Of a stretch of 11,799 nucleotides of DNA, positions 1 to 11,799 are shown one piece after another. Numbering within the stretch: position 1 is the stretch's first letter; every line of letters starts with the position of its first letter. The notes beneath the pieces are model-generated. The model worked only from the letters and a program-made list of their open reading frames with translations, had not been told where the DNA came from and did not search any database. This DNA comes from a virus. Taxonomy: Duplodnaviria; Heunggongvirae; Uroviricota; Caudoviricetes. The translations under genes were made by a program, and so were the position numbers. The DNA lies in IMG/VR virus record IMGVR_UViG_2562617151_000001, positions 1 to 11,799 of that record, one strand, 5' to 3'.

Positions 1-1254
1 ATGCTGGAACAAATGGGCATTGCCGCGAAGCAAGCCTCGTATAAATTAGCGCAACTCTCCAGCCGCGAAAAAAATCGCGTGCTGGAAAAAATCGCCGATG
101 AACTGGAAGCACAAAGCGAAATCATCCTCAACGCTAACGCCCAGGATGTTGCTGACGCGCGAGCCAATGGCCTTAGCGAAGCGATGCTTGACCGTCTGGC
201 ACTGACGCCCGCACGGCTGAAAGGCATTGCCGACGATGTACGTCAGGTGTGCAACCTCGCCGATCCGGTGGGGCAGGTAATCGATGGCGGCGTACTGGAC
301 AGCGGCCTGCGTCTTGAGCGTCGTCGCGTACCGCTGGGGGTTATTGGCGTGATTTATGAAGCGCGCCCGAACGTGACGGTTGATGTCGCTTCGCTGTGCC
401 TGAAAACCGGTAATGCGGTGATCCTGCGCGGTGGCAAAGAAACGTGTCGCACTAACGCTGCAACGGTGGCGGTGATTCAGGACGCCCTGAAATCCTGCGG
501 CTTACCGGCGGGTGCCGTGCAGGCGATTGATAATCCTGACCGTGCGCTGGTCAGTGAAATGCTGCGTATGGATAAATACATCGACATGCTGATCCCGCGT
601 GGTGGCGCTGGTTTGCATAAACTGTGCCGTGAACAGTCGACAATCCCGGTGATCACAGGTGGTATAGGCGTATGCCATATTTACGTTGATGAAAGTGTAG
701 AGATCGCTGAAGCATTAAAAGTGATCGTCAACGCGAAAACTCAGCGTCCGAGCACATGTAATACGGTTGAAACGTTGCTGGTGAATAAAAACATCGCCGA
801 TAGCTTCCTGCCCGCATTAAGCAAACAAATGGCGGAAAGCGGCGTGACATTACACGCAGATGCAGCTGCACTGGCGCAGTTGCAGGCAGGCCCTGCGAAG
901 GTGGTTGCTGTTAAAGCCGAAGAGTATGACGATGAGTTTCTGTCATTAGATTTGAACGTCAAAATCGTCAGCGATCTTGACGATGCCATCGCCCATATTC
1001 GTGAACACGGCACACAACACTCCGATGCGATCCTGACCCGCGATATGCGCAACGCCCAGCGTTTTGTTAACGAAGTGGATTCGTCCGCTGTTTACGTTAA
1101 CGCCTCTACGCGTTTTACCGACGGCGGCCAGTTTGGTCTGGGTGCGGAAGTGGCGGTAAGCACACAAAAACTCCACGCGCGTGGCCCAATGGGGCTGGAA
1201 GCACTGACCACTTACAAGTGGATCGGCATTGGTGATTACACCATTCGTGCGTAA
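1..1254 (+). CDS. proA: gamma-glutamyl phosphate reductase (glutamate-5-semialdehyde dehydrogenase), complete, 417 aa
   Basis: ORF 1..1254 translates to [30 protein letters not shown]...[13 protein letters not shown], which I recognise as E. coli ProA at full length (aldehyde dehydrogenase fold). Its position immediately upstream of thrW matches the K-12 arrangement proA-thrW. Confidence 0.96.
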
Positions 1255-1368
1255 ATAAAACCGGGTGATGCAAAAGTAGCCATTTGATTCACAAGGCCAT
1301 TGACGCATCGCCCGGTTAGTTTTAACCTTGTCCACCGTGATTCACGTTCGTGAACATGTCCTTTCAGG

Positions 1369-1444
1369 GCCGATATAGCTCAGTTGGTAGAGCAGCGCAT
1401 TCGTAATGCGAAGGTCGTAGGTTCGACTCCTATTATCGGCACCA
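1369..1444 (+). tRNA. thrW: tRNA-Thr, anticodon CGU
   Basis: 76-nt sequence GCCGATATAGCTCAGTTGGTAGAGCAGCGCATTCGTAATGCGAAGGTCGTAGGTTCGACTCCTATTATCGGCACCA read directly: 7-bp acceptor stem GCCGATA/TATCGGC, D-loop AGTTGGTAG, anticodon loop TTCGTAA (anticodon CGT), T-arm GGTTCGACTCC, encoded CCA. thrW is the known integration target of P22-family integrases. Confidence 0.95.
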
Positions 1445-1458
1445 TTTAAATCAATAAG

Positions 1459-2622
1459 TTACACATCATTAGTACCTTCCTTATTTTTTGACTGGGACAA
1501 ATTTGGGACCGATGGGTTCAGGATCGAGTCTATTTGCCGTGCGTGTTCGGTAAGGTGATTAGGTGCGAGGTGAGCATATCGACGAACCATTTCGATAGAC
1601 TCCCAGCCTCCCATTTCCTGTAACACTGACAACGGGACACCGGCTTGAACCAGCCAACTTGCCCAGGTGTGTCTCAAGTCATGAAATCTGAAATCATCAA
1701 TACCAGCTCGTCTCAGCGCCGCTTTCCAGGCTGTGTTTGCGTCATATCGCATCTTCCTGACTGTTGGCGCTTTCGTTCCGTCTGGTTTGGTACAGCTTTC
1801 CTTGTACACAAATACCCAATGGTGATGATTCCCGATTTGTTTTTTCAATACGCGACATGCAGTATCATTCAGCGCAACGCCAATTGCGCGGTTTGATTTA
1901 CTCTCTTCCGGGTTTATCCATGCCACCCGGCGCTGCATATCTATTTGTTGCCATTCAAGGTTGATGATGTTCGAGCGTCTTAAGCCTGTTGCCAGTGCAA
2001 ATTCAACAACAGACTTTAATGGCTCCGGACATTCATCAATCAGCCTTTGTGCTTCATGAGGCTCCAGCCAGCGGATCCGTTTATTCTTTGGTTGAGGCAC
2101 TTTAATAATTGGTGCCTTATCCAGCATTTTCCATTCACGCTCTGCGGCTCTTAGTAGGGCCTTTATAAATGAAAGATGCGTAGCCTTCGTTGCAACGGAC
2201 GCTGGTTTTGGCGTGTATTCTGGAACAGGTTTCCCTTTTTTTCTGCATGCTTCTGCCCTGAGTTTCCAGTTTTCCTCATGACGCCGGTTCGTCATTTTCT
2301 GCATTGCTGAATAAATTTTTGATTCAGTAATGTCTCTTAGTTGCATTCCTGCGAAATGTTGAAGCCAGAATCCGATCCGGCTTTTGTCATCGTCCAGTGA
2401 TTTTTTATGTGCTTTCTCTTCAAGCCACCTGACACACGCTTCCTCGAACGTTATATCAGGTATTTCACCAAGTTTGCTGACCCGCCATGCTTCAGCCTTT
2501 AGCTTGTCATGGAGTTCTGTCGCCTGCCTTTTGTCCTTTGTTCCAAGAGACTGTTTAAATCTTTTACCGTTCGGCAATGTGAAACTGGCGTACCATATTT
2601 CACCTCTGCGGAAGAGTGACAT
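1459..2622 (-). CDS. int: phage integrase, tyrosine recombinase, P22 Int-like, 387 aa
   Basis: ORF translation [47 protein letters not shown]...[39 protein letters not shown] matches my recollection of P22 integrase almost end to end, including the C-terminal R..H..R..Y catalytic region. It is adjacent to the tRNA target; stop TAA at 1461-1459. Confidence 0.95.
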
Positions 2623-2849
2623 TTTCTTTCCTCTGTTATGCCATCACCCGCGCTCACCTGGACAGTATGCAGCGGAGACTGAAGAGCCGCAATGCAGGCT
2701 TGTCGTGTTGTGAGGTAAGGAGATTTATTCTTAGTGGGATCTTTGCGTGTTGCCTGAAGACGCCCTGTGCGTATCCAGTTAATGGCAGTCGGTCTGGATA
2801 TCTTGAGAAAATGACAGGCCTCATCGAGTGTGAGGCTGTATGGCTCCAT
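2499..2849 (-). CDS. xis: excisionase (P22 Xis-like), 116 aa
   Basis: The internal ATG at 2849-2847 gives [57 protein letters not shown]..., a P22-type Xis with a helix-turn-helix. The 28 codons upstream in the track ORF look like a read-through artefact. The ATG overlaps the stop of the upstream gene as TAATG. The 3' end overlaps int by 124 nt in another frame. Confidence 0.8.
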
Positions 2850-3154
2850 TATTTCACCTCTTGCTGTGACATTGTTGAAAAATGGATACCAGCTCGTTGC
2901 TGCCAGACGATCCAACCGAGAGTCATATCCCATGCCATGTATTCGTTATCGCCGTTTTTTGCTCTCCGACGATCTACTAAGTCACCGAAACGCTTTTCCA
3001 TGAATAATTCATAAGCTTCGCGTTCATCTGGTTCTACTTCCAGAGATCGGAGTGCGATTTCATAAGCACGGCGCTCAATATCGTCTCGCACGTCAAGGCT
3101 GCTGATACGCTCTTTAATTTCTTTAATCAGTTCTTTGTCGGTAAAAGTGGTCAT
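2849..3154 (-). CDS. YfdT-like prophage early-left protein, 101 aa, function unknown
   Basis: ORF MTTFTDKELIKEIKERISSLDVRDDIERRAYEIALRSLE...; its position and length fit the CPS-53 yfdT slot (from memory). Start ATG 3154-3152 overlaps the stop of the upstream gene as TAATG; its own stop overlaps the xis start. Confidence 0.7.
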   Translation of the reverse strand: MTTFTDKELIKEIKERISSLDVRDDIERRAYEIALRSLEVEPDEREAYELFMEKRFGDLVDRRRAKNGDNEYMAWDMTLGWIVWQQRAGIHFSTMSQQEVK

Positions 3155-3516
3155 TATGCTCCAGCCTCCGGTGCTTTTGGCATTACTGCCCAGTGAGTGA
3201 TATTGACGTTTTCAAGGTCCCCGACCTGAAATGTCCACTGCCATTCTCCGGTTTCTTTTTGTCCCCAGGTGTACCAGAGAGAACGCCAGCCAATTAGCCA
3301 GCCTTCTCCGTTAGCATCGAATAACAAAACACTTTCATTTGCTGGTGGCAGTTCAGTTGACACTGGTATTACTTTGTTTTCCTGTGCTGCACATTTAGCT
3401 TCAAGCGCATCGAATTTACGCACCAGGTATTCAGCATCTGTTTCATTTACTTTCAGATCTCGCGGTACACATCTCCCACGAAGAAACCCTTCCATTTCGA
3501 AAACATTCATGCGCAT
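3154..3516 (-). CDS. YfdS-like prophage early-left protein, 120 aa, function unknown
   Basis: ORF MRMNVFEMEGFLRGRCVPRDLKVNETDAEYLVRKFDALEAK...THWAVMPKAPEAGA. Coupled to neighbours: the upstream gene's TGA (3509-3507) overlaps ATG codon 3 of this ORF, and its stop overlaps the downstream start. Confidence 0.7.
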   Translation of the reverse strand: MRMNVFEMEGFLRGRCVPRDLKVNETDAEYLVRKFDALEAKCAAQENKVIPVSTELPPANESVLLFDANGEGWLIGWRSLWYTWGQKETGEWQWTFQVGDLENVNITHWAVMPKAPEAGA

Positions 3517-4043
3517 TTGCGTAACTCCGATAACTCGTTAAAGCGTTCCATAAACATCCCGTAGGCATGGCCCGGTGCCAGTGGAATCACGTTGAACATC
3601 TCTGTTGCCGGGATACCTTCCAGTACAGGCCAGAAAGAGCCATCATCAAGCCCGAGATCGCGGCGTTCGGTTGCCAGCATGATGAGATCGGCATATTTCA
3701 CGGGCGTACTCATAACTGGGGGTAACCCGTATTTCTCACGGATTACGGCGTCTATTTTTTCTTCCATTTGTTTATAGTCAGGAAGAAGGCGTTTCAGTGG
3801 TGCGGGAATGTCCTGACAATACGCTTCTGTTGCATCATGCATTAACGCTTCGAAAGCAAACTCCTGCGGTACCAGCTGGCTGCAAAGCACCGCATGTTGG
3901 GCGACGCTGTAGAAGTGTGAAAGATGCCCTGCAAAGCGACAGATATTTGAGAGGGAAACTGCGATATCGTTAATCACGATGTCGTCTTTATTTATCCTGT
4001 CATAATAAAAATGCTTCCCGGAAAAAGTTTTAATAAATGACAT
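3507..4043 (-). CDS. HD-domain phosphohydrolase, YfdR-like (putative 5'-nucleotidase), 178 aa
   Basis: Start chosen at MSFIKTFSGKHFYY (ATG 4043-4041), preceded by GGAG about 8 nt upstream; the track ORF starts 9 codons earlier without an SD. HD signature visible: ...HLSHFYSVAQHAVL...EALMHDATEAY.... The length matches my recollection of K-12 YfdR. Confidence 0.8.
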   Translation of the reverse strand: MSFIKTFSGKHFYYDRINKDDIVINDIAVSLSNICRFAGHLSHFYSVAQHAVLCSQLVPQEFAFEALMHDATEAYCQDIPAPLKRLLPDYKQMEEKIDAVIREKYGLPPVMSTPVKYADLIMLATERRDLGLDDGSFWPVLEGIPATEMFNVIPLAPGHAYGMFMERFNELSELRKCA

Positions 4044-4170
4044 TTTGTTCTCCACGTATATGCGCTGCACCGCGCTGAATTCTGGTAAAAGGAAGCCCTC
4101 ACCATCCGGTGATTATTGAGTTAATTACGTTTCCATAAATGCCCCCGCAGGGGCATTTGCAGTAATGAAA

Positions 4171-4995
4171 TCAGGCGGTGAAAGTACCAATAAAGGTTTC
4201 GACTTTGCTGTCTTTGAATTTCTCAACAAGCAGATCACGAAATTCGTTAGCCATTTCTTCCTGCACTGCTTCCAGCTGAATAATGCGCAGAACCAGTACA
4301 GGGCGATCACCAGTGATAATGCTGAGTCGTAATTTAAATGGACGTTCTTTCAGGCCTTCAAACGGAACGCATTTAAATTCAAATGCCACTGGCATAATGT
4401 CTTTGGTCTTCGCTTCGACAGACTCCATCAGGGAGCGTTTGCCGCTGAAGTCATTGTCTTCAAAATCAGCAGTCTGGTTCGCTTCAATTGTGATTTTACG
4501 GACTGCCGCAGCCGCTTTTGTTGCCTGAATGGCGTCACCATTAGCATCAAAGCCCACAAGGTAGTCGGCCCAGTCTTCAATCCATTCTGCCAGTGACTTC
4601 TGGGAGTTACGCTCGCCGTTAACAGACAACAGAGCAGAGAACGGTGCTGTCTTTTTCAGTTTGAGAGTGGCGGTGTTATCTGCGTGACCTGGTTCATCAA
4701 TAGTACCCAGGTTAAGCACACTGACGGCACGCATATTATCAGCATCGATAAAGCAGCGGGTGCCTTCATCTGCAAGATCTTTAGAATAACGGGTAAAGTC
4801 ATCGATGCTGGCAGTGGAAAGCGCACCACGGAAACGGAAGCGATTTAAATTAAATTTTTCCAGATCATGAATGCGGAAATTCTCAGGCAATGCCACAGCA
4901 TCGGCACCAATCTTACTGATAATTTCATTAACACCCTGAGCAGAAATAAGGGCATGGATTTGATTAATTGCGGTTGCGTCTAAGTTCTGAGACAT
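4171..4995 (-). CDS. YfdQ-like protein (I recall this as the DUF2303 family), 274 aa
   Basis: [60 protein letters not shown]...; SD GAGGA about 6 nt upstream of ATG 4995-4993. The order yfdP-Q-R-S-T-like is the same as in CPS-53. Confidence 0.8.
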
Positions 4996-5060
4996 AATAA
5001 GTCCTCACTATATAAAGATATTCAGTGATGAGATAAATAATCAGTTAATTAAAAACGATA

Positions 5061-5423
5061 TTAACGACCTGCTGCGCGGAGTTTTCCGTCAGGTTCACCG
5101 GCAAGAGTCAGTAACTGTCCCTGGTCTTCCTGCAGAATAGTCAGGCGACCACCGCGATTGACATACATCGGCGTTTCGGTGGTGTCTTCTTCGGAAATTT
5201 TCCCGCGGTTAGTCGGGCGAACATATGAGAGTTTGTGTTTGATTTTCACACGGTTCTCATCAAATGGTTCGATTTCCAGGTTGAGTGAGACCTTACCTTT
5301 GGTTTTCGTGTTCATCACACCGGAAGCGACTTCACTGAGAACTGCGCCGATTTTGGTTTCAAATACGCCGCCGTCCAGCTCCCCGATAAATGCATGCACA
5401 TCAGTACTGCGTTCGCTAGCCAT
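5061..5423 (-). CDS. YfdP-like prophage protein, 120 aa; the track ORF is N-terminally over-extended
   Basis: Start placed at MASERSTDVHAFIGELDGGVFETKIGAVLSEV (ATG 5423-5421) because GAGGAG lies about 8 nt upstream. The 106 codons upstream in the track ORF are R/C/P-rich low-complexity translation of GC-rich non-coding DNA. Confidence 0.65.
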   Translation of the reverse strand: MASERSTDVHAFIGELDGGVFETKIGAVLSEVASGVMNTKTKGKVSLNLEIEPFDENRVKIKHKLSYVRPTNRGKISEEDTTETPMYVNRGGRLTILQEDQGQLLTLAGEPDGKLRAAGR

Positions 5424-5439
5424 TTTGCTGCTCCTCATC

Positions 5440-5760
5440 ATATCGACCCTGCAAGGCCGATTAGTTTCTCCACAAAACAGAGAAGAACACCTGCGGTGGC
5501 AGCCGCCCGGATGGATTGGGTTATGAGCCCGTCGTCCGGTGATGCTCTTCTCTGTTTTGTAAAAAGGACGGTACCAGCCGGAAGCAAGGGTACAAACTGG
5601 TACCGCCGGGACTACACACAGCATAAAGTTGTGGTGCCGGGTGCCTCCCGGTGCCTGGCGAAGGTTGCACACCAGACGGGTGGGTATCCACAGAAGGTCG
5701 ACTGTCAGCCTCAACCTTAACCCGCGTGCGCTGAGCCGCATTCACCACAACGCTAAGAAT
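5440..5760. other. GC-rich structured non-coding block; candidate structured RNA or relic of a foreign element
   Basis: No credible ORF in any frame (all translations are R/P/C-rich). Contains a perfect 15-bp inverted repeat (5472-5486 with 5546-5560), a 9-bp stem (5569-5577 with 5597-5605) and long-range 9-nt complementarity (5628-5636 with 5743-5751). Visibly more GC-rich than the flanking phage DNA. Confidence 0.3.
5472..5560. repeat. perfect 15-bp inverted repeat ACAAAACAGAGAAGA / TCTTCTCTGTTTTGT separated by a 59-nt GC-rich spacer
   Basis: Read directly: arm 5472-5486 is the exact reverse complement of 5546-5560; 2 further complementary bases lie inside after one mismatch. Confidence 0.85.
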
Positions 5761-5824
5761 TCTCTCTGGTTGAAAATACTTAGCTGTTATGTGCCTGCTT
5801 TTAGCCACATCAGGCGAGGTGGAC

Positions 5825-5876
5825 CTGGTTATTCCCCAACAACAAGGATTCGGTTAATCTGGTTATCCCCAACAAC
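5825..5876 (+). repeat. tandem direct repeat CTGGTTAT(T)CCCCAACAAC x2, 34-bp period, immediately upstream of the 144-aa ORF
   Basis: Copy 1 at 5825-5843 and copy 2 at 5859-5876 differ by one extra T; a partial CTGGTT copy lies at 5766-5771. Copy 2 ends 5 nt before the AAGGA SD of the ORF starting at 5892. Confidence 0.8.
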
Positions 5877-5891
5877 GCAAAAGGAAAAGAA

Positions 5892-6326
5892 ATGTCCGGT
5901 AATATCTATACGCTGTACAAATCCCACTGTGAAAATGTTGGAAAGTATCGGGGCATTGAAATCAGTGGGGTAGTGTCATCAGTCGAAATAAGCAAAGTTG
6001 AATCAAGGGCAACATTACTTACTCTTCTGGACCTTGTCTTACATGAGCACCGGAAGAAATTCGGCACTCCCTATAATCAGTTGAATGGGAAAAAAGCTCT
6101 GGTTCACCTTATTCTGATGAAGCATCACTGGATGCCAAAACAGATTAATGAGATGAAATTTGATGAACTTCTTCTTTCAATTCAGGATGAATTCACGCTT
6201 GATAAAATAAGCGTAACCGCCCAGAAATTTTTAGATTATCGAGACTGGAGATCACAAATTCATCACTTTGATGATTTTGACGAAAATGAATGGGATCCTA
6301 ATTTGTCTGCACAATATCTAAAGTAA
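5892..6326 (+). CDS. hypothetical protein, 144 aa, no recognisable family; moron-like, opposite strand to the early-left operon
   Basis: ATG 5892 preceded by AAGGA with a 6-nt spacer; stop TAA 6324-6326. Protein MSGNIYTLYKSHCENVGKYRGIEISGVVSSVEISKVESRATLLTLLDLVLHEHRKKFGTPYNQ... has protein-like composition (K/E/D/H-rich, ordinary hydrophobic content). AT-rich codon usage contrasts with the neighbouring GC-rich block. Confidence 0.7.
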   Translation: MSGNIYTLYKSHCENVGKYRGIEISGVVSSVEISKVESRATLLTLLDLVLHEHRKKFGTPYNQLNGKKALVHLILMKHHWMPKQINEMKFDELLLSIQDEFTLDKISVTAQKFLDYRDWRSQIHHFDDFDENEWDPNLSAQYLK

Positions 6327-6504
6327 CATCCTGTGATAAAACCGTGATTTCCTGATCCAGTTTTTTTAAGGAGTCTATTGTTTCCTGTCGATAAGACAGC
6401 ACTTCACGAAGCTGGTTTATAGCTGCCAGCTTCTTTGCCATCCACTCGTAAATTTCCTCATTTGTGTATCCGGGCGCGACGATTTTGGGTTCTGTTTTGT
6501 GCAT
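6298..6504 (-). CDS. hypothetical small protein, 68 aa; first gene downstream of the putative P_L (the position of N)
   Basis: Start at MHKTEPKIVAPGYTNEEIYEWMAKKLAAINQLREVL... (ATG 6504-6502), preceded by a strong SD GAGGAGG about 7 nt upstream; the track ORF begins 5 codons earlier. The 3' end overlaps the 144-aa ORF by 29 nt (convergent). Confidence 0.6.
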   Translation of the reverse strand: MHKTEPKIVAPGYTNEEIYEWMAKKLAAINQLREVLSYRQETIDSLKKLDQEITVLSQDVTLDIVQTN

Positions 6505-6562
6505 TTCACACCTCCTCAAGTTATCAGTTACTTGTTGATGGGGACCAGATTGTTAAAGAGCT

Positions 6563-6590
6563 AAGCGTCCTGTAGGGCGCTTTTTTGTTG
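6563..6590 (+). terminator. intrinsic (rho-independent) terminator-like hairpin plus T-tract
   Basis: AAGCGTCC-TGTA-GGGCGCTT stem (8 bp including one G-U) followed by TTTTTT at 6581-6586. On the minus strand the stem is preceded by an A-tract and followed by a U-poor sequence, so it is mainly plus-strand and at most weakly bidirectional. Confidence 0.55.
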
Positions 6591-6669
6591 CTAACGAATC
6601 ACCCTAGACTTTATATGCCCCAGGCGGCTACTTCGTGGGCGTCCTGCCTGTTCGTTATCTTTGATATAA

Positions 6670-6740
6670 AATCTAACTTAACTTAGTTATTATGGCAAGA
6701 GAAAACACCAAACTTTTCTTAGTTCGGTGCCTTAGTTAGA
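6670..6740 (-). promoter_or_regulatory. putative O_L / P_L region (leftward early promoter with repressor operators)
   Basis: Heptamer CTTAGTT occurs at 6682, 6718 and 6731, the same motif as in the cI-cro intergenic region. Minus-strand candidate promoter: -35 TTGCCA (complement of 6693-6698), 17-nt spacer containing AACTTAGTT, -10 TAGATT (complement of 6670-6675). Confidence 0.4.
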
Positions 6741-6751
6741 GAAGAGAGGTC

Positions 6752-7378
6752 TTAGAGTTCGTATTGAACTCCTTTGACTACACCAATGATAAGGCAATTA
6801 CCATTGATAGGGATGTTGGGATACCGAGGATTTAATGGCACTAAAAACTTTTGAGGGCCATCGATGACTAATTTTTTTACTGTAGCTTCGTTTGTTCCAT
6901 CAAGTCGAGCGATGACTATTTTTCCATGACGAGGTTCTGCATCTGGATCTACAATCACTGTTGCGCCTTCTGGTATTGTTGGGAGGCCATTAGGGTTAGT
7001 CATGGAGTCACCTTTAACCTCTAATGCAAATGAGTTATCACCAATCTTTAATGATGTATCTACCCACTTGTCCACTTCACTAAACACTTCTGCTGCCCTG
7101 CACTCAGTAAACTGCCCAGCCTGAACCCACGATATTACAGGAACTCTGCGCATGTTTGTGACGAGTTTGCCTTCAAACTCAGCACCATAAAGAATGTAAT
7201 CTATTGACGTATTGAAGAACTTCGCTAATTTCGAAAGTGCCTCCCCACCAGGGGTATTGATGTCTTTCTCCCAGTACCCCACAGCAACGTCGCTTACTCC
7301 ACAAAATTTACCCAATTCTTTCTGGGACGTTCCGGTAACTCTTCTCAGAGCTTTTATACGCTGACCAACCGTTTCCAT
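6752..7378 (-). CDS. cI: prophage repressor, CI / P22 C2-like (N-terminal HTH plus C-terminal S24 LexA-like autopeptidase domain), 208 aa
   Basis: ORF METVGQRIKALRRVTGTSQKELGKFCGVSDVAVGYWEKD... (HTH) ... ISWVQAGQF...LEVKGDSMTNP...ATVIVDPDAEPRHGKIVIARLDG.EATVKKL...GNCLIIGVV. Ser-Lys dyad context and overall architecture match the lambda CI / P22 C2 class. Divergent from cro. Confidence 0.92.
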   Translation of the reverse strand: METVGQRIKALRRVTGTSQKELGKFCGVSDVAVGYWEKDINTPGGEALSKLAKFFNTSIDYILYGAEFEGKLVTNMRRVPVISWVQAGQFTECRAAEVFSEVDKWVDTSLKIGDNSFALEVKGDSMTNPNGLPTIPEGATVIVDPDAEPRHGKIVIARLDGTNEATVKKLVIDGPQKFLVPLNPRYPNIPINGNCLIIGVVKGVQYEL

Positions 7379-7396
7379 AGGAGCACCATTTCTTGA

Positions 7397-7468
7397 ATTG
7401 CTAAGTAATCTTAGTTTTTATTGACCAAAGATAGATTTGTAATTAGCATCTAATAAAACTTAGTTTGG
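7397..7468 (+). promoter_or_regulatory. putative O_R / P_R region between cI and cro
   Basis: Near-palindrome CTAAGTAATCTTAG at 7401-7414; CTTAGTT at 7410 and 7459; 9-mer AACTTAGTT at 7457-7465 is identical to 6680-6688. Candidate P_R: -35 TTGACC 7421-7426, 17-nt spacer, -10 TAGCAT 7444-7449, then SD GGAGG 7467-7471 and cro ATG 7476. Confidence 0.45.
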
Positions 7469-7475
7469 AGGGCGT

Positions 7476-7676
7476 ATGACAACTGACGATATCGAAAGCT
7501 ACTTCGGCAGTATTGAGAAAGTTGCTGCTTTTTTCGGCATAACAACTGAAGCCGTTTATCAGTGGCGAAACCGTCCGGGCCAGTTAATTCCAAAAGGACG
7601 TGCAGCAGAAGCTGCATATAGAACTTGCGGACGGTTGCCATTTAAACCTGAGCTTTATGAAAAATCTAATGGATAA
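7476..7676 (+). CDS. cro: Cro-like transcriptional regulator (Cro / YdaS-type HTH), 66 aa
   Basis: [69 protein letters not shown]; a small HTH protein divergently transcribed from the repressor, with an SD in front. Confidence 0.85.
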   Translation: MTTDDIESYFGSIEKVAAFFGITTEAVYQWRNRPGQLIPKGRAAEAAYRTCGRLPFKPELYEKSNG

Positions 7677-8265
7677 ATCGATTAACAGAAACCACAGAAC
7701 GATGAGGCTAACCGTGGGTAAGCATCACTGGAAAGTAGAAAAACAGCCTGAGTGGTACGTGAAAGCTGTCAGAAAAACTATCGCAGCGTTGCCGGGTGGT
7801 TACGCTGAAGCAGCTGACTGGCTGGATGTAACAGAGAACGCATTATTTAACCGCCTTCGTGCCGATGGCGATCAGATTTTCCCGCTGGGATGGGCAATGA
7901 TTTTGCAACGTGCTGGTGGAACTCACTTCATTGCTGACGCTGTGGCGCAGTCTGCAAATGGCGTCTTTGTGTCTCTTCCTGATGTCGAGGATGTGGACAA
8001 CGCCGATATCAACCAACGCCTGCTGGAGGTCATTGAACAGATCGGCAGTTATTCAAAACAGATTCGTTCAGCAATTGAAGACGGTGTAGTGGAACCGCAT
8101 GAGAAGACAGCAATTAACGACGAGCTGTACCTCTCAATTTCGAAGCTGCAGGAGCATGCAGCACTGGTCTACAAAATTTTTTGCATTTCAGAAAGTAATG
8201 ACGCCCGCGAGTGTGCAGCTCCGGGCGCCGTGGCGTGTCGTGACTGTGGAGAAACTAACGCATGA
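7657..8265 (+). CDS. CII-like phage regulatory protein (YdaT / CP76-type); start uncertain
   Basis: ORF ...[73 protein letters not shown]...; lies directly after cro as in lambdoid layouts. Candidate starts are ATG 7657 and ATG 7669 (the latter 5 nt upstream of the cro stop); the track's 7600 start is a GTG only 1 nt after an SD-like AAAGGA and is unlikely. Confidence 0.65.
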
Positions 8266-8440
8266 ACAGTTTAACAACACACTACCGTCGCTCGCAACTG
8301 ATTGCGCTTCCTGTACCGGGTGGAAAAGCGAAGGTGGAGTATTGCTATGCAGTAAATGTACCAGGTGGCAGGGTAATTGTAACCCACAGCTTTGCAGAGT
8401 GGGCTGTGGGTGATTTTAACCGGCAAAAGGAGACAGTCCT

Positions 8441-8620
8441 TTGCGACAAGTTAACCGCTGGTTCAAAGATCACTACGGAGTACCCGTCAGAGTCATTCGT
8501 TGGGAGCCGGAAACACAACGGGTTATCTACCTCCGCGAAGGCTATGAGCATGAATGCTTCAGTCCGCTCGAACAGTTTCGTCGTAAATTCAGGGAAATAG
8601 AGGTCGGTCATGAGCACTAA
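8441..8620 (+). CDS. possible small protein (59 aa) with TTG start; alternative to the ATG-initiated 112-aa ORF 8262..8600
   Basis: AAGGAG sits 8 nt upstream of TTG 8441. The frame gives [59 protein letters not shown], a protein-like composition, ending at TAA 8618-8620 (overlapping the initiator start by 11 nt). It is absent from the ATG/GTG-based track. Confidence 0.35.
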
Positions 8621-9581
8621 ATTAACCGGCTATGTATGGGATGGTTGCGCTGCGTCAGGCATGAAATTATCCAGCGTGGCAATTATGGCCCGCCTGGCTG
8701 ATTTCAGTAATGACGAAGGTGTGTGCTGGCCATCAATTGAAACCATTGCCCGTCAGATTGGCGCGGGGATGAGTACCGTCAGAACGGCTATCGCACGGCT
8801 GGAAGCAGAAGGCTGGTTAACGCGTAAGGCGCGTCGCCAGGGTAACCGCAATGCGTCGAATGTTTATCAGCTTAACGTTGCGAAGCTTCAGGCAGCGGCA
8901 TTTTCTCAATTGTCAGATTCTGACCCGTCAAAATCTGACGCATCAAAATCTGACCCGTCAAAATCTGACGCATCAAAATCTGACCCGTCAAAATTTGATG
9001 CGTCGAAATCTGGCAAAAAAGCGGGTTTTCACCCGTCAGAATCTGGCGGGGATCCGTCAGTAAAATCAAAACATGATCCGTCAGATAAAAAAACTTCTCG
9101 TCCGGACGCTTCGCAACCGGACACGCAGACGGCTGAACAGGAGTTTTTAACTCGCCATCCTGATGCGGTTGTATTCAGCCCTAAAAAGCGCCAGTGGGGA
9201 ACGCAGGATGATTTGACCTGCGCACAGTGGCTCTGGAAAAAAATCATCGCCCTGTACGAGCAGGCCGCCGAATGTGACGGCGAGGTGGTTCGTCCCAAAG
9301 AACCGAACTGGACAGCCTGGGCAAACGAAATTCGCCTGATGTGTGTGCAGGATGGTCGTACTCACAAACAAATCTGCGAGATGTACAGCCGCGTCAGCCG
9401 CGATCCGTTCTGGTGCCGTAACGTGCTCAGCCCGTCGAAGCTGCGGGAAAAATGGGATGAGCTTTCCCTGCGCTTATCGCCGTCCGTCAGCACGTACACA
9501 GAAAAACGCGAAGACCCGTACTTCAAAGCCAGTTACGACAACGTGGACTACAGCCAGATCCCGGCAGGATTCAGGGGGTGA
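8610..9581 (+). CDS. phage replication initiation protein (lambda O-like role; N-terminal HTH, internal iteron-encoded linker), 323 aa
   Basis: N-terminus [70 protein letters not shown] is a typical helix-turn-helix replication-protein domain. The internal SDPSKSDASKSDPSKSDASK stretch is encoded by a 15-bp iteron array, the lambdoid ori-within-initiator arrangement. SD AGAGG precedes ATG 8610. Confidence 0.85.
   Translation: MSTKLTGYVWDGCAASGMKLSSVAIMARLADFSNDEGVCWPSIETIARQIGAGMSTVRTAIARLEAEGWLTRKARRQGNRNASNVYQLNVAKLQAAAFSQLSDSDPSKSDASKSDPSKSDASKSDPSKFDASKSGKKAGFHPSESGGDPSVKSKHDPSDKKTSRPDASQPDTQTAEQEFLTRHPDAVVFSPKKRQWGTQDDLTCAQWLWKKIIALYEQAAECDGEVVRPKEPNWTAWANEIRLMCVQDGRTHKQICEMYSRVSRDPFWCRNVLSPSKLREKWDELSLRLSPSVSTYTEKREDPYFKASYDNVDYSQIPAGFRG
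8919..9008. repeat. iteron array: six tandem 15-bp units alternating TCTGACCCGTCAAAA / TCTGACGCATCAAAA; probable prophage origin of replication
   Basis: Units at 8919, 8934, 8949, 8964, 8979 and 8994 (the last degenerate), with degenerate copies flanking (8911-8918, 9009-9023) and GATCCGTCAG repeated at 9051 and 9075, followed by an A-rich stretch at 9084-9095. Located inside the initiator CDS. Confidence 0.85.
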
Positions 9582-9583
9582 TC

Positions 9584-10072
9584 ATGAGTCTTTTGAATGA
9601 AGTTCAGAAATACATTGAAGCCCATCCGGGGTGTACTTCCGGAGACATTGCGGATGCTTTTGCAGGTTACTCACGGCAGCGCGTTCTGCAGTCAGCAAGC
9701 AAGTTACGTCAGAGTGGGCGTGTGGCTCACCGTTGTGAAGGGGATACACGCAGACATTTCCCGCGCCTGACTGAGAGAGCGCAGGAGGCGGAACCGCAAC
9801 CAGTTCGTGAAACCAGACCTGTGCGCAATTTCTATGTCGGCACTAACGACCCGCGGGAGATTTTGTGCCTGACCCGCCAGGCTGAAGAACTGGAGTCCAG
9901 GGGCTTATACCGTCGTGCTGCAACGGTGTGGATGGCGGCATTCCGTGAAAGCCACTCCCAGCCAGAACGAAACAATTTTCTGGCGCGTCGTGAGCAGTGT
10001 TTACGGAAAAGCAGCAAGCGCGCTGTATCGAGTGATGAGTGGTATCTGTCAGGGAATTACGTGGGGGCGTAA
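9584..10072 (+). CDS. PerC-family (Pch-like) regulator domain protein with an N-terminal winged-helix-like region, 162 aa
   Basis: C-terminal LTRQAEELESRGLYRRAATVWMAAFRESHSQPERNNFLARREQCLRK matches the PerC/Pch signature (LE..GLWRRAA..W ... RR..C). ATG 9584 is preceded by GGGGG; the GTG 9578 in the track is less likely. The stop overlaps the next start as TAATG. Confidence 0.6.
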   Translation: MSLLNEVQKYIEAHPGCTSGDIADAFAGYSRQRVLQSASKLRQSGRVAHRCEGDTRRHFPRLTERAQEAEPQPVRETRPVRNFYVGTNDPREILCLTRQAEELESRGLYRRAATVWMAAFRESHSQPERNNFLARREQCLRKSSKRAVSSDEWYLSGNYVGA

Positions 10073-10398
10073 TGACGACGTTAACTCAATGCCAGCAGCA
10101 GGTGCTGGATATGCTGATTTCTTATCAGAAAGAGCGTGGCTTTCCGCCAACCAATCAGGAGGTGGCAACCATGCTGGGATACCGTTCAGTGAATGCAGCG
10201 GTAGAGCATCTTCGCGCACTGGAGAAAAAAGGCGTCATCACGATAAAGCGTGGCGTGGCCCGGGGGATAACGCTTCATACCGCGGTGAAGGACGACGACA
10301 GCGAGGCGGTCGGGATTATCCGCGCACTGCTTGCCGGTGAGGAAAACGCAAGGTTGCGTGCAACCCACTGGTTACATGAGAGGGGCCTGAAAGTATGA
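10072..10398 (+). CDS. LexA N-terminal DNA-binding-domain protein without the S24 peptidase domain, 108 aa
   Basis: MTTLTQCQQQVLDMLISYQKERGFPPTNQEVATMLGYRSVNAAVEHLRALEKKGVITIKRGVARGITL aligns by eye with the LexA DNA-binding domain (LexA: ...[55 protein letters not shown]...). No Ser/Lys peptidase domain follows. Confidence 0.7.
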   Translation: MTTLTQCQQQVLDMLISYQKERGFPPTNQEVATMLGYRSVNAAVEHLRALEKKGVITIKRGVARGITLHTAVKDDDSEAVGIIRALLAGEENARLRATHWLHERGLKV

Positions 10399-10784
10399 AG
10401 CTGATCCTGCCTTTTCCGCCCAGCGTGAACACGTACTGGCGACACCCCAACAAAGGGGCGTTTGCAGGTAAGAGCCTGATAAGCGCGGCGGGGCGCAAAT
10501 TCCAGAGCGCGGCGTGTGCAGCAATAGTTGAGCAGTTACGTCGTCTGCCAAAACCAACGTCGGCACCTGCTTCAGTGGAGATCGTGTTGTTTCCTCCGGA
10601 TAACCGGATCCGCGATCTGGACAACTATAACAAGGCGCTGTTTGACGCCCTGACCCACGCGGGTGTGTGGGAAGACGACAGCCAGGTGAAAAGAATGCTG
10701 GTGGAGTGGGGACCGGTTATCCCGGAAGGGAAGGTCGAGATCACTATCAGTAAGTACGAGAAAACGGCGGGTGCAGCCGCCTGA
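10395..10784 (+). CDS. rusA: Holliday-junction resolvase RusA (crossover junction endodeoxyribonuclease), 129 aa
   Basis: MKLILPFPPSVNTYWRH...DNRIRDLDNYNKALFDALTHAGVWEDDSQV... follows the RusA pattern (PP..N.YYRH ... RRDLDN..K...DALT.AG.W.DD.QV). ATGA overlap with the upstream stop; typical nin-region gene. Confidence 0.88.
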   Translation: MKLILPFPPSVNTYWRHPNKGAFAGKSLISAAGRKFQSAACAAIVEQLRRLPKPTSAPASVEIVLFPPDNRIRDLDNYNKALFDALTHAGVWEDDSQVKRMLVEWGPVIPEGKVEITISKYEKTAGAAA

Positions 10785-10803
10785 TCAAGAGGAGAAACGA
10801 AGT

Positions 10804-11247
10804 ATGAATAATCTGATGGTCATTGATGGTATTGAAGTTCGTCGTGATGCTTATGGGCGTTACAGCCTGAACGATCTGCATCGCGCAGCAGTAGCATCTG
10901 GTGCAAATGCCAGAACCAAGGAGCCGGGAAAGTTTCTTTCCAGCCAACAAACTGTTGAGCTTGTTCATGAATTGACCAACACCCAGAATTTGGGTGTTGA
11001 CCCGGTGAGTGTGATTCATGGGGGAAATGAACGGGGAACTTATGTCTGCAAGGAACTGGTGTATGCCTATGCAATGTGGATCAGCCCGTCATTCCATCTG
11101 AAGGTGATCCGTACTTTCGACATGGTAACCAGCGCACCGGAAAAATTATCCGGACAGGCTGCTGACAAGATGCAGGCTGGTGTGATTCTGCTGGACTTTA
11201 TGCGTCGGGAGTTACCCGAACCGCGACAAGCCCTATATCCGGAGTAA
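10804..11247 (+). CDS. KilA-N domain protein, 147 aa
   Basis: Start at MNNLMVIDGIEVRRDAYGRYSLNDLHRAA (ATG 10804, SD AAGAGGAG 9 nt upstream); the GTG 10771 in the track is unlikely. ...GTYVCKELVYAYAMWISPSFHLKVIRTF fits the conserved KilA-N C-terminal block. Confidence 0.7.
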   Translation: MNNLMVIDGIEVRRDAYGRYSLNDLHRAAVASGANARTKEPGKFLSSQQTVELVHELTNTQNLGVDPVSVIHGGNERGTYVCKELVYAYAMWISPSFHLKVIRTFDMVTSAPEKLSGQAADKMQAGVILLDFMRRELPEPRQALYPE

Positions 11248-11250
11248 TCC

Positions 11251-11799
11251 ATGCATCGTATAGACACGAAAACCGCGCAGAAGGATAAGTTCGGCGCGGG
11301 TAAGAACGGTTTTACCCGTGGTAACCCCCAGACAGGCACGCCTGCCACCGATCTGGATGATGACTACTTTGACATGTTGCAGGAGGAGCTTTGCAGCGTG
11401 GTGGAGGCATCCGGTGCCAGCCTAGAGAAGGGGCGGCACGACCAGTTGCTTACCGCGCTTCGTGCGCTGCTGTTAAGCCGCAAGAATCCGTTTGGCGATA
11501 TCAAATCGGACGGCACGGTGAAAACGGCTCTCGAAAACCTTGGTTTGGGAGAAGCGGCGAAAAGGGATGTGGGCACAGGAGATAATCAGATACCGGATAT
11601 GGGAGCATTCGCTTCTGGTTCGGGATGGTTCAGGCTACCAGGTGGATATATTGTTCAGTTTGGCACTTTTTCAGGAAACACGACCCGCTTTATCAGTGGA
11701 CACTTCCCTATACCATTCCCTAATCAGCCGATGGTTTCAGTCAGTGTTATGTCTGATGCCGTTCAGTCAGACCCGTCGAATCCTCGCCCCGCAGGTTTT
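11251..11799 (+). CDS. tail-fibre-like protein, N-terminal 183 codons; 3' end beyond the window
   Basis: ATG 11251 with GGAG 7 nt upstream; open to the window end (absent from the track because there is no stop). Translation [74 protein letters not shown]...[21 protein letters not shown] resembles phage tail-fibre proteins by recollection; the family assignment is tentative. Confidence 0.5.

Follow-up and report, generated by a model that had tools for sequence, protein, structure and literature searches.

A near-identical yfdPQRST cassette in an SfV/SfIV-type prophage, its deletion-derived counterpart in E. coli K-12, and a covarying leader RNA ahead of yfdP

The five genes yfdP, yfdQ, yfdR, yfdS and yfdT in the window (the whole 11,799-nucleotide stretch of viral DNA that was analyzed) form, as judged by gene order and protein identity, a confirmed and near-identical copy of a known E. 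coli prophage block rather than a new one. What is new here is the deletion that set the K-12 copy apart, the core unit kept across species, the invariant HD residues of YfdR, and a covarying leader RNA. On balance, we lean toward an interpretation in which yfdPQRST is a leftward early-operon module of an SfV/SfIV-type prophage that damps host replication initiation during lytic growth.

The initial annotation stated that five co-oriented genes match yfdPQRST of CPS-53 from E. coli K-12 in order and size, and a similarity search bears this out. Five minus-strand open reading frames fill exactly the span 5423..2849, with lengths identical to those in K-12 and 96-99% amino acid identity to YfdP through YfdT. 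Given five collinear genes that are each orthologous to a K-12 protein, the block is of the CPS-53 type. The genes are as follows.

5061..5423, minus strand: yfdP, first gene of the cassette, 120 aa, 97.5% identical to K-12 YfdP, phrog_204 match
4171..4995, minus strand: yfdQ, 274 aa, 99.3% identical to K-12 YfdQ, DUF2303
3507..4043, minus strand: yfdR, 178 aa from its ATG, 98.3% identical to K-12 YfdR, HD-domain 5'-deoxynucleotidase-like
3154..3516, minus strand: yfdS, 120 aa, 95.9% identical to K-12 YfdS, C-terminal DUF551, phrog_583 match
2849..3154, minus strand: yfdT, 101 aa, 96.1% identical to K-12 YfdT, phrog_660 match

The mechanically called start of the yfdR reading frame is a GTG at 4070, versus the ATG start at 4043. 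The collinearity with CPS-53 extends over window 2793..5442 (2650 nt, 96.5% DNA identity), and dN/dS against the K-12 copy, at 0.075 overall, 0.04 for yfdQ and 0.03 for yfdR, indicates that the cassette genes are under purifying selection. Among 5426 complete E. coli genomes, 3300 (about 60%) carry the cassette, often within prophages that have decayed, and both the link to DnaA and the phage homologues have been published; ORFs 29-31 of SfV were already named as YfdQRST homologues (PMC4776307). Therefore, the cassette itself adds nothing new, and the window is useful as an intact reference arrangement of yfdPQRST.

By its gene content, the window is an intact-looking lambdoid prophage of the SfV/SfIV type, integrated at thrW next to proA, with the cassette in its native place. 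Around the cassette lie tRNA-Thr, int, xis, an S24 repressor, Cro, a CII-like protein, a replication protein with iterons, PerC and RusA. The features that bear on expression of the cassette are these.

2622..1459, minus strand: int, following xis (Pfam Phage_integrase; annotated as integrase in SfIV)
2499..2849, minus strand: xis, the next gene after yfdT, an HTH_17 excisionase (Pfam HTH_17; annotated as excisionase in SfIV)
7378..6752, minus strand: repressor gene, S24 type
6670..6698, minus strand: candidate leftward early promoter TTGCCA-17-TAGATT from a promoter scan, overlapping operator-like repeats
6671-6688, 6707-6724, 7401-7417 and 7448-7465: operator-like repeats CTAA..CTTAGTT that flank the repressor gene

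The placement of the cassette between xis and the immunity region was right in outline, in that yfdT abuts xis, but yfdP lies about 1.3 kb (5424..6751) from the repressor gene, and the interval contains structured RNA, a gene on the opposite strand and a 73-aa ORF. Neighboring genes share bases: 10 nt for yfdR and yfdS, 1 nt for yfdS and yfdT and, at 2849, 1 nt for the yfdT stop and the xis ATG. The overlaps that link yfdR, yfdS, yfdT, xis and int are of the kind seen in translationally coupled genes. With a promoter-like site upstream on the repressor side and with xis and int on the same strand, the cassette belongs by location to a lambdoid early left (PL) operon, and a PL-type layout is also seen in SfIV and three other genera. 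The functional Shigella phage SfIV (gp30-34) is 98.8% identical over window 2849..6656 and shares the layout int-xis-yfdTSRQP-ECs1072-like-repressor; its immunity region diverges past about 6656, where coverage ends. The window is also close to Shigella phage SfV (orf28-32) and to Escherichia phage Kati. The SfIV, SfV and Kati cassettes differ from that of the window by point differences only. In the phage genome, gtr serotype-conversion genes are found on the side of attP opposite to int.

The K-12 copy is a deleted version of this arrangement. CPS-53 (KpLE1) has the same five genes in the same order, with the same lengths and strand relation, and a remnant of the same xis downstream. The K-12 cassette lies at argW with IntS and TorI, whereas the window cassette lies at thrW with a P22-type Xis. 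Relative to the window, K-12 has a clean 3.4-kb deletion that removes 5443..8842, and with it the leader RNA, the STnc100-like RNA, the ECs1072-family gene, the 73-aa ORF, the candidate promoter and operators, the repressor, cro, the cII-like gene and the 5' part of the replication gene. Owing to the deletion, the K-12 cassette abuts the origin iterons. In K-12, yfdPQ is activated in stationary phase by SrsR/YgfI (PMC9181523), and the SrsR boxes (TCAGATTTTGA) are the iterons of the replication origin at window 8928..8998. It is the 3.4-kb deletion alone that brings these boxes next to yfdP in K-12, so that the published SrsR regulation of yfdPQ stems from iterons moved beside the cassette and is an accident of K-12. 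All experiments were therefore done on a K-12 copy that is a promoter-less deletion fragment, and function would best be tested in an inducible SfV/SfIV-type prophage, with the core yfdP-yfdQ-yfdR.

The sequence that K-12 has lost directly ahead of yfdP contains the following.

5421..5567, minus strand: structured leader RNA immediately ahead of the yfdP ATG, four helices, covariance model R1
5561..5607, minus strand: terminator-like hairpin GGCGGUACCAG..CUGGUACCG plus a U5 run, from sequence reading and folding
5558..5781, minus strand: STnc100-like RNA domain upstream of the leader, sharing the terminator, a sub-threshold match to RF02076
5741..5061, minus strand: longer ORF over yfdP, 226 aa, annotated as SfIVp34

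The leader of about 150 nt is, on the evidence of strong covariation, a conserved structured RNA, and it represents a concrete candidate for a new phage cis-regulatory element. The first three helices are P1 (23 bp), P2 and P3, and the fourth, P4, is a small hairpin that precedes the Shine-Dalgarno sequence. Covariance model R1 scores the leader at 123.9 bits (E 9e-35), the sole sense-strand match in the window. On the model-fitted alignment, 96.8% of cells are paired versus 87.3% in shuffles, and compensatory changes occur in 27 of 41 pairs, a count that none of 500 shuffles reached. The covariation is also supported by an independent, register-anchored count that does not use the model-fitted alignment. 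Plain MAFFT with RNAalifold on all 39 leaders gave only 5 pairs, with subgroups out of register, and a stem-only MAFFT alignment shifted register; both were replaced by the register-anchored count and the covariance-model alignment. No Rfam model matches the leader (5567..5421). Window 5607..5424 is kept in 80 of 80 IMG/VR loci, all with near-identical YfdQ (99-100%), a sample informative for modular boundaries and not for diversity.

The U-run of the terminator-like hairpin is the base of leader helix P1, and a hairpin plus U-run precedes the leader in other genera as well. The STnc100 / PasD small RNA family is prophage-borne, and its whole Rfam model aligns to 5781..5558, with the conserved core GUGGUGAAU..CACCGGGAGGCACCCGGCACCAC and the terminator in common. 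The match to RF02076 (42.3 bits versus a gathering threshold of 47, E 1.6e-6, model positions 1-206) falls below family membership, and the domain is best called STnc100-like only. In Buttiauxella loci an STnc100-like core lies directly ahead of yfdP and replaces P1-P3. Because no other IMG/VR locus matches STnc100 at the gathering threshold, the domain is an optional neighbor of the cassette. The 226-aa ORF at 5741..5061 is probably an over-call, given that it crosses conserved non-coding RNA. A comparison was also made with the put antiterminator RNA of HK022, which is about 70 nt with two stem-loops and has copies downstream of both early promoters (PMC9378689). A put-like role for the leader was rejected, as the leader is about 150 nt, is closed by a 23-bp helix, contains a three-way junction, and has no second copy in the window.

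Comparison across species separates a core from its additions. In a set of 80 loci (about 80 species), yfdP-yfdQ is a conserved unit (76/80) usually followed by yfdR (57/80), and yfdS and yfdT are rare additions (5/80 and 2/80) absent from nearly all non-Escherichia loci. The order repressor, yfdP, yfdQ, yfdR recurs in Klebsiella, Yersinia and Xenorhabdus at 53-65% identity. The evolutionary core, as read from these loci, is yfdP-yfdQ(-yfdR) with the leader RNA in front. A cluster of yfdP, yfdQ and an HD phosphatase is common in lambdoid early left operons, and ST64B, LLS and other lambdoid phages carry the same yfbR/yfdQ/yfdP families there (PMC12315714); this trio is conserved across Enterobacterales in our comparison. 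The ST64B/LLS-type relatives are without yfdS and yfdT, and their proteins are 53-77% identical, short of near-identity.

The published work to which the initial annotation referred, on DnaA binding by YfdR and inhibition of replication, is that of Noguchi and Katayama (2016; PMC4776307). YfdR binds domain I of DnaA through Phe46, a surface also used by DiaA and DnaB, with which it competes only "moderately" (PMC4776307). With yfdQRT or yfdQRS in multicopy, initiation is inhibited both in vivo and in extracts, such that oversupply of YfdQ and YfdR together with either YfdS or YfdT lowers initiation at oriC, and yfdP is dispensable (PMC4776307). YfdQ, YfdS and YfdT show no detectable binding to YfdR or DnaA, no initiation phenotype appears when yfdQRST is deleted, and the authors allow that the effect may be an artefact of overexpression (PMC4776307). 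YfdR resembles lambda P, B. subtilis SirA and Dps in its mode of action, as an inhibitor that targets DnaA, and has no sequence relationship to them. SirA uses the equivalent Phe49, and lambda P binds domain III rather than domain I (PMC4776307). Unlike these inhibitors, YfdR is an HD-fold, enzyme-like protein that needs YfdQ plus YfdS or YfdT in vivo (PMC4776307). The window protein differs from K-12 YfdR by three conservative changes (K16R, R92Q and D170E), and from its 98.3% identity to the tested protein we infer that it too would bind DnaA through Phe46 and inhibit initiation. The window has no DnaA boxes (0 found versus 1.1 expected by chance), and a reading of the GTTGTTGGGGATAACCAG repeats as DnaA sites was abandoned.

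In the interpretation that we prefer, the operon would run from the repressor-controlled promoter candidate (about 6698..6670) through the 73-aa ORF and the structured RNAs to yfdPQRST, xis and int. Given its position in a repressor-controlled leftward early operon, the cassette would stay off in the lysogen, with transcription beginning early once the prophage is induced. In lytic growth, the module would then damp host initiation and leave DnaB and the replisome to the phage. A candidate role in host takeover had been put forward for the cassette, and the authors of the K-12 study propose the same for the ancestral phage (PMC4776307). Takeover is nevertheless best kept as a proposal, since the effect requires multicopy genes, the deletion has no phenotype and yfdP is not needed. 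The multicopy requirement, the moderate competition and the lack of a deletion phenotype all count against the replication reading, as do assay-required yfdS and yfdT that are rare and a near-universal yfdP that is dispensable. A further point against the preferred interpretation is that a terminator-like hairpin separates yfdP from the promoter candidate, with no antiterminator found. As an observation on the assay itself, the S and T components that it requires are the evolutionarily variable parts, and its dispensable component, P, is the most conserved partner.

We tentatively suggest, at a lower probability, that the functional unit is not yfdQRST but a self-contained yfdP-yfdQ(-yfdR) module governed by the leader RNA, a previously undescribed element whose P1 uses the terminator U-tract and which is possibly related to STnc100/PasD. 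Possible roles of the leader in cis include attenuation, processing by RNase III, and autoregulation, with the leader as an operator for YfdP or YfdQ. If so, prophage "sRNAs" of the STnc100 type would be leader domains of the yfdP operon, and DnaA inhibition would be one facet of the work of the module.

Somewhat more doubtful is the proposal that the main job of the cassette is nucleotide metabolism, with YfdR as an HD (deoxy)nucleoside-monophosphate phosphohydrolase that reshapes pools early in infection. The pools would be altered for phage replication or against nucleotide-based host defenses, and DnaA binding would be a side property of overproduction. YfdR is an HD-domain protein, as first annotated, with the superfamily metal-binding motif H50, H69-D70 and D119. 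Across 26 homologues down to 58% identity, R36, H50, H69, D70, D78 and D119 are invariant and E73 is invariant or nearly so, and the motif residues align to the same residues of the homologous HD protein Atu1052 (PDB 2gz4, E 1e-13). In the interpretation that we prefer as well, YfdR is probably a (deoxy)nucleotide phosphohydrolase in addition to a DnaA binder, because its catalytic residues are invariant. PHROG and NCBI annotations name it a dNMP phosphatase or 5'-deoxynucleotidase (phrog_318 dNMP phosphatase, E 7e-110), and YfdR-like proteins give 4727 matches versus 617 for YfdQ and 284 for YfdP, rough counts from word-index-limited searches. YfdR falls just under the gathering score of the YfbR-like Pfam model PF12917 (25.0 versus 25.9), and below PF13023 (17.3 versus 22.5) and NF003009 (20.6 versus 122), which marks it as a divergent YfbR relative and not an equivalog. 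A low nucleotide affinity of K-12 YfdR has been reported at second hand. Multicopy yfdQRST raises resistance to hydroxyurea, a phenotype linked to nucleotide pools, but one that resembles that of a diaA deletion (PMC4776307). The proposal also leaves the obligate yfdP-yfdQ pair unexplained. PADLOC defense-system models gave 0 matches among the seven proteins between xis and the repressor.

It is unlikely that the cassette is instead a stress-tolerance module for stationary phase or oxidative stress that benefits the lysogen rather than serving lytic growth. In K-12, deletion of yfdQ or yfdS is cited as increasing sensitivity to H2O2, and deletion of yfdQ to MMS (cited in PMC4776307), and the stationary-phase activation of yfdPQ by SrsR/YgfI (PMC9181523) and the presence of the cassette in so many complete E. 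coli genomes (3300 of 5426), often within prophages that have decayed, would fit such a role. However, the SrsR boxes are origin iterons brought beside yfdP by the K-12 deletion, and in intact prophages the cassette shares the strand of xis and int and follows both the candidate promoter under repressor control and a terminator-like hairpin, a lytic-early position.

A very improbable alternative is that YfdP and YfdQ supply an unrecognized recombination or DNA-end function in place of the missing Red/Erf-type module, given that a Rec module would usually stand where the cassette lies, with no known recombinase gene between repressor and xis, and that the 36 YfdQ chains of PDB 9o7m suggest, weakly, a large homo-oligomer such as many annealases form. 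By sequence, YfdQ matches that entry, titled "YfdQ Protein", at E 1e-44; the identifier 9o7m has no mention in the literature, and no 2024-26 paper describing the structure was found. Structure prediction and fold searches gave no functional clue for YfdP or YfdQ, and YfdP has no significant match to PDB sequences by single sequence or profile. YfdQ belongs clearly to DUF2303 (PF10065; 309.7 bits versus a cut-off of 26.6, E 2e-92, profile positions 2-269 of 269), homologues of YfdP carry PF27127 "YfdP" in precomputed Pfam assignments, and YfdS belongs marginally to DUF551 (PF04448; 22.2 bits versus a cut-off of 22, residues 50-117).

Five consecutive minus-strand open reading frames in the ORF table exactly fill the span 5423..2849, which the initial annotation had described as a yfdPQRST-like cassette between xis and the immunity region:

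5423..5061, minus strand: yfdP, with an ATG giving 120 aa
4995..4171, minus strand: yfdQ, 274 aa
4043..3507, minus strand: yfdR, 178 aa counted from ATG
3516..3154, minus strand: yfdS, 120 aa
3154..2849, minus strand: yfdT, 101 aa

By megablast, this span is matched in 3300 of 5426 complete E. coli genomes. K-12-type chromosomes match it at 96.6% with 100% query coverage, and the matched features are annotated as yfdP, yfdQ, yfdR, 'phage protein' and yfdT. The proteins were compared with those of one K-12-type region, which can be taken as CPS-53/KpLE1 given that torI and dsdC adjoin it. The lengths are identical and the identities range from 95.9 to 99.3% (YfdP 97.5, YfdQ 99.3, YfdR 98.3, YfdS 95.9 and YfdT 96.1%), such that the five co-oriented genes are yfdPQRST in both order and size. 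Chance cannot explain this five-gene match. The dN/dS between the window and the K-12-type copy is 0.075 overall (yfdQ 0.04; yfdR 0.03), and therefore the cassette genes are under selection.

The surrounding features are those of a prophage:

1..1254: proA
1369..1444: tRNA-Thr(CGU)
2622..1459, minus strand: int
2849..2499, minus strand: excisionase gene xis (HTH_17)
7378..6752, minus strand: repressor gene (S24/HTH)
6698..6670, minus strand: sigma-70-like promoter candidate TTGCCA-17-TAGATT, overlapping a repeat family

The minus-strand series comprises int, the HTH_17 excisionase, the cassette and the S24/HTH repressor. The plus strand encodes a P22-type Cro, a CII (CP76)-like protein, an HTH_36 replication protein with 15-bp iterons, PerC, a protein with a LexA DNA-binding domain, RusA and KilA-N. 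In a phage collection, the gene layout is shared with Shigella phage SfIV (98.8% identity over window 2849..6656), SfV (98.2%) and phage Kati (97.3%), which identifies the window as an SfV/SfIV-type prophage at thrW. The repeat family CTAA..CTTAGTT flanks the repressor gene with two copies either side, and these sites are plausibly OL/PL and OR/PR. Since yfdR and yfdS overlap by 10 nt, yfdS and yfdT as well as yfdT and xis by 1 nt, and xis also overlaps int, the cassette lies in one leftward unit ending in xis-int. Taken jointly, the yfdPQRST identity and a native early-left-operon setting are close to certain.

Within the leftward operon, an ECs1072-family gene (5892-6326) lies on the opposite, plus strand and is convergent, with a 29-nt overlap, with a 73-aa ORF (6298-6519, minus strand; phrog_1744). 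A terminator-like site (6563-6582, plus strand) lies past the ECs1072-family gene, and 20-nt inverted repeats (5856-5875 and 6532-6551) bracket the pair, an arrangement that resembles an inserted moron-like accessory block.

The K-12 CPS-53 prophage is a 3.4-kb deletion derivative of the window arrangement. The K-12 locus aligns to the window as two abutting blocks (2793..5442 and 8843..10075), and therefore window 5443..8842 has been cleanly deleted; one end of the lost segment is 19 nt upstream of the yfdP ATG, the other at codon 78 of the replication gene. K-12 is thus without the structured leader RNA that precedes yfdP, the leftward promoter candidate, the repressor, cro, the cII-like gene and the 5' end of the replication gene, and it keeps a dead remnant of the window-type xis downstream of yfdT. 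In K-12, SrsR/YgfI was reported to bind most strongly to four TCAGATTTTGA boxes within the 'yfdO/yfdP spacer' (PMC9181523). In the window, these boxes are replication-gene iterons (8928..8998), with six copies versus 0.4 expected:

8913-9012: six 15-bp iterons, each with TCAGATTTTGA, inside the replication gene (8610-9581)

Where the deletion is absent, the iterons are 3.4 kb away from yfdP. The deletion, by joining the origin iterons to yfdP, accounts for SrsR binding beside yfdP in K-12, and the control of yfdPQ by SrsR there looks like a side effect of this deletion. For this reason, regulation and phenotypes in K-12 may not be representative of the native module.

The leader (5567..5421, minus strand; 147 nt to the yfdP ATG) consists of a long helix around two hairpins, then a small hairpin and then the Shine-Dalgarno sequence, with a folding z-score of about -6. 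At the base of the 23-bp closing helix, P1, is the U-run of a terminator-like hairpin that lies before the leader. This architecture is also found before yfdP in Klebsiella, Xenorhabdus and Yersinia, and most Enterobacterales loci of a species scan keep it with entirely different stem sequences; the strongly covarying leader likewise lies directly upstream of yfdP in the compared loci L083, L088 and L093-L159. A register-anchored count, made at 24 stem positions across 39 non-redundant sequences, finds 83.9% canonical pairs, versus 62.8 +/- 1.0% when shuffled and 30-56% when the partners are slid. Covariation is complete at several positions, among them position 9 (GC 12, CG 12, AU 12). With 54 G:U against 11 A:C pairs, the structure is assigned to the yfdP-sense RNA.

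From 20 Enterobacteriaceae sequences, RNAalifold predicts four helices with 41 pairs. With a covariance model built on that alignment, every locus but one has a single sense-strand match, and the yfdP ATG is always where the match ends. Close relatives score 120-159 bits and Yersinia, Serratia, Rahnella, Proteus and Morganella 18-60 bits, with antisense scores far below sense scores. In the model-fitted alignment of 31 sequences, which is biased towards structure and of which the register-anchored count is independent, 96.8% of cells pair (87.3 +/- 0.5% shuffled; 37-56% slid) and 27 of 41 pairs show double-sided changes (9.1 +/- 1.7 shuffled; 0 of 500 shuffles as high). Being constantly linked to the start of yfdP, the leader is a candidate cis-control element, and the 23-bp length of P1 suggests a candidate RNase III site. 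No Rfam family matches the leader. A put-like identity was rejected by comparison with put and because the covariance model finds no second copy in the window. In one Rahnella locus (L139), the model also finds a weaker second copy (2603-2745, 26 bits), some 260 nt farther upstream.

Rfam STnc100, like PasD a prophage RNA, aligns over its full length but below threshold (42.3 bits versus a gathering score of 47; E 1.6e-6) with the minus strand at window 5781..5558, and this match ends in a terminator-like element:

5607..5561, minus strand: terminator-like hairpin with a U5 run

In three Buttiauxella loci (L095, L136, L141), a sub-threshold STnc100-like core replaces P1-P3 directly before P4 and yfdP, and so the STnc100-like domain and the leader may be alternative, possibly related, modules. 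A long ORF annotated as SfIVp34 (5741..5061) crosses both and is probably an over-call. In many genera the pre-leader terminator-like hairpin carries conserved loop/bulge motifs, CCAACACCAGG(A/G)GG ... GA(A/U)GAUAAUGUUCUGA, among which are a sequence of Shine-Dalgarno type and a possible mini-ORF, AUG-UUC-UGA (loci L093, L103, L121-L123, L126, L131, L134, L142, L148, L149, L153, L154, L164 and L168); the window's own hairpin is without them.

The published work on the link to DnaA to which the initial annotation refers is Noguchi & Katayama 2016 (PMC4776307). There, a multicopy suppressor of hda-185 proved to be yfdQRST; yfdQ, yfdR and either yfdS or yfdT are needed, and yfdP is dispensable. 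Supplied in multicopy, the genes inhibit initiation in the wild type and in dnaAcos, seqA, DARS and diaA backgrounds and make cells more resistant to hydroxyurea, and YfdR binds DnaA in extracts and as purified protein, dependent on DnaA Phe46. Deletion of yfdQRST leaves initiation unaffected; the authors concede a possible artefact of overexpression and propose a role in an ancestral propagative phage, citing SfV ORFs 29-31 as homologues (PMC4776307). Later papers found in a literature search merely cite this work. The initial annotation's statements on replication inhibition and DnaA binding are therefore supported, and 'host takeover' is still a hypothesis: that inhibition of host initiation is the main biological role of the cassette is an even prospect at best. 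The main rival is a role for YfdR in nucleotide metabolism. YfdR has matches to phrog_318 'deoxyribonucleoside 5' monophosphate phosphatase' (E 7e-110) and to Atu1052, an HD protein (PDB 2gz4, E 1e-13), and scores 25.0 bits against Pfam YfbR-like, just under the 25.9 cut-off. Its HD motif, noted in the initial annotation, is real and conserved: H50, H69, D70 and D119 are invariant, as are R36 and D78, and E73 nearly so, in an alignment of 26 homologues of at least 58% identity.

The cassette is already known, being ubiquitous, with annotated phage homologues and a published DnaA link; the exact K-12 deletion, the covarying leader RNA and a yfdP-yfdQ(-yfdR) core are modest, testable additions. 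Of 80 IMG/VR loci with 99-100% identical YfdQ, all 80 have YfdP, 78 have YfdR, 62 YfdS and 46 YfdT, and homology/recombination breakpoints in the E. coli matches lie within yfdS and yfdT or where yfdR meets yfdQ. Klebsiella, Yersinia ruckeri and Xenorhabdus, with divergent YfdQ, have a repressor, a gap, YfdP, DUF2303 and a 175-178-aa protein that is YfdR by BLAST (53-65% identity), followed by differing genes. A species scan with a YfdP profile, one genome per species, gave 80 loci, with YfdQ directly after YfdP in 76, YfdR in 57, YfdS in five and YfdT in two. The co-occurrence counts thus define yfdP-yfdQ(-yfdR) as the evolutionary core. This differs from the experimentally defined set of Q, R and either S or T, which argues for caution on a DnaA-only reading.

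YfdQ is DUF2303 over its full length (PF10065, E 2e-92). It (4171-4995) also matches PDB 9o7m, 'YfdQ Protein' (274 aa, E 1e-44), for which the literature search found no publication and whose 36 chains suggest a large homo-oligomer. YfdP and YfdT have no match in the local Pfam copy; precomputed annotations give YfdP homologues the recent family PF27127 'YfdP'. YfdS has a marginal DUF551 match. In YfdS and in YfdT (2849-3516), an N-terminal stretch of 45-50 residues matches several other PHROG families separately from the C-terminal part, which suggests mosaic, domain-shuffled small early proteins. The 127-nt gap between yfdQ and yfdR holds a perfect hairpin, AAAUGCCCC-UGC-GGGGGCAUUU (4137-4158, minus strand), 13 nt past the yfdQ stop. 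With a run of just three U after it, this hairpin may act as a weak terminator or in mRNA stability.

Follow-up and report, generated by a model that had tools for sequence, protein, structure and literature searches.

The window analysed here is the whole stretch of 11,799 nt from a virus of the Caudoviricetes (IMG/VR record IMGVR_UViG_2562617151_000001, positions 1 to 11,799). Within it, positions 5424-5891 separate the start of yfdP from an oppositely oriented 144-aa ORF of the ECs1072 family. Read on the minus strand, this block is a conserved, heavily folded untranslated leader RNA of the prophage early-left operon (yfdP-Q-R-S-T, xis, int). The leader is modular, comprising from 5' to 3' a domain termed Block A, a GU-rich box, an intrinsic terminator, a second domain termed Block B, a small hairpin, a Shine-Dalgarno sequence and the yfdP start codon. 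The block is conserved in prophages of Escherichia, Shigella, Salmonella, Klebsiella, Cronobacter and Scandinavium, and the sequence is present in 2781 of 5426 complete E. coli genomes (about half). In the relatives, the element invariably has the cI/P_L side on one flank and the first early-left gene on the other, be it yfdP, kil, an rdgC-like gene or xis.

Positions 5823-5891 are outside the RNA element and form the 5' flank of the 144-aa ORF, with two direct repeats GUUGUUGGGGA(A)UAACCAG at 5876-5859 and 5843-5825 in the minus-strand reading. The homology with SfV and e14 ends at 5822. An upstream leader segment (5822-5785, minus strand), which includes CGCCUGAUGUGGCUAAAAGCAGGCAC (5816-5791), is common to e14, SfV and phiES15 when read by eye, and in phage LLS a sequence matching it, also by eye, sits ~25 nt downstream of the -10 hexamer of P_L. 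In a sigma-70 promoter scan, nothing convincing appeared directly upstream of Block A, and the sole candidate was a P_L-like site at 6698-6670. Between cI and the element there is no conserved N-like ORF; LLS, ST64B and Stx2a_1447 lack any ORF in this interval, and small ORFs close to P_L fall into unrelated PHROGs, with none in several phages. In E. coli K-12, 'ymfH-xisE-intE' has been treated as one operon in the YmfT iModulon (PMC12132413).

The four repeats listed for the block in the initial annotation are all present, and each one corresponds to a helix of the conserved minus-strand RNA. The perfect 15-bp inverted repeat (5472-5486 with 5546-5560), for which we estimate a chance expectation of ~1e-4 in 468 bp, belongs to longer arms of 25 nt with 84% complementarity (5472-5496 with 5536-5560), of which it forms the core. 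The 9-bp stem (5569-5577 with 5597-5605) is contained in the stem of the terminator, the 9-nt long-range complementarity is helix P1 of Block A, and the 10-nt direct repeat CCGGGTGCCT/CCCGGTGCCT at 5637-5656 makes up the two arms and the loop of a single hairpin, P7. The minus-strand RNA of the block folds with z = -5.9 relative to shuffles, none of the 100 shuffles equalling it, while the plus strand reaches only z = -2.5. The GC content is raised locally, as had been noted (0.56 at 5401-5700 against 0.37-0.45 in the flanks); however, other parts of the window have 0.56-0.62, so the block is GC-rich locally but not uniquely.

Block A (5751-5628, minus strand) is a pseudoknotted multi-helix RNA domain of ~124 nt, supported by a covariance model (CM) and by covariation. 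Its helices are P1 (5751-5743 with 5636-5628), the P2 hairpin (5740-5727), P3 (5725-5720 with 5681-5676), the variable P4 (5711-5682), P5, which forms the pseudoknot (5718-5712 with 5667-5661), P6 (5675-5670 with 5660-5655) and P7, CCGGG-AGGCA-CCCGG (5651-5637). The Block A model, CM R1, scores 110.7 bits at 5751-5628, the sole copy in the window, including the P_R side, where no second copy was found. The nested helices are 93.8% paired, with compensatory changes in 17 of the 26 pairs, and their covariation score is 0.283, compared with 0.113 for shuffles, none of 500 reaching the observed value, and no more than 0.061 for slid controls. Because the MAFFT columns lost the register of P5 and P7 across Block A types, the covariation of these two helices was tested sequence by sequence in Python; P5 covaries in about 10 sequence-distinct variants, and P7, with six stem variants, pairs completely in all 53 distinct sequences. 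The pattern CCACAAN{4,14}TGCTGTGTGNAG, used on the genome collection, is too loose: among the 120 matches listed, those in L012, L071 and L106 are real and those in L035 and L108 partial. Three Block A copies are found along one operon of L198, and Block A lies directly before a gene, without a terminator, in L172, L229, L200 and the second copy of L198.

Directly 5' of Block A there is a short hairpin on the minus strand (inverted repeat I3; arms 5784-5772 and 5764-5752), whose 3' arm, GAGAAUUCUUAGC, occupies the site of a boxA-like motif of the relatives, AGUGCUCUYNNC. This motif, for which the boxA consensus YGCUCUU(U)A of lambda-type nut sites was the reference, is found in 40 of the 81 distinct contexts and ends at a fixed distance of 4 nt before P1; it is degenerate in the window and also in e14 (GAGAAU(U/C)CUUAGC in the two), where it lies inside the hairpin. 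Between Block A and the terminator, the conserved, single-stranded GU-rich box UGCUGUGUGUAGUC (5623-5610, minus strand) is present in 49 of the 81 contexts, across differing Block A types, and may serve as the seed of an sRNA or as a boxC-like element; within the window, a search for targets complementary to this box or to the P7 loop gave nothing beyond chance. The intrinsic terminator (5607-5559, minus strand) has a GC-rich 11-bp stem, GGCGGUACCAG/CUGGUACCGUC (5607-5597 with 5577-5567; about -21 kcal/mol), a 19-nt loop, which exceeds what a simple terminator scan allows, and the tail CUUUUUAC (5566-5559), with UUUUU on the transcribed strand. A terminator was detected in 56 of the 81 contexts. 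Its stem sequence is wholly different in ST64B, Kp4866-6, phiES15 and LLS, the hairpin and U-run always being kept. The combination of modules varies as well, one terminator being shared by three Block A types and copies of one Block A type carrying different terminators. In LLS and ST64B, an additional intrinsic terminator precedes Block A.

Block B (5560-5472, minus strand) is an 89-nt domain with a long stem (5560-5538 with 5492-5472) and a three-way junction, from which a conserved apical hairpin, GGACGACGGGCUCAUAACCCAAUCCAUCCGG (5537-5507), and a variable hairpin (5506-5493) emerge. RNAalifold gave a stem of 19 pairs, four with compensatory changes and almost none broken, and the frequent G-U pairs are valid on the minus-strand RNA only. 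No Rfam family matched Block B. Its long arms and perfect core fit the duplex length for RNase III (~20 bp or more, near-perfect), and Block B is a candidate for RNase III cleavage or translational control of the read-through mRNA; the processing site previously offered as one option for the whole block is plausible for this long hairpin only. The leader continues on the same strand with a conserved single-stranded stretch seen in the alignments, GGAGAAACUAAU (5471-5460), a small hairpin, CGGCCU-UGCA-GGGUCG (5459-5444), whose stems covary and whose loop, (U/G)GCAG, is conserved, then the Shine-Dalgarno sequence GAGGAG (5436-5431) and the AUG of yfdP (5423-5421). Covarying stems across related prophages were found in the nested helices of Block A, in P5, in P7, in the Block B stem and in the small hairpin.

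The block is non-coding. Its substitutions relative to e14, ST64B, Kp4866-6 and LLS have no codon phase (p 0.43-0.92) and its indels are 1 nt long, whereas the codon periodicity of the flanking yfdP and yfdQ is strong (p 6e-8 to 2e-12). The identity to ST64B is 79% in the block and 62-64% in yfdP/yfdQ. No protein family of Pfam or NCBIfam matched the block. These comparative tests agree with the original reading that it holds no gene; the accompanying statement that it has no plausible ORF calls for a qualification, as the block is overlapped by ORFs called mechanically (226, 114, 108 and 95 aa), which databases annotate. The annotations include 'hypothetical proteins' in SfIV, 'ymfH' in K-12 and a 'frameshifted' pseudogene from PGAP, with ORFs that vary by record and even by strand. 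The ymfH of e14 (L003, 3002-3313) is the same locus, 89% identical to 5434-5822 and with a Block A CM score of 99.7 bits; the reading frame of K-12 YmfH is spread over three frames of the window, and the best interpretation of ymfH is as leader RNA of xisE-intE. In the median variant, 97% of the segment is open in some frame, a statistic that is uninformative alone because GC-rich relatives often retain long stop-free frames; the coding question was settled by the codon-phase test.

One of the proposals for this block, a structured RNA on the route of the leftward early transcript, is upheld by helix covariation in dozens of diverged prophages and by the strand, which is that of the early-left transcript. 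At the gathering threshold, the Rfam scan of the window gave nothing for this block; below it, the block matches STnc100 (RF02076) over the full model (positions 1-206 of 206) with 42.3 bits against a threshold of 47 bits (E 4.4e-8). This sRNA model aligns end to end with 5781-5558, the terminator being the 3' end of the alignment, which favours the sRNA among the options considered originally. The same model scores 40.6 bits on phiES15 and 35.1 bits on ST64B, compared with 141-166 bits for canonical copies. In the residue-level alignment, the STnc100 core, made up of the P1 stem, the GGUGAAU junction, the P6 hairpin, the CCGGG-AGGCA-CCCGG hairpin and the 3' intrinsic terminator, is placed in the window copy with high posterior probability. 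Judged by this alignment, the first half of the block is a distant, unrecognised relative of the prophage sRNA STnc100, and Block A is a divergent member of the STnc100/PasD superfamily.

Similarly to STnc100 and PasD, the window copy has the near-identical CACCGGGAGGCACCCGGCACCA hairpin (P7) and belongs to the lambdoid prophages of Enterobacteriaceae; by eye, the canonical P5 appears to covary too (AUCAGCA/UGCUGAU versus CUGGUG/CACCGG in L280). The window copy differs in its sub-threshold score, in P2 and in the inner part. The canonical copies (L280, L221) are just downstream of PF06530 Q genes, in the late-promoter leader and, by eye, with promoter-like sequence directly upstream, whereas the window copy is in an N-less P_L leader far from Q, between the cI side and yfdP, and the early-left copy is often preceded by the boxA-like motif and followed by Block B on its 3' side. 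Canonical STnc100 and PasD are expressed, and PasD, like other Pas sRNAs, was found to be Hfq-bound by RIL-seq (10.64898/2026.05.13.724894; PMC5331693, which includes a Northern blot; PMC12370729). The early-left variant is not described in the STnc100/PasD papers found. PasB was considered as the present element and rejected because it sits in a structural-gene operon.

Here it is proposed, with about even confidence, that the leader functions as an attenuator that releases an STnc100-like sRNA and then provides a 5'-UTR hairpin governing processing or translation. Block A would fold co-transcriptionally in the leftward transcripts made after induction, and a fraction of them would end at the leader terminator, attenuating xis, int and other early-left genes. 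The RNA released by termination would be ~190-225 nt long and organised like an Hfq-type sRNA, as the Q-proximal STnc100 and PasD are, with a structured body at the 5' end, a GU box left single-stranded, and a terminator hairpin ending in a U tail. In the transcripts that read through, Block B and the small hairpin would form a 5'-UTR module that likely governs the first early-left gene through mRNA processing or stability or through the start of translation, and the Block B duplex of ~25 bp suits RNase III. If P_L is repressed in the lysogen, the RNA from the early-left copy would be made only after induction; the Q-downstream copies presumably come from a constitutive late promoter.

Such timing counts against the proposal, as do the promoter scan, with nothing convincing directly upstream, and the lack of a GU-box target within the window. 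An elaborate covarying pseudoknot with invariant junction nucleotides is unusual for a mere base-pairing sRNA and also counts against it, and the copies without terminator, the multiple copies per operon and the boxA-like motif of many relatives hint at a role in cis in elongation. Block A and the boxA-like motif, recruiting NusB/NusE and maybe with the GU box as boxC, might modify RNA polymerase in the manner of a nut or put site, so that it resists Rho in the 650-800-nt untranslated leader and passes the terminator(s); the element would replace the missing N, and the short terminated RNA would be a by-product. We consider this possible but rather unlikely. The element is placed like lambda nutL and the putL of HK639 and HK022, between P_L and the first early-left gene, with no conserved N-like ORF between cI and the element and, in 40 of 81 contexts, the boxA-like AGUGCUCU motif at its fixed distance 5' of P1. 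Family members are found in both leaders of lambdoid antitermination, at P_L and downstream of Q, a complex conserved fold suits binding of a protein or of RNA polymerase, and the independent shuffling of terminator stems and Block A types is expected if read-through needs no pairing with the terminator. However, boxA is degenerate in the window and e14 and buried in a hairpin, the first terminator of LLS and ST64B is upstream of Block A and thus beyond suppression by it, the window has no second copy on the P_R side, and the Q-downstream copies coexist with Q, which is not known to need an RNA element in the characterised systems.

The antitermination element of the initial annotation is retained as a possible nut- or put-like mode of action, although the element is neither a homologue of put nor a lambda-type nut site. 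The annotated HK639 putL (34312-34187) resembles HK022 putL, and the Block A CM matches neither put site, in agreement with the absence of sequence similarity to put; a homologue of HK022/HK639 put was rejected on these grounds. That homology had first been considered by eye, from a local match of 13/16 to HK022 putL, GCGGGUU.AGG.UGA. As to a lambda-type nut site, the window has neither the 15-nt boxB hairpin, which an arginine-rich N protein binds, nor an N gene just downstream. A bolder proposal, which we regard as improbable, is that the whole STnc100/PasD superfamily, the early-left copy included, would be a pseudoknotted module acting in cis to reprogram the elongation complex (antitermination, anti-Rho or anti-pausing), with Nus factors via the adjacent boxA, at N-less P_L leaders, at late-promoter leaders and before morons, and not primarily a group of base-pairing sRNAs. 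If so, it would constitute a second, structurally unrelated class of put-like RNA, and the abundant 'sRNA' of lysogens would be its terminated by-product.

A riboswitch-like sensor, in which Block A is an aptamer for a metabolite, an ion or a host protein and determines how often transcription ends at the terminator next to it, so that excision and early-left expression would follow the state of the cell, is very improbable. In its anatomy Block A matches typical riboswitches: it is ~120 nt long, contains a pseudoknot, keeps junction and loop nucleotides invariant while a peripheral hairpin varies, and is followed by a terminator after 20-30 nt; however, no alternative pairing connects Block A with the terminator, the two are combined freely as described above, the terminator is absent from some copies, and no Rfam riboswitch family matches. 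A YmfH-type protein gene or its decayed remnant, either the 226-aa fusion with YfdP annotated in SfIV or the frameshifted pseudogene of PGAP, is hardly credible. The annotation of YmfH in K-12, the commonness of long stop-free frames and the 226-aa ORF that runs from 5741 into yfdP speak for it, but high GC by itself favours open frames, the open frame differs between variants in the aligned frame, the segment lengths are not multiples of 3, and the lack of third-position bias, the 1-nt indels, the lack of a protein family and the inconsistent annotation described above all weigh against it. Lastly, a feature of the DNA itself (a foreign GC-rich relic, a recombination hotspot or a cruciform) has a near-negligible probability in spite of the locally raised GC and the mosaic junctions that flank modules at 5607/5608 and 5822/5823, and the relic or recombination site of the initial annotation is unsupported because the block is better conserved than the neighbouring genes, is kept in prophages of six genera, and its G-U pairs are valid, and its fold far better, on the minus-strand RNA only, while the U-run of the terminator is strand-specific, pseudoknot covariation is meaningless for DNA and no similarity to an IS or transposase was found.

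As a conserved leader RNA, the element shows that a sequence annotated as hypothetical proteins, pseudogenes or the K-12 y-gene ymfH is in fact a structured RNA, and that the curated Rfam threshold misses the entire early-left branch of the STnc100 family. Block B adds a second conserved RNA domain to those without an Rfam family. The N-less lambdoid phages, including the serotype-converting SfV/SfIV, e14, ST64B and several Stx2a and Stx2c phages, have 650-800 nt of untranslated leader with one or two intrinsic terminators before xis, int and other early-left genes, and passage through this leader bears on prophage excision and on the induction of Shiga-toxin phages. From the pseudoknotted core common to P_L-leader and Q-downstream copies, a structural hypothesis for this abundant family of prophage RNAs can be framed and tested.

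Among known systems, HK022 putL/putR and HK639 putL also belong to phages without N and share the map position, the P_L leader ahead of the early-left genes and of terminators; put is found in the P_R leader too, whereas the window has no P_R-side copy, and in LLS and ST64B one terminator precedes Block A. Like them, Block A is a folded RNA that possibly acts without a dedicated phage protein, as put does (PMC9378689). However, put has ~70 nt with two stem-loops and a triple helix and suppresses pausing and termination through the zinc-binding domain of the RNA polymerase beta' subunit, whereas Block A has ~124 nt with six helices and a pseudoknot and no sequence or structural homology to put, and antitermination by Block A is hypothetical. 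The leader of lambda, with nutL and the RNase III site of the N leader, has a similar order of elements, in which a boxA-like motif is followed by a folded RNA, then by a GU-rich box and finally by a long duplex just ahead of the ribosome-binding site of the first gene. The window differs in having no boxB and no N gene, a degenerate boxA and an intrinsic terminator within the leader. The proposed attenuator can also be compared with StxS, which Sy and co-workers are said to have described in 2020 as an sRNA of ~74 nt that arises by early termination of the Stx2 phage late transcript. StxS is a different RNA, of unrelated sequence and from another promoter (P_R'), and the sRNA role of the present element is predicted; in both, a terminator in the leader of a phage operon yields, or would yield, a regulatory small RNA when antitermination is absent.

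The window is lambdoid prophage DNA of the type seen in SfIV, SfV and e14. The tRNA gene at 1369-1441 (+; 71.8 bits in the Rfam scan) lies directly beside the integrase gene at 1459-2622 (-) and is probably the prophage attachment site. An excisionase-like gene, followed by yfdT, yfdS, yfdR and yfdQ, lies between the integrase and yfdP (5061-5423, -), after which comes the block under study (5424-5891). Next are a 144-aa ECs1072-family ORF (phrog_5286; 5892-6326, +, opposite to the block RNA), a 73-aa ORF (phrog_1744; 6298-6519, -), cI (6752-7378, -) and, beyond it, cro (+). The 144-aa ORF is antisense to early-left transcription and overlaps the 3' end of the 73-aa ORF; in a 99.8%-identical E. 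coli locus, a BRCT-domain gene follows. The promoter scan of the window gave a P_L-like promoter, TTGCCA-17-TAGATT, at 6698-6670 on the minus strand, which together with the gene order places the block in the path of early-left transcription.

The four sequence features that the initial annotation had reported in the block were all recovered. These are the perfect 15-bp inverted repeat (5472-5486 with 5546-5560), part of longer arms of 25 nt with 84% complementarity, the 9-bp stem (5569-5577 with 5597-5605), the 9-nt long-range complement (5628-5636 with 5743-5751) and the GGTGCC/CCGG-rich repeat (5637-5656); in this order, they are the stem of a long-stem domain (Block B), a terminator stem, and helix P1 and hairpin P7 of a pseudoknotted domain (Block A). 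The description as highly structured and non-coding is borne out by the fold, the covarying helices and the lack of codon-phase bias, while the GC-richness holds against the flanks (0.56 vs 0.37-0.45) and is equalled in other parts of the window. The minus-strand RNA folds at -188.5 kcal/mol vs -154 ± 6 in shuffles (z = -5.9), and the plus strand reaches only z = -2.5. The suggestion of a foreign-element relic or recombination site did not hold up, a DNA-level relic being unlikely.

Annotation of the block is inconsistent between records: K-12 e14 has a 103-aa "protein YmfH", SfIV has a 226-aa ORF fused to YfdP as well as an opposite-strand ORF, PGAP gives a "frameshifted" pseudogene, and many records have none. 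The reading as a YmfH protein gene is unlikely. Long frames without stops are frequent in the GC-rich block, and the aligned frame differs between variants; the K-12 YmfH sequence passes through three different frames of the window. Compared with e14, ST64B, Kp4866-6 and LLS, the block has substitutions without preference for any of the three codon phases (p = 0.43-0.92) and indels of 1 nt; the neighbouring yfdP and yfdQ have a strong third-position excess (p = 6e-8, 2e-8 and 2e-12). Identity to ST64B is 79% in the block vs 62-64% in yfdP/yfdQ, and the Pfam and NCBIfam search of the block ORFs matched no family. The block is firmly established as a non-coding, minus-strand, modular structured leader RNA, and ymfH-like "genes" need re-annotation.

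Matches to the 468-bp block were found in 58 phage records and in 2781 of 5426 complete E. coli genomes. Homology of the window to SfV and e14 ends sharply at 5822 (breakpoint 5822/5823), so that 5823-5891 is part of the module of the oppositely oriented ORF. A group of Stx2a/Stx2c phages, mEp460 and cdtI share 5424-5607 only, that is, the terminator and Block B (breakpoint 5607/5608); the leader modules therefore reassort as units. The direct repeats at 5825-5843 and 5859-5876, GUUGUUGGGGA(A)UAACCAG in the minus-strand reading and spaced 33-34 bp, occur only in phages with the 144-aa ECs1072-family ORF, and may be an operator or promoter of this oppositely oriented moron.

From 5' to 3' on the minus strand, the leader starts with a short hairpin (5784-5752), whose 3' arm lies at the site of a boxA-like motif of relatives, followed by Block A (5751-5628), a GU box UGCUGUGUGUAGUC (5623-5610) and a terminator with an 11-bp stem (5607-5567) and then CUUUUUAC (5566-5559). 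Block B (5560-5472) has a long stem closing a three-way junction and a conserved apex GGACGACGGGCUCAUAACCCAAUCCAUCCGG; it is followed by single-stranded GGAGAAACUAAU (5471-5460), a small hairpin with a conserved UGCAG loop (5459-5444), the Shine-Dalgarno sequence (5436-5431) and the yfdP AUG (5423). By eye, the GU box is similar to the 3' arm of the stem of Block B (5472-5492 / 5538-5560), so that it might pair with the 5' arm (UACAAAACAG) over the terminator in an alternative fold.

The IMG/VR pattern scans gave about 200 loci with 54 distinct Block A sequences. The covariance model of Block A (R1) has a single match in the window (5628-5751, -; 110.7 bits) and strong matches in e14, ST64B, phiES15, Kp4866-6, LLS and one Scandinavium genome. 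Covarying stems, which the initial annotation had proposed looking for across related prophages, are present in both blocks. In the alignment of 72 distinct Block A sequences, the proportion of paired cells is 93.8%, both sides change in 17 of 26 pairs and the covariation score is 0.283 vs 0.113 ± 0.005 in shuffles (0/500 reach it; slid partners ≤ 0.061), with the alignment, being fitted to the model, leaning towards the structure. Per-sequence tests of P7 and P5, independent of this alignment, agree with the structure. Hairpin P7 is fully paired in 53/53 distinct sequences, with the stem variants GGUGG/CCACC, CCGGG/CCCGG, GGGGG/CCCCC, CCUGG/CCAGG, UCUGG/CCAGA and GGUGG/CCAUC enclosing a nearly invariant AGGCA loop. 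In pseudoknot P5, the stretch directly 3' of P3 pairs with the P6 hairpin loop in about ten sequence-distinct versions, including AAGGUUG/CAACCUU, AAGGCUGG/UCAGCCUU, UGGUUAAU/GUUAACCA, AGCCAA/UUGGCU, GGUAAA/UUUACC and UUAGUGAG/UUCACUAG, most of which, taken singly, seldom arise in loop shuffles (p 0.0005-0.05).

A "type B" Block A was found in Stx2-type phages (loci L254 557-691, -; L248 8057-8158, +; L172 6680-6808, -), in tandem with a type A copy in L248 and L172. The loops of its P2 (GGCUGAU) and P7 (AUCAGC) are complementary and might form a kissing interaction in place of the AGGCA loop.

The terminator and Block B are likewise firmly established as conserved RNA structures. The terminator stem sequence is wholly different in ST64B, Kp4866-6, phiES15 and LLS, with hairpin and U-run always kept. 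Of 81 distinct contexts, 56 gave a detected terminator 3' of Block A. For the stem of Block B, 19 pairs are predicted, of which four have compensatory changes and hardly any are broken; many are G-U pairs, which on the other strand would give C-A mismatches.

The position of the leader is constant, with the cI/P_L side on one flank and the first early-left gene on the other, be it yfdP, kil, an rdgC-like gene or, in e14, xis. In LLS, ST64B and Stx2a_1447, it fills the whole 630-815 bp from cI to the first gene, so that an N gene would not fit; the small ORFs present there in some relatives fall into unrelated families of unknown function. Among relatives, Block A types occur in free combination with terminators, and no alternative pairing between Block A and the terminator was found. 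Some Block A copies run directly into a gene without a terminator, and some phages have two or three copies along one operon. Locus L198 has three (290-421, 1527-1651 and 2938-3037, -) along one leftward gene string, with a TerB-domain gene and a DUF3927 gene directly following the middle one. In K-12, "ymfH-xisE-intE" has been handled as one operon, in the e14 induction (YmfT) iModulon (PMC12132413).

Here it is proposed, with about even confidence, that the terminator attenuates early-left expression and simultaneously frees an STnc100-like RNA, which would have the layout of an Hfq-type sRNA (structured body, single-stranded GU box and terminator hairpin). In mRNA that reads past the terminator, Block B and the small hairpin would affect RNase III processing, 5'-end stability or the access of ribosomes. 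The main alternative, considered rather doubtful, is that Block A, aided by boxA and Nus factors, works in cis to give antitermination or an anti-Rho effect in place of N. The position, multiple copies and elaborate fold of Block A and the absence of an N gene suit this reading, as does the boxA-like AGUGCUCUYNNC, which ends 4 nt before P1 in 40 of 81 contexts of relatives; however, this motif has decayed in the window and e14 to GAGAAU(U/C)CUUAGC inside a hairpin, and canonical STnc100 copies coexist with Q. Extra intrinsic terminators upstream of Block A in LLS (locus L009 ~2800-2860, -; CUGGCUG...CAGCCAGCUUUUU) and ST64B (locus L004 ~2880-2930, -; CUGGCGG...CCGCCAGCUUUUU), whose leaders therefore hold two terminators, also argue against it. 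A riboswitch-like sensor is unlikely. How N-less lambdoid phages pass leader terminators and what the actual job of STnc100-type RNAs is both become directly testable questions.

The initial annotation had suggested a put- or nut-like element or an sRNA; kinship to an sRNA family stood and homology to put did not. The annotated putL of HK639, whose P_L leader has a true put RNA, is similar to putL of HK022 rather than to Block A, and R1 matches neither put site (HK022, HK639). The Rfam scan, also proposed there, reports only the tRNA at the gathering threshold; with an E-value threshold, the whole STnc100 model (RF02076, positions 1-206) aligns to 5781-5558 (-) at 42.3 bits (E = 4e-8), below the gathering threshold of 47. 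STnc100 and the window element have in common P1, the GGUGAAU junction, P6, the hairpin CACCGGGAGGCACCCGGCACCA and the terminator. Canonical STnc100, with two tandem copies in locus L280 (141-166 bits) and one in L221 (63 bits), lies just downstream of Q antiterminator genes (PF06530), each copy between a promoter-like sequence and a terminator, whereas the window copy is in the early-left leader. The L280 cassettes (156-365 and 643-848, -; promoter-like repeat, RNA, terminator) adjoin a sub-threshold AsxR/AgvB-like match on the opposite strand (100-152, +), and the same locus has a C4 antisense RNA match (7039-7227, -; 81 bits). HK639 has a weak STnc100-like match (44813-44923, +; 18.7 bits) between annotated terminators downstream of a Q-like gene, and ST64B has isrK matches of 62-64 bits (5231-5307, +) elsewhere. 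In the literature, STnc100 and its structural relative PasD are regarded as prophage-encoded sRNAs of unknown function, PasD being among the Hfq-bound RNAs by RIL-seq (10.64898/2026.05.13.724894; PMC5331693; PMC12370729). EDL933 has 11 copies, one confirmed by Northern blot (PMC5331693), and the "actual role remains unclear" (PMC12370729). PasB was rejected as the identity of the element, being a different RNA. The literature search found no description of the early-left variant, the pseudoknot or Block B. Block A belongs firmly to the STnc100/PasD superfamily, outside the Rfam threshold and the usual genomic position of the family. Joined to a second conserved RNA domain without any family (Block B), the element represents a divergent branch, in a different genomic position, of a prophage RNA family that is known but lacks a functional explanation.

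Follow-up and report, generated by a model that had tools for sequence, protein, structure and literature searches.

Two nearly identical sequences stand in tandem immediately upstream of a 144-aa open reading frame in a stretch of phage DNA, and the question raised by this locus is what such a pair of direct repeats does there. We analysed the repeats within the whole stretch of 11,799 nucleotides, hereafter the window (positions 1 to 11,799 of the IMG/VR virus record IMGVR_UViG_2562617151_000001). An original prediction, made from the sequence without database searches, had interpreted the repeats as a binding site for a direct-repeat-recognising regulator, or as an iteron-like element, controlling the ORF, which it regarded as a moron. 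The points at issue are whether the repeats are real, whether they belong to this particular gene, and whether the constraint on them is one of DNA or of RNA.

Genomic context of the repeats

A lambdoid prophage of the SfIV/SfV/CPS-53 type is represented in the window by its integration and early region, and positions 5600-6400 are 99% identical to phages Kati and SfIV. It contains a tRNA-Thr gene (1369-1444) and an integrase gene on the minus strand (1459-2622), the latter assigned by position and by the SfIV annotation. A yfdP-like gene (5061-5423, minus strand) forms the end of the leftward operon, and an STnc100-like RNA was identified at 5558-5781 on the same strand with Rfam 15 at 42.3 bits, below the gathering score of 47. 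A LexA-type cI-like repressor gene (6752-7378, minus strand) is followed to its right by cro-like and cII-like genes. A promoter scan placed a pL-like early promoter, TTGCCA-17-TAGATT, at 6670-6698 on the minus strand, which is the presumed source of antisense transcription. The window contains six copies of the heptamer AACTAAG, where about one is expected. Five of these copies lie at 6682-6737 and 7410-7465; they flank the pL-like promoter and recur in the cI/cro intergenic region, a placement that fits repressor control of leftward transcription.

The 144-aa ORF (5892-6326, plus strand) starts with an ATG at 5892, and its Shine-Dalgarno sequence, AAGGA, was recognised in the sequence at 5881-5885 (plus strand), 4 nt past the second repeat. 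Its product was assigned to the ECs1072 family of phage-associated proteins by the NCBIfam model NF033230 (156 bits, cut-off 70); it also matches phrog_5286 and clusters away from SieB proteins, and no match was found in Pfam, PADLOC or PDB-sequence searches. The homologue ECs1072 is listed among the genes with changed expression in uninduced cultures of O157 Sakai. Convergent with the 144-aa gene is a 68-aa gene (6504-6298, minus strand). A hairpin scan detected an intrinsic-terminator-like hairpin with a T run at 6563-6582 (plus strand), predicted to end the transcript of the 144-aa gene. This hairpin is also found in PhiR29_1, downstream of a different gene, and, read leftward, the same hairpin precedes boxA.

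A moron, in the sense of Hendrix and colleagues, is an additional gene, equipped with a promoter and a terminator of its own, that is inserted in a phage operon. The 144-aa gene shows the corresponding features, namely a promoter assigned by homology (see below), the terminator-like hairpin, and a G+C content of 35-41%, compared with 52-58% to its left. Like classic morons, it is oriented against the surrounding operon. Unlike them, its promoter and leader are not specific to it but represent a platform shared by many genes, which we refer to as cargo genes.

The repeats are part of a conserved module with many cargo genes

Repeat 1 (CTGGTTATTCCCCAACAAC, 5825-5843) and repeat 2 (CTGGTTATCCCCAACAAC, 5859-5876) were both located on the plus strand by sequence, and repeat 1 was additionally aligned with P22, lambda and Rac. 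The description of two tandem direct copies 34 bp apart upstream of the 144-aa ORF was confirmed: the starts of the copies are 34 nt apart, the exact 11-nt cores, TCCCCAACAAC, are 33 nt apart, and a single extra T is the sole difference between the copies. The similarity of the units reaches further left than originally given, as illustrated by GGTGGACCTGGTTATTCCC versus GGTTAATCTGGTTATCCCC (family D1). The sequence CTGGTTAT occurs exactly twice in the window, against an expectation of 0.23, and the exact 11-mer core also occurs exactly twice. An exact 11-mer repeated within 50 nt was present in 203 of 2000 shuffled windows (~10%), so that the core by itself is weak evidence; the 8-mer and the 11-mer in register are far rarer, at about 3e-4 per window by our own estimate. 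The decisive evidence for the repeat being real is its conservation across phages, the two-repeat layout being found again in 37 distinct module variants. The partial CTGGTT copy that had been noted at 5766 is present at 5766-5771, but it is best regarded as a coincidence, as it is only a 6-mer, for which about six chance occurrences are expected in the window (own estimate), and sits left of the module, within the STnc100-like RNA.

Comparison among phages revealed that the repeats belong to a module of ~90 bp consisting of a box, repeat 1, a -10-like hexamer and repeat 2. The box, GTGCCTGCTTTTAGCCACATCAGGCGAGGTGG, forms the left part of the module (5791-5822) and comprises two overlapping short helices, GCCUG/CAGGC and CCAC/GUGG. 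It is nearly invariant across 60+ module variants from Escherichia, Shigella, Salmonella, Klebsiella, Cronobacter, Providencia and Rahnella, with Rac carrying a compensated GCCCGG/CCGGGC version of the box helix. Homology to phages with other cargo stops exactly at 5876, the last base of repeat 2, an end point seen against PhiR29_1, an O157 prophage, Klebsiella phages and Salmonella phage F1055. Against SfV-type phages, which are without the repeats and carry a single hairpin, homology stops at 5822. The AAGGA Shine-Dalgarno sequence is thus outside the conserved module, whose homology ends before it, and is linked to the cargo. Repeat 1 begins 8-13 nt after the box in the two-repeat variants, and the repeat spacing is 33-35 bp in all 37 of them. 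A scan of 5790-5900 with Rfam 15 returned no family matching the module at E <= 1.

The module, which was first noticed at the sieB gene of phage P22 (see below), is widespread among lambdoid phages. Scanning viral contigs for the box recovered 73 distinct module variants, and the genes that follow the module fall into 23 clusters, a few of which derive from chance box matches. At least 20 unrelated protein clusters follow it; among the genes are SieB, the ECs1072 family, a YmfI-like protein, small membrane proteins and zinc-ribbon proteins. Among 5426 complete E. coli genomes, 1525 match positions 5780-5895, and 972 (~18%) carry the box and both repeats, defined as a match to at least 80% of this segment. 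A box-pattern scan of genome contigs, in which chance matches dominate, included five true modules among the matches listed, from E. coli, Providencia and Rahnella among others. Searching with the Rac SieB protein for diverse sieB loci returned near-identical Rac copies only.

These results bear on two parts of the original prediction. The repeat was to be sought upstream of homologues of the 144-aa gene, and it is present at every homologue examined. The proposal that the repeats are a control element of the moron ORF holds insofar as they are part of functional-looking regulatory DNA; they are not specific to this ORF, since the module is shared. An annotated ORF, SfIV_35 (5629-5973), spans the region, and a coding-sequence reading was rejected because indels of 1 nt are tolerated both within the box and in the distance between the repeats. 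By-eye resemblances to a DnaA box, an IHF site, CsrA GGA motifs and a GcvB-type C/A-rich target were set aside, as the motif varies between families.

The module is homologous to the sieB promoter of P22

In lambda, Rac and P22, the region in front of sieB has the same build, with a box, two repeats 34 bp apart and then a Shine-Dalgarno sequence. The window was aligned with these three and with five other variants from the box through repeat 2, and the order of the cI, pL-like, cargo and yfdP-like elements in the window, with cargo alone on the plus strand, is the same in P22, lambda and Rac. Judged by this alignment, the window element is a homologue of the known P22 sieB promoter and sas RNA, with another repeat sequence and another cargo.

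The P22 record BK000583 places the sieB promoter at 29690-29720, over repeat 1 and the inter-repeat segment, and a “sieB RNA start site” at 29727, which is the A opening repeat 2. According to this record, repeat 1 of P22 occupies -34 to -25, and the mRNA begins with the ten bases of repeat 2. The P22 sieB -10 (GATAAA/TAAACT), which lies inside the annotated promoter, aligns to positions 5853-5860 of the window, where a -10-like element (GTTAAT/TAATCT, plus strand) stands between the repeats as the candidate moron promoter. Across the variants, the best inter-repeat -10-like hexamer matches TATAAT at 4-6 of 6 positions and is perfect in 10 of 37; the distance from its end to repeat 2 is 5-7 nt in 33 of 37, which is the normal distance from a -10 element to a start site. 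The -35 region matches the consensus poorly in every family. The original statement that no clean sigma70 hexamers are visible nearby is accurate in that no clean pair can be seen, but a promoter is placed there by homology to P22 sieB. By the same homology, the transcription start of the 144-aa gene is predicted at 5865-5867 (plus strand), with a leader of ~27 nt. Repeat 1 of the window would then fall near -35, and repeat 2 would open the mRNA, its core being the predicted first ~12 nt.

P22 also produces an antisense RNA at this site, sas, for which PMC12197685 and PMC13397905 cite Ranade and Poteete (1993). The RNA is 127 nt long, its sequence has been given, and it was detected in infected cells (PMC13397905). 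We found that this 127-nt sequence is the reverse complement of the sieB start codon, repeats 2 and 1, the box and ~15 further bases, with the box near its 3′ end. Using P22 sas as a query identified 119 phage records. For the promoter and RNA start the source is the P22 record, and for the extent of sas it is the P22 small-RNA data set; all three would apply to the window by homology.

The correspondence with P22 sieB/sas is extensive. Both loci have a homologous box and a homologous hairpin over repeat 1, a pair of identical repeats that are spaced by 33-34 bp and enclose a -10-like hexamer, and a gene that opposes the early leftward operon at the same genome position. They differ in the repeat core, which is CCCCAACAAC in the window and CCCCTACAG in P22, and in the cargo, an ECs1072-family protein in the window and SieB/Esc in P22. 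Since the window cargo is unrelated to SieB/Esc, the SieB-to-Esc translational switch of P22 cannot apply; a sieB gene with an internal esc start was sought as the window cargo and was not found, this arrangement being a feature of the P22 cargo and not of the module. A further difference is that the window cassette abuts boxA directly, whereas in P22 an N-type gene intervenes. In lambda and Rac, as in the window, the box and two repeats stand before a rightward gene inside the leftward early operon, and in Rac the sRNA KilS lies just left of the module, as does the STnc100/KilS-like RNA in the window. Both differ from the window in repeat sequence and cargo, and no function for the repeats in lambda or Rac is described in the searchable literature.

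The antisense strand of the module encodes predicted hairpins

Fold prediction and covariation identified a hairpin at 5824-5848 on the minus strand (hairpin II), which is repeat 1 read leftward with a GGGG tetraloop. In the leftward RNA of the window it reads CCU-U-GUUGUU-GGGG-AAUAAC-C-AGG, and the corresponding repeat-1 hairpin of P22 and lambda is UUCUCG-C-UGUA-GGGG-UACA-CGAGAA. In a 33-sequence alignment (A2), 8 of the 11 pairs of hairpin II have changes on both sides, and 87.7% of the pairing cells can pair. When the partners were slid, 32-44% of the cells paired for the whole tested structure, which consists of the repeat-1 hairpin and the two near-invariant box helices. The covariation score of this whole structure was 0.265, compared with 0.125 in shuffles, and none of 500 shuffles reached it, although the aligned variants are related and kinship inflates such shuffle controls. 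The box helices, being almost invariant in a set chosen on that motif, stand outside the covariation test.

The two strands are not equivalent in this respect. For repeat 1, the antisense strand gives the more stable fold in 44 of 47 variants, and G·U pairs number 36 on the antisense strand and 7 on the sense strand. For repeat 2, it does so in 30 of 34 variants, with 76 and 24 G·U pairs, respectively. The G·U pairs of the antisense strand would read as A·C mismatches on the sense strand. The leftward hairpin of repeat 2, GUUGU-UGGGG-AUAAC, is weaker; it has 5 bp in the window and is not uniform across families. Folding of the whole region was not more stable than that of shuffled sequence (z = +1.0 for the window antisense strand and z = -1.8 for P22 sas). 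As the whole-region free energies are no better than those of shuffles, the structural case rests on the covariation.

The two repeats change in concert between families

Several families of modules can be distinguished by their repeat cores: CCCCAACAAC in the window, CCCCTACAG in lambda, P22 and Rac, TTCCACAGTCAA in a group that includes Providencia, as well as CCCCAATGCAA and CCCCAACGA. Within each family the two copies are identical and 33-35 bp apart, while the adjacent stems and spacers differ. The repeat type is shuffled relative to the left flank, the cargo and the repressor, which places the constraint inside the module.

This pattern is relevant to the possibility that the repeats are duplex-DNA sites for a direct-repeat regulator, whose protomers would sit on the -35 region and on the start site and repress or activate the moron promoter. 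Identical sites at about -34 and +1, combined with a poor -35, occupy the classic position of a repressor or class II activator. The poor -35 in every family would leave room for an activator binding repeat 1, and the identity of the copies is kept in every family. However, with repeat type shuffled as described, no linked gene supplies the specificity; a co-variation of repeat type with a linked DNA-binding protein was not found when repressor, flank and cargo were compared. The immunity repressors of lambda and P22 differ, and yet these phages share the same repeat. In the window, a search of the cI/cro operator region found no further copy of the repeat. The spacing of 33-35 bp would also put the two sites ~0.2-0.3 turn out of phase, and the substitutions are RNA-like and strand-specific, with compensatory pairs, a leftward G·U excess and G·U tolerated on one strand only. 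We therefore consider a regulator of this kind, which was the original suggestion, unlikely. The reading of the repeats as a cI operator (oL) was rejected as well, because no repeat copy lies in the cI/cro region, where the likely operator heptamer is AACTAAG, and because the repeats also accompany different repressors.

Iterons and CII-type activator sites (TTGC-N6-TTGC) are direct repeats, and like them the repeats of the window are direct repeats near a promoter. The resemblance ends there. The window has just two copies, at a distance of 34 bp, and lacks a replication gene close by; the constraint on the copies is RNA-like and acts on one strand, and they contain no TTGC-type motif. The iteron-like interpretation is accordingly not supported, given the number of copies and the lack of a nearby replication gene. 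A tandem array that does resemble the real iterons of the phage is located at 8911-9012.

The two-repeat form may have arisen by tandem duplication

The distribution of single-hairpin and two-repeat variants gives an indication of how the pair arose. The repeated unit reaches the -10 position (GGTGGAC.../GGTTAAT... in family D1), and AAGGA follows both copies. At the end of the box, the sequence GGTGGTAT, which can be read as an extended -10, is present in 21 of 21 single-hairpin variants and in 0 of 38 two-repeat variants, and in the SfV-type single hairpin the 3′ arm is the Shine-Dalgarno sequence. On the basis of the shared unit, the AAGGA and the distribution of GGTGGTAT, the two-repeat form looks like a 34-bp tandem duplication of a unit of -10, start and Shine-Dalgarno sequence, the upstream -10 having apparently decayed later.

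It could then be argued that the pair is merely the relic of this duplication, serving now as linker homology for cassette swaps, and that having two copies plays no role. Single-hairpin variants such as SfV, which look like the unduplicated form, agree with this, as do the mosaic breakpoints at 5822 and 5876. A neutral relic would be expected to drift, however, whereas the cores are identical in at least four families despite diverged stems and spacers, the spacing is fixed at 33-35 bp, and compensatory changes support the repeat-1 hairpin. A pair without a two-copy role consequently appears improbable to us, even if duplication was its origin.

A third, inverted copy is restricted to window-type cassettes

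The leftward early transcript of the window carries a perfect boxA, GCUCUUUAACAA, at 6561-6550 (minus strand), followed by a third copy of the repeat in inverted orientation, UCUGGUCCCCAUCAACAAG, at 6549-6531 (minus strand), 27 nt ahead of the 68-aa gene. Of 52 two-repeat loci, 41 have a leftward boxA to the right of the module, at a distance of 0.46-2.5 kb (mostly 0.46-1.4 kb). In window-type cassettes, both ends are co-varying inverted repeats, TCTGGATATCC, TCTGGATGACT or GTAACCCTC depending on the cassette. When the inverted copy was sought across families, it was found in window-type cassettes only and not in lambda/P22-type or TTCCACAGTCAA-type modules. As the lambda/P22 type is without it, the inverted copy cannot explain the match of the two direct copies.

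The inverted copy would fit a role of the repeats in the sense RNA, where a C/A-rich leader would aid translation or mRNA stability, for example through pairing of the 5′ end with the 3′ inverted copy at 6531-6549. With the start as predicted, the mRNA would begin with repeat 2; the inverted copy is situated just before the terminator of the same transcript, and the cassette ends co-vary in the window-type family. Repeat 1, on the other hand, lies upstream of the predicted start and would be absent from the mRNA, and the families without the inverted copy nonetheless keep two identical repeats. The hairpins are, moreover, systematically better on the antisense strand. There is in our judgement little chance that a sense-RNA role accounts for the pair.

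Proposed mechanism and implications

The best explanation, to which we assign a probability of roughly two in three, is that the repeats make up the core of a sieB-type control module for morons, which is homologous to the sieB promoter and sas region of P22. In the prophage, a weak rightward promoter, with its -10 at 5853-5860 and repeat 1 over its -35 region, would drive the 144-aa gene. A start at about 5865-5867 would leave repeat 2 as the single-stranded, C/A-rich 5′ end of the mRNA. Upon loss of the repressor, leftward transcription from the early promoter (~6670-6698) would cross the cargo gene in antisense and yield an RNA resembling sas, with each repeat folded into a hairpin whose loop is G-rich (GGGG) and with the box coming next. 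Such an RNA would be complementary to the mRNA leader, the Shine-Dalgarno sequence and the start codon, and we infer that it would block the moron once the phage turns lytic. For the window, the start site, the antisense RNA and the shut-off are carried over from the homology to P22, and the existence of these transcripts in this phage is presumed on the same grounds. The covariation and G·U asymmetry of the leftward strand, together with the leftward promoter upstream, lend the antisense RNA indirect support.

The same model offers a reason for the identity of the two copies. The repeat-1 hairpin would be encoded upstream of the mRNA start, outside the overlap of sense and antisense RNA, so that contact between its loop and the C-rich mRNA 5′ end would require the two repeats to have the same sequence. 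Keeping the copies identical would allow the loop to pair with that 5′ end. An analogy is provided by RNA-OUT/RNA-IN of IS10, where the antisense RNA contacts the 5′ end of its target through a loop that lies within the overlap. As in IS10, the first contact proposed here is between an antisense hairpin loop and an unstructured 5′ end of the target mRNA. Unlike in IS10, to which there is no homology, the repeat-1 hairpin lies outside the overlap and the complementarity would be kept by the direct repeat.

Tentatively, the module may be viewed as a portable plug-in platform that confers expression in the lysogen and antisense shut-off on any insert. The identity between -35 and +1 would in this case keep a trans-type seed, and the seeds of the families, CCCCAACAAC, CCCCTACAG, TTCCACAGTCAA and CCCCAATGCAA, would be mutually orthogonal; we regard both the loop pairing and this extension as possible, although doubtful. 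What may be new relative to P22 is how broadly the module serves as a platform for different genes, together with the rule of identical sequences at -35 and +1.

The genes in this slot are ones that a prophage expresses for the benefit of its host or for its own, superinfection exclusion by SieB being the known example. The resident phage must silence them on going lytic, and in P22 sas does so. If the same module, with repeat sequences specific to each family, fronts many cargos, it would provide a sequence handle for prophage accessory and defence genes, predict the start sites of those genes, and supply a testable rule tying their expression to the state of lysis or lysogeny. The concerted change of the repeats would in addition be a clean natural experiment on how such an antisense RNA recognises its target.

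Sequences flanking the box and the repeats

On its left side, the box (positions 5791-5822), which is the conserved left part of the module formed with two downstream direct repeats (5825-5843 and 5859-5876), is directly adjoined by an STnc100-like small RNA on the minus strand (5558-5781). This RNA matched Rfam family RF02076 with 42.3 bits (E = 1.6e-6), a score that falls below the family's gathering score of 47. The small RNA KilS, encoded by the Rac prophage of K-12, aligns with the 3′ part of the STnc100-like RNA (5561-5623), terminator included. Position 5781, the 5′ end according to the Rfam model, abuts the expected end point of the putative leftward RNA resembling sas, the P22 antisense RNA that is the reverse complement of the module.

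Between the terminator of the small RNA and the start of the yfdP-like gene (5061-5423, minus strand), the leader of this gene contains an inverted repeat (5472-5496 and 5536-5560) with 25-nt arms that are 84% complementary, and the repeat is kept in SfV, PhiR29_1 and ST64B. The small RNA, the box and the repeats are crossed by two ORFs, namely a 226-aa ORF on the minus strand (5061-5741), which is an extended form of the yfdP-like ORF, and a 114-aa ORF on the plus strand (5629-5973), designated SfIV_35 in the SfIV annotation. Neither of these ORFs is probably a gene; the yfdP-like gene is annotated at 120 aa in SfV and PhiR29_1.

SfV-type phages carry one hairpin 3′ of the box, located at 2720-2765 of the SfV locus, and its 3′ arm constitutes the Shine-Dalgarno sequence of an unannotated rightward 81-aa ORF. 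At the end of the box, the extended −10-like sequence GGTGGTAT was present in all single-hairpin variants (21/21).

Other elements of the prophage early region

A tRNA-Thr gene with the anticodon CGT (1369-1444) directly adjoins the gene at 1459-2622, the counterpart of the SfIV integrase by position, and this arrangement likely marks the prophage attachment site. Inside the replication-protein gene (8610-9581), tandem repeats with a unit of approximately 20 nt (8911-9012) came up in the Rfam scan as false microRNA matches and are probably origin iterons. The window contains six copies of the heptamer AACTAAG, compared with about one expected copy; five of the six are clustered at the pL-like promoter (6682-6737) and in the cI/cro intergenic region (7410-7465), and these are likely repressor operators.

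Leftward early leader

The 144-aa ORF downstream of the repeats converges with a small leftward gene (6298-6519, minus strand), with a 29-nt overlap at the 3′ end of the ORF. The start of this gene is most likely ATG 6504, which lies behind GAGGAGG and gives a product of 68 aa, with the listed TTG 6519 as a less likely alternative. In the longer version of the product, the match to the PHROG profile phrog_1744 covers residues 6-73. The leftward early leader (6528-6582, minus strand) comprises a hairpin, a perfect boxA (GCUCUUUAACAA) and an inverted copy of the module repeat, in this order. The hairpin-then-boxA order corresponds to that of rRNA operons and differs from that of lambda nut. The hairpin loop, CCCUACAGG, is similar to the repeat of the lambda/P22/Rac family. 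In the phage family to which the window belongs, the inverted repeats at the cassette ends co-vary.

What the first reader, a model, noticed from the sequence alone, without database searches (positions are those of the whole stretch)
5892..6326. Orphan 144-aa ORF on the opposite strand to the early-left operon, next to the immunity region
This ORF has its own SD, AT-rich codon usage and no motif I can assign to any known family. It sits between the repressor/P_L region and the early-left genes, reading against P_L transcription; that is the classic location of lysogen-expressed superinfection-exclusion or abortive-infection genes (for example lambda rexAB, sieB). Its 3' end overlaps the convergent 68-aa ORF by 29 nt, and its transcript would run antisense across that whole gene until the terminator at 6563-6590. 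It is the best candidate here for an undescribed defence, anti-defence or lysogeny-maintenance function.
Basis: partly seen in the sequence, partly recalled or inferred. Interest (0 to 1): 0.8.

Follow-up and report, generated by a model that had tools for sequence, protein, structure and literature searches.

The report
Prophage accessory gene with convergent partner
The 144-codon ORF is a real, conserved prophage gene of unknown function and unmatched predicted fold, and it is not an orphan: in most relatives examined it is paired tail-to-tail with a small YdfC-like early phage gene, which makes the pair a candidate new lysogen-versus-lytic switch or phage-exclusion module.

Summary
ORF 5892-6326 (+) has an AGGA Shine-Dalgarno, the lowest GC in the window (37.9%), a 29-nt 3' overlap with a convergent 68-aa ORF, and a '+' terminator at 6563-6590. 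It reads against PL, which I place at 6698-6670 (-) from shared operator motifs.

It is not family-less. It matches NCBIfam NF033230 ("ECs1072 family phage-associated protein", uncharacterised) and phrog_5286. It equals SfIV_36 and occurs in 421 of 5,426 complete E. coli genomes.

It has no Pfam, PADLOC or PDB sequence match. A confident AlphaFold model (pLDDT 92, all-helical, soluble) has no significant structural neighbour.

The new finding is a conserved gene pair. In 10 of 13 independent lineages the family member lies convergent to a YdfC-like small gene. This holds in four different places: next to PL, between cII and O, between Q and holin, and in a P2-like early operon. ECs1072 is always antisense to the lytic operon and YdfC-like is always sense.

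The pair is a swappable cassette in a cargo hotspot, where one relative also carries SieB.

The function is untested. My best guess is a lysogen-phase effector cancelled by lytic-phase YdfC-like protein and convergent transcription. The defence reading is plausible but unproven.

The parts
5892..6326 (+). ECs1072-family ORF, 144 aa, soluble all-helical protein (equals SfIV_36 and WP_000016389-like)
   Evidence: phrog_5286, E 6e-90; NF033230, 156 bits vs cut-off 70; AF2 pLDDT 92; no TM segment, pI 6.4, GC 37.9%.
5882..5885 (+). Shine-Dalgarno AGGA, 6 nt upstream of the ATG
   Evidence: Sequence.
5822..5877 (+). Two direct repeats (about 20 nt each, CTGGTTAT(T)CCCCAACAAC, 34-nt spacing) in the 5' region of the ORF. 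Possible regulator site or weak promoter region; function not shown.
   Evidence: D3, D8. The region up to 5876 is shared with PhiR29_1, which has a different '+' cargo ORF. No good sigma-70 match here.
6298..6504 (-). Convergent 68-aa YdfC-like ORF (phrog_1744), first ORF of the PL transcript, with a strong GAGGAGG ribosome-binding site
   Evidence: PGAP WP_000549626; 38-39% identical to annotated YdfC of Qin-like/PPompW phages.
6298..6326 (.). 29-nt 3'-3' overlap of the two ORFs
   Evidence: An overlap recurs in other lineages at 62-310 nt; one lineage has a 34-nt gap instead.
6563..6590 (+). Intrinsic terminator for the '+' transcript, beyond the start of the 68-aa gene. On the '-' strand the same hairpin precedes a boxA-like sequence.
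   Evidence: Shared with PhiR29_1, which carries another '+' cargo.
6670..6722 (-). PL promoter (TTGCCA 6698-6693, TAGATT 6675-6670) with two OL operator-like palindromes (6673-6686, 6709-6722)
   Evidence: same CTAA-N6-TTAG motif at OR, 7401-7414 and 7450-7463.
5782..6657 (.). Mosaic unit (cassette) carrying both ORFs plus the PL leader. It is about 99% identical between this window and prophage RM9088, although the adjacent sRNA region (39% different) and the immunity region differ.
   Evidence: Boundaries in relatives lie at 5822/5876 and 6545/6593/6610.

Best explanation
The ORF encodes a real, soluble, all-helical 17-kDa protein of the uncharacterised 'ECs1072' prophage family. It works as one half of a convergent, 3'-overlapping two-gene accessory module. 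The other half is the 68-aa YdfC-like gene.

The module is a swappable cassette placed just downstream of PL. The YdfC-like gene lies in the sense orientation and is transcribed only when the lytic promoter fires. ECs1072 lies in the antisense orientation.

Proposed logic (inferred):
- In the lysogen PL is repressed. ECs1072 is then transcribed from the '+' strand and its transcript runs to the terminator at 6563-6590. It therefore covers the whole YdfC-like gene and its ribosome-binding site in antisense.
- On induction or infection, PL transcription collides with and is antisense to the ECs1072 message, and YdfC-like protein is made.

The role I think most likely is a lysogen-phase effector, either phage exclusion/abortive infection or a guard against stray lytic expression. 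YdfC-like protein and convergent transcription would cancel its action during the phage's own lytic growth. This is analogous to SieB/Esc/sas of P22 or BstA/aba.

Step-wise probabilities:
- Real protein-coding accessory gene: about 0.95.
- Functional pair with YdfC-like: about 0.8.
- Expressed mainly in the lysogen and anti-correlated with PL: about 0.55.
- Effector-plus-antidote exclusion system: about 0.25-0.3.
For: Gene reality and family:
-. Most of the 76 cluster representatives are 145-155 aa long, with conserved R39, R54, G66, H72, W80 and W134.

Pairing:
- An iterated HMM, seeded on the 68-aa ORF, its L010 homologue and an annotated YdfC, finds a YdfC-like ORF on the opposite strand at the 3' end of the ECs1072 gene in 10 of 13 independent lineages. 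E-values run from 4e-28 to 5e-4 among 4,791 six-frame segments.
- The only other hits are two YdfC-only phages.
- The pair recurs in four different operon contexts: PL-proximal, between cII and O in Sakai Sp4 and in L011, between Q-like and holin, and a P2-like early operon.
- ECs1072 is always antisense to the lytic operon.
- The junction varies from a 34-nt gap to a 310-nt overlap, so the linkage has survived repeated remodelling.
- In E. coli complete genomes the two halves occur in 421 and 415 genomes.
- YdfC-like genes occur without ECs1072 (19 of 25 phage records). ECs1072 without a recognisable partner was seen only in the three most divergent or truncated loci.

Accessory status:
- Close relatives carry other cargo between the same flanks.
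- PhiR29_1 keeps the same 5' region and terminator but has a different '+' ORF.
- SieB sits beside a family member in L027.
- The ORF has the lowest GC in the window.

Expression hints:
- A strand-biased '+' terminator.
- Promoter-like sites upstream of several homologues.
- The namesake ECs1072 is detected and growth-phase regulated in uninduced Sakai cultures (PMC2241611).

Precedents for antisense-coupled exclusion systems: PMC7067206.
Against: - No phenotype, no strand-specific expression data and no protein-protein evidence exist for this protein.
- No sigma-70-like promoter was found upstream in this window.
- No hit to any PADLOC defence model.
- No informative structural neighbour, so the biochemical activity is unknown.
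- Physical linkage could persist because overlapping 3' ends are hard to separate.
- Three of 13 lineages (L023, L024, L029) show no recognisable YdfC-like partner.
- PhiR29_1 and SfV lack both genes, so neither is needed by the phage.
- YdfC itself has no known function (PMC5069750).
Confidence: 0.35

Rival explanations
1. Independent 'moron' with a host-directed function (physiology or virulence) and no functional tie to YdfC-like. The pairing would reflect common descent of one insertion and the difficulty of separating genes that overlap at their 3' ends.
For: - Low GC, a hotspot location and replaceability.
- The family is catalogued only as 'phage-associated'.
- Three lineages lack a recognisable partner.
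- Growth-phase regulated signal for the Sakai namesake.
Against: - The pair persists down to about 20-30% protein identity, across lambdoid and P2-like phages and four operon positions.
- The overlap length has been remodelled from -34 to 310 nt. This argues for selection on the linkage rather than inertia.
Confidence: 0.25
2. Lysis-lysogeny control module. ECs1072 protein and/or its convergent transcript damp the lytic operon in which it is embedded, or neutralise a pro-lytic YdfC-like protein. This would stabilise lysogeny, much as oop/cII or PaQ antisense control does in lambda.
For: - ECs1072 is always embedded antisense, promoter-proximal in a lytic operon.
- In Sakai Sp4 it occupies the cII-O interval, where lambda has oop (oop role cited in PMC7067206).
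- The '+' transcript would cover the YdfC-like ribosome-binding site and about 100 nt of the PL leader.
Against: - Close relatives do without the cassette, so it is not a core regulator.
- No DNA-binding motif was detected.
- YdfC-like genes usually occur without it.
Confidence: 0.2
3. The RNA is the active agent. The long '+' transcript acts as an antisense exclusion RNA against superinfecting phages that share the PL leader and ydfC-like region, as shown for STnc6030 of BTP1. The ORF's protein would be secondary.
For: - The transcript is fully complementary to the 68-aa gene and part of the leader, which is conserved among heteroimmune relatives.
- Precedent in PMC7067206.
Against: - The protein is conserved at the amino-acid level over most of its length across 76 clusters, with a confident fold. 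That is not expected for a mere RNA scaffold.
- In homologues the '+' terminator often lies inside the partner gene.
Confidence: 0.1
4. Not a gene: a chance ORF antisense to the PL transcript.
For: No promoter was recognised.
Against: - Full-length family matches, conserved length and motifs, and a confident fold.
- A good Shine-Dalgarno sequence.
Confidence: 0.02

Closest known systems
NCBIfam NF033230 'ECs1072 family phage-associated protein' / PHROG 5286 (namesake ECs1072 of E. coli O157:H7 Sakai prophage Sp4; SfIV_36 of Shigella phage SfIV)
   Same: Sequence family membership: 156 bits against a cut-off of 70, and a full-length phrog match. The length is about 145-155 aa and the setting is always a prophage.
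   Different: Nothing differs, because this is the family. However, the family has no described function, structure or partner. The pairing with YdfC-like genes and the antisense placement are not part of its description.
P22/lambda SieB-Esc-sas superinfection exclusion (Ranade & Poteete 1993, from my own knowledge; cited in PMC7067206)
   Same: A lysogen-expressed gene inside or next to the PL operon near the immunity region. A phage-encoded antidote gives self-immunity, and an antisense RNA couples the two states. A SieB gene sits next to a family member in L027.
   Different: There is no sequence or domain similarity (no PF14163 hit) and no membrane segment. The antidote here would be a separate convergent gene rather than an internal in-frame product. 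None of this has been tested experimentally.
Lambda RexAB
   Same: Accessory genes beside the repressor, expected to be expressed in lysogens.
   Different: RexAB are co-transcribed with cI on the same strand, and RexB is a polytopic membrane protein. Here the gene is on the opposite strand to cI, the protein is soluble, and there is no homology.
BstA/aba prophage defence with cognate self-immunity (Owen et al. 2021, from my own knowledge; the bstA locus is shown in PMC7067206)
   Same: A single prophage protein encoded next to the repressor locus, plus a phage-borne element that spares the phage's own lytic cycle.
   Different: BstA is about 300 aa with a KilA-N-like domain, and its antidote is a DNA element inside the gene. 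No similarity was detected here.
YdfC of the Qin prophage dicBF operon (ydfA-ydfB-ydfC-dicF-dicB-ydfD)
   Same: The 68-aa partner is 38-39% identical to annotated YdfC proteins and is likewise a promoter-proximal early gene. It is followed by a long region that holds an sRNA: DicF there, an STnc100/PasD-like RNA here.
   Different: Qin-type and PPompW-type loci have no ECs1072 gene. YdfC has no known function (PMC5069750).

Membership tests
NCBIfam NF033230 (ECs1072 family phage-associated protein) | HMM score above the curated cut-off (70 bits) over the full length | tested here: met
   156 bits, E 6.4e-46, residues 4-144 against profile positions 2-142 of 142. PGAP gives the same name to identical genes.
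PHROG 5286 | Full-length profile match | tested here: met
   E 6.2e-90, residues 1-144 of 144.
Prophage 'moron' (accessory transcription unit) | Absent from close relatives that keep the flanks | tested here: met
   SfV, SfII, mEp460, PhiR29_1, ST64B and 118970_sal3 share the flanks but carry other cargo or none.
Prophage 'moron' (accessory transcription unit) | Own terminator, and orientation or composition distinct from the surrounding lytic genes | tested here: met
   '+' terminator at 6563-6590. Antisense to PL. GC 37.9% against 46-50% for the neighbours.
Prophage 'moron' (accessory transcription unit) | Own promoter, active in the lysogen | tested here: inconclusive
   No sigma-70-like site scoring at least 7.5 of 12 in 5650-5900, and only 7/12 matches at best in 5560-5895. 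Several homologues have promoter-like sites. Expression cannot be tested with these tools.
Known anti-phage defence systems (PADLOC-DB v2.0) | Match to any defence-protein HMM | tested here: not met
   No families at E <= 1 for the 144-aa protein or the 68-aa protein.
SieB (PF14163) / RexB-type membrane exclusion proteins | Pfam match and transmembrane segments | tested here: not met
   No Pfam hit. Maximum 19-residue Kyte-Doolittle hydropathy is 0.84 and GRAVY is -0.48.
HEPN-type RNase toxins | R-x(4-6)-H motif in a four-helix bundle; significant fold match | tested here: not met
   The conserved R54 and H72 are 18 residues apart. HEPN chains appear in the Foldseek list only at E 4-8 with TM 0.22-0.28.
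Type II toxin-antitoxin operon | Two co-directional, co-transcribed small genes with recognisable toxin or antitoxin folds | tested here: not met
   The genes are convergent, not co-directional. Neither has a Pfam, NCBIfam or PADLOC toxin or antitoxin match. Toxicity was not testable.
ECs1072 + YdfC-like convergent pair (proposed here) | A YdfC-like ORF on the opposite strand at the 3' end of the ECs1072 gene | tested here: met
   Window 6301-6552 (-) scores E 4e-28 with the iterated profile. The pattern holds in 10 of 13 lineages.
ECs1072 + YdfC-like convergent pair (proposed here) | Physical or functional interaction of the two products | not testable with these tools
No multimer prediction or experiment was possible.

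The most novel reading that the evidence does not exclude
ECs1072 plus YdfC-like would be a previously undescribed two-component prophage immunity system, spread across lambdoid and P2-like phages.

- In lysogens a soluble effector with a new fold is made. It aborts or excludes infecting phages.
- The phage's own lytic programme switches it off in two ways: convergent transcription and antisense pairing, and the small YdfC-like protein acting as an antidote.
- The many phages that carry a YdfC-like gene alone (for example the Qin dicBF operon) would then be carrying an anti-defence or escape factor. That would give YdfC its first function.
Probability: 0.25. Interest if true: 0.8.

Novelty: new variant of a known kind. 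Interest (0 to 1): 0.55.

Why it matters
If the pair is functional, it would add a defence or lysogeny-control module with a new fold and an unusual layout. That layout is convergent and overlapping, with one gene in sense and one in antisense to a lytic operon. This allele alone is present in about 8% of complete E. coli genomes, and the family also occurs in Shigella, Salmonella, E. albertii and Serratia prophages.

It would also give a first functional handle on YdfC, a K-12 y-gene of the dicBF operon. It would further mark the yfdP-cI interval of SfV/SfIV/e14/CPS-53-like prophages as a cargo hotspot worth mining.

If the pair is not functional, the ORF is simply one more uncharacterised moron.

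Tried and rejected
- **Sequence homology to characterised families.** Pfam, PADLOC and a PDB sequence search, with single-sequence, 5-sequence and 58-sequence profiles, gave nothing. The only NCBIfam extra was a sub-threshold UpaP162 restriction-enzyme hit (13 bits against a cut-off of 100), which I rejected.
- **Inverted repeat flanking the cassette.** The repeat (5856-5875 and 6532-6551, I2) could have been a recombination or regulator site. Its local alignment score (23) is not above the shuffled maximum (26), and nothing comparable appears in seven other lineages. I rejected it as a general feature.
- **dN/dS between the window and RM9088.** There are too few substitutions: 4 and 5 differences.
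- **Collecting more loci.** The search for related loci with broad alignments failed. Scans of viral contigs with distant members gave one locus. tblastn of the Sakai protein against phage genomes found nothing. The census therefore rests on 13 lineages.
- **Literature.** No paper mentions the family name, phrog_5286, NF033230 or WP_000016389. 'ECs1072' appears once, in a microarray table. The PhiR29/ECOR13 search found nothing on this locus.
- **N-like antiterminator reading of the 68-aa ORF.** Rejected, because it has no arginine-rich motif (sequence).

Full report
**Context**

The window starts with proA (1-1254) and tRNA-Thr(CGU) (1369-1444). A lambdoid prophage of the SfIV/SfV/e14/CPS-53 type follows. 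Its genes, in order, are:
- integrase, 1459-2622 (-);
- an excisionase region;
- yfdR-like HD hydrolase, 3507-4070 (-);
- yfdQ/DUF2303, 4171-4995 (-);
- yfdP, true extent about 5061-5423 (-);
- an S24/HTH cI-like repressor, 6752-7378 (-);
- cro, 7476-7676 (+);
- ymfL;
- an O-like replication gene.

The region 5700-6656 is 99.2% identical to Shigella phage SfIV, where the target ORF is annotated SfIV_36, "hypothetical protein".

**Check of the observation**

- The ORF 5892-6326 (+) has 144 codons.
- AGGA lies 6 nt before the ATG.
- The GC content, 37.9%, is the lowest in the window.
- The ORF overlaps a convergent 68-aa ORF (6298-6504, strong GAGGAGG ribosome-binding site) by 29 nt.
- A '+' strand intrinsic terminator lies at 6563-6590. 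The hairpin contains a G·U pair that becomes a C-A mismatch on the other strand, and the U-run exists only on '+'. It is therefore a '+' strand signal.

I could also place PL. A '-' strand TTGCCA-17-TAGATT promoter lies at 6698-6670. It is bracketed by CTAA-N6-TTAG palindromes (6673-6686, 6709-6722) that recur at OR (7401-7414, 7450-7463). The ORF therefore does read against PL transcription. Its transcript, if it reaches the terminator, is antisense to the whole 68-aa gene, to its ribosome-binding site, and to about 100 nt of the PL leader.

**Is it a gene, and of what family?**

It is clearly a gene.
- It matches phrog_5286 end to end (E 6e-90).
- It matches NCBIfam NF033230, "ECs1072 family phage-associated protein", a hypothetical-equivalog model, at 156 bits against a cut-off of 70. 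"Orphan" is therefore not accurate, although the family has no known function.
- Megablast finds it at 95% identity or more in 421 of 5,426 complete E. coli genomes, at many chromosomal positions.
- An exhaustive profile search of 1.84 billion cluster representatives finds 76 clusters. Most are 145-155 aa single-domain proteins.
- The 58-sequence alignment shows nearly invariant R54, L64, G66, A69, H72 and W134. R39 and W80 are conserved among the closer members.

The protein is soluble: no hydrophobic segment, pI 6.4. AlphaFold2 with the 58-sequence alignment gives pLDDT 92 and pTM 0.85, with eight helices.

Nothing characterised resembles it.
- No Pfam, PADLOC or PDB sequence match.
- Foldseek against the PDB and BFVD gave nothing at E <= 0.001.

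The HD and HEPN look-alikes fail their defining motifs.

**The locus is a cargo hotspot and the ORF is part of a cassette**

Relatives share the left flank up to 5822 (SfV, SfII, mEp460) or 5876 (PhiR29_1). They share the right flank from 6545, 6593 or 6610 onward. Between the flanks they carry different cargo:
- SfV has orf33 on the '-' strand.
- mEp460 has an HTH protein.
- PhiR29_1 has a phrog_1244 ORF on the '+' strand.
- ST64B has almost nothing.

PhiR29_1 keeps the same 5' region (including the two direct repeats at 5822-5877) and the same '+' terminator, but with a different '+' ORF. This argues that 5823-6590 is a '+' strand expression slot.

Between this window and prophage RM9088, the stretch 5782-6657 is about 99% identical. 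The adjacent sRNA region differs by 39% and the immunity region is unrelated. The cassette has therefore moved recently among heteroimmune phages.

**The main new result: a conserved convergent gene pair**

The 68-aa ORF is phrog_1744 and is 38-39% identical to annotated YdfC proteins of Qin-like/PPompW phages.

I looked up distant ECs1072-family members (20-38% identity) in their contigs. In each case I saw a small ORF on the opposite strand at the 3' end. These ORFs share the N-terminal motif EP-x-I/F-x-x-G-x-[ST]-x-E/D-E-L-x-x-W.

I then built a profile from only three sequences: the window ORF, the L010 ORF and an annotated YdfC.
- The first profile found the L021/L022 and L016 partners.
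- The next round found L017, L011/L012 and L013.
- The third round found L026, L027/L028, Sakai Sp4 and L018.

E-values ranged from 4e-28 to 5e-4 among 4,791 six-frame segments. The only other hits anywhere were the two YdfC-only phages.

In all, 10 of 13 independent lineages have the partner. The exceptions are the most divergent members (L023, L024) and a contig that ends 365 nt downstream (L029).

The pair occurs in four different settings:
- just downstream of PL (window, L010, L013, L018, L027/28);
- between cII and O in the PR operon (the namesake ECs1072 in Sakai Sp4, now ECs_5703; also L011);
- between the Q-like gene and the holin (L017);
- inside the early operon of P2-like phages after cox (L021/22).

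In every case YdfC-like is in the sense orientation of the lytic operon and ECs1072 is antisense.

The 3' junction ranges from a 34-nt gap to a 310-nt overlap. The junction has thus been rebuilt many times while the pairing persisted.

In E. coli complete genomes the two halves of this allele occur in 421 and 415 genomes. YdfC-like genes, by contrast, often occur without ECs1072: 19 of 25 phage records, and none in L019/L020.

**How it most likely works**

What is shown:
- a real protein;
- a convergent, overlapping partner;
- antisense placement relative to lytic promoters;
- a '+' terminator beyond the partner's start;
- replaceable-cassette behaviour.

What is inferred is the expression logic. 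With PL repressed, the '+' unit is free to be transcribed and its RNA masks the YdfC-like message. When PL fires, convergent transcription and antisense pairing shut ECs1072 off and YdfC-like protein appears.

There is an asymmetry: ECs1072 nearly always has YdfC-like, whereas YdfC-like is frequently alone. That is the pattern expected if ECs1072 is the potentially harmful or blocking component and YdfC-like is its antidote. I therefore favour a lysogen-phase effector (exclusion/abortive infection, or a guard) cancelled during the phage's own lytic growth.

Supporting circumstantial points:
- a SieB gene is inserted beside a family member on the same strand in L027;
- the literature notes that accessory loci are typically antisense to lytic genes, and antisense-coupled exclusion has precedents (sieB/sas, STnc6030; PMC7067206);
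- the namesake ECs1072 gives a growth-phase-regulated signal in uninduced Sakai cultures (PMC2241611).

Against this reading:
- no promoter of reasonable sigma-70 quality lies upstream in this window, although several homologues have promoter-like sites;
- there is no defence-family homology;
- there are no experimental data.

I put the full effector/antidote model at about 0.25-0.3. The broader statement, a lysogeny-phase accessory module functionally coupled to YdfC-like, I put at about 0.35-0.5.

**Rivals**

- An unrelated moron whose linkage to YdfC-like is historical: 0.25.
- A lysis-lysogeny damping module analogous to oop/PaQ: 0.2.
- An RNA-level exclusion factor: 0.1.
- A non-gene: 0.02.

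**Comparison with known systems**

- *Membership:* it is a member of NF033230/phrog_5286 (tested, met).
- *Moron criteria:* it meets those for replaceability, terminator, orientation and composition. The promoter criterion is unresolved.
- *Not a member* of SieB, RexB, HEPN, HD, type II TA or any PADLOC family (each tested, not met).
- *Functional resemblance:* the arrangement most resembles SieB/Esc/sas and BstA/aba in logic, not in sequence.

**Novelty**

The gene family is catalogued, and the class (prophage accessory gene next to the immunity region) is familiar. The conserved convergent pairing with YdfC-like genes, its recurrence in four operon contexts, and the unmatched fold were not found in the literature I could search. 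I rate it a new variant of a known kind, with interest 0.55.

Noticed in passing
window 5558-5781 (-): A structured RNA resembling Rfam STnc100 (RF02076) scores 42.3 bits against a gathering score of 47, E 1.6e-6, over the full model. It lies between the cassette and yfdP on the PL-transcript strand. The position parallels DicF downstream of ydfC in Qin. The region differs by 39% between this window and RM9088, although both flanks are about 99% identical, so it is a different sRNA allele. STnc100 is reported to be related to the PasD prophage sRNAs (bioRxiv 10.64898/2026.05.13.724894).
   Followed up: partly
window 6550-6561 (-), with hairpin 6563-6582: The PL leader reads ...hairpin-GCTCTTTAACAA. 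This is a perfect match to the rrn-type boxA consensus (from my own knowledge) and the only exact copy in the window. It suggests Nus-factor-dependent antitermination of the early-left transcript. No N-like arginine-rich protein is encoded, since the first PL ORF is the YdfC-like protein. The same hairpin serves as the '+' terminator.
   Followed up: partly
window 6614-6654: A 41-nt element at the 5' end of the predicted PL transcript is 95% conserved even in Salmonella phages ST64B and 118970_sal3, where the neighbouring homologous sequence is only about 77% identical. The immunity types differ, so it is not an operator. Its predicted fold is unremarkable.
   Followed up: partly
window 6670-6722 and 7401-7463: Operator-like palindromes CTAA-N6-TTAG lie at OL (6673-6686, 6709-6722) and OR (7401-7414, 7450-7463). 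They define PL at 6698-6670 (-) and a PR candidate at 7421-7449 (+).
   Followed up: yes
window 5822-5877 (+): Two roughly 20-nt direct repeats (CTGGTTAT(T)CCCCAACAAC, 34 nt apart) lie immediately upstream of the ORF's Shine-Dalgarno sequence. A degenerate inverted copy lies at 6532-6551, upstream of the 68-aa ORF. The inverted copy is not above the shuffled controls and is not conserved in other lineages. The direct repeats remain unexplained.
   Followed up: partly
window 5061-5741 (-) and 5629-5973 (+): The 226-aa ORF (annotated SfIV_34) extends yfdP in frame across the sRNA region. Other records annotate yfdP as about 120 aa, and PGAP calls the upstream part a frameshifted pseudogene. The 114-aa ORF (SfIV_35) overlapping the start of the target ORF has no support. 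Both look like over-annotations.
   Followed up: partly
window 8919-9012 (+): A tandem array inside the O-like replication gene has a 15/30-nt period (TCTGACCCGTCAAAA, 6.3 copies). It encodes DPSKSDASKS repeats and is probably the iteron-type origin. It produced spurious microRNA hits in Rfam.
   Followed up: no
L027 3827-4321 (+) versus L028: Two otherwise similar prophages carry the same ECs1072 homologue. They differ by a SieB (PF14163) gene inserted between the YdfC-like gene and the repressor, on the same strand as the ECs1072 gene.
   Followed up: no
L003 (PhiR29_1) about 3180-3709 (+): An alternative cargo sits in the same slot with the same 5' region and terminator. It is a roughly 163-aa coiled-coil plus CxxC...CxxC zinc-ribbon-like protein, phrog_1244, of unknown function. 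The deposited CDS (2981-3709) is probably over-extended at its 5' end.
   Followed up: partly
L010 2-169 (-): A phage-encoded CsrA homologue (PF02599) lies immediately next to a distant ECs1072 family member in an early-left operon.
   Followed up: no
L025 (Sakai Sp4) 19166-19674 (+) and L018 5191-5649 (-): In these two lineages the YdfC-like ORF stays open for 150-170 codons. It overlaps about 280-310 nt of the ECs1072 gene on the opposite strand, and the overlapping parts are similar between the two lineages. Whether the long overlap is translated, or is merely constrained by the other strand, is unknown.
   Followed up: no

Follow-up and report, generated by a model that had tools for sequence, protein, structure and literature searches.

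How transcription from a leftward early promoter passes a terminator when the first gene of the operon is unlike N, and what that first gene encodes instead, are the questions raised by the locus described here. Many lambdoid phages lack an N gene and, to our knowledge, put is the only family for which antitermination by RNA alone is known. The window, i.e., the whole stretch of 11,799 nucleotides that was analyzed (positions 1 to 11,799 of IMG/VR record IMGVR_UViG_2562617151_000001), holds proA, a tRNA-Thr gene and then a lambdoid prophage, which appears to have integrated at this tRNA-Thr gene beside proA. Among sequenced phages, Escherichia phage Kati and Shigella phage SfIV come closest, with 98-99% identity over positions 5400-6760. 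An earlier note on this DNA had pointed to a 68-aa protein encoded directly after a putative P_L, had held that it does not look like N, and had offered two explanations: either antitermination is protein-independent here, possibly through a structured block at 5424-5891, or the protein is a different early regulator. The analysis draws on the following features:

1369-1444: tRNA-Thr gene (CGT), between proA and the prophage
Within the window: P22-type integrase and excisionase genes of the prophage
Minus strand: yfdT-, yfdS-, yfdR-, yfdQ- and yfdP-like genes, the yfdQ-like gene being DUF2303
5558-5781, minus strand: STnc100-like sRNA region (Rfam RF02076, 42.3 bits, E 1.6e-6, full model coverage)
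5558-5605, minus strand: intrinsic-terminator candidate in the P_L operon, a 13-bp stem and then CUUUUU (z -2.25)
5892-6326, plus strand: convergent gene for a 144-aa ECs1072-family protein, low in G+C, moron-like, predicted all-alpha
6298-6504, minus strand: gene for the 68-aa YdfC-family protein, with ATG start; the N-terminal peptide is conserved and precedes a single long helix of coiled-coil type
6511-6517, minus strand: Shine-Dalgarno sequence GAGGAGG, 6 nt 5' of the ATG of the 68-aa gene
6550-6561, minus strand: boxA-like GCTCTTTAACAA, resembling lambda nutL CGCTCTTAAAAA
6563-6582: G+C-rich hairpin; with the T-run behind it on the plus strand, an intrinsic terminator of ECs1072 transcription; on the minus strand directly before boxA
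6590-6658, minus strand: conserved 5' leader RNA of 69 nt, a three-way junction supported by covariation and a covariance model
6670-6698, minus strand: P_L candidate from a promoter scan (TTGCCA-17-TAGATT), overlapping operator-like repeats, with a predicted start at ~6662-6663
6673-6686 (CTAACTTAACTTAG) and 6709-6722 (CAAACTTTTCTTAG): O_L operator-like sites of the form CTAAG-N4-CTTAG, matching the O_R sites
6752-7378, minus strand: cI-type repressor gene, encoding HTH and S24 peptidase domains
7401-7414 and 7450-7463: O_R operator-like sites CTAAG-N4-CTTAG, between cI and cro
7476-7676, plus strand: cro of the P22-Cro type
~7700-8265: CII gene (CP76-type, PF06892); replication genes also lie in the window

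The presence of P_L at ~6670-6698, ahead of the 68-aa gene as presumed before, is supported because a promoter-like site is found there, operator-like sites of the same form occur at both ends of cI, and the conserved leader, which in many phages is found right behind a strong promoter, starts here. The number of CTAAG-N4-CTTAG sites over the whole window is not significant, and it is their clustering at both ends of cI that makes the case.

The 68-aa sequence quoted in the earlier note was matched exactly, and its Shine-Dalgarno sequence was found to be as strong as had been claimed. With high confidence, the ORF is a genuine gene and not a chance frame, because its product matches phrog_1744 end to end (residues 1-68 of 68, E 4.8e-34) and belongs to a family of 109 representatives, its close variants differ mainly by synonymous changes (pN/pS 0-0.18, small counts), and PGAP calls it a gene. 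The ORF is presumably translated. A TTG-started version beginning at 6519 would encode 73 aa and is unlikely, as every diverged homologue starts at the conserved M-x-K-x-E-P N-terminus. The helical character predicted for the protein was recovered by AlphaFold2 from an alignment of 14 sequences: residues 1-14 are extended and residues 15-67 form one helix of 53 residues, with a mean pLDDT of 86.7. An arginine-rich N-terminal motif is indeed lacking, since the first arginine is R33, none occurs in the first 32 residues, and the only basic residues ahead of R33 are H2, K3, K7, K24 and K25.

The claim that this protein does not look like N withstood profile, profile-profile and fold searches, which revealed no tie to N, Kil or CIII. 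Neither the window protein nor any of 59 YdfC-family members matched the Pfam families of N, Kil and CIII, and scans of the 68-aa protein against PHROGs, NCBIfam and PADLOC gave nothing N-, Kil- or CIII-like. Comparison of the YdfC-family profile by hhalign yielded probabilities of 0.14% with lambda N, which was the sole explicit N comparator, 0.06% with lambda Kil and 0.5% with lambda CIII (E 0.13 in a single comparison). Foldseek with the AlphaFold2 model found nothing at E<=0.001, and the PDB profile searches with the family matched only natural or designed coiled coils. As these searches gave coiled-coil noise only, it can be stated with high confidence that the 68-aa protein is not homologous to N, Kil or CIII. 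Furthermore, no N-like gene was found in the P_L operon.

Instead, the protein can be assigned with high confidence, on the basis of sequence comparison, to the YdfC family, an uncharacterized family common in prophages. BLASTP against YdfC of the Qin prophage of E. coli K-12 showed 39% identity (26/66 identical, E 9e-17), and tblastn on phage genomes returned two groups of matches: near-identical copies in SfIV, Kati and their relatives, and ~39% identical matches labelled ydfC or YdfC family. One profile search brings back both subgroups together. At 50% identity the family comprises 109 cluster representatives of similar length with the start motif kept, and frame, length and N-terminal motif are retained down to 26-40% identity. 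The N-terminal peptide, M-x-K-x-E-P-x-I-I-A-P-x-Y-x-x-E-E-L-x-x-W-M-x-x-K, is strongly conserved and is followed by a variable heptad-like helix: M1, K3, E5, P6, I8, A10, P11, Y13, E17, Y19, W21 and K25 are invariant in the 14-member alignment, and across 59 members conservation reaches at least 90% at P6, W21, K25 and L32. The 68-aa protein thus shares with the family similarity over its full length, the N-terminal motif and long helix within ~65-75 aa, and the location in an early-left operon. No fused domain could be recognized in the longer members of 130-190 aa. The ydfC gene occupies the repressor-proximal early-left operon in Qin, in PPompW phages and in phage Tritos, where the operon begins beside dicA (or cI) and the sRNA DicF and dicB lie downstream of ydfC; in the window and in SfIV it directly follows P_L. 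YdfC itself is explicitly described as uncharacterized and of unknown function (PMC5069750; bioRxiv 10.1101/2025.03.22.644768).

Between P_L and the 68-aa gene lies the 69-nt leader RNA, which consists of an outer stem P1 of 6 bp, the invariant core GGCAGGAYGCCCACGAAGUAGCYGCC, given as 25 nt, and a 5-bp hairpin P3. In the ungapped alignment at least three fully compensated versions of P1 occur (CGAA.../...UUCG, UCAUC.../...GAUGA and CCACC.../...GGUGG), and P3 is found in many compensated versions. Over the 14 pairs of the structure, 94% of the cells are paired, as compared to 70.7 +/- 1.0% after shuffling and 20-46% when the partners were slid, and 10 of the 14 pairs show compensatory double changes. 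RNAalifold recovered P1 and P3 independently. The covariance model built on the leader finds exactly one copy in the window (80.6 bits, E 4e-26), with no second ('R') copy, and it scored a Providencia copy that had been excluded from the model at 67.6 bits. The Rfam 15 scan gave no match for the leader, and a literature full-text search for its core, in which earlier put-like RNA work was incompletely covered, returned nothing relevant.

The leader is widespread. A BLAST search yielded 49 phage records with the leader, spread over Escherichia, Shigella, Salmonella, Klebsiella, Citrobacter, Yersinia, Pantoea, Pectobacterium and Providencia. The annotated temperate phages that were inspected all carry it in an unannotated interval that immediately follows the repressor gene and precedes the early-left genes. 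A T5-like Providencia phage carries a copy inside its terminal repeat, behind a strong promoter. A 14-nt core pattern was found in 120 IMG/VR stretches; the flanking motif was present in 83 of these, which represent 72 distinct versions. The species-representative genomes contained 59 leader loci scoring 68-92 bits, all under Enterobacterales genus names but for one Pseudomonas and one Chryseobacterium record. Alpha- and Betaproteobacteria, Gordonia and a haloarchaeon gave matches to 21 nt of the core that scored at most 38 bits and look like coincidences in coding sequences. A sigma-70 match of at least 9/12 was located within 60 nt 5' of the leader in 43% of 146 distinct contexts, compared to 1% of control positions. 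P1 usually begins 12-15 nt past the end of the -10 hexamer, so that the leader would begin ~5-8 nt into the transcript.

Further downstream in the same transcript, the boxA GCUCUUUAACAA begins 2 nt after the hairpin at 6563-6582. It is identical to the core of the E. coli rrn boxA (UGCUCUUUAACAA) and close to the lambda nutL boxA CGCUCUUAAAAA. This is the only exact boxA match in the window, with ~0.001 expected by simple chance according to our own arithmetic. Checked as a nut site, the unit has an exact boxA core and a sole hairpin 5' of boxA, with none boxB-like on its 3' side, and it also occurs in loci without the 68-aa protein: hairpin and boxA also follow the leader where other cassettes are present, and related loci as well as the T5-like Providencia phage show the variants CGCTCTTTAAAAA and CGCTCTTTAACAA at this position; in the T5-like phage, boxA CGCUCUUUAAAAA lies 3' of the leader. 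In most of the loci with the leader, no boxA was found within 300 nt, and boxA is therefore accessory at most.

What would have to be read through lies beyond the 68-aa gene and its ECs1072 partner. The suggestion that the structured block at 5424-5891 is an antitermination RNA is probably wrong: it is more likely an STnc100-like sRNA with a terminator, and a block that ends in a terminator is one to be read through and not an antiterminator. The score of 42.3 bits stays below the RF02076 gathering score of 47, and the region 5558-5781 is best regarded, from its sequence, as a diverged STnc100 relative. The SfV site equivalent to the terminator candidate at 5558-5605 is annotated as a terminator, and beyond this candidate lie the genes from yfdP to int. 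The leader at 6590-6658 together with the hairpin and boxA at 6550-6582, to which the earlier note had not drawn attention, is a much better candidate for antitermination than that block. The proposal of protein-independent antitermination thus stands in part, being plausible as there is no N-like gene and a terminator has to be passed; the RNA chosen for it does not. A termination-based immunity RNA has been reported for SfV. In that phage, C4 and isrK RNAs are encoded in the P_R operon, and neither was found in this window.

How tightly the 68-aa gene is bound to these RNA signals was apparent from a survey of 91 viral or phage loci carrying the 69-nt block. A YdfC-family gene follows the leader in 17 of them and is missing from the other 74, and the Qin-type loci with YdfC have neither leader nor boxA. 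Where another gene comes first after the leader, its product is variously a zinc-ribbon peptide, a Kil protein, SfV orf33 or a peptide of 40-46 aa, among others; no gene is annotated over ~600-800 nt 3' of the leader in ST64B and phiNP. SfV and SfIV differ from the window in repressor and operator set, SfV also in its first gene (orf33), and identity of the window to either phage sets in a few bases past the -10 hexamer; to SfV it stops exactly after the 69-nt leader, right behind its P1 stem. The 68-aa gene with its ECs1072 partner is an optional, exchangeable cassette between the leader and the STnc100-like sRNA. Of 5,426 complete E. coli genomes, 404 (~7%) carry this module, whose 68-aa gene RefSeq labels 'hypothetical protein' and whose other gene it labels 'ECs1072 family phage-associated protein'. 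An opposite-strand gene of 164 aa in related loci had been considered as sieB and proved instead to belong to phrog_6315, a family without an assigned function. The idea of a different early regulator fares poorly here, as the YdfC family occurs with and without the leader and the leader mostly without YdfC. Because its distribution is uncoupled from the surrounding conserved RNA signals, the 68-aa protein can be regarded with moderate confidence as accessory cargo of the early-left operon and not as an antiterminator.

The best overall explanation, to which we assign a probability of roughly 0.5, is that the 68-aa gene encodes an accessory early protein of the YdfC family and that terminator read-through is based on RNA or on host factors. 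According to this proposal, the cI-type repressor would keep the gene off in the lysogen, and after induction it would be the first gene transcribed from P_L. As judged from conservation and the monomer model, its product may form a small oligomeric coiled coil, whose conserved N-terminal peptide would dock on a conserved host or phage partner, and it may exert an accessory host-modulating function as is typical of the early-left operon. Read-through of the P_L terminator would most likely proceed without a phage protein, by means of the leader at 6590-6658 and possibly boxA and host Nus factors, in analogy to HK022 put.

With respect to the RNA, we infer from the comparison with put that the leader, alone or with boxA and Nus factors, may supply processive antitermination, since its position is putL-like, N is absent, a terminator lies downstream, the element is self-contained and modular, and its core is invariant, which suggests a conserved host target. 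It could alternatively stabilize the RNA from its 5' end, sense a ligand as an aptamer or be processed into a regulatory RNA. The leader is not itself a put RNA: the two share the short strings CGAAC.GGC and AGGAUGA, but BLAST retrieves disjoint sets for them, put sites obtain no score from the covariance model, and the architectures differ. The model found nothing significant in lambda nutL, HK022 putL/putR or Qin-type loci, and its best match in HK022 reached 9.2 bits at an unrelated place. Tentatively, and at somewhat less than even odds, the leader may represent a second, undescribed class of phage processive antiterminator RNA, analogous to put but unrelated to it. As a member of such a class, the leader would be loaded onto RNA polymerase right at the beginning of early transcripts, would in some phages act together with boxA and Nus factors, and would have the 68-aa protein as mere cargo behind it. 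If true, this would explain terminator read-through in many N-less temperate phages of Enterobacterales and even in the T5-like Providencia phage.

Among the other explanations, it is unlikely that the 68-aa protein stands in functionally for CIII, by inhibiting a host protease such as FtsH and thereby stabilizing the CII-like activator encoded at ~7700-8265. The prophage does have a CII-family gene (PF06892) and no recognizable cIII, and size, helicity and operon position of the 68-aa protein are CIII-like. The best hhalign alignment sets GYTNEEIYEWMAKK over CIII residues 12-25, GCPSESLLERITRK, but it is not significant, with the probability of 0.5% and E of 0.13 from a single comparison given above; moreover, Pfam Lambda_CIII was matched by no family member, and the cassette is optional among phages with the same leader.

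The ECs1072 gene offers another explanation, namely that it forms with the 68-aa gene one two-gene system, e.g., one for exclusion or defence that includes its own modulator, in which antisense control would distinguish lysogenic from lytic growth. The convergent overlap of the two genes described in the earlier note was found to span 29 nt at their 3' ends (6298-6326), and the plus-strand terminator at 6563-6582 lies past the whole 68-aa gene, to which the ECs1072 transcript would be antisense over its entire length. In all 10 loci where the 68-aa gene is 97-100% identical, the ECs1072 gene is found alongside, which could mean that the two genes have a joint function and that the 68-aa protein has no host target. 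The low G+C content of the ECs1072 gene is typical of morons, and two direct repeats, CTGGTTAT(T)CCCCAACAAC, are located on its 5' side. Its product had no convincing structural or defence-system match. N and sieB of lambda are likewise convergent and abutting, and the arrangement is hence an ordinary one for lambdoid phages. Transcriptional interference between the two genes, as proposed in the earlier note, is a possibility, and we hold a joint two-gene function to be improbable as an explanation of the 68-aa protein.

Still less credit can be given to the view that the 68-aa protein replaces N as an antiterminator of non-canonical type, which would act on RNA polymerase or Nus factors at the hairpin-boxA unit or would inhibit Rho. 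Its gene takes the place of N as the first after P_L, 45 nt 3' of an exact boxA, in an operon that contains no other N candidate and has a terminator to be passed. This position leaves a small probability for some role in transcription elongation. However, the protein has neither an arginine-rich motif nor homology to N, the hairpin and boxA unit also stands beside cassettes without YdfC, the leader is found without YdfC in the 74 loci mentioned, and YdfC of the Qin type is encoded second or third in its operon with no boxA or leader nearby. Finally, that the ORF is untranslated and the region RNA only, as the 5' UTR of the P_L transcript or antisense 3' UTR of ECs1072, is very improbable: the whole ORF does lie between the ECs1072 stop codon and its terminator, but it has a strong Shine-Dalgarno sequence at ideal spacing, a frame, length and motif kept to 26-40% identity over 109 clusters, and the low pN/pS of its close variants.

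Taken by itself, the 68-aa protein is one more member of an uncharacterized prophage family that is part of the K-12 y-ome. Its context provides hypotheses for YdfC, since it is encoded by the first gene of an N-less early operon, within an exchangeable cassette, and has an N-terminus of docking type. The leader RNA is more interesting than the protein and is the part that deserves follow-up: with a widespread covarying RNA at the position of put, the long-standing question of delayed-early expression in N-less lambdoid phages becomes directly testable. Viewed as a whole, the earlier reading of the locus was correct in separating the protein from N and plausible in considering a protein-independent mechanism, while it selected the wrong RNA and overrated the protein as a regulator.

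Like lambda N, the 68-aa gene is the first after P_L, has a boxA between promoter and gene, and faces a convergent gene on the opposite strand, which in lambda is sieB. Unlike lambda N, its product lacks the arginine-rich motif and any similarity in sequence or profile, and its distribution is uncoupled from the RNA sites; moreover, the hairpin is located 5' of boxA, whereas boxB of lambda lies 3' of boxA. Lambda CIII is likewise a small helical early-left protein of a phage that encodes a CII-type activator, but it shows no significant similarity to the 68-aa protein.

With YdfC of Qin (operon ydfA-ydfB-ydfC-dicF-dicB) the protein shares homology, length class and N-terminal motif, as well as a repressor-controlled early-left operon with a terminator-ended sRNA gene downstream, which is DicF in Qin and STnc100-like here (PMC5069750). 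The two operons differ in that ydfC is the third gene in Qin and its counterpart here is the first after the promoter, in the leader RNA and boxA, which precede the gene here and are missing in Qin, and in the convergent ECs1072 partner found here.

The leader, finally, is set apart from HK022 put as a separate sequence family, with BLAST sets that do not overlap and one copy in the window, and as a closed three-way junction in which P1 encloses two arms, whereas put consists of two open stems (V-shaped). Nevertheless, like putL and putR of HK022, it is a structured RNA of ~70 nt immediately 3' of P_L in an N-less lambdoid phage (PMC9378689), and like put it is self-contained and directly followed by variable sequence.

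Transcription from P_L, the candidate early-left promoter, would first yield a structured RNA and then a hairpin accompanied by a boxA:

6590-6658, minus strand: conserved leader RNA of 69 nt, a three-way junction, in the 5'-terminal part of the P_L transcript
6550-6582: hairpin (predicted intrinsic terminator on the plus strand) and, next to it on the minus strand, boxA

The leader RNA contains an invariant 25-nt core and two stems with strong covariation; it occurs widely among Enterobacterales prophages but has no entry in Rfam 15. Downstream of the hairpin, the minus strand carries GCTCTTTAACAA, an exact rrn-type boxA. The hairpin/boxA unit was also found 3' of the leader where loci hold other cassettes. 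In related prophages (L108 and L016), the slot of the cassette formed by the 68-aa gene and the ECs1072-family gene is filled differently:

L108, 6499-6993, plus strand: single 164-aa gene on the opposite strand (likewise in L016)

The encoded protein is rich in hydrophobic residues and belongs to phrog_6315, a family of unknown function, and its gene is preceded by the same hairpin and boxA as the cassette in the window. The leader is also present in a T5-like Providencia phage:

Providencia phage PR1 (L012), 1501-1571, plus strand: leader RNA with lambda-like boxA in the terminal repeat, preceded by a strong promoter

Since PR1 is virulent, this terminal-repeat copy suggests that the leader RNA is not confined to temperate phages.

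Two further elements flank the ECs1072-family gene or lie within the P_L operon:

5825-5843 and 5859-5876, plus strand: direct repeats, CTGGTTAT(T)CCCCAACAAC, just 5' of the ECs1072-family gene
5558-5781, minus strand: STnc100-like sRNA region that, at 42.3 bits, stays under the gathering score (47)

The repeats, spaced by 34 nt, may be a binding site for a regulator; a consensus scan detected no promoter at them. The STnc100-like region ends in a 13-bp stem and a U-run, a candidate terminator inside the operon.

The remaining prophage features are:

1369-1444, plus strand: tRNA-Thr (CGT), the integration site, adjoining proA
1459-2622, minus strand: P22-type integrase
8851-9063: tandem repeats within the replication gene (8610-9581, plus strand), encoding SDPSKSDASK-type peptide repeats

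The tandem repeats, which gave spurious Rfam microRNA matches, look like origin iterons inside an O-like gene.

SfV is otherwise related to the window phage, yet of the two it alone carries this second immunity-type RNA module, as no counterpart of the following was found in the window:

SfV (L001), 6011-6199, plus strand: isrK and C4-antisense-type RNAs in the P_R operon, at or above Rfam gathering scores

The leader RNA is distinct from the HK022 put RNAs. The STnc100-like region of the window has its parallel in DicF, which lies behind ydfC in the cryptic prophage Qin.

Follow-up and report, generated by a model that had tools for sequence, protein, structure and literature searches.

A putative one-way terminator block at the promoter-proximal end of swappable convergent cassettes in SfV/SfIV/e14-like lambdoid prophages

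Introduction

The morons of the lambdoid phages HK97 and HK022 were reportedly described by Juhala et al. in 2000 as promoter-gene-terminator units. Opposite-strand transcription of another kind is represented by lambda OOP and P22 sar, which are dedicated antisense RNAs of ~70 nt with their own promoters and with one target each. In the leaders of rrn operons, boxB lies upstream of boxA. The rrn boxB and boxC are dispensable (PMC2724277), and in rrn operons and CRISPR arrays Nus factors bound to boxA guard the long untranslated RNA against Rho (PMC7665894; PMC2724277). [quoted passage not shown]

The locus described here, located beside the immunity switch of a lambdoid prophage, offers a variant of these arrangements: a reusable, strand-asymmetric terminator that is fused to an rrn-type boxA and to a cassette-bracketing helix, in a phage for which no N was detected. 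A moron terminator alone would be of an ordinary, known kind. The comparative picture of this locus is the more useful outcome, and the OOP-like interpretation, put forward by an earlier sequence-only reading of the same DNA, is to be downgraded.

Window and prophage setting

The window, i.e., the whole stretch of 11,799 nucleotides that was analysed, corresponds to the integrase-to-replication part of a lambdoid prophage resembling SfIV, SfV and e14, and over positions 5700-6800 it shares 98.5-99.2% identity with Shigella phage SfIV and several E. coli phages. The features that frame the locus are the following.

6752-7378, minus strand: LexA-like CI repressor
7476-7676, plus strand: Cro
6698-6670, minus strand: P_L promoter-like site TTGCCA-17-TAGATT from the promoter scan, with the operator repeat CTAACTTAACTTAG in its spacer
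6298-6504, minus strand: 68-aa gene, the first P_L gene in this cassette type, with a GGAGG Shine-Dalgarno upstream (phrog_1744, 4.8e-34)
5892-6326, plus strand: cargo ORF of 144 aa, ECs1072 family, convergent with P_L (NCBIfam NF033230, 6.4e-46; phrog_5286)

Related copies of the operator CTAACTTAACTTAG are found near cro, at 7401-7421 and 7440-7465. Leftward transcription should start near 6662, from the promoter-like P_L, and its predicted route should lead first across the 68-aa gene (6504-6298), next across the 144-aa ORF in antisense, and on to the yfdP/yfdQ-like genes. No antiterminator-annotated family was matched among the scanned early-left ORFs, a set that leaves out 2499-2933, and an N-like protein was not detected. 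Rightward of Cro lie a CII-like gene and then an O-like replication gene.

Regarding the two small genes, scans against Pfam and PADLOC gave no match for either protein, and NCBIfam and PHROGs returned only the ECs1072 family and families of unknown function. The 68-aa protein is a distant member of the YdfC family, with 38-39% identity to the ydfC genes of other lambdoid phages, and this likeness, together with the phrog_1744 match and the strong Shine-Dalgarno, upholds its identification as the real first P_L gene. The two genes always co-occur (418 E. coli genomes with the 144-aa ORF vs 411 with the 68-aa gene), and their 3' ends overlap by 29 nt.

The GC content of the 144-aa ORF is 39%, vs 49% for the whole window, and that of the cassette is 39-41%, vs 53% in the neighbouring gene, as expected for a moron. 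The atypical composition and the presence or absence of the cassette among close relatives are both those of a moron. The sequence-only reading had called this a moron cassette, and the low GC and the cargo polymorphism described below agree with it. A consensus scan found no sigma-70-like promoter on the plus strand upstream of the ORF (5742-5891). The best candidate picked by eye is weak (TTCCCC-17-TAATCT, 6 of 12 matches), and its -10 is better in other variants of the locus, namely TATAAT in L005 and GATAAT in L010.

A hairpin with terminator anatomy on the plus strand

Downstream of the cargo ORF, the plus strand carries two hairpins followed by T-rich sequence.

6563-6582, plus strand: terminator hairpin AAGCGTCC/TGTA/GGGCGCTT, with an 8-bp stem and a 4-nt loop, followed by TTTTGTTG
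6581-6590, plus strand: T-tract TTTTTTGTTG, with predicted plus-strand 3' ends at ~6586-6590
6411-6438 (stem 6411-6430), plus strand: weaker hairpin GCTGG..CCAGC with a T-rich, interrupted tail TTCTTTGC, -8.8 kcal/mol

Five of the eight pairs in the stem of the main hairpin are G-C and one is a T.G wobble. The T6 run occupies 6581-6586, so that its first two T residues pair with A6563-A6564, and 6 T are present in the 8 nt 3' of the stem. As a plus-strand RNA, the hairpin has a predicted energy of -11.0 kcal/mol and is present in the MFE fold of 6540-6600, and no further co-oriented gene lies between the 144-aa ORF and this structure. The anatomical parts of a Rho-independent terminator are found on the plus strand: the GC-rich stem, the short loop, the adjoining U-tract and the co-oriented gene upstream.

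In a terminator scan of the window with a lenient consensus, this hairpin was the top plus-strand match, although such a scan is poorly specific, as it returned 27 sites vs 12.3 +/- 3.7 in shuffles. A strict filter (a stem of 8 or more pairs with 5 or more G-C, a loop of 3-8 and at least 6 T in 8) leaves 6563-6582 as the sole site on either strand of the window, and the number of such sites expected by chance is 0.06 on average per dinucleotide shuffle of the window, with at least one site in 5 of 100 shuffles. The anatomy and this uniqueness back the earlier claim that the hairpin and T6 form a plus-strand intrinsic terminator. Its position, given before as about 240 nt after the 144-aa stop and past the whole 68-aa gene, was confirmed as well: it begins 237 nt downstream of the ORF stop, and 59 nt separate it from the ATG of the 68-aa gene. 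Geometry bears out, too, that any plus-strand transcript reaching the hairpin would be complementary to the entire 68-aa gene and its ribosome-binding site. The weaker hairpin falls within the cargo 3' UTR, antisense to the 68-aa gene, where it could possibly act as a partial early stop for some plus-strand transcripts.

A conserved block and its swappable cassettes

The loci compared came from annotated phages and E. coli genomes, from 120 viral contigs with the hairpin pattern, and from 66 species-level genome loci with the core of the P_L leader RNA (described below). The hairpin is part of a block, 6532-6592 in the window, with the layout CCAGATT-GTTAAAGAGC-N-AAGCGTCC-loop-GGGCGC-T(5-7), which is carried by 1018 of the 5426 complete E. 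coli genomes, ML35 and UTI89 among the carrier strains, and by seven other genera; it is never annotated in the E. coli genomes, and its conservation is far above chance. The block and a boxA on the opposite strand are always fused, and the spacing to the leader RNA is fixed: in 104 of 127 copies, 71 nt (72 nt in three of them) separate the leader core from the point where the search pattern begins.

The block always bounds a cassette on its promoter-proximal side, the main ORF of the cassette being convergent with P_L, and a convergent ORF stands beside the hairpin in 10/10 hairpin-carrying species-level loci, including L195, the most divergent of them. The contents of the cassette are variable, with at least seven unrelated cargo ORFs at the block and at least eight alternative slot contents in E. 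coli, and other genera carry further cargo families beside it. Six cassette types of E. coli and Shigella adjoin the block, each beginning with a plus-strand ORF, and they differ in the distance between the stop of the cargo ORF and the hairpin.

170 aa cargo: stop 27 nt before the hairpin
163/171 aa cargo: stop 39 nt before the hairpin
165 aa cargo: stop 42 nt before the hairpin
144 aa cargo: stop 237 nt before the hairpin
167 aa cargo: stop 178 nt before the hairpin
159 aa cargo: stop 232 nt before the hairpin

Three of these six types, those with the 170-, 163/171- and 165-aa cargo, have no P_L-sense gene between cargo and hairpin, and an annotated P_L-sense gene in this interval is found only in the 144+68 cassette; the type represented by L056 and L198 has an unannotated 97-aa ORF where the 68-aa gene sits in the 144+68 type.

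This distribution bears on the proposal that the terminator was placed so as to give the cargo a transcript antisense to the 68-aa gene, i.e., that an antisense 3' UTR had been selected for lysogenic repression of this gene in the manner of OOP or sar. The proposal has some appeal, as a transcript ending at 6586-6590 would span the 68-aa gene, its Shine-Dalgarno and 59 nt of leader, the two genes travel together with overlapping ends, and the 97-aa ORF of the L056/L198 type occupies the same place. However, the same block is found in the same place in cassettes that lack a P_L-sense gene, with the cargo stop only 27-42 nt away, and the 68-aa gene occurs in just 411 of the 1018 block-carrying E. 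coli genomes, so ~60% of the carriers do without it. Moreover, a consensus scan of the plus strand from 6326 to 6563 found no promoter-like site that could serve a dedicated antisense RNA, and the RNA in question would be the tail of an mRNA and not a transcript of ~70 nt like OOP and sar; the scan for a cargo promoter was without a match as well, and the weaker stop at 6411-6438 may truncate the overlap. An arrangement of antisense RNA and target that is conserved wherever the block occurs, as for OOP or sar, is not what the genomes show, and the position of the terminator is fixed by the module, with the target often absent. We consider selection for this antisense RNA unlikely, and the claim of purposeful placement is not supported. 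The antisense overlap with the 68-aa gene is, from the sequences compared, best seen as a by-product of what the cassette contains, and it could still have consequences in the 144+68 cassette type.

A terminator that closes a module of convergent cassettes, which is the reading we favour, is consistent with the loci that have no block. Cassettes with P_L-sense genes only, such as the SfV orf33 type (L001, L007, L009) and the H50 type (L199), are without the hairpin, the boxA and the left block, and so are the species-level loci with a sense ORF beginning 47-106 nt downstream of the first base of the invariant leader core, 0/12 of which have the block. In Klebsiella phage Kp4882-1 the whole module lies behind a different repressor and a different leader, without the 64-nt leader RNA, and the module is therefore a portable unit.

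Two further ideas on the cassettes were discarded. A rule that a terminator stands behind every convergent ORF at this leader is not supported, given that many hairpin-less loci with mechanically called, unverified convergent ORFs show no obvious one; insulation is thus not universal. An invertible segment, suggested by the inverted repeats around the cassette, was rejected, as a flipped cassette was found in 0/119 loci.

Strand asymmetry and conservation of the hairpin

The hairpin is not equivalent on the two strands. On the P_L strand, the stem in the window is broken by a C.A mismatch, which lowers its predicted stability to -6.5 kcal/mol, vs -11.0 kcal/mol on the plus strand. The plus-strand hairpin is the stabler form by 3.9-6.3 kcal/mol in 15/15 sequence variants, and the energies of the P_L-strand form range from -3.0 to -7.6 kcal/mol; the asymmetry arises because the conserved T.G (G.U) pair becomes a C.A mismatch on the P_L strand. 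In addition, on the P_L strand the homopolymer run precedes the stem, and AGCUCUUUAAC, with no U-tract, follows it, so that the terminator rule fails in this direction.

The 15 variants come from eight genera (Escherichia, Klebsiella, Enterobacter, Kosakonia, Atlantibacter, Buttiauxella, Raoultella and Izhakiella), and the stem is identical in 14 of them. The exception is the most divergent variant, L195 from Izhakiella, in which a second G.U pair keeps the plus-strand pairing and leaves two C.A mismatches on the P_L strand. Several loop sequences occur (TGTA, TATA, TGCG, AATC, AAT, AGCG, AGTA, TTCG and ATT), every variant has 5-7 T after the stem, and the bases beyond the T-run diverge. The preservation of stem and T-run, the variation of the loop and the strand asymmetry are therefore the signature of a unidirectional plus-strand terminator.

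It could be argued that the hairpin is a passenger with no role in termination, e.g., a site for 3' stabilisation or processing of the cargo mRNA, or a hitch-hiker of boxA. The stem is conserved without compensatory changes, none of which occurs among the 15 variants, and its invariance could reflect either the recent spread of one module, from which all copies may stem, or selection on the overlapping boxA and A-run of the P_L strand; boxA alone could account for selection on the neighbourhood. Over eight genera, though, the loop and the bases after the T-run have diverged around an unchanged stem and T-run, the sole change in the stem preserves plus-strand pairing via G.U, and an 8-bp GC-rich stem followed by T6 is expected by chance 0.06 times per window. 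We regard a mere passenger as highly improbable.

boxA on the P_L strand

On the opposite strand, the block carries a boxA.

6561-6549, minus strand: rrn-type boxA GCUCUUUAACAAU, separated from the hairpin by two bases on the P_L strand and present as a single exact copy in the window

Its first 11 nt, GCTCTTTAACA (6561-6551, minus strand), match perfectly the boxA consensus of gamma-proteobacteria, GYTCTTTAANA (PMC5725501), and all 13 nt are identical to the boxA-spacer sequence of rrnG, ugcucuuuaacaauuua (rrnG sequence from PMC2724277). From the degeneracy of the motif, simple arithmetic gives a chance expectation of ~0.05 in the window. On the P_L strand the hairpin is preceded by an A-run, and in 10/10 hairpin-carrying species-level loci boxA begins 24-25 nt downstream of the first base of this run. 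Some loci have boxA and no hairpin (L159, L168, L173, L174, L177 and L143), sometimes (L173 and L177) with a true lambda-like boxB 3' of boxA; the presence of boxA in hairpin-less P_L leaders makes it, therefore, a genuine element of the P_L transcript.

The proximity of the two elements raises the question of whether the hairpin acts on the P_L transcript, either as an attenuator or as the counterpart of boxB in a nut-type site to which an antiterminator protein of the phage would bind. It would be located ~75-100 nt into this transcript, directly 5' of a perfect boxA, with a linkage that is constant at fixed spacing and with the hairpin before boxA, as boxB is in the rrn order. Set against this are the C.A mismatch in the stem (two in L195), with energies of only -3.0 to -7.6 kcal/mol, the AGCUCUUUAAC that takes the place of a U-tract after the stem, and a terminator scan that lists this hairpin on the plus strand only. 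Furthermore, the loop differs in nearly every lineage, which argues against sequence-specific recognition in the style of N and boxB, no antiterminator-annotated family was matched among the early-left ORFs scanned (all but 2499-2933), and boxA is found without the hairpin in other prophages, some of them with boxB on its 3' side (L173, L177). A function of the hairpin on the P_L side is thus very unlikely, and the weak P_L attenuator suggested earlier is disfavoured by the mismatched stem (-6.5 vs -11.0 kcal/mol), the run that precedes the stem and the boxA that follows it.

On the P_L strand, boxA lies ahead of ~556 nt of RNA that are antisense to the cargo and untranslated, between the stop of the 68-aa gene (6298) and the next mechanical start (5741), and in the three E. 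coli cassette types that lack an intervening P_L-sense ORF the entire cassette is untranslated on this strand. Rho-site prediction from the C/G skew of the antisense RNA showed a single modest C-rich stretch at ~6000-5920 and was uninformative.

An inverted repeat around the cassette

The cassette is bracketed by an inverted repeat, the right arm of which belongs to the block.

6532-6551, either strand: right inverted-repeat arm, directly after boxA on the P_L strand with a slight overlap; pairs I1 and I2
5833-5875 (5856-5875 or 5833-5846), either strand: left arm(s), in the two direct repeats CTGGTTAT(T)CCCCAACAAC (D1) of the left block

The left block is conserved across genera, and the arms are present in 14/14 representative loci, with predicted duplexes of -20 to -30 kcal/mol. 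In L151 and L184 both arms have a wholly different sequence and their complementarity is kept. Transition differences between the arms give G.U pairs on the P_L-strand RNA 24 times vs 8 on the plus strand, and the mean duplex energy is -24.5 kcal/mol on the P_L strand vs -22.7 kcal/mol on the plus strand; because of these counts and mean energies, pairing of the arms in the P_L transcript is modestly favoured. The layout, a boxA followed by a helix that would enclose an untranslated insert, resembles by analogy that of an rrn operon.

The P_L leader RNA and the hairpins downstream

Between the hairpin and the promoter-like P_L lies a further conserved element, and strong hairpins occur farther along the same strand.

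6594-6655, minus strand: structured RNA in the 5' leader of the P_L transcript, with helices P1 (6655-6651/6598-6594) and P3 (6624-6620/6607-6603)
5606-5557, minus strand: strong terminator-like hairpin between the cassette and the yfdP-like gene, with a 13-bp stem and then UUUUUAC

The invariant 25-nt core of the leader RNA, GGCAGGACGCCCACGAAGUAGCCGC (6648-6624), is flanked by two 5-bp helices. Across the species-level genome collection it has exact matches at 66 loci, in genera that range from Xenorhabdus and Yersinia to Pantoea and Kosakonia. In the alignment, 95.3% of the helix cells are paired, 8/10 pairs have compensatory changes, and the covariation score is 0.659 vs 0.177 in shuffles, none of which (0/500) reaches the observed value, and at most 0.123 with slid partners. 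The leader RNA is found across the Enterobacterales, in 1398 of 5426 (26%) complete E. coli genomes, and the window has it once. Rfam scans (gathering threshold; E <= 10) yielded only noise for the hairpin, the boxA block and the leader RNA, and a literature search on the core sequence, ECs1072 and SfV/SfIV antitermination brought up nothing relevant; this leader RNA thus appears to be undescribed. The plus-strand terminator ends 3 nt short of its complement, a gap that fits an insulating role.

The hairpin at 5557-5606 is present in 81 of the 130 loci having enough downstream sequence, and it is one of the strong terminator-like hairpins that lie on the P_L strand inside the homology-free N-terminal third of a mechanical 226-aa ORF. 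A role of the leader RNA as a put-like cis-antiterminator is plausible on circumstantial grounds: it would open the P_L RNA, no N-like protein was detected, and strong terminator-like hairpins lie downstream on this strand.

Proposed mechanism and its meaning

The reading that best accounts for these results, to which we assign a probability of about 0.7, is that the hairpin is a one-way plus-strand terminator and insulator that closes a module of convergent cassettes, the antisense overlap being incidental. The hairpin and its T-tract would then form a Rho-independent, one-directional plus-strand stop that is not specific to the 144-aa/68-aa pair. The module, which is found in SfV/SfIV/e14-like lambdoid prophages, runs in the order left block with two direct repeats, convergent cargo ORF, right arm, boxA complement, and hairpin with T-run, the hairpin forming its fixed promoter-proximal end. 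Transcription leaving the cargo would end short of the P_L leader RNA, of O_L/P_L and of the strand antisense to cI, which would leave the immunity region insulated, and the G.U pair, C.A on the other strand, together with the lack of a U-tract there, would let P_L transcription pass the opposite way. At a second level, boxA may recruit NusB/NusE and other Nus factors, so that P_L transcription would survive Rho over ~550 nt of untranslated antisense RNA. The YdfC-like 68-aa gene would merely happen to lie inside the module here, and the cargo transcript would be antisense to it for that reason. The structure, statistics, conservation and strand asymmetry of the hairpin, and its association with convergent cargo, come directly from the sequences compared; from these we infer termination itself, the insulation that would follow from it and the function of boxA.

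A more ambitious version, which we put forward only tentatively, would see the module as a two-stranded device. On the cargo strand it would provide the stop, and on the P_L strand the same 60 nt would supply boxA and the 5' arm of the long-range helix, whose 3' arm is on the far side of the cargo. The P_L transcript would be Nus-modified and Rho-resistant, and the antisense cargo would be looped out of it, and perhaps cut away by RNase III, much as 16S rRNA is handled in an rRNA operon. The leader RNA would be a put-like antiterminator independent of protein, needed for passage through the strong intrinsic terminators ahead of yfdP.

What gives the block its interest is, first, that an unannotated element is present in about one fifth of the complete E. 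coli genomes. It marks a hot spot at which unrelated genes of the lysogenic-conversion or defence type are swapped, in antisense orientation, beside the immunity switch, and it suggests how phages may have solved two problems: moron transcription would be kept out of cI and P_L, and early-left transcription would be kept alive across untranslated antisense RNA. If the two-stranded reading is true, such a device would let temperate phages carry backwards-facing accessory genes in the early-left operon. Moreover, a boxA-only site without a detected N protein, or a covarying leader RNA, could add to the few mechanisms of processive antitermination on record.

Comparison with known systems

Among the known systems, the terminators of lambdoid morons are similar in that a low-GC accessory gene sits between conserved phage genes with its own intrinsic terminator and with polymorphism of the cargo. 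Here, in contrast, the ends are conserved and not the cargo, one left block and one terminator block serving at least seven cargo ORFs, and the cassette is antisense to the early operon, bracketed by an inverted repeat, with a terminator that is fused to a boxA on the opposite strand; the promoter scan, without a match on the plus strand at 5742-5891, marks another difference. With OOP and sar, the locus shares the geometry of an opposite-strand RNA that would end at an intrinsic terminator and fully complement an early gene of the immunity region, but the RNA would be a ~260-nt mRNA 3' UTR, and the terminator is equally present where the target gene is absent.

Regarding antitermination, the boxA described here compares well with that of rrn operons and CRISPR arrays: it is a perfect match to the consensus, it occurs early in the transcript, ahead of a long untranslated stretch, and, as in rrn operons, it is directly followed by one half of a long-range stem, the other half being on the far side of the untranslated insert. 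The difference is that our boxA is located in a phage P_L leader without a recognisable N or boxB, and the insert is the antisense of a protein-coding moron. The nut sites of lambda and P22 likewise have their boxA within the P_L leader, and related Xenorhabdus prophages with the same leader RNA have a boxA followed by boxB hairpins of the GCGCUGAAAAAGCGC type. The window differs from them, as its local hairpin is 5' of boxA, with a variable loop and a mismatched stem, and an inverted-repeat arm comes after boxA; no boxB is found 3' of boxA, and the scanned early-left ORFs gave no antiterminator-annotated family.

The closest parallel to the leader RNA is HK022 putL (PMC9378689), a conserved structured RNA of ~65-70 nt just downstream of P_L in a phage without N, likewise with strong terminator-like hairpins downstream on the same strand. 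Homology between the two was not detected, since HK022 was absent from the blastn matches and its 27.6-30.1 kb region shared no motifs with the leader, and no second, putR-like copy of the leader RNA was found in the window; the fold differs too, with a closing helix P1 around a 25-nt core and one hairpin here, vs two side-by-side stem-loops in putL. Finally, the insulator terminator of Tn916 is comparable as a terminator of a mobile element that would shield a neighbouring regulatory module, although the element, the host and the orientation logic are different and Tn916 has no boxA on the opposite strand.

A structured leader RNA in the early-left transcript

The 5' end of the transcript that starts at P_L, the early-left promoter-like site, is a structured RNA with an invariant core and covarying helices.

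6594-6655, minus strand: P_L leader RNA

The core comprises 25 nt, GGCAGGACGCCCACGAAGUAGCCGC, and is flanked by two 5-bp helices that covary; the loop GGCRUAUGAAGA is also conserved. In a species-level genome collection the exact core was present at 66 loci, nearly all of them in Enterobacterales, and the element as a whole was found in 1398 of 5426 E. coli genomes. A search of Rfam gave no match to it, and a similarity to the put sites of HK022 was looked for and not found. The leader RNA appears to be a previously undescribed structured RNA.

The cargo cassette and its borders

The variable cargo segment, or cassette, has a conserved left block shared by Escherichia, Klebsiella, Enterobacter, Kosakonia, Atlantibacter, Buttiauxella, and Izhakiella, and every convergent cassette is bracketed by an inverted repeat, as in the window and in the related loci L004 and L008.

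5818-5877: left block, two direct repeats of CTGGTTAT(T)CCCCAACAAC
5833-5875 and 6532-6551: inverted repeat, window
1315-1333 and 1876-1894: inverted repeat, L004
1315-1338 and 1855-1878: inverted repeat, L008

The outer ends of the repeat are AATCTGG/CCAGATT, and in some lineages entire arms have been swapped for another sequence with complementarity kept. Wobble positions are asymmetric, 24 versus 8 toward the P_L-strand RNA, and this asymmetry modestly favours pairing in that RNA; no flipped cassette was seen among the loci compared. The left block may also contain the promoter of the cargo, and its -10-like element reads TAATCT in the window, TATAAT in L005, and GATAAT in L010.

In some cassettes the main cargo ORF is flanked by short ORFs that are rich in proline and contain motifs like ...PEPKPE... 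or ...PPEPKPKSR, located at about 1340-1440 and about 2030-2130 in L005 and at the left block in L151 and L184, where the left arm of the inverted repeat lies inside the start of such an ORF.

Other terminator-like hairpins and the prophage end

Four further hairpins resemble terminators.

5606-5557, minus (P_L) strand: strong, 13-bp stem followed by UUUUUAC
About 5551-5478, minus (P_L) strand: strong, long stem followed by UUUUGUGG
6411-6438, plus strand: weaker, GCTGG..CCAGC with tail TTCTTTGC, -8.8 kcal/mol
6694-6733, minus strand: 13-bp stem AAGGCACCGAACU/AGUUUGGUGUUUU followed by CUCUUGCC

Both strong hairpins fall within the N-terminal third of a mechanically called 226-aa ORF (5061-5741), a third in which no family match was found; the ATG at 5423 is probably the true start of the yfdP-like gene. 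The weaker hairpin falls where the plus strand runs antisense to the 68-aa gene, the first of the P_L transcript, and may end some of the cargo transcripts early. The last, directly past the cI stop and overlapping both O_L, the operator of P_L, and the P_L -35 element, could terminate the cI transcript.

An integrase gene directly adjoins a tRNA gene, and this is likely the attachment site and end of the prophage.

1369-1441, plus strand: tRNA gene (Rfam, 71.8 bits)
1459-2622, minus strand: integrase gene

Putative antitermination sites

The P_L leader also carries a perfect match to an rrn-type boxA.

6549-6561, minus strand: boxA, GCUCUUUAACAAU

The plus-strand terminator-like hairpin at 6563-6582 and boxA are invariably linked, and boxA without the hairpin is also present in related prophages. 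Neither a recognisable N protein nor boxB was found in the phage carrying boxA 6549-6561. In two Xenorhabdus prophages (L173 and L177) the same leader RNA is followed on its 3' side by boxA, TGCTCTTTAACA, and then by a lambda/P22-like boxB, GCGCTGAAAAAGCGC; the leader RNA and N-type nut sites therefore coexist in some phages.

Follow-up and report, generated by a model that had tools for sequence, protein, structure and literature searches.

CTTAGTT repeats flanking a phage repressor gene are probable operator half-sites of a P22-like immunity switch

The heptamer CTTAGTT recurs on both sides of a CI/C2-type repressor gene in the 11,799-nt stretch of phage DNA analysed here, referred to as the window throughout. 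These repeats are, with good confidence, operator half-sites in a lambdoid immunity switch. The interpretation given in the initial annotation thus appears essentially right, but the functional unit is best described as a dyad of 14 bp, CTAAG-N4-CTTAG (18 bp with flanks), of which CTTAGTT constitutes the better conserved right half. The region as a whole looks like an ordinary, apparently undescribed variant of the genetic switch of phage P22. Coordinates of all features are given in Table 1.

All five copies of CTTAGTT reported in the initial annotation (6682, 6718, 6731, 7410 and 7459) were recovered, each on the plus strand, as were the identical 9-mer AACTTAGTT at 6680-6688 and 7457-7465 and the near-palindrome CTAAGTAATCTTAG at 7401-7414, the 5-bp inverted arms of which are perfect. 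One extra copy was found at 2336-2342 inside the integrase gene (1459-2622, minus strand), resulting in six copies in the whole window versus 1.09 expected, a number reached in none of 200 shuffles. A stricter null was provided by a first-order Markov model trained on the intergenic stretches 6657-6751 and 7379-7475 themselves; the two stretches hold five copies versus 0.10 expected and none of 20,000 simulations reached five. The clustering is far beyond chance. Short A/T-rich words do recur in A/T-rich intergenic DNA such as this (67-68% A+T), and the copy in the integrase gene as well as the lack of conservation of the copy at 6731 would fit accidental recurrence of such a word. This explanation has next to no probability, as it is refuted by the composition-matched simulations, by the ranking of sites with a position weight matrix (PWM) and by a survey of related loci, where the sites are conserved across genera at 63-90% repressor identity.

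The placement of operators on either side of the repressor gene in the initial annotation stands; the heptamer as the unit gives way to the dyad. The right halves of the dyads are all CTTAG(TT), whereas the left halves read CTAAG, CTAAT, CTAAC, CAAAC and CAAAG, an asymmetry plausibly due to constraints on four left halves that coincide in part with a promoter hexamer or with the stem of the terminator. The bare pattern CTAAGNNNNCTTAG, allowing up to two mismatches, is not enriched in the whole window (5 matches versus 3.3 expected) and reliance was consequently placed on mismatch level, clustering, PWM scores and conservation. What makes the operator pattern significant is how the sites cluster, how few mismatches they have and how well they are conserved. 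Training of the PWM used relatives only and left out mEp460 and the window itself as well as every OR2 site. Out of 11,782 positions in the window the five best were OL1, OR1, OR3, OL2 and OR2, in that order, and five matches of equal strength were obtained in none of 500 simulations, although for the four strong sites the test is not independent because the sites of the relatives are orthologous to those of the window. Both an O_L and an O_R set are accordingly present as had been proposed, with three sites rather than two in O_R and two supported sites rather than three in O_L.

Table 1. Putative operators, predicted promoters and genes of the immunity region
Feature	Coordinates	Strand	Description	PWM score (bits)
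OL1 operator	6671..6688		ATCTAACTTAACTTAGTT; core 6673-6686, CTAAC-TTAA-CTTAG; overlaps PL spacer and -10	25.8
PL promoter (predicted)	6670..6698	-	-35 TTGCCA 6698->6693, 17-nt spacer, -10 TAGATT 6675->6670; consensus scan	
OL2 operator	6707..6724		ACCAAACTTTTCTTAGTT; core 6709-6722, CAAAC-TTTT-CTTAG; upstream of PL -35	19.0
Hairpin and U-run, likely intrinsic terminator of repressor transcript	6702..6733	-	just past repressor stop codon; overlaps OL2	
CI/C2-type repressor gene	6752..7378	-	208 aa; Pfam HTH_3 (E 1.1e-10) and Peptidase_S24 (E 9e-28)	
OR3 operator	7399..7416		TGCTAAGTAATCTTAGTT; core 7401-7414, perfect CTAAG-TAAT-CTTAG	20.8
PR promoter (predicted)	7421..7449	+	-35 TTGACC 7421-7426, 17-nt spacer, -10 TAGCAT 7444-7449; consensus scan	
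OR2 operator (degenerate)	7424..7441		ACCAAAGATAGATTTGTA; core 7426-7439; between PR -35 and -10	9.9
OR1 operator	7448..7465		ATCTAATAAAACTTAGTT; core 7450-7463, CTAAT-AAAA-CTTAG	23.3
cro gene	7476..7676	+	66 aa; Pfam P22_Cro (E 4.4e-11)	
CP76/CII family ORF	7714..8265	+	cII-like gene downstream of cro	
Immunity cassette	6657..7689		PL/O_L, repressor gene, O_R/PR and cro; boundaries from SfIV comparison	

The three O_R sites occupy the space that separates the repressor gene from the divergent cro gene, ordered OR3-OR2-OR1 with centres 25 and 24 bp apart. OR3 sits 4 nt upstream of the PR -35 on the side of the repressor gene and its half-sites are kept in 13 relatives, around a centre of TAAT, CAAT or TTAT. 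OR1, which spans the last part of the PR -10 together with the expected start point, likewise keeps its half-sites in the relatives around AAAA, CAAA, ATAA, AACA or TTAA. OR2 does not contain the heptamer and was hence overlooked in the initial annotation. It is weak, scoring 9.9 bits versus a null maximum averaging 7.8 bits, and roughly 0.23 matches of that strength are expected per window. Its counterparts read CTAAT-AAAG-ATTAG in Rahnella and CTAAG-ATAG-ATTGA in mEp460, and it is positionally equivalent and similar to OR2 of P22, ACTAAAGATTCCTTTAGT. In the -35 of PR, TTGA is invariant across the relatives, in most of which the -10 reads TAATAT. A consensus scan of the O_R minus strand for a repressor maintenance promoter found nothing. 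Two candidate -10 elements were considered, neither of them convincing. The first, TAGCAA (7403->7398), is a poor and unconserved match and would bring OR2 to about -42, as in lambda; the second, TAAGAT, lies within OR3 and would place OR2 over the -35. The 22-nt leader between OR3 and the repressor start codon carries a Shine-Dalgarno-like GGTG.

On the left side, OL1 is nearly invariant across the 13 relatives, and the -35 of PL reads TTGACC in phage LLS and most of them. Counterparts of OL2 are CTAAT-AAAA-CTTAG in Yersinia proxima and CTAAA-TAAA-CTTAG in Providencia. The RNA of the predicted terminator hairpin folds at -15.1 kcal/mol (z = -2.4; 3 of 200 shuffles fold equally well) and carries a compensatory change in phage LLS, where CACC/GGTG has become CATC/GATG; a covarying hairpin that overlaps OL2 could account for part of the OL2 conservation. 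The third left copy of the heptamer (6731..6737), located between the repressor stop codon and the terminator stem, found no support as an operator. It has no partner half-site, reads TTTGGTT in mEp460, the DNA of which is 94.5% identical over the region, is unconserved elsewhere and ranks 401 with a PWM score of -13.6 when taken as a full site. P22 and phage 21 possess an OL3, whereas here neither its position nor the surroundings of 6731 gave a score above background or any conservation.

The same-strand orientation of all five heptamers and the 13-bp spacing of the copies at 6718 and 6731 would also be expected of head-to-tail direct repeats recognized by another protein, be it Cro alone, a CII/CP76-like regulator or a host factor, and the P2 C repressor is a precedent (PMC2995052). 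We consider this very unlikely, as the sole tandem pair depends on the unconserved copy at 6731 and every conserved heptamer in the relatives has an inverted partner at a fixed distance of 4 bp. These partners improve towards CTAAG in more distant species, and the DNA-binding domain of the repressor is homologous to a known binder of the same dyad geometry.

Conservation of the motif together with the repressor in related prophages, the test by which the initial annotation could have been refuted, extends to at least nine other genera. An alignment of 13 immunity regions from E. coli, Enterobacter, Kosakonia, Kluyvera, Rahnella, Serratia, Yersinia, Providencia and Proteus revealed invariant columns at the half-sites and promoter hexamers, with variation in the central 4 bp and the spacers. 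Related loci were further compared by the recognition helix of their repressors. Where this helix reads ..VGYWE(K/R), all 20 loci, which come from other genera (repressor identity 63-90%), carry in their flanks 1-5 CTAAG dyads that deviate at no more than one position, and the P22-type dyad TTAAG-N4-CTTAA at the same mismatch level is absent save one single match. Where it reads ..SQWE(K/R)E, CTAAG dyads were found in none of seven loci and 3-4 TTAAG-N4-CTTAA dyads in each instead. Other recognition helices accompany other dyads. The pairing of TTAAG with S-N-V-A-I-S-Q-W is seen in P22, phage 21 and prophages of Photorhabdus and Xenorhabdus, and that of CTAAG with S-D-V-A-V-G-Y-W in the present cassette and 20 relatives. 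CTAAG and the helix S-D-V-A-V-G-Y-W-E-K together appear to define an immunity specificity apart from that of P22 and phage 21 (TTAAG; S-N-V-A-I-S-Q-W-E-R).

This covariation also bears on a rival reading in which the conserved blocks, instead of being bound by the repressor, belong to the promoters or to the terminator of the repressor gene, for instance as UP-like A/T tracts or -10/-35 context, with the heptamer recurring on account of similar promoter architecture. OL1, OR1 and OR2 do overlap promoter hexamers, OL2 overlaps the hairpin with its compensatory change, and the intergenic regions are rich in A+T. Half-sites nevertheless track the recognition helix (CTAAG, TTAAG, TGTAGG, GTTTAA) on a constant promoter layout, and phage SfIV combines another dyad with promoters in unchanged positions. 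Moreover, OR3, the most perfect dyad, falls outside the PR hexamers, and the hairpin loop (..CTTA) is conserved although the terminator does not need it. Such an origin of the blocks is thus highly improbable.

In the C-terminal domain of the repressor, which matches that of lambda cI, QAGQ, GDSMT and KKL align to A111-G112, S149 and K192, and the N-terminal domain aligns gap-free to that of P22 C2 (E 1.6e-10). The P22 protein binds TTAAG half-sites 4 bp apart, with Val33 packing on thymine methyl groups (PMC5175364), and the valine matching Val33 of this 'valine cleft' is conserved in the present repressor. Features of a P22 c2-like DNA-binding domain are found here in the 5-bp half-sites, the freely varying 4-bp centre and the conserved valine. 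The solved structures nearest to the present Cro are N15 Cro and P22 Cro. Its recognition helix T-T-E-A-V-Y-Q-W-R-N aligns with T-P-G-A-V-Y-Q-W-L-Q of N15 Cro and has Ala at H3 and Gln at H6, residues that the published Cro 'evolutionary code' (Hall, Roberts & Cordes 2019, PMC6649833) associates with A at +5 and G at +6. Both would be in keeping with CTAAG under the half-site numbering of P22 and N15, which we infer to apply. H1 Thr with C at base +2 is outside the published binary pairs Pro/T and Gln/A (PMC6649833), and the N15 half-site is TTATAG as opposed to CTAAG here. Repressor domains, divergent cro and cII-like genes, multiple dyads and an exchangeable module together mark the region as a probable lambdoid switch of the CI/C2 type.

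Comparison with P22, which the initial annotation had suggested, bore out the geometry but not the half-site, making the present cassette heteroimmune to its relatives P22 and phage 21. The P22 c2 operators, TTAAG-N4-CTTAA, have the same 5-bp half-sites and 4-bp centre, and the OR1-3 and OL1-3 annotated for P22/phage 21 (record OL657228) are of the same 18-bp length. The order of elements is also common, running OR3, 4 nt, TTGAC(T/C), OR2, -10, OR1 on the right and OL1, -35, OL2 on the left, with OL1, OL2, OR3 and OR1 each at the position of its P22 namesake. Phage 21 has an annotated terminator just after the repressor gene, in the same place as the hairpin described above. Repressors of P22/phage 21 are 47-49% identical to the present one over the whole protein with alike domain organisation, and Cro belongs to the P22_Cro family in both. 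The half-site is however (AA)CTAAG here versus (AT)TTAAG in P22/phage 21, the consensus of which, ATTTAAG-N4-CTTAAAT, is not matched. The HK620 repressor is 35.7% identical. Shared with lambda are the divergent orientation of cI and cro, an O_R of three sites about 24 bp apart over PR, an immunity region exchanged as a block, and a self-cleaving S24 C-terminal domain with aligned Ala-Gly, Ser and Lys. The lambda operators differ in being 17 bp long with a symmetry axis through a base pair and in their unrelated sequence, the lambda Cro fold differs from that of the present Cro (PMC6649833), and unlike in lambda there is no rexAB between the repressor gene and O_L.

Taken as operators, the 14-bp dyads would be bound by a dimer of the 208-aa repressor and probably by Cro as well, with one helix-turn-helix contacting each 5-bp half-site and the individual bases of the 4-bp centre presumably not being read. 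If the switch works as in P22 and lambda, repressor occupying OR1/OR2 and OL1/OL2 would silence PR and PL in the lysogen, OR3 would act in autoregulation at the repressor promoter and as the site favoured by Cro, and RecA-stimulated self-cleavage at the conserved Ala-Gly site would lead to prophage induction.

A covarying structured RNA candidate of 67 nt was observed at the start of the PL transcript (6591-6657, minus strand). The left operon here begins with this element and a 73-aa ORF, as opposed to the boxA/nutL and N-like gene of phage 21. The candidate is absent from Rfam 15, a search of which returned only the tRNA at the gathering threshold and noise at E-value thresholds. Membership of the HK022 put family was rejected, as a covariance model of the candidate had no matches in HK022 23000-32500 or HK639 22000-40000, the annotated putL-like RNA of HK639 included. 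HK022 put and the candidate have in common only their location immediately downstream of PL and some short strings.

The proposal that the motif sets immunity specificity is in line with a comparison to the heteroimmune phage SfIV. SfIV matches the window at 6000-6656 (99.5%) and 7690-8200 (98.4%) and replaces exactly the cassette in between, which holds all the sites; the repressor, cro and operators of SfIV are different ones. Of 5426 complete E. coli genomes, 517 (roughly 9.5%) carry the present cassette, which also occurs in the isolated phages vB_EcoM-689R6, vB_EcoS-569R4, Kati, mEp460_4F5 and LLS. Public annotation of its genes reads 'LexA family protein', 'Cro/CI family transcriptional regulator', 'repressor protein cI', 'Cro repressor' or hypothetical, and operator features are absent from the public records checked. 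A full-text literature search for the exact operator strings found no paper, and for mEp460 genome-survey papers only.

A more far-reaching joint reading, which we regard as tentative and rather doubtful, is that the cassette represents a minimal natural re-specification of one repressor scaffold (Asn->Asp, Ser->Gly and Gln->Tyr changing the outer half-site base that is read from T to C) and that OL2 is of dual use as operator and terminator loop. The re-specification takes two or three changes of helix residues to be enough; if true, the rule of recognition would be simple and the repressor/operator pairs orthogonal. The concept of lambdoid switches is unchanged by the operators described here. 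The P22 c2 system, well understood in structural terms, gains in the cassette a naturally occurring variant of its specificity, and the operators are mutational targets for virulent or inducible derivatives. Their definition may allow superinfection immunity groups to be predicted among thrW-integrated SfV-like prophages.

The initial annotation had proposed the heptamer CTTAGTT as an operator motif on both sides of the repressor gene, at coordinates that were all right when rechecked on the sequence. Six copies were counted in the window against 1.09 expected. The two intergenic stretches account for five of them, where their own composition predicts 0.10, and none of 20,000 simulations reached five. 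While the heptamer marks real conserved sites, each conserved copy makes up only the right half of a dyad whose centre is fixed at 4 bp. Both sides of the repressor gene do carry such dyads, but one of the five, OR2, lacks the heptamer, and the copy at 6731 is unsupported as nothing is conserved at that position in relatives. An 18-bp position weight matrix was trained on relatives only, with neither the window nor mEp460 nor any OR2 site in the training set. Its five best matches among 11,782 positions were OL1 (25.8), OR1 (23.3), OR3 (20.8), OL2 (19.0) and OR2 (9.9), with the copies at 6731 and 2336 scoring -13.6 and -0.5 as full sites. The mean maximum in simulated sequences was 7.8, and none of 500 contained five equally good matches.

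Features of the window and of its operator regions (cores are given for OR1, OR3, OL1 and OL2)
Feature	Position	Strand	Description
Host gene	1-1254		aldehyde-dehydrogenase family
tRNA-Thr(CGT)	1369-1444		
Phage integrase	1459-2622	minus	
Excisionase-like ORF			prophage part
Early-left genes			prophage part
Terminator-like site	6223→6208	minus	after phrog_1744 ORF
First PL ORF	6298-6519	minus	phrog_1744, function unknown
OL1	6673-6686		CTAAC-TTAA-CTTAG
PL, predicted	-35 6698→6693; -10 6675→6670	minus	TTGCCA, 17 nt, TAGATT; consensus scan
OL2	6709-6722		CAAAC-TTTT-CTTAG
Repressor	6752-7378	minus	208 aa; HTH_3 and Peptidase_S24 domains
OR3	7401-7414		CTAAG-TAAT-CTTAG
PR, predicted	-35 7421-7426; -10 7444-7449		TTGACC, 17 nt, TAGCAT; independent consensus scan
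OR2	7426-7439		CAAAG-ATAG-ATTTG; degenerate, no heptamer, exactly between OR3 and OR1
OR1	7450-7463		CTAAT-AAAA-CTTAG
Cro	7476-7676	plus	66 aa; P22_Cro family
CII/CP76-family gene	7714-8265		
Replication genes			prophage part

OR1 begins within the last two bases of the predicted PR -10 and spans the expected start point, OR2 occupies the spacer and extends into the -35 by its last three bases, and OR3 stops 4 bp short of the -35 on its upstream side. On the left, OL1 lies within the spacer and -10 of predicted PL and OL2 lies upstream of its -35. Relatives have better hexamers in the same places (PR -10 TAATAT; PL -35 TTGACC). Following the repressor stop codon, 32 nt form a hairpin and then a U-run (6702-6733, minus strand; z = -2.4), with a compensatory change from CACC/GGTG to CATC/GATG in phage LLS; it probably serves the repressor gene as intrinsic terminator. 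OL2 makes up the loop and 3' stem of the hairpin. The left halves of all sites but OR3 overlap a promoter hexamer or hairpin stem, which is plausibly why only right halves are uniformly conserved.

Conservation of the motif together with the repressor, on which the initial annotation had made its proposal depend, was evaluated in a scan of one genome per species that gave 79 loci with a repressor relative. In 20 of these (from Enterobacter, Kosakonia, Kluyvera, Serratia, Rahnella, Yersinia, Rouxiella, Providencia, Proteus and two metagenome-assembled genomes) the repressor was 63-90% identical and the recognition helix ..S(D/G)V(A/S/T)VGYWE(K/R).. was kept. With at most one mismatch allowed, all 20 contained one to five dyads in the flanks of the repressor gene (150 bp upstream, 130 bp downstream). 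In the aligned O_R and O_L regions, half-sites and promoter hexamers form invariant columns and the central 4 bp vary freely (TAAT, CAAT and TTAT in OR3; AAAA, CAAA, ATAA, AACA, TTAA and TTAT in OR1). Weaker sites were nearer to the consensus in distant species: OL2 reads CTAAT-AAAA-CTTAG in Yersinia proxima, OR2 CTAAT-AAAG-ATTAG in Rahnella and OR1 CTAAG-ATAA-CTTAG in Yersinia.

Other helices were paired with other dyads. The seven loci with the helix ..SQWE(K/R)E.. (Photorhabdus, Xenorhabdus) each had three to four P22-type TTAAG-N4-CTTAA dyads, and no CTAAG-type dyad at ≤1 mismatch was found in their gene flanks; TGTAGG-N4-CTTACA accompanied ..NRVTVTGWEK... The proposal of the initial annotation thus withstood the comparison that it had named as a possible refutation. 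Distant family members in Morganella and Proteus (loci L030, L033), Edwardsiella (L037), and Photorhabdus and Xenorhabdus (L024-L031) keep the geometry of the 4-bp centre with different half-sites, GTTTAA..TTAAAC pairing with SKGTVSQWVN and TTAAG-N4-CTTAA with SHVAISQWEK. These pairs are raw material for a table of helix-to-base recognition.

The 66 N-terminal residues of the repressor matched the P22 C2 N-terminal domain best among solved structures (E 1.6e-10, no gaps), with the helix VSNVAISQWER in P22 C2 and VSDVAVGYWEK in the window. P22 C2 has six operators of consensus ATTTAAGATATCTTAAAT, with half-sites TTAAG around an uncontacted 4-bp centre and Val33 packing on thymine methyl groups (PMC5175364); the same valine is conserved in the window repressor. 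Comparison with P22, as the initial annotation had suggested, revealed the same layout with a different half-site. Both systems run OR3, 4 nt, TTGAC(T/C), OR2, -10, OR1, SD and ATG on the right and OL1, 4-5 nt, -35, 7-8 nt and OL2 on the left, and OR2 is similar (ACCAAAGATAGATTTGTA in the window, ACTAAAGATTCCTTTAGT in P22). The nearest named phage repressors were phage 21 cI (48.8%) and P22 c2 (47%), which have helix and operators in common; in the phage 21 record, OR and OL sites of 18 bp are annotated, and the repressor gene is directly followed by an annotated terminator. Based on this comparison of helix, operators and layout, the system would work like the P22 switch, yet falls outside the P22/21 immunity group. 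The window Cro is closest to those of N15 and P22. Its position H3 is Ala and its position H6 is Gln, residues that go with A at +5 and G at +6 in the published Cro code (PMC6649833). With the half-site numbering inferred here, these bases would agree with CTAAG.

Positions 1-2622 are a prophage end integrated beside the tRNA-Thr gene; the arrangement of host gene, tRNA and integrase corresponds to the proA-thrW site of SfV-like Shigella phages. Near-identical DNA was found in Escherichia phages vB_EcoM-689R6, vB_EcoS-569R4 and Kati, and immunity-region identity was 94.5% for mEp460_4F5 and 75.7% for phage LLS. In the heteroimmune Shigella phage SfIV, identity to the window is 99.5% over 6000-6656 and 98.4% over 7690-8200; between these flanks the phage has an unrelated repressor, cro and GGTACA-type dyads. 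The mosaic joints are sharp at 6656/6657 and 7689/7690. The exchanged segment (6657-7689) reaches from 14 bp outside OL1 to 13 bp past the cro stop codon and contains all five sites. It was present in 517 of 5426 complete E. coli genomes, chromosomal in every case. mEp460 has the cassette in common, with a left flank that differs beyond about 6610.

A 67-nt structured-RNA candidate (6591-6657, minus strand) adjoins the cassette on its outer side, at the 5' end of the predicted PL transcript. It has a closing stem P1, an invariant core AGGCAGGACGCCCACGAAGUAGCC and a hairpin, P3, whose 12-nt loop GGCRUAUGAAGW is conserved. It also occurs beside different repressors in heteroimmune phages and prophages, namely SfIV, SfV, SfII, ST64B, mEp237, phiNP, ZF40 and Yersinia, Photorhabdus and Xenorhabdus prophages, and a viral-contig scan gave at least 120 loci with 104 distinct versions. 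In 41 distinct versions, pairing in closing stem and hairpin was 95.8%, with compensatory changes in 10 pairs; covariation was 0.437 against 0.106 when shuffled (none of 500 reached 0.437) and 0.02-0.08 with partners slid. The element had no match in Rfam 15, and its covariance model did not match HK022 putL/putR or the annotated HK639 putL-like RNA. No N-like antiterminator gene was recognised, the first PL ORF being phrog_1744. On account of this, its position and the terminator-like site downstream (6223→6208), it is a reasonable hypothesis that the element may be a put-like RNA antiterminator or leader.

A convergent plus-strand ORF (5892-6326, phrog_5286) has the 29 nt at its 3' end in common with the phrog_1744 ORF. 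A G+C-rich hairpin at 6563-6582 (within 6548-6582) reads as a plus-strand intrinsic terminator; in the minus-strand PL transcript, GCUCUUUAACAA (complement of 6548-6559), a look-alike of rrn/nut-type boxA, comes after the hairpin. In the nut sites of lambda and P22 the two stand in the opposite order. P22 (L166 1465-1505) and phage 21 (L165 1462-1507) have a short hairpin AGC-AGGAC-GCU at the extreme 5' end of the PL transcript, just past the annotated pL start, that has a GCAGGACGC core in common with the 67-nt element; these hairpins matched the covariance model weakly (10.7 bits, E 0.36, and 8.3 bits, E 2.7). The HK639 record (L289 15911-15970) annotates an 'M3-like RNA' after the cII-like gene and a 'putL-like antiterminator RNA' after pL, neither resembling anything in the window.

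Sequence and comparison together establish the five dyads, where these lie with respect to the predicted promoters, that they co-vary with the recognition helix, and the module boundaries. By homology to P22 and lambda, the repressor would bind the dyads as a dimer and repress PR and PL, filling OR1 and OR2 cooperatively, with OR3 serving autoregulation and Cro; SOS induction would act through the conserved Ala-Gly, Ser and Lys of the repressor. Neither a literature search nor the phage records checked yielded a paper or an annotated operator for this immunity type. It is an uncharacterised specificity within a very well understood family, and as such no surprise to the specialist.

What the first reader, a model, noticed from the sequence alone, without database searches (positions are those of the whole stretch)
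8911..9095. Iteron array inside the initiator gene; no separate helicase-loader gene follows
Six 15-bp iterons (8919-9008) with degenerate flanking copies and a downstream A-rich tract lie inside the initiator CDS, where they encode an SDPSK/SDASK low-complexity linker. This is the lambdoid ori arrangement. Unlike lambda, no P/DnaC-like or DnaB-like gene follows; the next genes are the PerC-like and LexA-DBD-like ORFs. The 323-aa initiator may therefore recruit the host helicase itself, or the replication module may be incomplete.
Basis: partly seen in the sequence, partly recalled or inferred. Interest (0 to 1): 0.4.

Follow-up and report, generated by a model that had tools for sequence, protein, structure and literature searches.

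The report
Loader-less phage origin with DnaT-like tail
This is the replication origin and initiator gene of a very common E. coli/Shigella prophage; it works without its own helicase-loader gene, and the likely reason is that the initiator ends in the same short peptide as the host protein DnaT, a peptide that elsewhere always accompanies DnaC-type loaders.

Summary
Seven 13-bp imperfect palindromes at 15-bp spacing (8912-9014), an eighth at 9035-9047 and an A-rich tract lie inside the 323-aa initiator gene (8610-9581). No P-, DnaC- or DnaB-like gene follows.

The module is not degraded. The plaque-forming phage SfIV has the same arrangement at 97% identity, and its whole genome encodes no helicase or loader.

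The repeats behave as iterons. Their sequence and period change with the type of N-terminal winged-helix domain. An 80-bp core next to them is conserved at the DNA level across 14 genera, although it encodes a disordered linker.

The C-terminal core is homologous to the lambda O C-terminal (P-binding) domain. The last residues, SQIPAGFRG, match the C-terminus of host DnaT (SQIPPGFRG).

Across about 280 related loci the tail predicts the partner:
- DWIYG and WNS..WE tails are always followed by a lambda-P gene.
- GFRG tails are never followed by P. They are followed by a close DnaC homologue (Rac YdaU-YdaV, Gifsy-1, host dnaT-dnaC) or by nothing.

Inferred mechanism: the tail recruits host DnaC-DnaB. 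This is untested. It also suggests how DnaT itself might recruit DnaB-DnaC, which the literature read here calls unknown.

The parts
8610..9581 (+). Replication initiator gene (323 aa), with the phage origin inside it
   Evidence: - phrog_391 'replication initiation O-like', 1.9e-135.
- 97% identical to SfIV gp41.
- More than 2300 homologues.
- Matches in 2725 of 5426 complete E. coli genomes.
8610..8915 (+). N-terminal winged-helix domain (residues 1-102), the inferred iteron-binding domain
   Evidence: - Pfam HTH_36, 4.4e-11.
- AlphaFold2 model shows a winged-helix fold at mean pLDDT about 64-88 per 10-residue block.
- The recognition-helix subtype co-varies with the iteron sequence.
8912..9014 (.). 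Iteron array: seven 13-bp imperfect palindromes (GTCAAAATCTGAC) at 15-bp spacing; the seventh is degenerate
   Evidence: - Detected.
- Copy number varies in steps of 15 bp among near-identical relatives (303, 308, 313, 318 and 323 aa).
- The same unit is kept from Escherichia to Yersinia, Providencia and Rahnella, whatever the C-terminal domain.
9026..9100 (.). Conserved origin core: the last iteron (9035-9047), then two GATC-headed 24-bp repeats (9052-9075, 9076-9099) forming the A-rich tract. Inferred unwinding or host-factor region.
   Evidence: - Near-invariant at the nucleotide level in 14 loci from different genera, while the flanks diverge (alignment A3).
- It encodes a segment predicted to be disordered, pLDDT below 50.
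- GC is 0.30 at 9060-9099.
9123..9482 (+). C-terminal helical core domain (residues 172-291), homologous to the lambda O C-terminal domain
   Evidence: - BLASTP against lambda O, 6e-26, with 30% identity over 220 aligned columns.
- AlphaFold2 pLDDT above 90.
- 2659 representative clusters carry the domain.
- The fold recurs in other phage replication proteins.
9483..9578 (+). Disordered C-terminal tail (residues 292-323) ending in SQIPAGFRG (9552-9578), which matches the C-terminus of host DnaT. Inferred docking peptide for DnaC-type loaders.
   Evidence: - 8 of 9 residues identical to E. coli DnaT 171-179.
- The motif is kept in essentially all DnaT orthologue tails read.
- All four Gly, both Phe and all six Arg codons are used across 54 distinct tail DNAs.
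- The tail type predicts the partner gene.
9584..10398 (+). Downstream genes: PerC-like (9584-10072; a GTG at 9578 overlaps the initiator stop) and LexA-DBD-like (10069-10398). Neither is a helicase loader.
   Evidence: - Pfam PF06069 and PF01726.
- PHROG 'transcriptional activator' and 'repressor'.
- Other initiators with the GFRG tail are followed by Dam, cytosine methylases, DUF977 or KilA-N instead, so PerC is not an obligatory partner.

Best explanation
The region 8610-9581 is a complete, self-contained origin-plus-initiator module of the SfIV / SfII / CPS-53 type.

**Proposed steps**
1. The N-terminal HTH_36 winged-helix domain binds, probably as dimers, the 13-bp palindromic iterons that lie inside its own gene. 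This step is inferred from co-variation.
2. The resulting complex strains the adjacent conserved A-rich core at 9026-9100, which carries two GATC sites. This step is inferred by analogy with lambda ori.
3. The lambda-O-like C-terminal core and its disordered tail hold the helicase-delivery function.
4. In lambda-type relatives the tail (..DWIYG.. or ..WNS..WE..) goes with a P gene. Here the tail is ..SQIPAGFRG, the C-terminal peptide of the host primosomal protein DnaT.
5. In phages and in the host that peptide is paired with E. coli-type DnaC loaders.
6. The phage therefore needs no loader gene: the initiator presents a DnaT-like peptide that recruits the host DnaB-DnaC complex to the opened origin.

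**Shown**
- Repeat anatomy.
- Domain homologies.
- Intact relatives without a loader.
- The statistical association between tail type and partner gene.

**Inferred**
- DNA binding by the N-terminal domain.
- Unwinding at the core.
- Physical contact between the tail and DnaC (or DnaB6-DnaC6).
For: **Origin**
- The iteron motif occurs only at 8912-9047 (13 strand-matches against 0.07 expected).
- Iteron sequence and period change with the N-domain type and are independent of the C-terminal domain:
  - the 15-bp TCAAAATCTGAC unit goes with ..GAGxSTVRTAI..;
  - a 15-bp CCCCTCAATTATTGA unit goes with the ..ARSKTTVSAAI.. type;
  - 21-24-bp units go with SfV-type and rep_O-type N domains.
- The 9026-9100 core is conserved at the DNA level across 14 genera, although it encodes a disordered linker.

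**Not degraded**
- SfIV has the same gene order and is viable (PMC3851460).
- No loader or helicase is found in its genome.

**C-terminal core**
- Homologous to the lambda O C-terminal domain, which the literature assigns to P binding (PMC6022878).
- The same paper shows that the last 5 residues of lambda O are essential.

**Tail code**
- In 67 clusters at 90% identity: DWIYG to P in 4 of 4; WNS..WE to P in 5 of 5; GFR to P in 0 of 42. An exact test of P against the other tails gives about 3e-11 from those counts.
- Pantoea initiators P0059 and P0082 share the N domain, iterons and core with the window, but carry a DWIYG tail and a P gene.

**GFRG tail and DnaC**
- Host dnaT (..[13 protein letters not shown]) lies directly upstream of dnaC.
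- Rac YdaU (..SLPDSAIPPGFRG) is followed by YdaV.
- In L162 an initiator with the GFRG tail is followed by a DnaC homologue (9e-83).
- Gifsy-1, Shigella phage 75/02, and Klebsiella phages ST974phi18.2 and Kp4882-1 show the same pairing.
- In an unbiased scan of viral contigs for IPPGFRG-stop, every one of 120 hits is in frame at the end of an ORF. Most are ORFs of about 275-408 aa that match initiator-type or DnaT reference sequences. About 105 are followed after about 6 bp by a YdaV/DnaC-like gene, and none by P.
- DnaC-like loaders only 31-40% identical to E. coli DnaC pair with other tails, even in E. coli phages. This favours the loader rather than DnaB as the partner.

**Selection on the peptide, not only on a ribosome-binding site**
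- Synonymous codon variation across the tail.
- 20-residue conservation in DnaT orthologues.
Against: - No binding or replication experiment exists for this family in the literature I could search.
- The 2026 preprimosome paper suggests the DnaT N-terminal domain, not the tail, as a possible DnaB/DnaC recruiter (PMC13377028).
- In the window protein the similarity to DnaT is only 9 residues (pairwise E 0.009).
- The GFRG codons overlap a Shine-Dalgarno-like AGGGGG and the start of the next gene, so part of the conservation could be translational.
- A second loader-less tail class (WxxIW) exists with no known partner, so a solo initiator does not by itself require a DnaT-like tail.
- The 15-bp iteron spacing is not an integral number of helical turns, and no unwinding element has been demonstrated.
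- The association counts are not phylogenetically independent.
Confidence: 0.6

Rival explanations
1. The DnaT-like tail plugs the initiator into the PriA-PriB preprimosome, or another DnaT partner, rather than into DnaC. The initiator opens the origin and PriA/PriB then assemble on the bubble. DnaB-DnaC arrives as in replication restart, with the phage protein standing in for DnaT.
For: - The tail's only characterised carrier, DnaT, works with PriA and PriB. Its C-terminal domain docks on PriA and its linker on PriB (PMC13377028).
- No direct DnaT-DnaC contact is documented.
- Annotation pipelines already name these proteins 'primosomal protein (I)'.
Against: - Phages that carry the tail very often encode a DnaC homologue immediately downstream, but never PriA or PriB homologues.
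- The tail changes when the loader is P or a distant DnaC subfamily, although the host (E. coli) and hence PriA/PriB stay the same.
- The DnaT contacts seen by cryo-EM involve the 84-153 bundle and the acidic linker, not residues 154-179.
- The window protein has no DnaT bundle: Pfam finds no PF17948 match.
Confidence: 0.15
2. The initiator recruits DnaB by another route, either directly through the lambda-O-like core or with help from DnaA or transcription. On this view the conserved tail has an unrelated role such as translational coupling to the next gene, proteolytic control or oligomerisation.
For: - Plasmid iteron initiators bind DnaB directly. This rests on general knowledge and on the review PMC4980987, which was listed but not read.
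- The tail codons overlap an SD-like AGGGGG and the GTGA/ATGA start-stop overlap of the next gene.
- The WxxIW tail class is also loader-less.
Against: - No DnaA box lies within 8254-11074.
- Arg is encoded by all six codons and Gly by all four, so the sequence is constrained at the protein level.
- The motif is kept when it is not terminal (GFRGAK, GFRGATS, GFRGHE) and when the next gene is 40-190 bp away.
- The strict link between tail type and loader type is unexplained by this view.
Confidence: 0.15
3. The prophage replication module is degraded: a loader gene was lost, and the repeats are only slippage-prone low-complexity coding sequence.
For: - The window lies in a chromosomal prophage.
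- K-12 CPS-53 holds a truncated copy (a 122-aa fragment in L091 and L092).
- Repeat number is variable.
Against: - The ORF is intact and 97% identical to that of viable SfIV.
- SfIV has no loader anywhere in its genome.
- Solo organisation is the rule in 41 independent clusters.
- The repeats are palindromic, co-vary with the N domain and are flanked by a DNA-level conserved core.
Confidence: 0.03

Closest known systems
Bacteriophage lambda ori-O-P module
   Same: - The origin lies inside the initiator gene, in the segment that encodes the flexible linker.
- Palindromic iterons are followed by an A/T-rich tract.
- The C-terminal core domains are homologous.
- The extreme C-terminus is functionally critical in lambda: Oam29 makes 294 of 299 residues and is null (PMC6022878).
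   Different: - The N-terminal domain is HTH_36, not Phage_rep_O.
- Iterons are 13 bp at 15-bp spacing with 7-8 copies, against four 18-19-bp iterons in lambda.
- There is no P gene.
- The tail is DnaT-like (..IPAGFRG) instead of ..DWIYGVDL.
E. coli primosomal protein DnaT (dnaT-dnaC operon)
   Same: - The C-terminal peptide SQIP(P/A)GFRG is shared.
- That peptide is conserved in DnaT orthologues.
- DnaT is the adaptor thought to bring DnaB-DnaC to DNA.
   Different: - The window protein has no DnaT N-terminal domain, acidic linker or 84-153 three-helix ssDNA-binding bundle (no PF17948 hit).
- DnaT is targeted by PriA and PriB to forks, whereas this protein is targeted by its own winged-helix domain to iterons.
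Rac prophage YdaU-YdaV, Gifsy-1 O-DnaC and Shigella phage 75/02 'primosomal protein I'-DnaC modules
   Same: - Each has an initiator-type protein ending ..PD..IP.GFRG.
- They sit at the same position in the early-right operon, after Cro/CII-like genes.
   Different: - Those modules encode their own DnaC homologue directly downstream, and the window does not.
- Their N-terminal domains differ: DUF1376 in YdaU, Phage_rep_O-like in Gifsy-1, and another family in phage 75/02.
Shigella phages SfIV, SfII and SfV; E. coli phages Kati and mEp460; K-12 CPS-53 (yfdO-yfdN)
   Same: - SfIV, SfII and Kati carry essentially this module at 96-98% DNA identity.
- SfV and mEp460 share the tail and the downstream genes, but have a different initiator body.
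   Different: - The window has two more iterons than SfIV (323 aa against 313 aa).
- It lacks the dam gene present in SfII, SfV and Kati.
- None of the four record stretches displayed here (SfIV, SfV, phiNP, YeP3) annotates an origin.
DopC-DopE of Cellvibrionales and Oceanospirillales (Brezellec et al. 2017, PMC5509034)
   Same: HTH_36 N-terminal domain combined with DnaT-related C-terminal sequence, in a gene of lambda-O descent.
   Different: - DopC has the DnaT_C domain and no iterons.
- It sits next to a P-like gene and is chromosomal, not an origin.
- Here the C-terminal core is O-like, and only the terminal peptide is DnaT-like.

Membership tests
Lambda O-type initiator with internal origin | Origin (iterons plus an A/T-rich tract) located inside the initiator gene, between the DNA-binding and C-terminal domains | tested here: met
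   The AlphaFold2 domain map places the array in the linker, residues 103-170.
Lambda O-type initiator with internal origin | N-terminal Phage_rep_O (PF04492) DNA-binding domain | tested here: not met
   Lambda O hits PF04492 at 5.7e-36. The window protein hits HTH_36 and no Phage_rep_O.
Lambda O-type initiator with internal origin | C-terminal domain homologous to that of lambda O | tested here: met
   BLASTP 6e-26 over window residues 70-287 against lambda O residues 78-270; tblastn against lambda and 933W.
Lambda O-type initiator with internal origin | Adjacent partner gene P (PF06992) that delivers DnaB | tested here: not met
   No P homologue in the window or in SfIV. P is present only next to relatives with DWIYG or WNS tails.
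DnaT (primosomal protein I) | DnaT DNA-binding domain (PF17948; three-helix bundle, residues 84-153) | tested here: not met
   No PF17948 hit at E <= 0.01. phmmer with full DnaT finds nothing in the window at 1e-4.
DnaT (primosomal protein I) | Conserved C-terminal peptide ..PD..IP.GFRG | tested here: met
   SQIPAGFRG in the window against SQIPPGFRG in DnaT; DnaT orthologue tails. Only the last 9 residues match in the window protein.
Iteron-plasmid Rep (WH1-WH2, Rep_3/RepA) initiators | Rep_3-type double winged-helix protein, with iterons outside the gene and DnaA boxes at the origin | tested here: not met
   There is no Rep_3 hit, only a sub-threshold RP-C hit (E 0.0049, below the cut-off). 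The iterons are intragenic. No DnaA box lies within 8254-11074.
DnaD / replisome-organiser proteins of Firmicutes and their phages | DnaD N-terminal winged-helix domain plus the DnaD/DnaB_2 C-terminal domain | tested here: inconclusive
   - DnaD_N hit at E 0.0014, below the cut-off.
Functional phage origin (experimental definition) | The fragment supports initiator-dependent autonomous replication | not testable with these tools
   Requires the plasmid replication assay described under decisive next steps.

The most novel reading that the evidence does not exclude
The C-terminal peptide [IV]-P-x-G-F-R-G is a portable docking motif for E. coli-type DnaC (or for the DnaB6-DnaC6 complex).
- It would be the so far unidentified element through which host DnaT hands the helicase-loader complex to the preprimosome.
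- Temperate phages have copied it onto at least five unrelated initiator bodies.
- Those phages that dropped their own dnaC-like gene, such as this prophage, SfIV, SfII and SfV, replicate by mimicking DnaT.
- C-terminal tails would then form an exchangeable 'loader code' on phage initiators: DWIYG or WNS for P, GFRG for DnaC, and others for other loaders.
Probability: 0.5. Interest if true: 0.75.

Novelty: new variant of a known kind. Interest (0 to 1): 0.55.

Why it matters
About half of complete E. coli genomes carry this initiator gene. Shigella serotype-converting phages carry it, and some Stx phages share its tail and downstream genes. A recent survey of the HTH_36-type 'Eru' replication regions of Stx phages, the kind to which this module belongs, states that nothing is known about how they replicate (PMC8951638).

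The analysis gives three things.
- **A concrete origin map:** the iterons, the conserved core and the GATC sites.
- **A simple explanation for the missing loader.**
- **A rule linking a short C-terminal peptide to the type of helicase loader used.**

The same peptide ends host DnaT. [quoted passage not shown] The phage comparison nominates a 7-20-residue candidate that can be tested directly by peptide binding, truncation and tail-swap experiments.

Tried and rejected
- **Sequence search of solved structures with the initiator.** Only weak MarR-type winged-helix hits.
- **Pfam and NCBIfam on the C-terminal half.** No family.
- **Word-indexed homologue search with the C-terminal half.** Mostly fragments, uninformative.
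- **DnaA boxes as a host-initiator route.** None near the origin.
- **PerC-like gene as a hidden partner or loader.** Rejected, because many initiators with the GFRG tail are followed by methylases, DUF977 or KilA-N genes instead.
- **Tail conservation as a mere ribosome-binding site for the next gene.** Rejected as a sufficient explanation by codon diversity and by non-terminal variants.
- **Loader encoded elsewhere in the phage.** Rejected for SfIV by its annotation and a six-frame search.
- **Minus-strand terminator-like hairpin at 9022-9035.** Its left arm is not conserved in alignment A3.
- **Literature search for 'initiator-solo'.** No hits. I recall from memory that Weigel and Seitz (FEMS Microbiol Rev 2006) classified solo-initiator phage modules, but I could not verify this. 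I did not find any paper linking the DnaT C-terminal peptide to phage initiators or to DnaC.
- **Complex prediction of tail plus DnaC.** Not possible with the tools.
Full report
**Context.** The window is the left arm of a lambdoid prophage integrated at tRNA-Thr(CGU) next to proA.
- proA lies at 1-1254, the tRNA at 1369-1444 and the integrase at 1459-2622 on the minus strand.
- The early-right operon reads:
  - Cro-like gene, 7476-7676;
  - CII/CP76-like gene, 7600-8265;
  - small ORFs including a DUF4222 gene, 8441-8620;
  - initiator, 8610-9581;
  - PerC-like gene, 9584-10072;
  - LexA-DBD-like gene, 10069-10398;
  - RusA, 10395-10784;
  - KilA-N gene, from 10771.

**Observation.**
- Tandem Repeats Finder reports 8919-9012 as 6.3 copies of a 15-bp unit, or 3.1 copies of a 30-bp unit.
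- The natural unit is a 13-bp imperfect palindrome, GTCAAAATCTGAC (consensus RTCARAWTYTGRY), repeated every 15 bp from 8912.
- Six copies fit the consensus on both strands. A seventh (9002-9014) is degenerate, and an eighth stands alone at 9035-9047.
- The consensus occurs nowhere else in the window. There are 13 strand-matches against 0.07 expected, and no shuffle out of 200 reached 13.
- The array encodes an SD(P/A)SK low-complexity stretch.
- AlphaFold2 places that stretch in a disordered linker, residues 103-170, between a winged-helix N domain and a helical C domain.
- The A-rich tract at 9060-9099 has the lowest GC of the gene, 0.30.

**Is it an origin?** Three lines of comparative evidence say yes.
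- First, in 159 related loci from viral and genome collections, every initiator has a tandem array just after its N-domain coding region, and the array changes with the N domain:
  - the ..GAGxSTVRTAI.. type keeps the 15-bp TCAAAATCTGAC unit from Escherichia to Yersinia, Providencia and Rahnella;
  - the ..ARSKTTVSAAI.. type has a different 15-bp unit, CCCCTCAATTATTGA;
  - SfV-type and rep_O-type N domains have 21-24-bp units.
  - The C-terminal domain and tail vary independently of the array.
- Second, among near-identical relatives the protein length moves in steps of five residues, 303 to 323 aa. One iteron is gained or lost at a time.
- Third, an alignment of 14 loci from different genera shows near-invariant nucleotides over window 9026-9100.
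  - This covers the last iteron and two GATC-headed 24-bp repeats.
  - The flanking coding sequence diverges, and the encoded peptide is predicted to be disordered.
  - That pattern indicates a cis-acting DNA element.
- No DnaA box lies near the origin.

**Is the module incomplete?** No.
- The same initiator-PerC-LexA-DBD order, at 96-98% identity, is found in phages Kati, SfII, SfIV and others.
- SfIV was UV-induced, forms plaques, was propagated and lysogenises (PMC3851460).
- Its 54-gene genome has no annotated helicase, primase or loader.
- A six-frame search with lambda P, DnaC, YdaV and P22 gp12 finds none.
- The gene is matched in 2725 of 5426 complete E. coli genomes.

**What the C-terminal half is.**
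- Residues about 176-290 are homologous to the C-terminal domain of lambda O (6e-26).
- The literature assigns that domain to P binding (PMC6022878).
- The domain is widespread: 2659 representative clusters carry it.
- It models confidently, with pLDDT above 90.
- It recurs in other phage replication proteins.
- The N domain is HTH_36, not Phage_rep_O, so the protein is a mosaic.

**The tail and its partners.** Listing the C-termini of all related initiators revealed discrete tail classes. The gene immediately downstream was then clustered and annotated.
- Tails ..DWIYG.. (as in lambda O) and ..WNS..WE..L are always followed, at a gap of at most a few bases or a short overlap, by a Phage_lambda_P gene.
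- Tails ..[IV]PxGFR[GST] are never followed by P.
- At 90% identity clustering the counts are: DWIYG to P in 4 of 4; WNS to P in 5 of 5; GFR to P in 0 of 42; WxxIW to P in 0 of 14.
- Two Pantoea proteins share the N domain, iterons and core with the window protein, but end in ..DWIYG.. and are followed by P. The tail therefore travels with the partner gene.
- In lambda itself an amber mutant that makes 294 of 299 residues is null (PMC6022878).
- The GFR codons use every synonymous Gly, Phe and Arg codon, so the peptide itself is under selection.

**DnaT.**
- E. coli DnaT ends ..[20 protein letters not shown], and the window protein ends ..SQIPAGFRG.
- Other phage initiators match 14 of 20 residues.
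- The DnaT orthologue tails read all keep this tail.
- dnaT lies directly upstream of dnaC.
- The same pairing is seen in phages:
  - Rac YdaU (..SLPDSAIPPGFRG) followed by YdaV;
  - locus L162, where an initiator with the GFRG tail is followed by a DnaC homologue (9e-83);
  - Gifsy-1, Shigella phage 75/02 Stx and two Klebsiella phages.
- Variant tails (..IPEDF..PPGFN..IPEGFN..) occur in Morganella, Aeromonas and Serratia modules.
- An unbiased scan of viral contigs for IPPGFRG-stop gave 120 hits.
  - All are in frame at the end of an ORF.
  - Most are long ORFs that match initiator-type or DnaT reference sequences.
  - About 105 are followed after about 6 bp by a YdaV/DnaC-like gene, and none by P.
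- DnaC-like loaders only 31-40% identical to E. coli DnaC pair with other tails, even in E. coli phages. This argues that the loader, not DnaB, is what the tail matches.

**Mechanism proposed.**
1. The winged-helix domain binds the iterons.
2. The conserved A-rich core opens.
3. The O-like core and the DnaT-like tail recruit host DnaB-DnaC, so no phage loader is needed.

The contact between the tail and DnaC is inference. No direct DnaT-DnaC interaction is documented (PMC11087952). The 2026 preprimosome structures model the DnaT C-terminal domain by fitting the earlier 84-153 crystal structure. In the sections I read they do not describe residues 154-179. They call the DnaB/DnaC recruitment mechanism unknown and suggest the N-terminal domain as a candidate (PMC13377028).

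**Rivals.** The tail could bind PriA or PriB instead. The initiator could use another route to DnaB, with the tail serving another role. The prophage could be degraded. These are weighed in the rivals section. The last is contradicted by SfIV.

**Novelty.**
- The arrangement is common and is annotated as 'replication protein O' or 'primosomal protein'.
- HTH_36 replication regions of Stx phages are catalogued but unstudied (PMC8951638).
- An HTH_36 plus DnaT_C protein next to a P-like gene has been described (PMC5509034).
- I found no report of the origin map, of the rule linking tail type to loader type, or of the DnaT-tail explanation for loader-less phages.
- I rate it a new variant of a known kind. 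Interest is moderate to high because it turns an open question about DnaT into a peptide-level experiment.

Noticed in passing
window 8262-8620: Two overlapping ORFs in different frames. A 112-aa ORF (8262-8600) is the one annotated in phage records (phrog_1170). A 59-aa DUF4222 ORF (8441-8620, Pfam 8.6e-19) is the one RefSeq/PGAP annotates in E. coli genomes. The 3' half of the 112-aa call is probably spurious; phrog_20047 matches only its first 63 residues.
   Followed up: partly
window 9052-9099: Two GATC (Dam) sites head a 24-bp direct repeat, GATCCGTCAG(T/A)AAA.., in the conserved origin core. Each is kept in 13 of 14 genera. Many relatives (SfII, SfV, Kati, YeP3, phiNP) carry a dam or other methylase gene right after the initiator or the PerC gene, whereas the window and SfIV do not. 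This suggests methylation-sensitive origin control.
   Followed up: partly
window 5466-5871: A cluster of four DnaA-box-like 9-mers, each with one mismatch to TTATCCACA, on the plus strand within 400 bp, in and upstream of the 5061-5741 ORF. The window holds 9 such sites against 2.4 expected.
   Followed up: no
loci L101-L109, L138, L144-L146, L153, L163-L167 (Providencia, Proteus, Buttiauxella, Yersinia, Rahnella); phage YeP3 (L005): A second loader-less tail class, ..(R/K)xW(N/A)xIW(K/Q)..Q..AA, occurs on both O-like and SfV-like C-terminal bodies. It makes up 14 clusters, none with P or DnaC nearby. Its partner is unknown.
   Followed up: no
window 10771-11247: The KilA-N ORF is 158 aa, whereas relatives in the same downstream cluster are about 265-300 aa. 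No long ORF follows up to the window end. It may be truncated or rearranged.
   Followed up: no
loci L091, L092 (E. coli chromosomes); K-12 CPS-53: Some E. coli chromosomes keep only a 122-aa C-terminal fragment of this initiator (core plus GFRG tail), followed by the PerC-like yfdN gene. This matches my recollection of the defective 'yfdO' of CPS-53. The link to yfdO was not checked against the K-12 record.
   Followed up: partly
locus L154, 3501-5133 (uncultured Serratia): The initiator tail combines an internal IPEGFN motif with an SSB-like acidic end (..GGTDDDFI), and a DnaC-like gene follows. This may be a two-motif tail.
   Followed up: no
window 9022-9035 (minus strand): A terminator-like hairpin, CGGGTGAAAACCCG followed by a T run, lies between the iteron array and the origin core. 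Its left arm is not conserved in relatives, so it is probably fortuitous.
   Followed up: partly

Follow-up and report, generated by a model that had tools for sequence, protein, structure and literature searches.

yfdN, a conserved early gene of lambdoid prophages with a predicted two-domain, PerC-like product

Gene content of the prophage region

The window, which is the whole stretch of 11,799 nucleotides analysed here, carries in order proA, tRNA-Thr(CGT), a tyrosine integrase gene, genes similar to yfdT, yfdS, yfdR, and yfdQ, and a cI-like repressor gene on the minus strand. These are followed by a P22-type cro, a CII-like gene, an unassigned gene, a gene for an O-like replication initiator, yfdN, a gene for a protein that consists of a LexA DNA-binding domain only, rusA, and a KilA-N gene (Table 1). 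The thrW position by proA is the integration site of the serotype-converting phages of Shigella. The KilA-N gene, truncated near position 11235 (region 10804–11799), is fused there to what is left of a ymfQ-like baseplate gene, its 3' end, and the start of a tail-fibre gene is at 11252. Through this internal deletion Q, the lysis genes, and the head genes have been lost, and the prophage is therefore defective. The deletion junction was not found in one piece among the complete Escherichia coli genomes, and an exact search of genome contigs for it gave no match; over the whole window the best matches are E. coli genomes with 98.6% identity. There is an analogous scar, yfdM'/yfdL', in prophage CPS-53 of strain K-12, which is likewise defective.

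Table 1. Features of the window and of the yfdN product, with the evidence for each.
Feature	Position	Strand	Evidence or remark
tRNA-Thr(CGT), thrW position adjoining proA	1369–1444		
Tyrosine integrase, abutting tRNA-Thr(CGT)	1459–2622	-	
cI-like repressor, HTH and S24 domains	6752–7378	-	Pfam
pR-like promoter upstream of cro (candidate)	7421–7449	+	Consensus scan, pattern match only
O-like replication initiator	8610–9581	+	Pfam HTH_36; phrog_391, E 1.9e-135
Tandem 15-bp unit TCTGACCCGTCAAAA, 6.3 copies (or 30-bp unit, 3.1 copies)	8919–9012		Inside the O-like gene
Shine-Dalgarno-like AGGGGG	9573–9578	+	Sequence reading; 5 nt before ATG 9584, within the end of the upstream gene
yfdN-type gene, 162 aa and stop codon	9584–10072	+	DNA identity to SfIV gp42; protein identity to K-12 YfdN; full-length phrog_1324 match
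Predicted N-terminal winged helix-turn-helix, aa 1–60	9584–9763	+	AlphaFold2 pLDDT 84–89; basic, pI 9.3
Variable acidic linker, predicted disordered, aa 61–89	9764–9850	+	Model, A1 alignment, charge
Predicted PerC-like three-helix TPR-like domain, aa 90–143	9851–10012	+	pLDDT >90; basic, pI about 10
C-terminal tail, aa 144–162, motif W-[YF]-L-x-G-x-[YF]-x-G	10013–10069	+	A1 conservation; low model confidence
LexA-DNA-binding-domain-only protein, 108 aa	10072–10398	+	Pfam LexA_DNA_bind, E 2.9e-19

In the window yfdN is an intact open reading frame, running from the ATG at 9584 to the TAA at 10070–10072. Its DNA is 100% identical to that of gp42 of Shigella phage SfIV, and the protein is 94% identical to YfdN of E. 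coli K-12 (b2357, in the cryptic prophage CPS-53/KpLE1). The prophage location given to it in the first-pass annotation is correct. The nin-region placement that had been proposed for the gene holds in rough terms, as it lies between the O-like gene and the genes for the LexA-like, RusA, and KilA-N proteins. The product matches phrog_1324 over its full length (aa 1–161, E 2.7e-76), a match that takes in both domains and puts it in the YfdN orthologous group, for which the RefSeq name is yfdN. K-12 YfdN and SfIV gp42 have the same length, both domains, and the same neighbours as the gene in the window (upstream yfdO or an O-like gene, downstream a methyltransferase or a LexA-like gene). There is no substantive difference from either, the window copy being in another, thrW-integrated and independently deleted, prophage.

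Some annotations start the gene at GTG 9578, which gives a protein of 164 aa. Since this codon overlaps the Shine-Dalgarno-like AGGGGG and the diverged YfdN homologues all start MSL or MSI, ATG 9584 is likely to be the start of yfdN. The stop codon of the O-like gene (9579–9581) is 2 nt ahead of this start, so that the O-like gene is the first of two translationally coupled genes; in diverged lineages the stop of the replication gene and the start of the yfdN gene overlap, as ATGA. At its other end, the stop codon of yfdN and the start of the LexA-like gene overlap by one base (TAATG).

Within the O-like gene, the tandem array at 8919–9012 encodes an SDPSK/SDASK peptide repeat. The array is probably a set of origin iterons that, like those of lambda O, are contained within the gene for the initiator.

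Prior annotation and distribution of yfdN

The RefSeq label on SfIV gp42 and on the copies of yfdN is already "PerC family transcriptional regulator", the protein database holds clusters under this name with thousands of members, and a 2018 paper names yfdN "the K12 unique PerC homologue" (PMC5931665). Given that RefSeq, phage annotation, and the literature already name yfdN or a PerC homologue, the present finding is a rediscovery of a catalogued prophage gene. It is an ordinary phage early gene and no new virulence regulator.

By megablast, 2668 of the 5426 complete E. coli genomes, K-12 among them, carry a yfdN-like gene. The gene is also carried by mEp460 and by Stx2c-converting phages, the orthologue in the Stx2c-converting phages of O157 being 96.7% identical. 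No experiment on YfdN was found in the literature search, which did not reach some of the earlier PerC and Pch work, and the mentions that were found are at the level of screens. An over-expression screen lists yfdN among the clones with altered glycogen accumulation (PMC2853380), a region containing yfdN2 appears in a filamentation screen of strain UTI89 (PMC6206680), and yfdN is in a predicted interaction network (bioRxiv 10.1101/2025.05.07.652715).

Domain architecture of the YfdN protein

An AlphaFold2 model was built from alignment A1, which holds 37 diverse full-length relatives. The extra N-terminal domain that had been noted in the first-pass annotation is present, and in the model it is a winged helix-turn-helix. 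It has three helices and a beta-hairpin wing and superposes at about 2 Å on the DNA-binding domains of MarR, MepR, MecI, ArsR, and FabT. No winged helix-turn-helix family in Pfam is matched by the window protein at E ≤10, and the profile matches of this type that do exist are weak, with PHROG MarR at 5.7e-5 and BilQ at 2.5e-4, the latter far under the BilQ cut-off. A search of PDB sequences with the window protein gave nothing meaningful, the best E being about 1.

The linker has neither helix nor strand in the model across aa 61–89, has pLDDT below 50 at aa 63–79, and varies in both length and sequence in alignment A1. It is acidic, whereas both of the folded domains are basic. In the C-terminal domain L103, R111, and A112 are invariant across the family, and conservation reaches at least 90% at A100, A113, R136, and C139; the model of this domain resembles the helical units of TPR, SNAP, and MIT proteins, which are typically protein-binding modules. 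The tail that follows is marked by G157 and G161, each at least 90% conserved in alignment A1, and its motif is specific to the YfdN subfamily, the PerC and Pch proteins being without it.

Homology to PerC and the Pch proteins

It had been claimed from the first reading that the C-terminal half of the protein carries a PerC-family signature, and this signature, LESRGLYRRAATVWMAAF...ARREQC, is located at aa 103–139. A profile search supports the family assignment: Pfam PerC (PF06069) matches aa 98–152 with E 7.4e-10 and 39.4 bits, where the gathering cut-off is 22.6, and the match spans profile positions 5–59 of 90. When the family of YfdN C-terminal domains is aligned by hhalign to PerC, PchA, PchE, and four other short PerC proteins, the probability is 99.3% (E 1e-20). 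In pairwise comparisons with the window protein, identity is 32% over 56 aa for PerC (E 2e-7), 40% over 50 aa for PchA (E 2e-8), and 40% over 52 aa for PchE (E 2e-10). Residues 100–139 align without gaps to PerC 8–47, to PchA 7–46, and to PchE, and the shared core motif, LE-x-[KR]G-x-Y-RRAA-x2-W ... R-x2-C, is present. The perC sequence was taken from the annotation of pMAR2; a tblastn search of plasmids with the C-terminal domain did not reach the perC of the EAF plasmid.

The likeness extends over part of the family profile. PchA, PchB, and PchC of EHEC and PerC of EPEC have, like YfdN, the three-helix core A-x2-LE-x-[KR]-G-[LF]-Y-RRAA-x2-W ... R-x2-C, with 32–40% identity over 50–56 aa, and like YfdN they are all on mobile elements. 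However, PerC (89 aa), PchE (90 aa), and PchA (104 aa) are single-domain proteins with a conserved C-terminal half, whereas YfdN is longer than the approximately 90–105 aa of the family and adds the winged helix, the linker, and a tail of its own. The C-terminal half of PerC and Pch (profile positions 60–90) is absent from YfdN, where there is instead an unrelated 19-aa tail. The locations also differ, with pchA alone in the late region of Sp4, perC in the perABC operon, and yfdN in an early operon behind a replication gene. Judged by its sequence, YfdN is a divergent, two-domain, half-length member of the PerC family.

The closest characterised homologue of YfdN is PchE, a group 3 Pch protein from Sp7 of strain Sakai. 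Like yfdN, pchE is directly downstream of replication genes, but it differs in encoding 90 aa without a winged helix, in keeping the C-terminal half of PerC, and in being on a P4-like rather than a lambdoid element. When over-expressed, PchE represses csgD and curli and raises flagellar expression, and it is no activator of ler (PMC6265319, PMC7369912). The pchE gene (7773–8045 of locus L012) follows genes for a primase and SSB in this P4-like element. A further short PerC gene (4001–4246 of locus L016) is beside a LysR regulator, about 0.8 kb from an H-NS paralogue.

Relationship to the ANR proteins

The NCBIfam ANR model, NF033650, matches the window protein in register at aa 96–142 with E 8.5e-5, although at 22.3 bits this is under the cut-off of 32. 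The same model is matched by 26 of the 37 YfdN-family members at E ≤0.01, the best having an E of 4e-9, and the published ANR signature, A-E-A-W-A, lines up with A100, E104, A112, W116, and A119 of the window sequence (PMC4983702). The NF033650 matches hint at a kinship between PerC and ANR, of which no discussion was found in the ANR literature searched. ANR proteins such as Aar and Rnr have, as does YfdN, a three-helix TPR-like fold with the same conserved A/E/A/W/A spacing, but they are single-domain proteins of 4–10 kDa, whereas YfdN has two domains. ANR proteins bind H-NS (PMC10148876), which is the protein counteracted by Pch (PMC4764244).

These matches and the aligned signature, together with the three-helix form in both families and the location of rnr, which is likewise a prophage early-region gene, could be taken to mean that YfdN is itself an ANR-like anti-regulator. 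Its C-terminal module would then bind AraC-family activators and/or H-NS directly and, like Aar and Rnr, keep them from binding DNA, with the winged helix as an accessory. We consider this unlikely. The score of the window protein is below the cut-off, hhalign to the Rnr clade gives a probability of 5%, which is not significant and comes from a shallow ANR alignment of 13 close relatives, and the small, single-domain form of the ANR proteins is not that of YfdN. The motif in common is, moreover, a generic TPR-like pattern, and Rnr itself gives weak TPR matches. The rnr gene of strain E2348/69 (5410–5643 of locus L011) belongs to the early genes of a Mu-like prophage.

Conservation of the gene and of its position

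HMMER, run exhaustively against 1.84 billion representatives, found only 104 clusters at E ≤0.001, of which about twenty are full-length two-domain relatives with 25–46% identity. Both domains are kept in the full-length relatives down to about 25–38% identity. Four of the relatives, with 27–38% identity, are on long contigs, and these have the same slot as yfdN, directly after a replication gene that is either of the HTH_36/Phg_2220_C type or a homologue of lambda P, with the ATGA overlap. Downstream of them are Dam, a LexA DNA-binding-domain protein, and RusA, and then, on contigs long enough to show them, DUF968 and a Q-type antiterminator. For a fifth relative, on two short contigs, only the overlapping neighbours are visible. 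The slot directly behind the replication gene of the early-right operon is common to the window, SfIV, K-12, and the diverged relatives.

Between the yfdN of the window and the K-12 copy, dN/dS is 0.30. It might be supposed that yfdN is a decaying passenger, functionless in this defective prophage, as the late genes have been lost by the internal deletion and CPS-53 of K-12 is degraded in a similar way. This is very unlikely, given that the reading frame is intact and identical to the copy in SfIV, a viable phage, that dN/dS is at this level, and that domains and synteny are kept down to 27–38% identity. On the evidence of these comparisons, yfdN is a maintained phage gene and no debris.

The protein P0185 (4001–4273 of locus L018, 90 aa) combines the PerC-like core with a tail of the YfdN type and has no winged helix. 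Its gene occupies the identical slot after an HTH_36 replication gene, which indicates that at least one lineage can do without the N-terminal domain.

The constancy of the position could suggest that YfdN assists the replication module, for example at the origin or on the replisome, and is no transcription regulator. The gene is always directly after, and translationally coupled to, a replication gene, and this is so for two unrelated modules, O-like and lambda P; pchE too is after a primase gene and that of SSB in Sp7, and the probable origin iterons are about 600 bp upstream of yfdN. The same pairing can be turned around, since one protein family found with different replication systems argues against a specific replisome partner. 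In lambda, the equivalent position is occupied by the nin and ren genes, which are not replication genes. The sole characterised homologues of YfdN are transcription modulators, and a role in replication is on balance improbable.

A Ren-like exclusion protein was also considered as a candidate, prompted by the slot after P and by a weak match to phrog_142. The E value for the window protein is 2.4e-3, and the candidate was dropped because 2 of the 37 relatives match at E ≤0.001.

The neighbouring LexA-like protein has no S24 self-cleavage domain. Its gene follows the yfdN-like gene, either directly or after Dam, in all four long contigs, and the protein is sometimes longer (up to 162 aa). A non-cleavable look-alike of LexA could sit on SOS boxes during induction. 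In a PADLOC scan of six proteins for defence systems there was no match for yfdN, and one weak match to CARF3 (E 3.6e-4), which was to this LexA-like neighbour.

Predicted expression of yfdN

The consensus scan found no promoter-like site on the plus strand at 7450–9584, the region directly before yfdN included, and no plus-strand terminator-like site between the pR-like site and yfdN. The pR-like site before cro is thus likely to be the source of yfdN transcription. Taken with the overlaps of stop and start codons, the promoter scan would place yfdN in an early-right operon that is under the control of the repressor. Since no promoter-like site other than the pR-like one lies close to the operon's head and there is none directly upstream of the gene, yfdN is predicted to be silent in the repressed lysogen. 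It is best read as a delayed-early gene of the pR operon that is made on induction, a timing that we infer from this arrangement. In strain CFT073 under nitric oxide stress, yfdN is up 12.6-fold alongside neighbouring prophage genes (PMC5320621), which fits with its placement in the early-right operon.

The question of LEE and ler

In the first-pass annotation it was suggested that the protein could be a regulator that connects the prophage to host virulence or other genes, after the Pch proteins that activate the LEE by way of ler. The part of this that concerns LEE and ler is not supported, as the distribution of yfdN is independent of the LEE, the C-terminal half of PerC is absent, and the gene is predicted to be silent in the lysogen. 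ler is present in 697 of the 5426 complete E. coli genomes, as against 2668 of the same set with a yfdN-like gene, so that at least about 1970 carriers of yfdN are without the LEE, and a dedicated role of YfdN at LEE or ler is therefore unlikely. Indeed, K-12 has yfdN and no LEE, and the K-12 strain W3110 presumably carries yfdN as well. In W3110 the LEE1 promoter is low unless pch is supplied (PMC4764244). PchA activates LEE1 solely through the relief of silencing by H-NS, StpA, and Hha, and it binds AT-rich sites genome-wide (PMC4764244). Among the Pch proteins, only those of group 1 (PchA, PchB, and PchC) activate ler, while PchD and PchE do so barely or not at all (PMC5931665).

That YfdN is nonetheless a Pch-like activator of ler and the LEE, and by this route a virulence cross-talk regulator, has in its favour the PerC/Pch core motif, the presence of the closely similar orthologue in the O157 Stx2c-converting phages, and the precaution taken by one laboratory of deleting yfdN from a K-12 ler::lacZ reporter strain (PMC5931665). 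Against the numbers of genomes, the K-12 case, the low LEE1 of W3110 without pch, the restriction of ler activation to group 1, and the missing profile positions, and with yfdN in a repressed early operon where pchA is by itself in a late region, this is highly improbable. A putative regulatory effect of YfdN on other host genes, or on phage genes, is possible.

Proposed role and significance

yfdN would be a conserved delayed-early gene of lambdoid phages of the SfIV and CPS-53 type, with a two-domain product, transcribed from pR together with the replication genes. Inactivation of the cI-like S24 repressor, for example on SOS induction, would accordingly lead to YfdN production, with none expected in the quiet lysogen. 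The basic winged helix would put the protein on DNA, and the PerC-like module may then alter a complex of nucleoprotein or transcription factors, the most plausible means being relief of silencing of the H-NS/StpA/Hha type, as has been reported for Pch (PMC4764244). In lytic development the targets would be the genes of the phage, with those of the host affected incidentally. It is quite possible, if still somewhat short of probable, that YfdN in this way associates with DNA and modulates nucleoid or transcription proteins, being expressed on induction and working in the manner of Pch against H-NS.

A wider proposal, which is speculative and rather doubtful, is that the PerC/Pch superfamily, and perhaps ANR too, goes back to a phage original of the YfdN type. 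On induction, temperate phages would produce this conserved factor from the early operon, so loosening the H-NS-type silencing of their own AT-rich DNA, and the virulence regulators PerC and Pch would be shortened and relocated derivatives of the phage function.

The value of the finding as a discovery is small, as RefSeq and the literature (PMC5931665) already have the gene, assign it to its family, and treat it as the PerC homologue of K-12. What remains of value is that about half of E. coli genomes carry this uncharacterised y-gene, that its two-domain form and its fixed slot behind the replication gene have been kept over deep divergence, and that there may be a link between the PerC-like and ANR-like small regulators, both of which are tied to H-NS.

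Follow-up and report, generated by a model that had tools for sequence, protein, structure and literature searches.

A two-joint scar between a truncated kilA-N gene and the side tail-fibre gene of a defective SfV/e14-type prophage at thrW of Escherichia coli

Analysis of a stretch of 11,799 nt of viral DNA (the window) revealed a junction at which the first half of a kilA-N gene is connected, through a 25-nt relic of a DNA-circulation gene, to the very end of the baseplate gene ymfQ and to the complete start of a tail-fibre gene, stf. Direct sequence evidence, partly from the window and partly from the scaffold from which it was taken, is available for the junction and its relic as well as for the invertase, the att repeats and the inverted repeats. 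The junction is very probably the product of a deletion with two joints in a defective thrW prophage of SfV/e14/SKA5-type ancestry, with a loss of about 22.5 kb. The window would then correspond to the left two-thirds of a defective prophage of about 14-16 kb in thrW of E. coli. An earlier note on this DNA had described rusA, kilA-N, a gap of 3 nt and then a tail-fibre-like ORF, and this order is confirmed by the sequence, by Pfam and PHROGs matches and by the identity to phage SKA5. The internal deletion that it proposed for a cryptic prophage is also upheld, with a different position of the scar, which lies inside kilA-N at 11214 and consists of two joints and a relic.

The window begins inside the chromosomal proA gene (1-1254) and continues into the tRNA-Thr(CGT) gene thrW, the integration target, at 1369-1444 on the + strand; ARAGORN places this gene at 566-641 of the source-scaffold locus L003, whose coordinates are converted to those of the window by adding 803. 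The attL copy of a 56-nt att repeat, composed of the 3' part of thrW and a few bases beyond, spans 1399-1454, and is followed at the left end of the prophage by an intact tyrosine integrase gene of 387 aa (1459-2622, - strand; Pfam Phage_integrase, E 1.6e-48). At the other end, attR is a 56-nt copy of the thrW 3' end at L003 14792-14847, identical to attL at 55 of 56 positions, so that att repeats mark both ends of the element, which is inserted at a tRNA gene and has an adjoining integrase gene. Chromosomal genes of the yagP-T type lie beyond attR. The early region is arranged in lambdoid style and starts with yfdT/yfdR/yfdQ/yfdP-type genes. Between the gene for an S24-peptidase repressor (6752-7378, - strand) and the replication-protein gene (8610-9581), which contains an iteron-like tandem repeat, there are cro and a CII/CP76-like gene. 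Intact ORFs encode the integrase, the repressor, Cro, the CII-like protein and the replication protein. The genes for PerC/YfdN and for a protein with a LexA DNA-binding domain come next, and then the intact rusA Holliday-junction resolvase gene at 10395-10784 on the + strand (Pfam RusA, E 6e-15), colinear with SfV orf43 and with the SKA5 resolvase gene.

Comparison with known phages assigns the prophage to the SfV/e14-like group, with a predicted Mu-like contractile tail in its ancestor, and not to the P22-like phages. Between 1399 and 5822, the window is 98.4% identical to the attP-int-xis-orf28-32 region of SfV; identity to SKA5 is 97% in rusA-kilA-N and also in stf, and identity to e14 is 96% in ymfL-ymfM and stf. 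SfV, a serotype-converting phage of Shigella flexneri, integrates at thrW like the prophage studied here, and both SfV and SKA5 carry a PerC / LexA-like / RusA / KilA-N block that is colinear with the window as well as the same ymfQ(gp48)-stf junction. SKA5, a phage of E. coli, also has the same stf allele (97%) and a P segment with an invertase, whereas SfV has gtrABV in place of the P segment and invertase. Unlike the element in the window, these are complete phages of 37-38 kb with a dam methylase gene, and they encode HK97-type heads together with a sheath, a tube, a tape measure and a Mu gp43-48-like baseplate. The P22-like phages proposed earlier as comparators were rejected, as the closest intact relatives, SfV and SKA5, have Mu-like contractile tails; the sole P22 link is the P22_Cro-family fold of cro.

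The left side of the junction falls within an ORF of 147 aa at 10804-11247 on the + strand, which ends with the TAA stop codon at 11245-11247. Its translation is a chimera made of residues 1-137 of KilA-N, the heptapeptide PEPRQAL encoded by the relic out of its original frame, and YPE followed by the stop, which come from the end of ymfQ. The KilA-N domain itself is intact (residues 7-109; Pfam KilA-N, E 6e-23, 81 bits), and the PHROG matches to the ORF end at residue 137. Compared to the intact kilA-N homologue of 269 aa (L002 13305-14114), the chimeric protein is deprived of the 132 native C-terminal residues. In a megablast search with window positions 9500-11799 against 5,426 complete E. 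coli genomes, complemented by base-by-base alignments, the matches listed end at 11214 (query position 1715), 33 nt before the stop codon of the ORF and at codon 137 of kilA-N, which delimits the part derived from kilA-N, with homology to thousands of E. coli prophages, to 10804-11214 (+ strand). The thrW prophage of strain DP051 is 99.9% identical to the window up to this position and continues through a kilA-N gene of 810 nt (269 aa) into DUF968, Q, holin, endolysin, spanin, HNH and terminase genes. The same succession of DUF968, Q, lysis, HNH and terminase genes 3' of an intact kilA-N is found in DP051, SKA5 and SfV, and in all three the late genes lie between kilA-N and the fibre gene, over about 22 kb in the intact relatives. 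The absence of Q, lysis, terminase, portal and capsid genes between kilA-N and the fibre gene, which had been the starting point for the proposed deletion, is thus real.

On the right side, among the E. coli and phage matches listed for the query 11205-11799, those reaching its 5' end start at 11235. The segment 11235-11250 (+ strand) contains the last 13 nt of ymfQ, TAA included, and a native spacer of 3 nt, and shows no difference from the ymfQ-stf junction in either SKA5 or GF31; the ribosome-binding site of stf, GGAG, is located within it at 11241-11244 (+ strand). ymfQ is a Mu gp48-like baseplate gene, and its arrangement with stf is the same in SKA5, GF31 and e14. Judged from the sequence, the 3-nt gap (TCC) is the normal spacing of ymfQ and stf and not the scar, because the window from 11235 onwards corresponds to the native junction. 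The right breakpoint stops about 4 nt short of the ribosome-binding site of stf.

The 20-nt filler between the two sides (11215-11234) could not be matched to either of the first two E. coli loci examined. Its interpretation as a variant end of ymfQ was rejected, since the fibre-side matches listed that reach the 5' end start only at 11235 and since its source is found instead in the DNA-circulation gene of SKA5 and SfV. With a few flanking bases, the filler forms a relic of 25 nt (11213-11237, + strand) from the 5' part of this Mu-N-like tail/DNA-circulation gene, which matches SKA5 at 27448-27472 (- strand) and SfV orf15 at 11772-11796 (+ strand), in each case at 24 of 25 positions. In both phages the source of the relic has the correct orientation and a map place between kilA-N and ymfQ, and a match of this type was obtained in none of 400 shuffles (200 of each of the two genomes). 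The relic overlaps the kilA-N side by 2 nt (TA) and the ymfQ side by 3 nt (ATA); being flanked by these microhomologies, it indicates that two breakpoints have been joined. The breakpoints cut through genes, with kilA-N interrupted at codon 137 of 269, 25 nt left of the DNA-circulation gene and 13 nt left of ymfQ.

In the proposed model, the ancestor would have been a temperate phage of the SfV/e14/SKA5 type with a lambdoid early region, an HK97-like head and a Mu-like contractile tail, from which about 22.5 kb would have been deleted, in two joints, by illegitimate recombination at microhomologies of 2-3 nt. In the first joint, kilA-N would be fused at its codon 137 to the Mu-N-like DNA-circulation gene, at about nt 103-118 of the latter, with the loss of the C-terminal half of kilA-N, of the DUF968, Q, lysis, HNH and terminase genes, and of the portal, head, sheath, tube and tape-measure genes. 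The second joint would lead from the DNA-circulation gene, at about nt 127-142, to a point 13-16 nt ahead of the ymfQ stop codon, with the loss of the baseplate genes. Measured on SfV and SKA5, the first joint accounts for the loss of about 17.4-17.8 kb and the second for that of about 4.9 kb, which together give the total of about 22.5 kb. The right side has been left with the host-range module, which comprises the constant part of stf, the Pin crossover site, a P segment of 1.8 kb in which variable fibre ends and assembly genes are present as two opposed sets, and pin.

An assembly artefact, in which the junction would merely reflect a chimeric contig, could be envisaged from the gapped state of the draft scaffold used as source and from the end of the window at a gap. 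The join is located within unbroken sequence, 550 nt ahead of the first gap, and an exact-sequence look-up retrieved the identical chimeric ORF of 147 aa from three data sets, namely an NCBI assembly (JH660540.1 of GCA_000158415.2, 663 kb), a Logan contig (SRR14626412) and an ENA metagenome scaffold (ERZ28657740). The 20-nt filler is present in all three. Because the same ORF and filler recur in three data sets, two of which are further independent assemblies, the join is not an assembly artefact, the probability of such an error being practically negligible.

The exact junction was found in 0 of the 5,426 complete E. coli genomes among the megablast matches listed. The single match with high coverage was GF31, whose joint differs in that a truncated kilA-N is connected to a truncated baseplate J gene. 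A ymfQ-stf query, on the other hand, matches 1,799 complete genomes, 1,377 of which cover at least 80% of it and have kept ymfQ and the start of stf. Using two synthetic queries that represent the single-joint intermediates, no such intermediate was detected in the 5,426 complete E. coli genomes; the queries returned other, independent joints between a truncated DNA_circ_N gene and stf.

The two joints are probably the result of sequential deletions. We consider it rather unlikely that one complex rearrangement made both of them, for example by template switching with two jumps in which the 25-nt piece was copied in passing. Such a single event would fit the lack of a single-joint intermediate in the 5,426 genomes and the microhomology of just 2-3 nt at each joint, which is typical of template switching and of illegitimate end joining. 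The rarity of the exact lineage, however, makes absent intermediates expected, deletions from DNA_circ_N' to ymfQ/stf are also found alone, and relatives decay in a stepwise manner. Thus, the prophage of CFIAFB20180540 displays three separate deletions, one of them a DNA_circ_N'/stfP joint, and decay in several steps is also seen in WL297, GF31, DP051, e14, CPS-53 and Sp1.

Downstream of the two joints, the stf gene starts with an ATG at 11251 and its frame remains open to the last base of the window (11251-11799, + strand), which provides codons 1-183 of about 215 expected for a gp53-like tail-fibre gene of the StfP type. The encoded protein matches the PHROGs family 'tail fiber protein' over residues 1-103 (E 8e-72) and the Pfam tail-fibre C-terminal domain Gp53-like_C (E 1.6e-6, 29 bits for a cut-off of 24.9). 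The latter match covers profile positions 1-42 of 84, the window ending there, while the SKA5 orthologue covers the full profile. Protein identity is 97% to the annotated side tail fibre of SKA5, an isolated phage, and 70% to both K-12 StfP and SfV orf21. On these comparisons the ORF at the window end is identified as an StfP orthologue. The end of the window corresponds to a scaffold gap of 100 N in L003, in which the last 32 or so codons of stf are located, and the other two contigs with the chimeric ORF likewise stop before the end of stf.

The constant N-terminal part of the fibre (residues 1-104) is near-invariant among StfP, SKA5 Stf, SfV orf21 and YfdL, and the alignments diverge just past a stretch of 11 residues, whose N-terminal part is encoded by the crossover site. 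According to the protein alignment, the variable, receptor-binding part of stf extends from 11555 to 11799 on the + strand, inside the predicted invertible segment. Among the matches listed, those to Klebsiella and Salmonella phages (98.9-99.2%) begin at 11535, at the repeat. The variable domain is of the SKA5 type and not of the K-12 StfP type. Synonymous and nonsynonymous codon differences in stf number 11 and 7 relative to SKA5, and 12 and 9 relative to GF31; these differences are too few to demonstrate selection, and there is no clear sign of purifying selection in either comparison.

The end of stf sits in a Pin-invertible segment, as predicted from its repeats and from the adjoining invertase gene. 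The left inverted repeat, or crossover site, of the segment is TTGGTTTGGGAGAAG at 11540-11554 (+ strand), the single match in the window, for 0.01 expected by chance. It is located within a palindrome-like site of 26 bp (11528-11553) that encodes part of the sequence ...ALENLGLGE..., and its inverted partner lies next to pin (L003 11684-11698). K-12 e14, GF31 and SKA5 also have this pair of repeats, about 1.8 kb apart, and the repeat agrees with the published e14 P-segment repeat at 15 of 16 bases (PMC12529663). One of the contigs, from Logan, ends exactly at the crossover repeat, a hint that the segment may invert. The size of the segment is about 1,805 nt, composed of 732 real bases and of about 364 and 709 nt that are missing at two scaffold gaps and were estimated by colinearity with SKA5, for 1,803 nt in relatives.

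Outside the window, pin encodes a serine invertase of 184 aa (L003 11765-12319) with significant matches to Resolvase (E 9e-52), HTH_7 (E 5e-13) and the PHROG 'DNA invertase' (E 6e-97). Past the window, the order in the scaffold is one or more tfa fragments, an inverted fibre end with a Collar domain, pin, a neighbour gene interrupted by IS5, and attR. Downstream of the window, the source scaffold is interrupted by five gaps of 100 N, and the right arm was rebuilt from its fragments and from colinearity with relatives; colinearity with the P segment, together with IS5, explains the content of the gaps. The tfa sequences, as fragments, the pin/gin-type invertase and the attR that the earlier note had suggested seeking downstream are therefore all in the source scaffold. 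Neither of the findings that it had named as contrary to its proposal was obtained, as the ORF is a tail-fibre gene and no late genes between stf and attR were detected in L003, in the gene list or in the sequence.

Host-range segments of the Din family are represented by the G segment of Mu with Gin, the C segment of P1 with Cin and the P segment of e14 with Pin. The module described here resembles them in the constant fibre N-terminus outside the segment, in the crossover site within the fibre gene, in the opposed variable ends and assembly genes inside the segment and in the adjoining gene for a serine invertase. It differs from them in that it resides in a prophage without a tail to which the fibre could attach. 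A role similar to that of tailocins, also suggested for the retained fibre gene, was rejected, as the sheath, tube, baseplate and lysis genes are absent between attL and attR; the association of the fibre with an invertase is verified by pin in L003.

The element has retained int, the repressor gene, cro, the replication genes and pin, as well as a KilA-N reduced to its domain and an stf frame that is open to the scaffold gap, and it has no genes for lysis, packaging or virion assembly. With this gene content, it would no longer be able to make particles or to lyse the cell. A very remote alternative would see in the element a mosaic that is still functional, as a satellite or as a phage of odd gene order, and that provides a helper phage with the tail fibre that it encodes. 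The intact ORFs for the integrase, repressor, Cro, CII-like and replication proteins and the iteron-like repeat within the replication gene are compatible with such a function. Both breakpoints, however, are inside genes and have left a nonsense relic, the HNH/terminase region, where the packaging signals are situated in relatives, is lost, IS5 is inserted in the neighbour gene, and no circularisation, replication or packaging was seen for the analogous Sp1 (PMC2669165).

In a decayed prophage produced by the two-joint deletion, stf might depend for its transcription solely on a weak internal promoter or on read-through out of the early-right operon, which the repressor controls, because Q and the late promoter have been lost and the gene has kept its own ribosome-binding site. 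In a consensus scan, no terminator-like site was found on the + strand from the PR-like promoter (7421-7449) to stf, and the only further promoter-like site, at 11117-11146, was weak. All terminator-like sites are on the - strand, and the number of promoter-like sites is not above that in shuffled sequences (3 compared to 3.2).

Scars of this type are well precedented, while the exact junction is a rare allele. Sp1 (CP-933H) of O157:H7 Sakai is also integrated at thrW and displays a similar overall scar, with early genes (int, cI, cro, cII, O', P') that abut a tail-fibre gene without a gap. Its right arm contains tfaE, an inverted tfa and fibre end, pinE and the same neighbour gene of 774 nt, and the pin region is 96% identical to that of the source scaffold. 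Sp1 has been described as severely degraded, without morphogenesis, packaging or lysis functions and without excision or replication, and neither its circularisation nor its packaging was observed (PMC2669165). It differs from the prophage studied here in its lambda-type O/P early region and in its breakpoint, from P' to the fibre gene; the two share only the int end and the right arm, and the integrase is a pseudogene in Sp1 and intact here.

The e14 prophage of K-12, located at icd, belongs to the same phage family and has a ymfQ-stfP-tfaP / tfaE-stfE-pinE module, with crossover repeats that are the same as here, a P segment of 1.8 kb and an stf constant region that is about 96% identical. 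Its late genes have also been reduced to fragments (the ymfN chimera, beeE, jayE). However, its att site and breakpoints are others, the variable domain of StfP is different, and e14 has retained ymfQ in full as well as parts of the terminase, portal and baseplate J genes. In CPS-53 of K-12 (KpLE1, at argW), which has the early genes yfdN-yfdT in common with the window, a truncated yfdM methylase gene abuts the truncated fibre gene yfdL, followed by tfa genes. In contrast to the present case, this deletion took the start of the fibre gene, and CPS-53 has no invertase, carries gtr O-antigen genes and uses another integrase and att site. Further independent joints are the kilA-N'/baseplate J' joint of GF31 and the terminase'/tfa' joint of DP051, with another in WL297.

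The recurrence of the fibre module in such remnants raises the question of a host function. It is improbable, in our view, that the stf / P segment / pin module is under selection as a host function while the junction itself is neutral debris, a reading that adds to the deletion model and does not replace it. Two candidate functions are a Pin-switched chimeric Stf that would block adsorption of T-even-type phages, by analogy with StfE2 of e14, and a recombination reservoir for receptor-binding cassettes. Upon inversion of its P segment, e14 is reported to produce StfE2, a protein that prevents adsorption of T2 and confers resistance to it (PMC12529663). The retention of the module in the independently deleted e14, CPS-53, Sakai Sp1, DP051, GF31 and CFIAFB20180540, the right breakpoint that spares the ribosome-binding site of stf by about 4 nt, and the open frames of stf (up to the window end) and pin would be consistent with a host function. 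Yet modules adjoining attR outlast internal deletions through their position alone, and the codon differences in stf (11:7 and 12:9) give no clear sign of purifying selection. Moreover, the T2 result obtained with e14 is not directly transferable, because the variable domain is of the SKA5 type and not of the K-12 StfP type. Still more doubtful is the idea that the deletion itself was not neutral and, through the loss of Q and all late genes with the stf ribosome-binding site left in place, put an intact Pin-switchable fibre module directly behind an SOS-inducible early-right operon. If true, the module would be a domesticated, invertase-controlled surface function or an adsorption-blocking defence, as reported for e14 StfE2 and PinQ, and its recurrent survival in independently decayed prophages would reflect selection.

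Taken together, the decay of this prophage by a two-joint deletion is an ordinary example of a well-known process. For annotation, the 'KilA-N protein' of 147 aa becomes the product of a chimeric pseudogene, the 'tail fibre' an StfP orthologue, and the element a dead prophage of the SfV/e14 type. The 25-nt relic is a marker of decay through several breakpoints and could mark the lineage of this rare allele. With this prophage, the independent cases in which stf, the P segment and pin have together outlasted the other phage genes increase by one, which is of relevance to the recent claim that modules of this kind serve in defence against phages.

The two flanks of the repressor/cro block (window ~6656-7690) are 97-99% identical to the intact phage SfV and to the related, separately deleted prophages of E. 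coli strains DP051 and GF31, while the block itself is without a nucleotide match in any of the three. An unmatched segment set between such closely related flanks points to a swapped immunity cassette.

Comparison with relatives also reveals differences in early-gene content. At the boundary between yfdN and the LexA-like gene (window ~10069-10075), a dam-type N6-adenine methylase gene is missing, whereas SfV, the intact phage SKA5 and O157 strains carry it at this position; DP051 and GF31 lack it, as the window does. This absence is a natural presence/absence variant, separate from the late-gene deletion scar. The ORF in the yfdP region (window 5061-5741) exceeds the 120-aa YfdP of K-12 and DP051, with a length of 186 aa as called on the source scaffold piece (L003), or 226 aa if the first ATG is taken as the start. 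The gene directly upstream of yfdP carries a frameshift annotation in both DP051 and GF31.

The replication-protein gene (window 8610-9581) contains 6.3 copies of a tandem 15-nt unit, TCTGACCCGTCAAAA, at 8919-9012, whose peptide product is a series of SKSDP/SKSDA repeats. The array looks like iterons, and the replication origin may thus lie within the replication-protein gene, as in lambda O.

At the right end of the window, the variable end of the tail-fibre gene stf (11535-11799) matches Klebsiella phages (Kp4845-2 and relatives) and Salmonella phage MET_P1_103_31 at 98.9-99.2% identity, whereas E. coli phage SKA5 is less similar. As this match begins at the crossover repeat, it points to a receptor-binding cassette exchanged across genera. 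A 100-N scaffold gap lies directly at the window end (11799, L003 10998), and the Logan contig carrying the same junction (L004) terminates precisely on the crossover repeat (1469-1483). These assembly breaks within the Pin-invertible P segment reflect either repeats common to another prophage or a culture holding both orientations. Adjacent to the invertase gene pin, at L003 12377-14530, IS5 pieces split a gene related to one that is GIY-YIG-like and 774 nt long in DP051 and in the Sakai Sp1 prophage. The inverted fibre end occurs a second time between gaps (L003 13472-13827), and this copy may be mis-scaffolded.

A related prophage in E. coli CFIAFB20180540, located at tRNA-Pro/yejM, has undergone three distinct internal deletions, with the joints methylase/Q', HNH'/tape measure' and DNA_circ_N'/stfP, and its invertase is truncated. 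Taken together, these lesions make it a clear case of stepwise decay among SfV/e14-type prophages.
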